This document shows, piece by piece, positions 1 to 13,066 of a DNA stretch of 13,066 nucleotides. How positions within the stretch are numbered: position 1 is the first letter of the stretch; each line of letters begins with the position of its first letter. This stretch comes from Candidatus Vampirococcus lugosii (GTDB lineage: Bacteria; Patescibacteriota; Gracilibacteria; Absconditabacterales; Absconditicoccaceae), in contig NZ_JAEDAM010000030.1 of the NCBI RefSeq assembly GCF_018420025.1, forward strand, positions 1 through 13,066, in the 5' to 3' direction. Under the pieces are notes generated by a model. The model searched no databases and had not been told where the DNA came from. It worked only from the letters and a program-made list of their open reading frames with translations. The position numbers were made by a program, and so were the translations under genes.

Positions 1-2
1 AA

Positions 3-221
3 GAAATACATATTTGTGAAGAAAATGATATATTAAATTGATGTTATTCAGAAATCAAGATAGATTCTATTTCTGATAATTTAATTAGCATTATAATAAA
101 AAATTGAAAAATAATTGATTTTAATACAGTATGCAAAAAAGGCAAGGGCAAGAGTATTGAAGTAGAAAAAAATCTATTTTTGATAAATAAAGGGAATAGT
201 TGATTTATTTTAAGATTTTAG
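3..221 (+). CDS. 3' end of an unidentified CDS entering from the left edge (72 codons under table 25)
   Basis: Frame 3 is open from the window edge to TAG at 219-221, with 4 in-frame TGA read as Gly. Translation ends ...NGKIIDFNTVCKKGKGKSIEVEKNLFLINKGNSGFILRF. The other two plus frames stop at 34-36 and 77-79. No family recognised. Confidence 0.4.
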
Positions 222-260
222 ATTAAAAGTTAAAGATTTTAGATTAAAAGTTAAAGATTT
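213..260. repeat. 21-nt direct tandem repeat AGATTTTAGATTAAAAGTTAA, two exact copies plus a 6-nt partial third
   Basis: Exact copies at 213-233 and 234-254, followed by AGATTT at 255-260. The first copy spans the TAG stop at 219-221 of the partial CDS. Confidence 0.85.
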
Positions 261-440
261 ATTACAAGAATATACATTAAATACATTATTAACTAAATTA
301 AAAAATATAAGTAAAGTTTACTTTAAAATAGATAATATATAAATAAAGTAGAATAAATAAATGAGCTTCAAGAAAAAAATTTAAATTATTTAAAATAAGA
401 TTATAAAATTTATGTAGTACATAAAAATATTTTTATATTA

Positions 441-480
441 TTCTAAATCCTTGTTTAAATCAAGGATTTAGAAATTTTAC
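441..480 (+). terminator. Hairpin terminator candidate (13-bp perfect stem, 7-nt loop)
   Basis: TTCTAAATCCTTG (441-453) pairs perfectly with CAAGGATTTAGAA (461-473). The loop is TTTAAAT and the hairpin is followed by ATTTTAC. It lies 220 nt downstream of the nearest stop codon, so which transcript it ends is unclear. Confidence 0.55.
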
Positions 481-649
481 TCTATAAAGATTAGTTATTC
501 TTTTTTAAACTAATTTTATTAATATTTTCTATTTAATTATCTATTAAATCAACAAATATTTATTATAATTGAAATATAAAAGTTTGTTTATGATTAAAAA
601 TTAAAAACTTAATATTAAAATATATTTTTTAAATATATAATATTAAATT

Positions 650-961
650 ATGAAGAAAATAAATGAAGATTTTGTTTGTGCTAAATGTTGAAAATATGTT
701 CCTATTGCCAAAATTTCTTGTAGGAATCATTGTCCTTATTGTTTTACAAGTATGCATCTGGATCAAAAAATTCCTTGAGATAGAAAAAGTGAATGTAAAT
801 GAGAAATGTTTCCTATAGAGTATAAATTATCTAATTGAGAAATTAAAATTTTATTTAAATGTAAAAAATGTTCTGATATACATTGGAATAAATCAAATAT
901 AGATGATGAAATATCTTGTTTGGATGAATATATTAAAAAATATTATATAGAATTTATTTAA
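650..961 (+). CDS. Small Cys-rich RNHCP-domain protein (103 aa), probable zinc-binding, function unknown
   Basis: ATG at 650, TAA at 959-961, 4 in-frame TGA=Gly. Translation MKKINEDFVCAKCGKYVPIAKISCRNHCPYCFTSMHLDQKIPGDRKSECKGEMFPIEYKLSNGEIKILFKCKKCSDIHWNKSNIDDEISCLDEYIKKYYIEFI. It has the literal C-R-N-H-C-P-Y-C motif plus CxxC pairs, as in the Pfam RNHCP family (recognised from memory, not searched). Confidence 0.75.
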
Positions 962-1055
962 ATCATATTAAAAATTTTTTATTTTTCTTATTTGAAATAT
1001 GCTAGGGTAGTGGTTTTTATCTTAAAAATATGATAAAAAATATAATTTCAAATAT

Positions 1056-1084
1056 TTGACATAATACAATTTTATCAATATAAT
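1056..1084 (+). promoter_or_regulatory. Perfect consensus sigma70-type promoter TTGACA-17 nt-TATAAT
   Basis: TTGACA at 1056-1061, a 17-nt spacer at 1062-1078, TATAAT at 1079-1084. This sits 44 nt upstream of the ATG at 1129. TATAAT alone is common by chance in AT-rich DNA; the full TTGACA plus exact spacing is less so. Confidence 0.6.
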
Positions 1085-1128
1085 ATTTTATTATTATTAT
1101 AAATAATTTTATTTATTCAAAAATAAAA

Positions 1129-2607
1129 ATGGAAAATTTTGTACAAAGATTAAATGAGTTGCAAGATAAAACAAGTCAATTTGATGATGAAGAAAAAAAA
1201 GATAATTTTAATAAAAAAATTGATAATTTAAAAGAAAAAATTGATAATTGAAATGAAATAAATAATGAAGAAATTGAAGAAGAAATTGAAAGAATGGAAA
1301 CTGAATTGAAAGATATAGAACAAGAAAAAGAAAAAGAGAAACAAGAATTAAGTAAAGAAACTAAAGATCAATTGGAAATATTATCTAGTTCAATAGAAGC
1401 TAATAATTTAATAGAATCTTGAGCAAAAATAAAAATTGCAGATAGTATAGATTTAGATTTGCAAGAAACAAAAGATAAAACTAGAAAAATAACATTTTTG
1501 GAAAAAACATTAAGATCCTTTTGAGATATATGAAAATTTATATCAAATGTTTTGTGGGGCAAAACTAAACAAGAAAATATTGATAGTAAAAATGATAATG
1601 AGAAAATAAGTGAACTTTTGGAAAAAAAATGATTTGCTGATAATACTGATATAATTAAATGAACTTTTAATATAATTAATCAAGTACCCTTTGACAAATT
1701 TATGAAAGAAATAAATAATGAAAATAATTCTATTGCTGATATTCAAGTTTATATTGATACTTATTTATCTTCAAAAGAAGAACCTGAAAACTTGAATTTT
1801 AATCAAAAAAATTTTTTGGAAAAATATATTACATTGATAAGATTAAATAAAGATTATATAAATGAAAATATGAAAGAAAAAAATCATAAATATACAATTT
1901 CTGATATCAATGATAAATTATTTTCAATATGAACCAGTCAAGCTGTTTTTAATGAATGAACTACAATTATAGATTGGAAAGATTATTACAAAAAAGAAGA
2001 ATGAAAAAAATATAATAGACCAAATTCAACATCAAATTGATCACAATTGTATGCAAATGAAATTTATATTGATAATTATGAAAGTTTGCAAAATCTTACA
2101 TTAGAACAAATACGAAATCTTGATGAACAAAATATATTAGATATACTAGATTATAGTATACAAGATTCAATTAAAAATTCTTGAAATGCTTTACCTATCA
2201 ATATTTCTTATTTTAAAGATCAAGAAAAACAAAAAGCTTATGAAAAATTAGCTTGAGAAAAAAATATAGAAATACCAAATCAAATTAATTTTAATGATAA
2301 TTATCAACTTGTTATTTGACAAAATAATTATATCATGAAATATGAATGGAATTCAATTAATCCATTTAAATCACGAGAACGATATCAAGCAAAACCAAAT
2401 GATTGATACCAAATGTGATTTGAAAACGATAATTGAACTATAAATATTAATCTTGATGCAGAAATATGATGAAATTATAGTTATAGAATTGATTACAATA
2501 AATTTTCTGAAACAGTATCATCACTTATTTATAATTGAAATTATGAATTAACTTGATTAGATGCTCATAATAGAATATGAAATAAAATTAAATTTATGAA
2601 AACATAA
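1129..2607 (+). CDS. Hypothetical protein, 492 aa: N-terminal charged coiled-coil-like region, C-terminal Gly/Asn/aromatic-rich region
   Basis: ATG 1129 is the first start after the in-frame TAA at 1081-1083. The frame was checked codon by codon to TAA at 2605-2607 and contains 21 in-frame TGA. The standard-code ORF 1702..1932 is an internal fragment in the same frame. The protein starts MENFVQRLNELQDKTSQFDDEEKKDNF and ends NYELTGLDAHNRIGNKIKFMKT. No family recognised. Confidence 0.8.
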
Positions 2608-2615
2608 ATAAAAAT

Positions 2616-2641
2616 AATCCAGAATTTAATCTGGATTTTTA
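2616..2641 (+). terminator. Rho-independent terminator candidate after the 492-aa CDS
   Basis: AATCCAGA (2616-2623) pairs with TCTGGATT (2630-2637). The loop is ATTTAA, a T-run follows (2637-2640), and the hairpin is 9 nt after the stop codon. Confidence 0.65.
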
Positions 2642-2743
2642 TATATTAATAAAATATTTTTTTGCGATATATAAAAAAATCTATATACTAATAATTAAAG
2701 TGTATTTTTGATTTTTTTTATATGTTAAAATAGTCTAAAACTA

Positions 2744-5700
2744 ATGCATAATTTCTTAAATAAAATATTTTGGTTTATATTAATATTATTTATATTGATT
2801 TTTTTATTTTTATCTAATGAATTTGAAGGTCTTTGATTTATTGTTATTATTATTTTAATAACATTAAAATTAACTTATTTTTCAAAAGAAAATATAGAAA
2901 AACAAATTAAAGAATATAAAAATAATATTAAACAAGAAATAATAAATGAGTTAAATATTGAAATAAATAATTCTACATATACAAAAGAACAAGAAACTAC
3001 AGTTGATAAAGAACAAGAAGAATATGTTGATAATCAAAATATTAATTATGATAATTCTTTTGCTGAAACAAAAGAAAATATATTGACAAATAATAATATT
3101 AAAAATAATAATTTAGACAATAGTATAAAAGATAATAATTTAGATAATAATTCTTTTGCTGAAACAAAAGAAAATATATTGATAAATAATGATATAAAAG
3201 ATAATAATTTAGACAATAGTATAAAAGATAATAATTTATCTATATCTGAAATAGATGAAAATGAAAAAGATGAAAATGAAAAAGATGATAATTTAACATT
3301 AGATCTTAAAATAAAATATTCTATAAAATCATTTTTTTCAACAAATATAATGGCAAAGATATGATGAATACTTTTGTCATTATGATTATTGTTTTTTATG
3401 AGTTTAATTTATACTTATTTAAATGATTTTGCAAAAATAATTATATGATTTTCATTCTGATTTATTTTATTTTTATGAGCTTTTTATTTATGAAAAAAAT
3501 GATATTCACTTGAAAGTAAAATATTATTTTGAGTTTCAATTCTTATAAATTATATTGTTATACTTTCTGGTAGATTTATATTGGGTTGAGAAGATTGATA
3601 TTTATGACCTATTCTAACTTTTATTTTATTATTAATGAATACATGATTTTCTGTATATATATCATATACTATAAAATCAAATAATATTTTATTATTTTCA
3701 ATATTTTTTGCATATATTATTCCATTTTTAATTTGATGAGAAGATAGTGCAAATAATATTTTATTAATTATTATATATTCTGTATTTATAAGTTTAGCTT
3801 CATTAGCTTCTTCATATATTAAAAATAAAAATTGAGAAGAATGAACTAGTATTGTATTAAATTATTTTAGTATCATATTATGATCATTGCTTATATTAAC
3901 TACTTCCATTTCTACAAGTCATGAATATTTATTTATATTACAGCTTTTGTGATTTAATTTAATTGTATTTTTAAATATATATTTTGCATATACTAATAAT
4001 TACAAAAAACATATTATAAATATGTTTGTAGCATCTTTTGTATTATTATTATTATTTTTAATTGTTTGAGTTTCTTCCCTTTGAGAATGAATTCAAAATA
4101 TATGGATTATATTATCATATGTATTTTCATTATTTTGAATAAATATATTTATATTGTATTTAGTTTTATCTTGATTTATTGTTTGACAAATTATTTATTT
4201 GTTTTATGTTTCTTTATTTCTTTTCTTTGTATTTGTATTAAGTTTTAATAATTTATTGTTTTTTTATTTTATATTCCCATTGATTCTATTTTTAAAATTT
4301 TTGATATTGTATTTAATATTTTATAAATCTTGAAAAAAAACTCAATTTTATATATTTATTATATTAATATGAGTTTTCATATTATATAATAATTGATATT
4401 TATTTATGAATAATTCATATGAAATAACATTGATTAATTATTTTATGATATTTTTTACTTCATTAATATATTTACTATTTTCATACTTTTTTTCTTTCAA
4501 AAAATGATATAATTTTTTATATGTTTTATGAACTTATTTTTTCATAGCTATTTTTACACCTTTTATAGATTATGAATCTAGCAATATTATTTATACTTTA
4601 TTCTTTATAATAATTTTTAATATACTTAGTTTCTCTCTTCCTATTTTTAATAAAAATTTGATAGAATATAATATATACAGTCTTATCAAATGACTTTTGG
4701 TTTCTATATTGTATGTTATATTTTCATATTATGAATTACGAAATTCTTTTTGAATTTCTATTAATTTTTGATATTTTGTTATTTTAATTTCAATTATATG
4801 TTTTATAATTTGATATTATATTAGTATCAAAAATAATATAAATATACTCTCTAATGAGAAACTAGAAGAAAAACAAGAAAATATAAGAAATTCTTCGTAT
4901 TTATATATTTTTAGTTCAGTTCTTATATTTATGCTTTCAATTATTATTATTTTTTCTGATAATATATATTGAATTGATGCTTTTGCACGGCTTTGTATAT
5001 CATCTATTGTATTTTTACTTTATAGTAGAACTTCTATACATAAATTATTAGTTTTTTGAATAATAATTTTTACTATGTGAATAATAAAATATTTTGCATC
5101 TCTTTGAGAAATTGTAAATAGTTCTTCATATGAAATATATTATATTTTTTCATTTTTAATTATATTGTTAATTCTTTATATAAATATAATAAAAACTAAA
5201 AAAGCAAAAGATAATTATCTTTATTATATATATTTTCTTCATTTTTTATGAATATTAATTACATATGGTGGAATATATGTTATTTTAAATTCGTATTTTG
5301 ATGTTAATTTATTAGTTTATTTATGAATTGTTAATTTAATTTCATATATATCATATAAAGAATTAAATTTTCCTTTATTATTAAAAGTTAATTGATTTAT
5401 TATTTATATGATAACTTTTTTTCAATTATTTATAACAAATTTAATAAATCCATATTTTTATAATTATATATTTACATTAATTATTTTAATAATATCATTT
5501 TTAGATATTTATTATTACAAATTAAAATATAAATATTTAACATATATATTAATAATATATATATTATTAATATCTTCAATTTATATATATAACATTGTTG
5601 GTAATCATATTGCACTAACTATATATTGGTGATTAATATCTTTATTTTCTATATATTATTGATTTATTTTTATGAATCCTATATATAGATCTTTTGGTTT

Positions 5701-5893
5701 ATTGATTATTTCAATTACTATTACTAAAATGTTAATGTATGATATATGGGCTAATTTAGATAATTGAGTTATAAGAGTTTTTGCATTTATGTTAATATGA
5801 AGTATAATGATATATTTATCAATGTTATATTGAAAATATAAAATATCTGCAAAATCTGATTTCAATATACTGATAGATAAGTTAAAAAATTAG
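2744..5893 (+). CDS. DUF2339-like giant polytopic membrane protein (1049 aa) with an N-terminal Asn/Asp/Lys-rich low-complexity insert
   Basis: ATG 2744 is the first start after the in-frame TAA at 2726-2728. The frame was verified codon by codon to TAG at 5891-5893 and contains 47 in-frame TGA by hand count. Layout: N-terminal TM helix (FWFILILFILIFLFL), about 170 aa of charged low-complexity sequence, then many hydrophobic segments. The C-terminus RSFGLLIISITITKMLMYDIWANLDNGVIRVFAFMLIGSIMIYLSMLYGKY resembles the conserved DUF2339 C-terminal motif (from memory). The standard-code ORFs 3083..3364 and 5408..5632 are in-frame fragments. Confidence 0.8.
3053..3238 (+). repeat. In-frame 96-nt (32-codon) tandem duplication inside the DUF2339-like CDS
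   Basis: Copy 1 (3053-3148) encodes NSFAETKENILTNNNIKNNNLDNSIKDNNLDN. Copy 2 (3149-3238) encodes NSFAETKENILINNDIKDNNLDNSIKDNNL. There are only a few substitutions between them. Just downstream, GATGAAAATGAAAAA is repeated twice (DENEKDENEK). Confidence 0.85.
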
Positions 5894-6014
5894 TTTAAAT
5901 ATAAAAAATATAATCAAAAAAACTTGTAATAAACTAAAATATATCAAATTGTATTTTGTATCATTTTTTGTGTTAAATATATTATATATTTTCTCAAAAT
6001 TAGTTAATTTTCTC

Positions 6015-6042
6015 TTGAATTTTTCAATAGCATCTATATAAT
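6015..6042 (+). promoter_or_regulatory. Candidate dnaK promoter TTGAAT-16 nt-TATAAT
   Basis: TTGAAT at 6015-6020 and TATAAT at 6037-6042, with a 16-nt spacer, about 60 nt upstream of the dnaK ATG. A short inverted repeat TATCAT-N3-ATGATA at 6051-6065 follows. The AT-rich background makes this weak evidence. Confidence 0.4.
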
Positions 6043-6101
6043 ATAGGTGCTATCATAAGATGATATGATAAATTATTTACATTTTAAAAAATAAATAAAT
6101 T

Positions 6102-8012
<1,911 letters not shown>

Positions 8013-8024
8013 TATATTAAATAT

Positions 8025-8058
8025 AAAAAAGAATTGTATTAATTTACAATTCTTTTTT
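8025..8058. terminator. Bidirectional hairpin terminator shared by convergent dnaK and rsmE
   Basis: AAAAAAGAATTGTA (8025-8038) pairs perfectly with TACAATTCTTTTTT (8045-8058); the loop is TTAATT. The A-run and T-run arms give a U-tract on either strand. It starts 13 nt after the dnaK stop, and its right arm overlaps the rsmE stop codon (8057-8059). Confidence 0.7.
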
Positions 8059-8782
8059 AATATATAAAATTTTTTAAAATCCAAGAAGAAACTATAATTC
8101 ATGTTTCTGCTCTCAAAACACTATTTCATAAAGAAATTTTCTTATAATTAAATTTTTCTAATATTGAATAATCATAATTTGAAAATCATCATTCTGGACC
8201 ACATATTCCCCATAAATTTTTTTTATCAAAATTTGATTTTTCAATATTTATTAAATCAATTCCCCCAAAATCAAATATACATAAACTTATATCTTCCAAA
8301 AAATCTAATAAATTATCTATTTTTTTTATTTTTGGTAATGCAAACATTCAACTTTGTTGTACTGCATCTATTGATATTTTTTTAAATTTTTCAAATTTTT
8401 TATCTGAAATATTTTTTATTTGACTATTTGAAGATTTCCAAAAAATAATATTTTCTATTCATATCTCAGTTAATTTTTGGACTATTAAATCCATTTTATC
8501 AAAATTATTTAGTATTGGAACTAAATATCAAGATTTTTTTTGTAAAATATTTATTTTTTGACAAAAAGTAATTTTTGCAATTATTTCATCTTTCTTAATT
8601 TCATATAATATTACTGTATATACATTTATATTACTTAATTCTCAATAAAAAAAAGGTTTATGAATTTGAAATTCATATCCAGATTTAGCTCTAAGAACAT
8701 TTTTAATTTTATTAACAACATTTAAATCTCAAATATAAATATAATTATTTTTTTTATCAAAACTAGTTATAAATTTTTGCAT
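8057..8782 (-). CDS. rsmE: 16S rRNA (uracil1498-N3)-methyltransferase RsmE, 241 aa
   Basis: Hand translation from ATG (8782) to TAA (8057-8059) gives MQKFITSFDKKNNYIYIGDLNVVNKIKNVLRAKSGYEFQIHKPFFYGEL. The C-terminal part, LWGICGPEGGFSNYDYSILEKFNYKKISLGNSVLRAETGIIVSSWILKN, matches the RsmE IGPEGGF...LG.RILRAETA signature. There are 9 in-frame TGA, including both glycines after PE in PEGGF. Confidence 0.85.
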
Positions 8783-8790
8783 ATTATTTT

Positions 8791-9240
8791 TTATTTTTCT
8801 ATAGATTTATCTATTTTTTCTGATGATGATGCCAAACTAGCAATAATTATTTTTCAATCTATAAACTTATATATAGGTATAATAAAAAGTCTAATTAATA
8901 AAAGAATAGCAATAAAATAGAATATAAAAACATATTCAAAATCTTCTCAAAAATCTTCTATTCAAAAATAGTCAACAAATATAATATATGAAATTATTAT
9001 ATTCATAATCTCCAAAAGAATAAGTACAGTTCAATCATCATTAAAATTTCTTATATACTTAATATATTCTTTTGTTATATTTATTTTAGAAACTTTTTTC
9101 TTATATTTTTGAAATATTTCATTTCAAGGATAATATTTATTTGCAAAATTGACCAAATTTTTACATCTAATATAATCTTTATCTTGCCAAGATTTTTTTA
9201 TCATTTGTTCCAAATTCATTTCATGTACTGGATTTTTCAT
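8791..9240 (-). CDS. Small membrane protein, paralog A (149 aa): about 70-aa soluble N-domain plus two predicted TM helices
   Basis: ATG at 9240, TAA at 8791-8793, frame checked codon by codon. The N-terminal part is MKNPVHEMNLEQMIKKSWQDKDYIRCKNLVNFANKYYPGNEIFQKYKKKVSKINITKEYIKYIRNFNDDG. The rest is TVLILLEIMNIIISYIIFVDYFGIEDFGEDFEYVFIFYFIAILLLIRLFIIPIYKFIDGKIIIASLASSSEKIDKSIEK. It ends 8 nt before the rsmE start. No family recognised. Confidence 0.75.
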
Positions 9241-9318
9241 CTAATATGTTTAATATGAATAAACTATTTAATTTAAAAAATTCTATTTTTATATAAAATA
9301 TATTAAAAAACTAAAATT

Positions 9319-9714
9319 TTAATAACTTAAAACTTTTTTTCAATAAATAATATTATAAATAGAAAAAATATTAAATCTAATTAATAAAAGAATAGCAATA
9401 AAATAAAATATAAATGTATATTCAAAATTTTCTATTCAAAAAAATTTAATAAATATTAGATATGTAAAATATATACTAATAACTTCCAAAATAATAAATA
9501 AAATTCAATTATCATTAAAATTTCTTACATATCTAATATATTCTTTTTTTATATTTATTTTAGAAATTTTTCTTTTATATTTTTGTCATATTTCATTTCA
9601 AGGATAATATTTATTTGCAAAATTGACTAGATTTTTGCATCTAATATAATCTCTATTTTTCCAAGATTTTTTTATCATTTGTTCCAAATACATTTCTTGT
9701 ACTGGATTTTTCAT
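9319..9714 (-). CDS. Small membrane protein, paralog B (131 aa), tandem duplicate of 8791..9240
   Basis: ATG at 9714, TAA at 9319-9321, frame checked codon by codon. The N-terminal part is MKNPVQEMYLEQMIKKSWKNRDYIRCKNLVNFANKYYPGNEIGQKYKRKISKINIKKEYIRYVRNFNDNG. The rest is ILFIILEVISIYFTYLIFIKFFGIENFEYTFIFYFIAILLLIRFNIFSIYNIIYGKKVLSY. 58 of the first 70 residues are identical to paralog A. Confidence 0.75.
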
Positions 9715-9740
9715 TTTATTTATAAATTATTATAAATAAA

Positions 9741-10733
9741 TTATTTTATTTTAGAAATCTTAATTTTTTCATCTAACTGATCTTGAACAGATTTTAATAA
9801 CTTAGGACTTTCTTTTAATAAATTTGAAAGATTTTCTTTTCATTGTACTTTTTTGTCTCATACTGAATAAAATGCTCCTGATCTTTGAATTATATCAAAA
9901 AACATAGCAGCATCCAATAGATCAGACATTTTATCAATTCATTGATTAAATTTAACAGTTATTTCAGCAGTTTTAAATGGAGGTGAAATTTTATTTTTAA
10001 CAACTTTAATTTTAGCTTTATATCATATTTGTTCTTTATCTTCTTCTATCTTTTCTCACCTTCTAATTTCTATTCTTTGAGATGCAAAAAATTTAAGTGC
10101 ATTTCATCCAGATGTAACTTCAGGACTTCAAAATATAACACCTATTTTACTCCTTATTTGATTAATAAAAATAACAGTAGTACCAGTTTTGGAAAGAACT
10201 CAAGCTAATTTTCTTAAACCTTGTGACATAAGTCTTGCTTGTAATCACATATGACTGTCTCCCATATCTCATTCTATTTCAGCTTTTGGAACTAATGCTG
10301 CAACACTATCAATAACTATTAATTTAATAATTCATGTTTGTGCCAATTCTTGTGCAATTTGTAAAGCTTGTTCACCATAATCAGGTTGTGATAAAAGTAA
10401 ATCATCAGTTTTTACTCATAATTTTTTTGCATATTCTGGATCCAAAGCATGTTCTGCATCAATAAATGCAGCCATTTCTCATTTTTTTTGTATTTCTGAA
10501 ATGGCATGTAATGCAAATGTTGTTTTACCACTACTTTCAGGTCAATAAATTTCAACAATCCTACCATGAGGATAACCACCACCAACTATAGTATTCATAA
10601 TATATGATCATGTAGAAAATGTACTTATCTTACCATAATCAATATTGTCTCATAATCTCATTATAGATCATTTTCAAAATTCTTTTTCAATACTTTTGAA
10701 TGCATCAGTTAATATTTGTTTTTTATCTGTCAT
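9741..10733 (-). CDS. recA: Recombinase RecA, 330 aa
   Basis: The translation starts MTDKKQILTDAFKSIEKEFGKGSIMRLGD. It contains [28 protein letters not shown] (Walker A), [99 protein letters not shown] and KVVKNKISPPFKTAEI. About 18 in-frame TGA all fall at conserved RecA glycines. Length is 993 nt and it ends at TAA (9741-9743). Confidence 0.97.
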
Positions 10734-10761
10734 AATTATTATTTAATTTATAAATTTAACA

Positions 10762-11448
10762 CTATGATTGTTCTTTATGTGAATTTGGATTATTAACTTT
10801 GAATAATAAAGATACTATTTCATTTATATCTAATTTTTCACAAAATAATCAAATTCACTTCAATCATTCTTCAACTATATTTGTTCTTACATCCAAATGT
10901 TTTTTATTCTTTACAAAATTTCTATATCTACTTACAACTTTTTCTGGATTTTCTTTTGAATCTAAAACATCCATCAATTTTTTCCACCAAGGCTTAGATA
11001 TTTCTTGAGTATCATTAGCACCATGATAATAAGGTATTATCACATAAAATTCTTTAGTATATATTAATCATTGATTAGAATTTATTTTTTCAAGATAATT
11101 ATAATATTCTTTACCTTGTCGTTTCAAAACATCATTTTCAATTCCATCAATTTTTTCTTCAATGAAAGAAATGTAATCAGTAAGATCAAGATAAGTACTG
11201 CGAGCTAATATTTGTATAGAAAAATCTAATCAATTTATAAATCTTTTGTACTGTTCTATAACTACTTGTTGTTCATCATAATTTCTAAGATCAAGATTTA
11301 ATCAAAAGACTTTAATAATAGATCTTAATCATCAATCTTTTAATATAACTACATTATTTCTTATCTCTGATATATCCAATAGATTCTCTGTATTAAATTG
11401 ATTTTCATTTTGTTTAGATTTTTTAATTTTTTTAGCTTCGTCATACAT
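10762..11448 (-). CDS. Hypothetical protein (228 aa) resembling the N-terminal non-ATPase region of VirB4/TraE-type (Gram-positive style) conjugation ATPases; no ATPase domain present
   Basis: ATG 11448 is the first start after the in-frame TAA at 11455-11457. TAG is at 10762-10764 and the frame was checked codon by codon. Translation: MYDEAKKIKKSKQNENQFNTENLLDISEIRNNVVILKDGGLRSIIKVFGLNLDLRNYDEQQVVIEQYKRFINGLDFSIQILARSTYLDLTDYI...KEFYVIIPYY...GLFCEKLDINEIVSLLFKVNNPNSHKEQS. The CDS call is solid. The family resemblance is pattern recognition from memory only. Confidence 0.75.
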
Positions 11449-11502
11449 TTTTAATTATACAATCTTTTTAATATAAAATTAACAAAACTTTTATCAAACA
11501 TA

Positions 11503-12690
11503 TTATTTCAATAAATCCTCAAACAAAGTATCTAAATCAATTTCTTCATCTTCATCTTCATTTTCATCAACAGAATTTAATTCAGATATTTTAACTTCAA
11601 ACTCATTTTTTATATTCAATAATATTGCATATATCAAATTTCTATTTTGAAATGAAAGATTAAAAGATTCAACTTGAGAAAATATACTTGATAATTTTTC
11701 CAACTTATCAGACAAAATTTCTGAATCTTCTATATTTTTAACATAATTTTGAGTCATTAATTTTATATCTTGATATTCTTGTTTATTTTTAGTATTAAGT
11801 CTATTAAACATATTATCTACTTCTTTTTTCCTTTCAGATAAACTTTTTTCAGCTTTTTCAGATAAAGTTTCTCTGTTTATTTCTATATTTTCATTATTTT
11901 CTATGTTTTCATTATTTTCTATATTTTCATCATTTATATTTTCAAATCAAACTTCCAAAACTTTTCAATTCCACCATCATAAAGTAATATCAGCTTGATA
12001 AAAATTATTTCAATCTGTATAAGAAACTCTAGCAGTATTTGATTCAATCCAATCTATATTTGTAACTTCAAAATATTCTTTACCAATAGGTTCATAACTA
12101 GACATAGATGTTATATATCTATGTATATGATTATTGTATATTTTAGTAAAATCTAAACTATTAATATATTCTTCTGTATATATTTCTTCTGGACTTTTTC
12201 CTTCAATATTTTCTTCTTCAACATTTTCTTCTTCAACATTTTCTTCTTCAACATTTTCTTCTTCAATATTTTCTTCTTCAATATTTTCTTCTTCAATATT
12301 TTCTTCTTCAATATTTTCTTCTTCAATATTTTCTTCTTCAACATTTTCTTCTTCAATATTTTCTTCTTCAATATTTTCTTCTTCAACATTTTCTTCTTCA
12401 ATATTTTCTTCTTCAACATTTTCTTCTTCAACATTTTCTTCTTCAATATTTTCTTCTTCAATATTTTCTTCTTTAATATTTTCTTCTTCAATATTTTCTT
12501 CTTTAATATTTTCTTCTTCAATATTTTCTTCTTCAATATTTTCTTCTTCAATATTTTCGTTATCTTGTTCCGCTCTTTCAAGTTCTTCTCTAAGAGCATC
12601 CAAATCATTATCTAAATAATCTTGAGAACTAACAAAATGTGTACCAAAAACAACTATAACAAAAAATGTAAATATAATATTTCTTTGCAT
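11503..12690 (-). CDS. Secreted hyper-acidic tandem-repeat protein (395 aa): signal peptide, 24 x (E-E-N-I/V-E) pentapeptides, small globular domain, ENIENN repeats, coiled-coil-like acidic C-terminus
   Basis: ATG at 12690, TAA at 11503-11505, 1188 nt. The standard-code ORFs 12010..12690 and 11503..11811 are in the same frame and join through TGA=Gly at 12010-12012 (...ARVSYTD-G-NNFYQADITLGWWNGKVLEVGFENI...). The joining segment was checked codon by codon. The N-terminus MQRNIIFTFFVIVVFGTHFVSSQDY looks like a Sec signal peptide. Confidence 0.8.
11881..11934 (-). repeat. 18-nt tandem repeat x3 (encodes the NDENIE/NNENIE hexapeptides) inside the acidic protein CDS
   Basis: Plus-strand units are TTCTATATTTTCATTATT (11881), TTCTATGTTTTCATTATT (11899) and TTCTATATTTTCATCATT (11917). 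Confidence 0.85.
12199..12558 (-). repeat. 15-nt in-frame tandem repeat x24 (plus strand TTCTTCTTCAAYATT type) encoding ENIEE/ENVEE/ENIKE pentapeptides
   Basis: 360 nt of head-to-tail 15-mers, read directly. The only variable positions are AAT/AAC (Ile/Val) and TTC/TTT (Glu/Lys) on the plus strand. All three frames on both strands lack standard-code stops here, which produces the overlapping artefact ORFs in the track. Confidence 0.95.
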
Positions 12691-12727
12691 TAATCTTTTA
12701 ATTTAAATTATAAAAATTTATATAAAC

Positions 12728-12755
12728 ATTATAATAAAGAAATTAAATAATTCAA
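12728..12755 (-). promoter_or_regulatory. Candidate promoter TTGAAT-16 nt-TATAAT for the acidic repeat protein gene / minus-strand gene run
   Basis: On the minus strand, TTGAAT lies at 12755-12750 and TATAAT at 12733-12728, with a 16-nt spacer, about 37 nt upstream of the ATG at 12690. These are the same hexamers and spacing as the dnaK candidate. The AT-rich background applies here too. Confidence 0.4.
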
Positions 12756-12772
12756 GTAATTTTTATTTTTTT

Positions 12773-12799
12773 GTGCCAGCAATGTTAAATTGTTGGTAC
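12773..12799. promoter_or_regulatory. Imperfect 10-bp-arm palindrome GTGCCAGCAA-N7-TTGTTGGTAC, an isolated G/C-containing element in an AT-rich intergenic region
   Basis: Left arm 12773-12782, loop TGTTAAA, right arm 12790-12799. Eight Watson-Crick pairs plus two positions that are G-T on the plus strand and A-C on the minus strand. It sits 18 nt upstream of the candidate -35 at 12750-12755. Confidence 0.35.
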
Positions 12800-12994
12800 A
12801 AATAAGATCTTTTTTAATTTTTAATAAACAATATTATGTATTTATATATTAAATATATTTTAGGTAATATAAAAATATTTTGTTGAGTTTAAGAATTATT
12901 ATTTGATTTTTATATTAATTATTTATACTATTATTGACATTTTAATTTTTTATTAATATTTTAAACTTGCTGTTAAAATATTTATTTTAATATA

Positions 12995-13066
12995 CTAAAA
13001 TTCATTATTCAAAAAAGTATTTAATTTTTGTTCAAAATCATCATAAACATTAATTATAGAATCTAT
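12995..13066 (-). CDS. Possible 3' end of a CDS entering from the right edge (23 codons)
   Basis: The minus-strand frame is open from the window edge to TAG (12995-12997) and reads IDSIINVYDDFEQKLNTFLNNEF. It is too short to identify or to exclude chance. Confidence 0.3.
   Translation of the reverse strand: MDSIINVYDDFEQKLNTFLNNEF

Follow-up and report, generated by a model that had tools for sequence, protein, structure and literature searches.

Which amino acids does a bacterium insert at codons that its gene annotation may be misreading? Here we analyzed a 13,066-bp window, the whole stretch of DNA presented above, which is a complete contig of Candidatus Vampirococcus lugosii, a predatory bacterium described previously and a member of the Absconditabacteria/SR1 within the Candidate Phyla Radiation, in agreement with the SR1/Gracilibacteria affiliation proposed from the letters alone. 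The window has a GC content of 19.6%. Read with translation table 11, it has no stop-to-stop frame longer than 230 codons, the length of the longest, and dnaK is split into 34 pieces; when only TAA and TAG are taken as stops, positions 650-12690 are tiled by ten genes. Taken as a whole, we consider it nearly certain that UGA is the main glycine codon of this V. lugosii contig and that only UAA and UAG terminate; CGA and CGG probably encode tryptophan. The genes and their codons of note are as follows.

3..221, forward strand: possible truncated gene, of which the contig start leaves the 3' end; a run of 72 codons with 3 TGA and no TAA or TAG before its terminal TAA/TAG, in sequence of 19% GC
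650..961, forward strand: RNHCP-domain zinc-ribbon protein (PF12647 RNHCP, E=3e-23, Pfam); 4 in-frame TGA, stop TAA
1129..2607, forward strand: orphan protein g1129, 492 aa; 21 TGA; CGA at 2113-2115, 2374-2376, and 2380-2382
2744..5893, forward strand: DUF2339-type polytopic membrane protein, 1049 aa (PF10101, E=3e-9, Pfam); 47 TGA, stop TAG; the codon listing gives CGA at 4739-4741 and CGG at 4988-4990
6102..8012, forward strand: dnaK (HSP70, E=1.5e-207 with TGA masked); 33 TGA vs 15 GGN
8057..8782, reverse strand: rsmE-family 16S rRNA methyltransferase (PF04452, E=3e-24); 9 TGA, 3 TGG
8791..9240, reverse strand: dupA, small membrane-anchored protein, tandem paralog of dupB; 5 TGA
9319..9714, reverse strand: dupB, tandem paralog of dupA; 5 TGA
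9741..10733, reverse strand: recA (RecA, E=3.4e-109 with TGA masked); 18 TGA vs 13 GGN
10762..11448, reverse strand: TraC-like protein (PF26593, from precomputed annotations); 8 TGA; CGC at 11200-11202 on an invariant Arg column, CGA at 11119-11121 that is likely Trp, and TGG-TGG at a conserved WW motif
11503..12690, reverse strand: acidic protein with EEENI/V repeats, secreted or anchored; 4 TGA

Measured start to stop, the genes cover 86.4% of the window, or about 87% stop to stop, and the figure of about 89% given in the earlier note is reached when the probable truncated gene at 3-221 is included; an NCBIfam search with that frame returned no match. The TGA counts previously reported for dnaK, recA, and rsmE were reproduced, as was the excess of TGA over GGN by about 2:1 in dnaK, a gene that contains no TGG and no CGN codons. 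Eight of the ten genes end in TAA and two in TAG, as had been claimed; this is partly circular since the ORFs were defined by these two stops, yet the gene lengths match those of homologs. The homolog of dupA/dupB is a single copy 3' of recA in four related loci (L020, L021, L023, and L024). Orphan g1129 has a sole homolog among 5.8 billion proteins, V. lugosii's own copy translated with TGA as Trp. In the acidic repeat gene, all six frames stay open across a 15-bp unit repeated 24 times (12201-12558), which explains the spurious overlapping table-11 ORFs at 12134-12619.

Across the 3764 codons of the ten genes, frame 0 contains 154 in-frame TGA (4% of all codons, present in 10/10 genes) and no internal TAA or TAG. 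A random frame of the same composition and length is expected to hold approximately 244 TAA, 60 TAG, and 60 TGA. In the two off-frames of these genes, 428 TAA and 154 TAG occur. The absence of internal TAA and TAG beside 154 TGA is far beyond chance. UGA is the selenocysteine codon of many bacteria, but selenocysteine insertion or context-dependent readthrough has virtually no chance of explaining this pattern and is refuted by the number and position of the sites, since there are 154 in ten genes, none aligns to a Cys or Sec position, and an Rfam scan of the window found no SECIS-type or other credible RNA element, just a sub-threshold miRNA match within the repeat gene.

The genome was obtained from whole-genome-amplified consortia (PMC8080830), and its table-11 ORFs are fragments; both would suit a reading that keeps TGA as a normal stop and explains the genes as pseudogenes or as assembly or amplification artifacts of a single-cell (MDA/MALBAC) genome. 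However, the interruptions are all TGA, with no TAA or TAG where about 300 would be expected by composition, and they fall on Gly columns without any frameshifts. The same pattern also recurs in independent assemblies and in relatives (L001-L003, L018-L029). The lack of in-frame TAA/TAG together with this conservation refutes the artifact explanation, whose probability we put at a minute level.

With UGA as a sense codon, four independent tests agree and support glycine, rather than tryptophan or stop, as the meaning of TGA: masked structure alignments, codon comparison with 14 standard-code dnaK genes, profile HMM scores under tables 25, 4, and 11, and exchange between TGA and GGN in relatives. 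Using alignments to solved standard-code structures in which the TGA positions were masked, we determined that TGA columns fall on Gly at 22/30 positions in DnaK, 16/18 in RecA (references E. coli and M. smegmatis RecA), and 3-5/7 in RsmE, with P down to 1e-18. None of the 55 aligned columns of these three proteins is Trp. The claim that every TGA lies on a family-conserved glycine was overstated: it holds for 16 of 18 columns in RecA and 3-5 of the 7 aligned columns in RsmE. In DnaK, 19 of 33 TGA columns are Gly in 12 or more of the 14 standard-code homologs (17 of these columns are invariant), and the remainder are variable or lineage-specific. About one in three TGA codons of dnaK occupies a variable column and is uninformative alone. 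In rsmE, the GPEGGF motif is written with TGA-TGA.

The codon-level comparison was made with the 14 standard-code dnaK loci. Pooled over the TGA columns, 297 of 431 non-gap cells are Gly, against a background of 8.4%, and the TGA log-odds are +65.1 bits for Gly, -64.8 for Ser, and -92.5 for Trp. All other dnaK codons with n>=6 score as standard in the same comparison. Profile scores, a check proposed in the earlier note, were likewise best for the glycine translation of all three proteins. For DnaK (TIGR02350), the score is 850.6 bits as Gly, 769.0 as Trp, and 59.4 for the best table-11 fragment, and only the Gly translation passes the NCBIfam equivalog cut-off of 822.55 bits. RecA scores 457.7 bits as Gly and 394.1 as Trp with its NCBIfam model, and RsmE (TIGR00046) scores 119.2 and 94.2, with no match from the table-11 fragments of either protein.

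Tryptophan at UGA, as in translation table 4, is the code of Mycoplasma, Spiroplasma, and some insect endosymbionts. Table 4 would suit a very A+T-rich reduced genome, opens the same ORFs as table 25, and is chosen by many of the gene callers behind the public protein collection. The window shares with these organisms UGA as a sense codon, an A+T-rich reduced genome, and a presumed loss of release factor 2; it differs in the amino acid at UGA, since no TGA column falls on Trp in any reference. Placing Trp rather than Gly at these codons costs 82 bits for DnaK, 64 for RecA, and 25 for RsmE, and drops DnaK under its equivalog cut-off, while in the dnaK of relatives TGA swaps with GGN and never with TGG. 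The column tests refute UGA as tryptophan, and we assign it a very small probability. TGG appears to retain its Trp meaning separately, as had been noted from the FWKSS (window position 8440) and LWGICG (8212) motifs of rsmE, both of which are present. The WW motif of the TraC-like family is also TGG-TGG, with conserved-Trp references drawn from the same clade, and no TGG stands at a Gly column of dnaK or recA.

Related genomes place the window and extend the glycine reading of UGA. Translated with table 25, RecA is 100% identical to the NCBI RecA of V. lugosii, followed by Ca. Absconditicoccus praedator (75%) and then by Absconditabacterales MAGs, and in an NJ tree the window is nested within the clade of Absconditabacteria relatives examined. 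The sole gene that L001, L002, and L003 have in common with the window is dnaK, with 30, 24, and 12 in-frame TGA, respectively. At 24 of the 33 TGA columns of the window dnaK, at least one of these three relatives has GGN; none has TGG. Relatives use TGA less the higher their GC: it supplies about 90% of Gly codons at 23% GC but 25% at 42% GC. A+T pressure, which favors TGA as the least G+C-rich glycine codon, would explain this trend. The extreme A+T pressure in V. lugosii (19.6% GC) may have led to the same preference.

UGA as glycine is already known in V. lugosii and has no discovery value here, as the earlier note had recognized. Moreira et al. 2021, the authors of the genome, reported it and ran Prodigal with table 25 (PMC8080830). 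For a sister lineage, a BD1-5 relative, there is peptide proof, with 40 Gly-specific vs 1 Trp-specific peptides at the highest stringency (PMC4032931). Earlier reports of code 25 include that of Rinke et al. 2013 (cited in PMC8629427). The part of the Moreira et al. 2021 supplements available to us makes no mention of RF2, tRNA-Gly, RecA, or DnaK (PMC8080830).

Based on the literature for the clade, a tRNA-Gly that carries the anticodon UCA and is charged by GlyRS would decode UGA, and loss of release factor 2 would keep UGA from being read as a stop. Using ARAGORN, we found no tRNA gene in the window, and 13 related loci yielded no tRNA(UCA), tRNA(UCG), or tRNA(CCG), just His, Lys, Trp(CCA), Gln, and Met. 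Code 25 is expected to involve a UCA-anticodon tRNA with the glycine identity elements G1:C72, C2:G71, G3:C70, and U73, and the absence of prfB. For CGA and CGG read as Trp, the expectation is tRNA(UCG)/tRNA(CCG) with Trp identity (G73, no A20).

The earlier assignment to translation table 25 holds for UGA, but this table probably misses part of the code, because CGA and CGG are likely Trp. In the 3764 codons there are five CGA (13 per 10,000 codons), one CGG (3 per 10,000), one CGC, no CGT, and 62 AGA, the main Arg codon. CGY and AGR are still Arg: the CGC at 11200-11202 is on a column that is Arg in 120/120 sequences of the TraC-like alignment, and AGG occurs on invariant Arg positions of RecA, DnaK, and RNHCP, for example at position 722, the R of the RNHCP motif. 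For Absconditabacteria, Codetta predicts CGA and CGG as Trp beside UGA as Gly (Shulgina & Eddy 2021, PMC8629427). V. lugosii is not named in that study, and our literature search found no paper tying it to a CGA/CGG reassignment.

The TraC-like family provides a closer view of these codons. Its 120 proteins have two conserved Trp columns with mixed residues (W69/R51 and W85/R26) and five conserved Arg columns without W. At the DNA level, the nominal R at the conserved Trp is CGA in L026 and CGG in L027. A W/R mix also occurs at the column of the window CGA (11119-11121), but W in that collection can be mistranslated TGA, so we discounted it and used DNA-level codons alone. In the seven closest lineages, this column, which holds one of the six CGR codons of the window, is CGA in five, TGG in two, and AGA in none, although CGA makes up 1-7% of nominal Arg codons; in three distant relatives it is AGA, AGG, or AAA. 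Over 3651 orthologous columns of relatives, the codon opposite CGA is TGG in 10 of 14 columns and the codon opposite CGG is TGG in 4 of 11; AGA is opposite K/R. CGA/CGG on Trp columns was found in every relative examined, and the many Arg codons of dnaK and recA in all relatives include no CGA or CGG.

Alternatively, plain table 25 could be the complete code, with CGA and CGG as ordinary rare Arg codons. The V. lugosii genome is annotated so, the distant relatives have Arg or Lys codons at the window CGA, and two CGA columns in relatives are opposite CGT/CAT or AAA. Against this stand the Codetta prediction, the CGA and CGG on conserved Trp columns of the TraC-like family, the pairing of CGA with TGG in relatives among which the window nests, the restriction of the 11121 column to CGA and TGG in the nearest lineages, and the Arg codons of dnaK and recA. 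We regard plain table 25 as unlikely, though still deserving some weight. From these codon comparisons, V. lugosii probably reads CGA and CGG as tryptophan in addition to UGA as glycine, a code that would differ from table 25.

Compared with code 25 of the Absconditabacteria and Gracilibacteria, the window shows UGA as Gly, UAA and UAG as sole stops, UGG as Trp, and a low-GC reduced CPR lineage. There is no UGA difference, and the window lies at the extreme end, at 19.6% GC with TGA as 77% of Gly codons (154 TGA vs 47 GGN). The window resembles the extended Absconditabacteria code (PMC8629427) in its great scarcity of CGA and CGG, in AGA as the main Arg codon, and in CGY as Arg; in the seven closest lineages, the single comparable CGA of the six CGR codons alternates with TGG.

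The practical value of the UGA result is in annotation. UGA as glycine is textbook for SR1/Gracilibacteria. Under table 11 every gene falls apart, and under table 4 the proteins are complete in length but wrong, an error that is widespread among public protein sets. For example, nearly all differences between the public proteins P0002, P0121, and P0241 and the table-25 products are W at TGA (18/18 in RecA, 8/8 in the TraC-like protein, 21/23 in g1129), and 90 of the 120 nearest TraC-like homologs have W at Gly columns. Some sister MAGs are named 'Candidatus Peribacteria' in NCBI, and a code assigned to them from taxonomy could be the wrong one. Such errors are passed on to profiles, structure prediction, and proteomics databases for the clade.

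Even table 25 probably writes Arg for Trp at CGA and CGG. If so, the deposited table-25 proteome shows Arg where the cell makes Trp, at six sites on this contig: R329, R416, and R418 of g1129, R666 and R749 of the membrane protein, and R110 of the TraC-like protein. These would represent about one quarter of all Trp codons on the contig. The column of R110, R/K in distant relatives and CGA/TGG in the seven nearest lineages, would then hold a left-over CGA whose meaning the code change itself had shifted from Arg to Trp.

In the window, UGA is a sense codon for glycine, distinct from UGG and the majority glycine codon. With UGA as a stop (table 11), this 13,066-bp sequence of 19.6% G+C gives nothing but fragments (longest stop-to-stop frame, 230 codons), and dnaK, recA and rsmE are split into 34, 19 and 10 pieces, respectively. 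With TAA and TAG as sole stops, ten genes tile positions 650-12690 and account for 86.4% of the window (93.7% of the interval 647-12702). Frame 0 of these genes contains 154 TGA, 47 GGN and 18 TGG codons; TAA (8) and TAG (2) occur in it solely as the ten stops at the gene ends. By chance, a frame of the same composition would be expected to hold about 244 TAA, 60 TAG and 60 TGA, and the other two frames of the ten genes hold 428 TAA and 154 TAG; the reading frames have therefore been cleared of TAA and TAG but not of TGA. The TGA counts of the earlier note, made from the sequence alone, were reproduced (33 in dnaK, 18 in recA, 9 in rsmE), as were its dnaK TGA:GGN ratio of about 2:1 and its TGG positions in rsmE.

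Positions 1-646 are mostly non-coding in appearance, and Rfam and NCBIfam searches of this region gave no match. The segment at 3-221 may be the 3' end of a truncated gene (72 codons, 3 TGA). A perfect tandem repeat (21 bp x 2.3) lies at 212-260 and a hairpin with a 13-bp stem and T-rich tail at 441-473.

To keep the assignment of TGA non-circular, we masked it as X and made comparisons solely with proteins or genes of standard-code organisms. Against the E. coli DnaK structure, 22 of 30 TGA columns fall on Gly (chance P ~1e-18); 16 of 18 RecA columns are Gly in both the E. coli and M. smegmatis structures, and three RsmE structures have Gly at 3-5 of 7. A UGA=Trp reading (code 4) was rejected since zero TGA columns fall on Trp in the masked alignments to solved DnaK, RecA and RsmE structures, and a selenocysteine reading was also rejected, its defining test being negative. 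Translations under tables 25, 4 and 11, a comparison proposed in the earlier note, ranked clearly against the family profiles, with Gly best on all three; the DnaK equivalog cut-off is exceeded by the Gly translation alone.

Profile scores of the three housekeeping proteins under each translation table
DnaK, TIGR02350 (cut-off 822.55): table 25, 850.6 bits; table 4, 769.0 bits; best table-11 fragment, 59.4 bits
RecA, TIGR02012: table 25, 457.7 bits; table 4, 394.1 bits; best table-11 fragment, no match
RsmE, TIGR00046: table 25, 119.2 bits; table 4, 94.2 bits; best table-11 fragment, no match

At the DNA level, the comparison set was 14 standard-code dnaK genes (L004-L017). None of the 14 has an in-frame TGA ahead of its natural end, and several use TGA as terminator. 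Pooled over the window's dnaK TGA columns, Gly occupies 297 of 431 non-gap cells in these genes vs a background of 8.4%. Codetta-style log-odds over 31 columns gave +65.1 bits for Gly, -64.8 for Ser and -92.5 for Trp, and every other dnaK codon seen at least 6 times decodes as standard. The glycine meaning of TGA is secure. The claim that every TGA lies on a family-conserved glycine went too far: at least 12 of the 14 genes have Gly at 19 of the 33 dnaK columns, 17 of which are invariant. The dnaK genes of three close relatives (L001, L002 and L003; DnaK identity 83, 76 and 68%) carry 30, 24 and 12 in-frame TGA, and at 24 of the 33 window columns at least one of them has GGN and none has TGG. 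These relatives also use GGN at columns that are Asp, Lys or Ser in distant DnaKs, which marks the glycines there as lineage-specific.

With respect to UGA, the window belongs straightforwardly to code 25, all four of the defining features that we tested being present. Its table-25 recA product matches the NCBI recombinase RecA of Candidatus Vampirococcus lugosii at 100% identity over 330 aa, and UGA=Gly is already known, having been published for the V. lugosii genome (Moreira et al.); the earlier note, which expected no new discovery, had half anticipated this. Peptide-level proof of the reassignment comes from a BD1-5 relative (PMC4032931). From the clade literature, UGA would be decoded by tRNA-Gly(UCA) and release factor 2 would be absent (PMC8629427); no relevant tRNA lies within the window or 13 related loci. 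Across relatives, the TGA share of Gly codons broadly falls with rising locus G+C, from about 90% at 23% (L023) to 25% at 42% (L027), in keeping with A+T pressure towards the Gly codon poorest in G+C. Clade genomes range from 0.21 to 0.53 G+C (PMC8629427), and the window's 19.6% lies below this range, a comparison of a single window with whole genomes.

Public copies of these genes are frequently mistranslated. The Logan copies from the same organism (SRR13241708/09; proteins P0002, P0121 and P0241, loci L018 and L019) carry W at TGA; of their differences from the table-25 products, all 18 in RecA, all 8 in the TraC-like protein and 21 of 23 in g1129 fall at TGA codons. Of the 120 nearest TraC-like homologs, 90 also have W at conserved Gly columns, and table-4 mistranslation is therefore common in the clade. 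Two MAGs, CAZACQ01 (GCA_964483725.1; L001/L021) and CAYMVT01 (L002), bear the NCBI title "uncultured Candidatus Peribacteria bacterium", and their dnaK genes are those with 30 and 24 in-frame TGA. The CAZACQ01 MAG shows exchange of TGA with GGN, and in the RecA tree its protein (L021) is sister to that of the window. Taxonomy-based choice of code could therefore fail for these MAGs.

The TraC-like gene (10762-11448, minus strand) lies directly upstream of recA, both in the window and in seven relatives' loci (L020-L024, L027 and L029). Genes with T4SS-pilin matches precede it in L025-L027 (two in L025 and L026, a single weak match in L027), and it is followed by a VirD4/TraG-like ATPase gene in L025. 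Such a setting suggests the vestige of a type IV secretion or DNA-uptake module. On the other side of recA lie two tandem paralogs whose small product is conserved in its N-terminal half and hydrophobic in its C-terminal half; in relatives one copy is present, downstream of recA.

8791-9240, minus strand: dupA, one paralog
9319-9714, minus strand: dupB, the other paralog

Judged by homology searching, g1129 (492 aa) is a true orphan, with zero homologs in 5.8 billion proteins beyond the same organism's copy, in line with the ~49% of proteins reported unannotatable for the V. lugosii genome. A perfect sigma-70 consensus (TTGACA-17-TATAAT) lies at 1056-1084, 45 bp upstream of its start; promoter-like matches in the window show no enrichment (176 vs 159 +/- 11.5 in shuffles). 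A bidirectional terminator-like hairpin lies at 2616-2637, 9 bp past its stop. In the DUF2339-type membrane protein, the Asn/Asp-rich N-terminal region includes two copies of a 96-bp unit (3051-3238, 95% matches). In the last gene, a 15-bp unit repeated 23.9 times (12201-12558, 96% matches) encodes (E-E-E-N-I/V)n; it keeps all six frames open and thereby produces spurious overlapping table-11 ORFs on both strands.

A second reassignment probably applies. Absconditabacteria are predicted to read CGA and CGG as Trp (Shulgina & Eddy 2021, PMC8629427); that paper does not mention Vampirococcus, and we found no publication tying Vampirococcus to CGA/CGG. The ten window genes contain CGA 5, CGG 1, CGC 1 and CGT 0 vs AGA 62. 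AGG is Arg here because it falls on positions of RecA, DnaK and the RNHCP motif that are invariantly Arg, and the single CGC, in the TraC-like gene, occupies a column that is Arg in 120/120 homologs. The six CGR codons are as follows.

2113-2115, 2374-2376 and 2380-2382, plus strand: CGA codons in g1129, probably Trp rather than Arg
4739-4741, plus strand: CGA in the DUF2339 membrane protein, probably Trp rather than Arg
4988-4990, plus strand: CGG in the same gene, probably Trp rather than Arg
11119-11121, minus strand: CGA in the TraC-like gene, the sole alignable CGR codon, probably Trp, not Arg

The other five sit in the orphan gene and the poorly alignable membrane protein. Among 120 TraC-like homologs, the counts at the two conserved Trp columns are W69/R51 and W85/R26, and W is never present at the family's five conserved Arg columns; the "R" at the Trp columns is CGA in L026 and CGG in L027 at the DNA level. 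In 3651 columns from 20 ortholog clusters, TGG occurs in 10 of the 14 columns that contain CGA and in 4 of the 11 that contain CGG, the remaining partners of both codons being mostly Leu, Phe or Tyr; the commonest partner of TGG is CGA, and AGA pairs with Lys/Arg (97/52). Relatives' dnaK and recA contain zero CGA or CGG for Arg, and the window is nested within this clade in the RecA tree, with L021 as sister.

The codon at 11119-11121 lies in the motif NDVLK-x-QG. Of the seven closest lineages, five have CGA at this column, two have TGG and none has AGA, although CGA makes up only 1-7% of nominal Arg codons. On the side of an Arg reading, three distant lineages carry AGA, AGG or AAA there. A prediction made beforehand, with TGG behind a protein-level "W" and CGA behind an "R", held in both of the last two cases. 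V. lugosii probably reads CGA/CGG as Trp; on direct evidence that is suggestive but thin, the window would be a further member of the variant already predicted for Absconditabacteria. With the caveat that table 25 is probably an incomplete code for V. lugosii, the worth of the finding lies in its use as an annotation key.

What the first reader, a model, noticed from the sequence alone, without database searches (positions are those of the whole stretch)
10762..11448. Stand-alone VirB4/TraE-like N-terminal domain encoded immediately upstream of recA
The 228-aa product follows the sequence pattern I associate with the N-terminal, pre-ATPase part of Gram-positive-type VirB4 conjugation ATPases. 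The pattern starts with a basic N-terminus, followed by L-D-I-x-E-I-R-N-x-V-V-I-L-K-D-G-G-L-R-x-I-I-K-V. Next come N-L-D-L plus a D-E-Q-Q segment, then a Q-I-L-x-R-S hydrophobic strand. It ends with a late F-Y-V-I-I-P-Y block and a C-terminal I-V-S-L-L-F-K-V-N-N-P. The protein stops before any Walker A ATPase domain, and the next gene 28 nt downstream is recA. So it is either a decayed remnant of a type IV secretion ATPase, a split gene, or a domain recruited to a new role next to the recombinase. The link to DNA-transfer machinery would be notable in a reduced genome.
Basis: inference. Interest (0 to 1): 0.6.

Follow-up and report, generated by a model that had tools for sequence, protein, structure and literature searches.

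The report
Detached VirB4 front piece (TrsD)
This small gene encodes TrsD, the free-standing front part of the type IV secretion motor VirB4 that nearly all ultra-small Patescibacteria carry; it is intact, already described in the literature, and its position beside recA is a local quirk of a few close relatives.

Summary

- **Identity.** It is a TrsD-like protein, a stand-alone copy of the first part of the VirB4 N-terminal domain. Evidence: NCBIfam VirB4_plasma E 4.9e-14 and TrsD E 3.7e-8, and an AlphaFold model that matches R388 TrwK/VirB4 residues about 10-240 at Z 10-12.
- **Not a remnant.** It was found as a roughly 230-aa frame in 143 of 151 sampled genomes of its class and 114 of 121 of its phylum, never in a frame long enough to include the ATPase.
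- **The ATPase.** An intact 690-aa VirB4 lies on another contig and matches only TrwK 219-755, so the two proteins are complementary pieces.
- **Gene order.** Outside the class the order is prgI-trsD-virB4 in 24 of 25 loci, as on two Firmicutes plasmids checked.
- **recA.** recA lies within the 1.5-kb flanks in only 3 of 30 loci, all in one family, so no recombinase link is supported.
- **Prior knowledge.** TrsD in Patescibacteria, and its detachment from virB4 in Gracilibacteria, were published in 2025 (PMC12102498). This scan has also found it many times on other DNA.

Verdict: real, functional and ordinary.

The parts
10762..11448 (-). trsD-like gene: 228-aa stand-alone protein equivalent to the first part of the VirB4 N-terminal domain (table 25, 8 TGA=Gly)
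   Evidence: Translation. NCBIfam NF045975 E 4.9e-14 (profile positions 90-233 of 894) and NF041427 TrsD E 3.7e-8. AF2 model pLDDT 78.5. Foldseek top 12 hits are all TrwK/VirB4. VIA Z 11.9 and 10.2 on TrwK residues 10-340 and 15-239.
10734..10761 (-). 28-nt A+T-rich spacer between trsD and recA, with no terminator-like hairpin
   Evidence: Sequence. The terminator scan found none in 9500-13066. Co-transcription is inferred, not shown.
9741..10733 (-). recA, the downstream neighbour; context only, not part of the secretion system
   Evidence: Pfam RecA E 2.9e-122. recA within the 1.5-kb flank of trsD only in G000, G138 and G114 out of 30 loci.
11503..12690 (-). Upstream neighbour: 395-aa protein with a hydrophobic, signal-peptide-like N-terminus (by eye) and about 24 copies of a 15-bp repeat encoding (EEENI/V)n; context only
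   Evidence: Translation. Tandem repeat 12201-12558, period 15, 23.9 copies. No Pfam family. Not present at this position in the closest relative G138, where efp lies upstream.

Best explanation
[quoted passage not shown] It is the first sub-domain of the VirB4 N-terminal domain made as a separate polypeptide. The rest of VirB4 (second part of the N-domain plus the ATPase domain) is an intact 690-aa gene on contig C96. Inferred mechanism: TrsD binds the shortened VirB4 in trans and restores a complete N-terminal domain. In the R388 structure that domain is wrapped by VirB3 and mediates VirB4 dimer contacts, so TrsD would dock the ATPase to PrgI/VirB3 at the membrane and help assemble the inner-membrane complex that drives pilin and substrate handling. 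In this lineage the system's genes are scattered, and trsD has come to lie in front of recA through local rearrangement.
For: Shown here:
- Homology to the VirB4 N-terminus by profile.
- VirB4 N-domain fold: Z 11.9, rmsd 3.9 over 185 residues; and Z 10.2, rmsd 3.0 over 168 residues on TrwK 15-239. The best unrelated chain scores Z 6.2.
- The partner VirB4 (P0124) passes the NF045971 cut-off but covers only profile positions 183-733 of 752. Its model aligns to TrwK 219-755, so the two pieces are complementary with a junction near TrwK 220-240.
- No profile-profile similarity between the two families, so TrsD is not a detectable duplicate of the part VirB4 keeps.
- Order prgI-trsD-virB4 in 24 of 25 loci from other classes. 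The same triad, with the trsD-like and virB4 ORFs overlapping, occurs on Pontibacillus and B. thuringiensis plasmids.
- prgI lies directly upstream in 15 of 15 standard-code class relatives, and T4SS pilin genes lie upstream in 11 of 15 family loci.
- trsD in 143 of 151 class genomes and virB4 in 145 of 151; both in 139.

From the literature:
- TrsD is the most abundant T4SS component in Patescibacteria, usually sits near virB4 except in Gracilibacteria, and is listed as essential in Southlakia epibionticum (PMC12102498).
- VirB3 wraps the VirB4 N-domain, which also makes the VirB4 dimer interface (PMC9259494).
Against: - No physical interaction between TrsD and VirB4 or PrgI has been shown in any system, and no function is assigned to TrsD even in pGO1 (PMC12102498).
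- In this genome trsD, virB4 and prgI lie on three different contigs, so there is no local operon support.
- The match to the curated TrsD model is far below its cut-off (33 vs 200 bits).
- The P0124 model is only moderately confident (pLDDT 61), and its TrwK alignments have rmsd 10-11 A over the two domains together.
- 6 sampled genomes had virB4 but no trsD hit and 4 the reverse. Some are incomplete assemblies, but three of these 10 are rated 100% complete (G006, G025) or 99% (G071).
Confidence: 0.8

Rival explanations
1. TrsD has become functionally independent of VirB4 in this class. For example, it could act as an adaptor for pilin or PrgI handling, or for another ATPase such as the VirD4-like proteins, rather than completing the VirB4 N-domain.
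For: In much of the class trsD is unlinked from virB4 but stays next to prgI or pilin genes. Four sampled genomes had trsD without a virB4 hit, and one of them (G025) is rated 100% complete. The published survey also notes the uncoupling in Gracilibacteria (PMC12102498).
Against: Co-occurrence is near-complete (139 of 151). Some families of the same class still have trsD directly before virB4, for example G019, G058, G046 and G021 (coordinates). The class's VirB4 still lacks the segment that TrsD supplies, so it would be left with an incomplete N-domain.
Confidence: 0.12
2. The trsD-recA pairing is functional: the two are co-transcribed so that secretion-system or DNA-transfer activity is coupled to recombination.
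For: 28-nt gap, same strand, no terminator-like hairpin. The pairing is shared by the sister genome G138 (about 20-nt gap) and, with a gap of about 390 nt, by G114.
Against: recA was not within the 1.5-kb flank in 27 of 30 loci, including 12 of 15 in the same family and all 15 other class loci, nor in the 29 loci of the phylum search. On a VirB4 tree the three genomes are not resolved as one clade. The genome is densely packed, so short gaps between unrelated genes are usual. No relaxase is associated with this system (PMC12102498).
Confidence: 0.04
3. The ORF is a decayed remnant of a once full-length VirB4 gene.
For: It ends before any Walker A motif and sits away from other T4SS genes.
Against: It is intact and single-copy in 143 of 151 class genomes and 114 of 121 phylum genomes. 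Identity is 50-68% within the family, and 18 columns stay invariant down to 31% identity. The model is confidently folded. An intact VirB4 lacking exactly this segment exists in the same genome.
Confidence: 0.01

Closest known systems
TrsD homologues of the Patescibacteria-clade T4SS (Quinonero-Coronel et al. 2025, Microb Genom, PMC12102498)
   Same: Stand-alone protein of about 230 aa with remote homology to the VirB4 N-terminus, chromosomal and near-universal in the phylum. The paper explicitly notes that Gracilibacteria-class copies are not encoded near virB4, which is the case here.
   Different: Nothing essential. The paper does not mention the recA neighbourhood. The fold-level complementarity with TrwK (10-240 vs 219-755) was worked out here; I did not check whether it has been published elsewhere.
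TrsD/TrsE of staphylococcal plasmids pGO1/pSK41 (NCBIfam NF041427; MPF-FATA class)
   Same: The same two-gene architecture: a protein of about 200 aa like the VirB4 N-terminus, plus a shortened VirB4 ATPase. The NF041427 profile matches residues 26-99 at E 3.7e-8. The same triad PrgI / TrsD-like / VirB4 was seen on Pontibacillus and B. thuringiensis plasmids.
   Different: The score is far below the subfamily cut-off (33 vs 200 bits). The gene here is chromosomal, belongs to a system reported as largely relaxase-less (PMC12102498), and is not adjacent to its ATPase. I did not fetch pGO1/pSK41 itself.
N-terminal domain of full-length VirB4 (R388 TrwK, PDB 8RTD/8RTB/7O43; Mace et al. 2022, PMC9259494)
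   Same: The fold of residues about 10-240 (Z 10-12). In TrwK this region belongs to the N-domain that VirB3 wraps and that forms the VirB4 dimer interface.
   Different: Here it is a separate polypeptide with 11-14% identity. TrwK carries it fused to the rest of the N-domain and to the ATPase.

Membership tests
TrsD/TraD family (NCBIfam NF041427, subfamily model) | Score at or above the curated cut-off (200 bits) | tested here: not met
   33.4 bits, E 3.7e-8, residues 26-99 on profile 21-99 of 201. Homologous, but outside the narrow plasmid subfamily.
TrsD-like proteins of the Patescibacteria T4SS (sensu PMC12102498) | Stand-alone protein of about 200-250 aa with significant similarity to TrsD and the VirB4 N-terminus, and no ATPase motifs | tested here: met
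   228 aa with no Walker A. NF045975 E 4.9e-14 and NF041427 E 3.7e-8. Matching frames are 206-506 aa in the 143 class and 114 phylum genomes with a full-length match, apart from a few fragmentary hits.
TrsD-like proteins of the Patescibacteria T4SS (sensu PMC12102498) | A Patescibacteria-type VirB4 and other T4SS parts in the same genome | tested here: met
   Intact 690-aa VirB4 on C96, NF045971 339.5 bits vs cut-off 325. prgI-like gene on C71. Seven T4SS_pilin matches, two above the Pfam cut-off.
TrsD-like proteins of the Patescibacteria T4SS (sensu PMC12102498) | Encoded next to virB4 (the usual arrangement, not universal) | tested here: not met
   virB4 is on another contig. This is the published exception for Gracilibacteria. 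The arrangement is met in 24 of 25 loci from other classes.
VirB4 N-terminal domain fold | Structural match to the N-domain of a solved VirB4, standing clear of unrelated folds | tested here: met
   Z 11.9, 10.6, 10.3, 10.2 and 9.7 to five TrwK entries, against 6.2 for the next chain. Foldseek probability 1.0, E 5e-4.
VirB4/TraC/CagE ATPase family (full-length) | Walker A/B P-loop ATPase domain | tested here: not met
   No P-loop in the 228 aa. No ATPase family hit in Pfam.
Pfam PF26593 (precomputed label on the homologues) | Match to the Pfam model | not testable with these tools
   All 120 listed homologues, including one 96% identical, carry PF26593. The model is not in the local Pfam copy, so its name and cut-off could not be checked.

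The most novel reading that the evidence does not exclude
In the lineage of this genome and its sister G138 (and perhaps G114), trsD and recA form one transcript, so that production of the VirB4-completing subunit, and hence assembly of the secretion or uptake machine, is regulated together with recombination. That would hint that the relaxase-less T4SS of these predatory bacteria handles DNA taken from prey.
Probability: 0.04. Interest if true: 0.6.

Novelty: already known. Interest (0 to 1): 0.12.

Why it matters
It does little beyond correcting the annotation. The gene should be called a TrsD-like T4SS protein (VirB4 N-terminal module), not a truncated or decayed VirB4, and its position beside recA should not be read as a functional link. 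The useful by-product is a concrete, testable picture of TrsD, a protein with no assigned function: by fold it equals TrwK residues about 10-240, and the partner VirB4 starts where it ends. So TrsD is predicted to be the part of the motor that meets PrgI/VirB3. Because the patescibacterial T4SS is essential for epibiotic growth in the one strain tested (PMC12102498), that prediction is worth testing in a tractable strain, though not specifically at this locus.

Tried and rejected
- Pfam scan of the protein: only a sub-threshold DUF3781 hit.
- PDB sequence searches with the single protein and with the family profile: nothing meaningful.
- Search for longer, fused relatives: none at E<=1e-3 among 2814 candidates. 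This is weak evidence, as the tool itself says.
- PF26593 could not be looked up because it is not in the local Pfam copy.
A recA further than 1.5 kb away would have been missed.
- Promoter scan: uninformative in DNA with about 20% G+C (37 sites against 35.3 expected).
- Pfam PrgI model on the own genome: no hit. A profile built from class relatives did find a prgI-like gene on C71.
- Paralogue idea (TrsD as a duplicate of the N-part that VirB4 keeps): hhalign probability 0.3%. The two regions have a similar order of strands and helices in the models, but I could not superpose two models with these tools.
- Single origin of the recA adjacency: neither shown nor excluded. G000 and G138 are sisters (support 100/99), and G114 sits in an unresolved fork.

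Full report
**Observation.**
The window has about 15-30% G+C and is almost free of ORFs under table 11, but densely coding under table 25. recA (9741-10733, -) carries 18 in-frame TGA codons, one of them in its GPESSGKT Walker A motif. This supports TGA=Gly.

Under that code 10762-11448 (-) is a 228-aa ORF with 8 TGA=Gly. recA begins 28 nt downstream on the same strand.

**What the protein is.**
- Pfam gave nothing.
- NCBIfam matched the N-terminal part of a Gram-positive/mycoplasma VirB4 model: NF045975, E 4.9e-14, protein residues 6-138 on profile positions 90-233 of 894. It also matched the TrsD/TraD model NF041427 (E 3.7e-8), well below the curated cut-offs of both models.
- An AlphaFold2 model built on a 34-sequence alignment (A1) has mean pLDDT 78.5.
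- The top twelve Foldseek matches in the PDB are all TrwK/VirB4 of plasmid R388 (probability 0.94-1.0; best E 5e-4).
- VIA-align gives Z 11.9 (rmsd 3.9 A, 185 residues, TrwK 10-340) and Z 10.2 (rmsd 3.0 A, 168 residues, TrwK 15-239). The best unrelated chain scores Z 6.2.
- The TrwK N-terminal domain spans residues 15-400 (PMC9259494). So the protein corresponds to the first part of that domain.

**Not a remnant.**
- There are 590 database homologues of about 230 aa. The 120 listed are 50-96% identical, and all carry the precomputed label PF26593, which is missing from the local Pfam copy.
- Six-frame searches found the gene in 143 of 151 sampled genomes of the class (130 of 132 high-quality ones) and in 114 of 121 sampled genomes of the phylum. 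Full-length matches lie in open frames of 206-506 aa, too short to hold a fused ATPase.
- A word-based search for longer relatives found none, which is weak evidence.
- Eighteen alignment columns are invariant down to 31% identity.

**The other half.**
- The same genome has an intact 690-aa VirB4 on contig C96.
- It passes the curated cut-off of NF045971 (CD1110-type VirB4-like ATPase; 339.5 vs 325 bits), but covers only profile positions 183-733 of 752. On NF045975 it covers positions 277-893 of 894. TrsD covers 90-233 of that same model.
- Its AlphaFold model is only moderate (pLDDT 61). It aligns to the T. pseudethanolicus VirB4 C-domain at Z 28.3, and to TrwK over chain residues 219-755 (model 135-665, Z 18.1, rmsd 11 A because two domains are superposed together).
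- TrsD (TrwK about 10-240) and this VirB4 (TrwK about 219-755) are therefore complementary pieces.
- A profile-profile comparison of the two families found no similarity (probability 0.3%). TrsD is thus not a detectable copy of the part VirB4 keeps.

**Gene context elsewhere.**
- In 25 loci from other classes of the phylum, 24 have virB4 directly after trsD, in the order prgI-trsD-virB4 wherever the upstream flank was readable. The exception is cut off by a contig end.
- On a Pontibacillus plasmid and on B. thuringiensis Bt407 plasmid BTB_502p the same layout occurs: a small upstream gene (annotated PrgI family on the Bt407 plasmid), a hypothetical TrsD-like gene, then a VirB4-like ATPase whose start overlaps the TrsD-like stop.
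- Within the window's class the layout varies:
  - All 15 standard-code relatives examined keep prgI directly upstream of trsD, without virB4.
  - Some families still have trsD immediately before virB4, for example G019, G058, G046 and G021.
  - In family f8 the two genes lie about 25-50 kb apart.
  - In the window's own family they lie tens to hundreds of kb apart (coordinates).
- In that family, 11 of 15 loci have T4SS_pilin genes (PF18895) just upstream of trsD; the clustering put two ORFs per locus, and Pfam was run on three examples.
- Co-occurrence in the class sample: virB4 in 145 of 151 genomes, trsD in 143 of 151, both in 139.
- In this genome the parts are scattered:

| Component | Contig |
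|---|---|
| trsD | C89 (this window) |
| virB4, with a weak pilin-like match just downstream (below cut-off) | C96 |
| prgI-like gene | C71 |
| Further pilin-like matches (two above cut-off, on C61 and C23) | C61, C23 (two), C66, C51, C100 |

**recA.**
- recA lies within the 1.5-kb flank of trsD only in this genome, in G138 (gap of about 20 nt) and in G114 (gap of about 390 nt). It is absent from the flanks in the other 12 family loci and in all 15 class loci. It is also absent from the 29 loci returned by the phylum-wide search.
- On a VirB4 tree G000 and G138 are sisters (100/99). G114 sits in an unresolved fork, so one origin is possible but not shown.
- The promoter scan is at chance level, and no terminator-like hairpin occurs in 9500-13066. 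Co-transcription is plausible but unproven.
- I read the adjacency as a local rearrangement in a compact genome.

**Mechanism.**
- Shown: homology, fold, complementarity with the partner ATPase, synteny and co-occurrence.
- From the literature: in R388, VirB3 wraps the VirB4 N-domain, and that domain forms the VirB4 dimer interface (PMC9259494).
- Inferred: TrsD binds the short VirB4 in trans, completes its N-domain and links the ATPase to PrgI/VirB3 at the membrane. The retention of prgI-trsD as a pair even where virB4 has moved away fits this.
- No experiment has assigned a function to TrsD (PMC12102498).

**Comparison with what is known.**
Quinonero-Coronel et al. 2025 (PMC12102498) report 2,272 TrsD homologues in Patescibacteria. 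They describe remote homology to the VirB4 N-terminus and association with virB4 'with the notable exception' of Gracilibacteria. They also note that a TrsD homologue is listed as essential in Southlakia epibionticum. The present gene is one of these.

Earlier notes of this scan reached the same reading on many other genomes. One note on this genome supplied the paper lead.

**Verdict.**
The gene is real and functional, and it is already known. Only the recA neighbourhood is particular to this lineage, and it shows no sign of functional meaning.

Noticed in passing
window 11503-12690 (-), repeat at 12201-12558: A 395-aa protein with a hydrophobic, signal-peptide-like N-terminus (by eye) and about 24 near-perfect 15-bp repeats (96% matches) that encode (EEENI/V)n, plus a second ENIENN repeat. 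It has no Pfam family and is not at this position in the closest relative G138, which has efp there. It may be a length-variable surface protein.
   Followed up: partly
window 8791-9240 (-) and 9319-9714 (-): Two tandem paralogous small proteins (149 and 131 aa) share the N-terminus MKNPV.EM.LEQMIKKSW..DYIRCKNLVNFANKYYPGNEI and a hydrophobic C-terminal half. They lie between recA and rsmE and have no Pfam family.
   Followed up: partly
window 2744-5893 (+): A 1049-aa, very hydrophobic polytopic membrane protein with weak DUF2339/DUF2157 matches, encoded in DNA of about 15% G+C.
   Followed up: no
database homologues P0006, P0010, P0017, P0044, P0105 and others: Several public protein records of this family have W where this protein and its relatives have conserved G (for example KDWWLR against KDGGLR). 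Their source genomes were evidently translated with TGA=Trp (table 4) instead of TGA=Gly (table 25).
   Followed up: no
L001:1483-3555 (-), equal to G000:C96; N-terminus of the 690-aa VirB4: The first 100 or so residues of this family's VirB4 form a lineage-specific, Gly/Lys-rich, low-confidence extension. Within the family most copies begin with a similar N-terminal motif (roughly NxVYDTNYT....GG, varying between copies). Its role is unknown.
   Followed up: no
L001:390-1451 (-) and L001:1-387 (-), downstream of virB4 on C96: Directly after virB4 lie a 353-aa multi-pass membrane protein and a 129-aa protein. The latter has an N-terminal hydrophobic segment (by eye), and a weak T4SS_pilin match (E 0.006, below cut-off) falls in the same stretch of the contig. 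They may be VirB6-like and pilin parts of the same machine.
   Followed up: partly
models mb2fc6554a14d (residues 26-198) and m7db7e3aab98c (residues 139-274): TrsD and the N-proximal region that VirB4 keeps show the same order of secondary-structure elements (three strands, helix, strand, two helices, strand, helix). This hints that the VirB4 N-domain may be an ancient tandem duplication. There is no sequence signal for it, and the two models could not be superposed here.
   Followed up: partly

Follow-up and report, generated by a model that had tools for sequence, protein, structure and literature searches.

A conserved, apparently exported family of hyper-acidic tandem-repeat proteins in Candidatus Vampirococcus lugosii and its closest relatives

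Our analysis places a 395-codon gene of Candidatus Vampirococcus lugosii in a small unnamed protein family that, by sequence comparison, is shared with Candidatus Absconditicoccus praedator and two MAGs. The gene lies in a 13,066-nt stretch of V. lugosii DNA (the whole of contig NZ_JAEDAM010000030.1, positions 1 to 13,066; hereafter the window), to which all coordinates refer. We favor a model whereby the product is probably an exported polyanionic protein that combines a conserved binding or oligomerising core with a fast-evolving, length-variable acidic arm, a biochemical role that we infer.

Results

Under code 25, with TAA and TAG as the only stops, the locus reads as one gene on the minus strand with the following features.

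11503..12690, minus strand: complete CDS under code 25, 395 codons plus TAA, with ATG at 12690 and TAA at 11503-11505
12625..12690, minus strand: predicted Sec-type signal peptide MQRNIIFTFFVIVVFGTHFVSS, codons 1-22, predicted cut VSS/QD (hydropathy and n/h/c rule)
12559..12624, minus strand: acidic pre-repeat segment (QDYLDNDLDALREELERAEQDN), codons 23-44, gapped in the alignment and not conserved in orthologs
12199..12558, minus strand: tandem array of 24 x 15 nt (ENIEE, ENVEE, ENIKE), codons 45-164 (TRF, unit table and charge)
11944..12195, minus strand: conserved alpha/beta domain (~84 aa), codons 166-249, with motifs NFTEIYN, FEVxNI(D/E)WI and LGWWNG
11947..12012, minus strand: four in-frame TGA (Gly) codons, at 12010-12012, 11977-11979, 11965-11967 and 11947-11949
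11869..11943, minus strand: variable acidic/Asn-rich linker, codons 250-274, holding 3 x 18-nt ENIENN units at 11875..11928
11560..11868, minus strand: conserved helical domain (~100 aa), codons 275-377 (HMMER E = 5e-12 to 3e-7)
11506..11559, minus strand: acidic tail, codons 378-395, ending in the family-invariant L(E/F)DLL(E/K) (alignment and AF2)
12691..12997, no strand: upstream spacer, AT-rich (12% G+C) and about 300 nt long

Code 25 is certain because TGA occupies universally invariant Gly sites of Hsp70 (IIxIDLxTTNS, DLxxGTFD) and of the RecA P-loop within the window, across whose ten genes TGA and GGN codons number 154 versus 47. The description of the V. lugosii genome likewise reports that code 25 is in use and that a Sec system is present (PMC8080830). 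The earlier note on this DNA had joined two table-11 ORFs, one of 226 aa (12010..12690, minus strand) and one of 102 aa (11503..11811, minus strand), into a single gene, and four orthologous genes bear this model out. Their frame stays open over the TGA cluster, they can be aligned along the entire length of the V. lugosii CDS except for the repeats, and the four in-frame TGA (codons 227, 238, 242 and 248) all fall in invariant Gly columns (G227, G238, G242 and G248), which are among the 63 invariant columns of the four-member alignment. Where gene calling had read TGA as Trp, homologs carry W at part of these columns and G at the remainder. The competing interpretation, that the locus comprises two separate genes or a decaying pseudogene in which TGA are true stops, could appeal to the division into two ORFs under table 11 and to the absence of the exact 395-aa product from a 15-billion-protein collection. 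It is virtually untenable: TGA is proven to encode Gly inside the window itself, no part of the family is more conserved than the stretch between the ORFs (LGWWNG), where every ortholog has Gly, and the alignment of these orthologs refutes it. An exact-sequence record was found for none of the 395-aa, 226-aa and 102-aa products, while the adjoining TraC-like protein is recorded.

A phmmer search of 1.84 billion representatives returned three matches only (E = 5e-12, 4e-8 and 3e-7), namely a protein of A. praedator annotated "hypothetical protein" (UFX83029.1 / WP_231180843.1, HLG78_02740) and the unnamed proteins P0125 and P0127 of the two MAGs, which also have the closest RecA. Retranslation of these loci under code 25 yielded full-length proteins with signal peptides and acidic repeats. 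All four members, which are at least 366 to 395 aa long, are built from the same six parts: an N-terminal signal peptide of the Sec type is followed by a hyper-acidic tandem repeat, the ~84-aa alpha/beta domain, an acidic linker, the ~100-aa helical domain and the L(E/F)DLL motif. The V. lugosii protein is 34-37% identical overall to its homologs, which end in LEDLL as it does but, unlike it, carry unrelated 108- or 54-nt repeat units. No relatives came out of a word-index homology search based on the C-terminal 232 aa, and scans of GTDB and JGI metagenomes with the single V. lugosii protein gave no match; with the four-sequence alignment as query, GTDB gave just the two known MAGs, and JGI and IMG/VR gave nothing. 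Pfam, NCBIfam, PHROGs and PADLOC (with all four members for Pfam and NCBIfam) returned low-complexity noise only (Extensin_1, 0.082; phrog_892, 0.045), and the PDB held no match for the family. So far, the family thus searched for appears only in the closest relatives of V. lugosii, each with an acidic tandem repeat of its own.

The N-termini of all four orthologs combine a K/R n-region, a hydrophobic core of 14-17 residues and a small-x-small site, with predicted cleavage at VSS/Q, VNA/E, VSA/N and AFG/Q and the acidic region starting immediately after. Kyte-Doolittle hydropathy over 11 residues peaks at 3.3 in residues 5-15 of the V. lugosii protein, which has no other hydrophobic segment. 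The Sec-type signal peptide proposed earlier is therefore predicted in the whole family by the n/h/c rule, which is crude and on its own weak because it also passes 15 of 72 control ORFs. Since the 395-aa protein has no Cys, and with it no lipobox with Cys at +1 of the Ureaplasma MBA or Mycoplasma Vlp type, it is not a lipoprotein. Nor does it resemble a sortase-anchored protein, with LPXTG, a hydrophobic segment and a basic tail at the C-terminus: its own C-terminus is acidic (DEEIDLDTLFEDLLK) and its hydrophobic segment N-terminal only. Lacking a Cys lipobox, a second hydrophobic segment and LPXTG, the protein would be either released or held non-covalently at the surface. It is improbable that the N-terminal segment is instead an uncleaved signal anchor, in which case the product would be a type-II membrane protein whose acidic repeat forms an extracellular stalk for the conserved domains. 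Such an arrangement would suit a single N-terminal hydrophobic segment of 16-17 residues whose cleavage is a prediction; however, a membrane span is usually longer than this segment, which in V. lugosii ends with a helix-breaking G-T-H and in all four orthologs precedes a small-x-small site.

The 24 x 15-nt array is by far the strongest of the window (TRF 12201..12558, period 15, 23.9 copies, 96% matches, score 653). Its 24 in-register units comprise 14 copies of GAAAATATTGAAGAA (ENIEE), seven with GTT (ENVEE), two with AAA (ENIKE) and a terminal one with GGA. Among units 1-23, variation is confined to columns 7 and 10, both of them A/G transitions and both amino-acid-changing, and the number of synonymous differences among the 24 units is zero. 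TRF and the unit table thus confirm the near-perfect repeat with two variable nucleotide positions that had been described, and the suggestion of recent expansion or homogenisation is supported by the lack of synonymous variation together with the unrelated 54- and 108-nt units at the same position in the relatives. The array has 57.5% Glu and a net charge of -67, and AF2 models it as coil with pLDDT <50. A pentapeptide-repeat beta-helix (PF00805, A(D/N)LXX) was considered and rejected: there was no Pentapeptide HMM match at E <= 10, the i-2 residue in the xNIxx register is Glu in every unit rather than small (A/S/T/C/V), and the AF2 model is coil.

By TRF, the arrays of the family are 15 nt x 23.9 (96%), 108 nt x 2.5 (98%) and 54 nt x 5.2 (89%), all with periods that are multiples of 3. 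Because the species have entirely different repeat units (15, 54 and 108 nt), the conserved feature is charge and not sequence: the four members have net charges of -90 to -129, and the N-terminal region is 54-60% Asp+Glu in each of them. RecA and RsmE of the same window have a pI of about 9, so that such acidity marks the V. lugosii protein in particular and not the whole proteome.

The second repeat, in the linker, is read by TRF as period 18, 3.1 copies and 92%, and the linker sequence is different in each ortholog. Copying between linker and N-terminal array is clear only in A. praedator (49-nt exact match); the V. lugosii match of 8 nt is at background level, and we dropped such copying as a general idea. 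The V. lugosii genome was obtained from whole-genome-amplified DNA with 2x125-nt reads and SPAdes (PMC8080830). Exact repeats inside the main array reach at most 74 nt; no 77-mer therefore occurs twice, and 24 copies could in principle be fixed by 125-nt reads. Contigs of independent Logan assemblies of the same libraries break within both repeats, and both MAG assemblies have N-gaps within the acidic repeat. A contig from L002, a second sequencing library of the same population, has one extra 18-nt unit (at least four versus three). This is no more than suggestive of a length polymorphism and could be an amplification or graph artefact; the length variability expected in the earlier note is accordingly suggested for the second repeat, the part that the comparison covers.

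Outside the arrays, the two domains are well conserved. The alpha/beta domain is 50-60% identical over the four species with 35 of 87 columns invariant, and AF2, applied to the part ahead of the first TGA only, assigns 167-195 to helices and 208-216 and 219-225 to strands. The helical domain is 34-38% identical with 22 invariant columns among the four members; AF2 models the stop-free C-terminal piece as helical (pLDDT 65.6), with three helices at codons 273-318, 323-340 and 347-372 (pLDDT 70-82), and a Foldseek search of the PDB with this model gave no match at E <1. In the tail, where the invariant columns are L386, E391, D392, L393 and L394, AF2 places a short terminal helix (codons 386-394). 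The N-terminal piece was modeled at pLDDT 46; within it the pre-repeat segment (codons 23-44) is helical and reaches a pLDDT of about 68. The second ENIENN repeat, the Trp/Tyr-rich segment and the acidic tail were all found as had been claimed. The best PDB profile matches of the alpha/beta domain are SH3 domains (E = 0.2-0.8), and an SH3 fold for its beta part was rejected because hhalign against an SH3 alignment gave it a probability of 8.9% and no Pfam SH3 family matched. An NTF2-like or PepSY-like fold was considered for this domain from its helix-then-strands pattern alone.

The gene lies on the same strand as, and 54 nt upstream of, a TraC-like gene that is itself 28 nt upstream of recA. 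In three relatives this block is EF-P / TraC-like / RecA, with EF-P in the position of the V. lugosii gene, and the homologs of the V. lugosii protein sit at unrelated genomic sites, none of them near recA; the A. praedator gene, in a different context, comes after a histidine kinase and response regulator pair. The gene is therefore the first of a recA-containing run, as had been noted, in position only; synteny rejects operon logic with recA and indicates no functional link. The upstream spacer contains a promoter-like TTGAAT-16-TATAAT (12755..12728, minus strand), which is no evidence of function because a promoter/terminator scan gave 22 sites versus 19.6 expected, no excess over shuffled sequence. 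It also contains an imperfect hairpin (12773..12799; -18.6 kcal/mol on the plus strand, -7.9 on the minus strand); Rfam and tRNA scans of the DNA gave no match. The window as a whole has 19.6% G+C and 73 TRF repeat rows in 13 kb, with repeats also inside the genes of a DUF2339 membrane protein and of a 492-aa protein.

Discussion

In our model of the protein, the Sec system would export the precursor, which would be cut after Ser22 to give a 373-aa protein with a net charge of about -101. The two conserved domains would form the working core for ligand binding and/or oligomerisation, while the N-terminal 140 residues would be a disordered polyanionic arm under selection for charge and length rather than sequence, whose array may expand and contract in frame via slippage or unequal recombination. 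We speculate that the arm probably binds or buffers Mg2+/Ca2+ and water, and that, within the envelope or the predator-prey gap, it might serve as an electrostatic spacer or brush. The setting for such a role would be the saline lakes of the two cultivated hosts, a link to salinity that is based on two species only.

Might the acidic repeats instead be neutral low-complexity expansions, generated by slippage in an extremely AT-rich genome and resembling the Glu/Asn-rich repeats of Plasmodium falciparum, with only the two conserved domains of importance? We regard this as unlikely, if worth weighing: at 19.6% G+C the window lists 73 TRF rows in its 13 kb and has repeats in two other genes, the unit is built from the most AT-rich codons (GAA, AAT, ATT), and the repeat sequence is not conserved across species. 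Part of the expansion could indeed be mutational drift because low-complexity acidic or Asn-rich repeats are common in the V. lugosii genome. However, an acidic region of at least 70 residues with 54-60% Asp+Glu occupies the same position in all four species, K/R are nearly missing from it (0-5 residues), and its acidity is kept despite differences in unit length, in residue palette (E/N/I; E/D/Y/V/G/M; D/E/P/T) and in gene G+C (22-33%), as would be expected if charge is under selection. Hyper-acidic proteins can also mimic DNA, as Ocr and ArdA do, and the same-strand position 54 nt before the TraC-like gene, itself 28 nt before recA, might suggest a cytoplasmic DNA mimic or regulator acting with these two genes. 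This is very improbable given the predicted signal peptide in all orthologs, the EF-P / TraC-like / RecA order of three relatives whose homologs lie elsewhere and never near recA, and the lack of any Pfam, PHROG or PADLOC match that would tie the protein to an Ocr- or ArdA-like family.

Going beyond the exported, charge-selected protein that we favor, it is tempting to speculate that the 'vampire' Absconditabacteria have in this family a weapon or interface component of their own, a secreted polyanion with >100 carboxylates. We consider this quite improbable as a whole, in either of two versions. The polyanion might strip Mg2+/Ca2+ from the LPS or S-layer of the purple sulfur bacteria that are the prey, loosening the outer membrane in an EDTA-like manner, or it might fill the observed ~100-nm gap that separates predator and prey membranes as a hydrated matrix. 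Either way, targeting or assembly would fall to the conserved alpha/beta and helical domains, and the arm would be retuned for each predator-prey pair.

To our knowledge, V. lugosii and A. praedator are the only Absconditabacteria with a directly observed predatory lifestyle. About half of the V. lugosii genes are without annotation (PMC8080830). The conserved and apparently exported family, known only from these two predators and the two MAGs closest to them, has an extreme and conserved charge near -100; this makes it a concrete candidate, cheap to test, for a role at the predator surface or prey interface. It also holds a lesson for annotation: the wrong genetic code made gene callers cut the signal peptide and repeats from the MAG copies, short-read assemblies left gaps inside the repeat, the V. 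lugosii protein seems absent from public protein sets, and the whole family was missed by word-index search while an exhaustive HMMER search found the relatives.

Similar repeat proteins occur in other systems. Arp and TP0470 of Treponema pallidum, likewise a bacterium with a reduced genome, share several traits with the apparently exported V. lugosii protein: direction to the envelope, tandem repeats that are in frame and near-perfect, few variable positions that are all amino-acid-changing, and repeats on which short-read assemblies fail. In T. pallidum the copy number varies among strains, whereas the V. lugosii data concern the second repeat only, in two libraries of the same population. 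Arp, whose units are 60 bp long, carries a SPOR domain at its C-terminus, and TP0470 carries a TPR domain; the V. lugosii family has neither domain and no homology to them, and neither SPOR nor any other Pfam or NCBIfam domain matched any of its four members. The genome of P. falciparum is very AT-rich. The EENV repeats of its RESA protein show nearly the same motif as in V. lugosii (EENV/EENI), encoded by GAA, AAT and GTT codons (PMC11737873, PMC2900597), and their number varies between parasite clones (PMC2900597). RESA is a eukaryotic protein unrelated to that of V. lugosii, and the likeness is convergent and driven by composition. TRP32, TRP47 and TRP120 of Ehrlichia chaffeensis are strongly acidic. 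This host-cell-dependent bacterium secretes them as tandem-repeat effectors (PMC3417381). Unlike the V. lugosii protein, to which they are unrelated in sequence, they use type 1 secretion without an N-terminal signal peptide. Finally, Ureaplasma MBA and Mycoplasma hyopneumoniae P97 combine a signal sequence with short in-frame tandem repeats in reduced, AT-rich, host-dependent bacteria. Their repeats are not hyper-acidic and show no homology to the V. lugosii protein; MBA is moreover a lipoprotein whose lipobox contains Cys, a residue that the V. lugosii protein lacks. The R1 repeat of P97, an AAKPV/E pentapeptide, has a 15-nt unit as in V. lugosii.

A conserved family of hyper-acidic proteins

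Our sequence comparisons show that the 395-codon gene at 11503..12690 (-) belongs to a conserved protein family in which an extreme acidity, conserved in position, is combined with lineage-specific, near-perfect in-frame repeats. When 1.84 billion cluster representatives were searched exhaustively by phmmer, with the stop-free C-terminal 122 aa as query, exactly three of them matched (E = 4.9e-12, 4.2e-8 and 2.9e-7), and every alignment reached the match's own C-terminus. One match is UFX83029.1/WP_231180843.1, the 'hypothetical protein' HLG78_02740 of Ca. Absconditicoccus praedator, and the two remaining ones come from the MAGs GCA_964483725.1 and GCA_964394325.1. Neither a word-index search, for which the C-terminal 232 aa served as query, nor GTDB and JGI scans with the target protein alone found anything. 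The RecA proteins of both MAGs are, after that of A. praedator, the nearest to V. lugosii RecA (74-75% identity); both MAGs are labelled 'Candidatus Peribacteria', yet their RecA is closest to Absconditabacteria.

The MAG proteins (P0125 and P0123) had been called with TGA as Trp from internal Met starts, whereby signal peptide and repeats were lost; rereading the loci in code 25 (L007:7647-8747 and L009:1442-2545) gives full-length ORFs in which signal peptides and acidic repeats are regained. Both NCBI MAG records carry an N-run within the acidic repeat. Exact-sequence look-ups of the target product returned no record, the 395-aa protein is missing from a 15-billion-protein collection, and a best match of only 39% identity shows its absence from the 50%-identity library. 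Unlike the target, the neighbouring products RecA and TraC-like (MBS8122003.1) are present there, and the deposited V. lugosii annotation may be without this CDS.

The window, with a G+C content of 19.6%, is nearly devoid of long ORFs under table 11, and taking TAA and TAG as sole stops yields ten clean genes with 154 TGA vs 47 GGN codons. In Hsp70, TGA occupies glycine positions that are universally invariant (IIxIDLxTTNS, DLxxGTFD), and it also lies inside the P-loop of RecA (xPESSGKT). TGA usage and these positions establish code 25 (TGA = Gly) from the window alone, in agreement with the genome paper on V. lugosii (PMC8080830). As the earlier note had proposed, the table-11 ORFs 12010..12690 (226 aa) and 11503..11811 (102 aa) are united in a single 395-codon ORF, with in-frame TGA at codons 227, 238, 242 and 248. 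All four TGA codons fall in invariant Gly columns of the four-member alignment, and code-4 translations of the MAG copies place W in several of these columns. Because the TGA codons align with invariant glycines of the homologs, we have comparative proof, at the level of sequence, that the target is a single gene read through TGA as Gly.

Architecture, charge and predicted structure

Aligned at full length (at least 366 to 395 aa), the four proteins show six parts.

Family architecture in the four-member alignment, N- to C-terminus (slash, putative cleavage)
Part 1: predicted signal peptide, MQRNIIFTFFVIVVFGTHFVSS/Q, MKKFISFLSIIALISALSYVNA/E, MLKRNLSVISIIAIIFSLSTVSA/N, MRKLITFLSILFLSANLAFG/Q
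Part 2: hyper-acidic repeat region
Part 3: alpha/beta domain, 84 aa, 50-60% identity, motifs SPExIYTxEYI, NFTEIYN, FEVxNI(D/E)WI, DGxNxY, LGWWNGxV
Part 4: acidic linker, variable
Part 5: helical domain, ~100 aa, 34-38% identity
Part 6: C-terminal L(E/F)DLL(E/K)

The Sec-type signal peptide claimed from the V. lugosii sequence is supported by a hydrophobic N-terminal leader and a small-x-small site in all four members, and the ENIENN repeat (3 x 18 nt), Trp/Tyr-rich segment and acidic tail are found as first described. The main array likewise bears out the original description: TRF places it at 12201..12558 (period 15, 23.9 copies, 96% matches, score 653), the strongest repeat of the window, and it resolves into 24 in-register units (14 ENIEE, 7 ENVEE, 2 ENIKE and a terminal ENIEG). 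Among units 1-23 only two nucleotide columns vary, each by an A/G transition that is nonsynonymous; synonymous differences are absent from all 120 codons of the array.

The target carries 128 Asp+Glu vs 28 Lys+Arg (net charge -100), and the main array by itself is 57.5% Glu with a net charge of -67. The protein lacks Cys and an LPXTG motif, and it has no hydrophobic segment beyond the N-terminal leader. Because the cytoplasmic proteins RecA (pI 9.0) and RsmE (pI 9.1) of the window are basic, the acidity is specific to the target and not proteome-wide. V. lugosii has 23.9 copies of a 15-nt unit, A. praedator 2.5 copies of a 108-nt unit (98% matches) and one MAG 5.2 copies of a 54-nt unit (89%); the unit sequence is unshared between species, and every period is divisible by three. 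The acidic region nevertheless holds 54-60% Asp+Glu and 0-5 basic residues in each of the four species, with net charges of -90 to -129 for the whole proteins. The A. praedator linker contains a further copy of the N-terminal repeat unit (49-nt exact match), and the linker-to-array match in V. lugosii is at background level.

The stop-free C-terminal 147 aa are predicted to form three long helices and a short terminal helix (mean pLDDT 65.6, core 70-82), and Foldseek found no PDB match with E < 1 for this model. A low-confidence model of the N-terminal 226 aa (pLDDT 46) shows the main array as coil and tentatively gives helices (167-195), then strands (208-216 and 219-225), in the first part of the alpha/beta domain. 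All family members match only low-complexity noise in Pfam, NCBIfam, PHROGs and PADLOC. An SH3 fold for the alpha/beta domain is not supported: SH3 domains gave the top PDB-sequence profile matches but at E = 0.2-0.8, and hhalign against an SH3 alignment reached only 8.9% probability. We rejected a pentapeptide-repeat beta-helix for the EENIE array, which has no HMM match and places Glu at the core-facing i-2 position.

Reliability of the repeat copy number

The V. lugosii genome is a SPAdes assembly of 2x125-nt reads from MDA- or MALBAC-amplified DNA. The longest exact self-match in the main array is 74 nt and every 77-mer is unique, so that 125-nt reads can in principle fix 24 copies, although a k=55 graph is ambiguous. 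Of two Logan contigs from V. lugosii libraries, L001 (SRR13241709) has 0 mismatches to the window and stops within the 15-nt array, while L002 (SRR13241708) differs only within ~30 nt at each end, where repeats lie, and terminates within the 18-nt repeat; their apparent 95% RecA identity is an artefact of TGA translated as Trp. The 18-nt units run AAC-unit, AAT-unit, terminal unit in L002 and AAT-unit, AAC-unit, terminal unit in the window, and L002 therefore needs one additional unit. The second repeat (11875..11935 (-) vs L002:1-60) thus has at least four ENIENN units in the SRR13241708 library vs three in the window, within the same population. Either the amplified consortia truly differ in this extra unit, or it is an artefact of amplification or of the graph.

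Proposed function and known analogues

We suggest a model whereby the target would be exported via Sec and cut after Ser22, the mature protein being extracellular and either soluble or retained non-covalently. The two conserved domains would do the specific work (binding and/or oligomerisation), and the disordered polyanionic arm, its length drifting through slippage, would serve as a source of charge for binding divalent cations and water, electrostatic spacing or solubility in brine. Of the family's two cultivated hosts, A. praedator reportedly comes from a saline lake and preys on purple sulfur bacteria. The other, V. lugosii, is a saline-lake epibiotic predator of purple sulfur bacteria (PMC8080830). 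The main rival explanation sees the acidic repeats as a neutral outcome of AT-rich sequence, since low-complexity repeats also occur in other genes of the window; against pure neutrality, all members keep the charge in the same place even though their units, amino-acid palettes and G+C differ. The finding itself is real, and the earlier note had interpreted it largely correctly.

The nearest true relatives of the target are unnamed hypothetical proteins. Its closest described analogues, Arp and TP0470 of T. pallidum, are not homologous; they have near-perfect in-frame repeats whose variable positions all change the amino acid, with copy numbers that differ by strain and are unresolved in short-read genomes (PMC9531955). 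Repeat-bearing surface proteins of mollicutes are further analogues, again without homology. The tandem-repeat effectors of Ehrlichia are strongly acidic. They too are non-homologous analogues (PMC3417381), and the EENI/EENV motif converges on the non-homologous Glu-rich repeats of P. falciparum RESA (PMC11737873, PMC2900597). The defining domains of these families are absent from the target family. The target can be described as a putatively exported protein with tandem repeats and two conserved domains not described before, from a bacterium that depends on a host and has a reduced genome. The family is a concrete candidate for a part in the biology of the predator's surface or interface, with no sign so far of a new principle.

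Genomic context

Genes around the target and beside its homologs
12998..13066 (-), 3' end of a further gene (...IDSIINVYDDFEQKLNTFLNNEF*), interrupted at the contig end
10762..11448 (-), TraC-like gene (PF26593), 228 aa, 'hypothetical' in NCBI
9741..10733 (-), recA, encoding a protein 100% identical to V. lugosii RecA
L012:7334-7624, winged-helix (Trans_reg_C-like) protein, 96 aa, A. praedator
L013:2233-2502, winged-helix (Trans_reg_C-like) protein, 89 aa, one MAG

The minus-strand order in V. lugosii is target, TraC-like, recA, two paralogous small membrane proteins and rsmE, the target ending 54 nt upstream of the TraC-like gene. The earlier note had called it the first gene of the recA-containing run; it does lie directly upstream of TraC-like/recA, but the fragment at 12998..13066 (-) precedes it, so that it is not strictly first. 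This fragment matches nothing in the recA neighbourhoods of relatives. A. praedator and both MAGs share an EF-P/TraC-like/RecA/small protein block, at which no relative of the target is present; since the homologs sit elsewhere in these three genomes, the adjacency to recA is incidental. In A. praedator the family gene is preceded by a pair of genes for a HisKA kinase and an OmpR-type regulator (L012:4021-5914); in one MAG it is flanked by an integrase-like gene and yaaA, and in the second it comes after a Peptidase_M15 gene. A small stand-alone winged-helix gene follows the homolog in two of the four species; together with the HisKA/OmpR pair it may reflect a regulatory link to the family, absent in V. 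lugosii.

The TraC-like protein is strongly conserved (E = 1e-102 to 1e-114), its gene standing directly upstream of recA in all four Absconditabacteria genomes examined (V. lugosii, A. praedator and two MAGs; recA neighbourhoods L003, L004 and L006). The small membrane-protein paralogs 3' of recA, at 8791..9240 (-) and 9319..9714 (-), are identical at 92 of 149 aligned positions; relatives have a single gene of 137-154 aa after recA, of which the pair is a tandem duplication. At its 3' end L002 has MKNPVYEMNLEQ, which combines the N-termini of both paralogs, a hint that the copies recombine or are heterogeneous. In the spacer 5' of the target, an imperfect 10-bp hairpin (GTGCCAGCAA-TGTTAAA-TTGTTGGTAC, 12773..12799) is the sole G+C-containing element in 12% G+C; its stability is -18.6 kcal/mol on the + strand, where a T-run follows, and -7.9 on the - strand, with no + strand gene upstream and no Rfam match.

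Elsewhere in the window, a 1049-aa DUF2339 multi-pass membrane protein (2744..5893 (+)) has its own 96-nt tandem repeat (3051..3290, 95% matches) in an acidic/Asn-rich N-terminal loop, and coding low-complexity repeats are therefore common in this genome. A 492-aa protein without family match (1129..2607 (+)) has an acidic, E/K-rich N-terminus, 21 TGA codons and a 21-nt repeat at 1192..1263, and a small RNHCP-domain zinc-ribbon protein (PF12647, E = 3e-23) is encoded at 650..961 (+).
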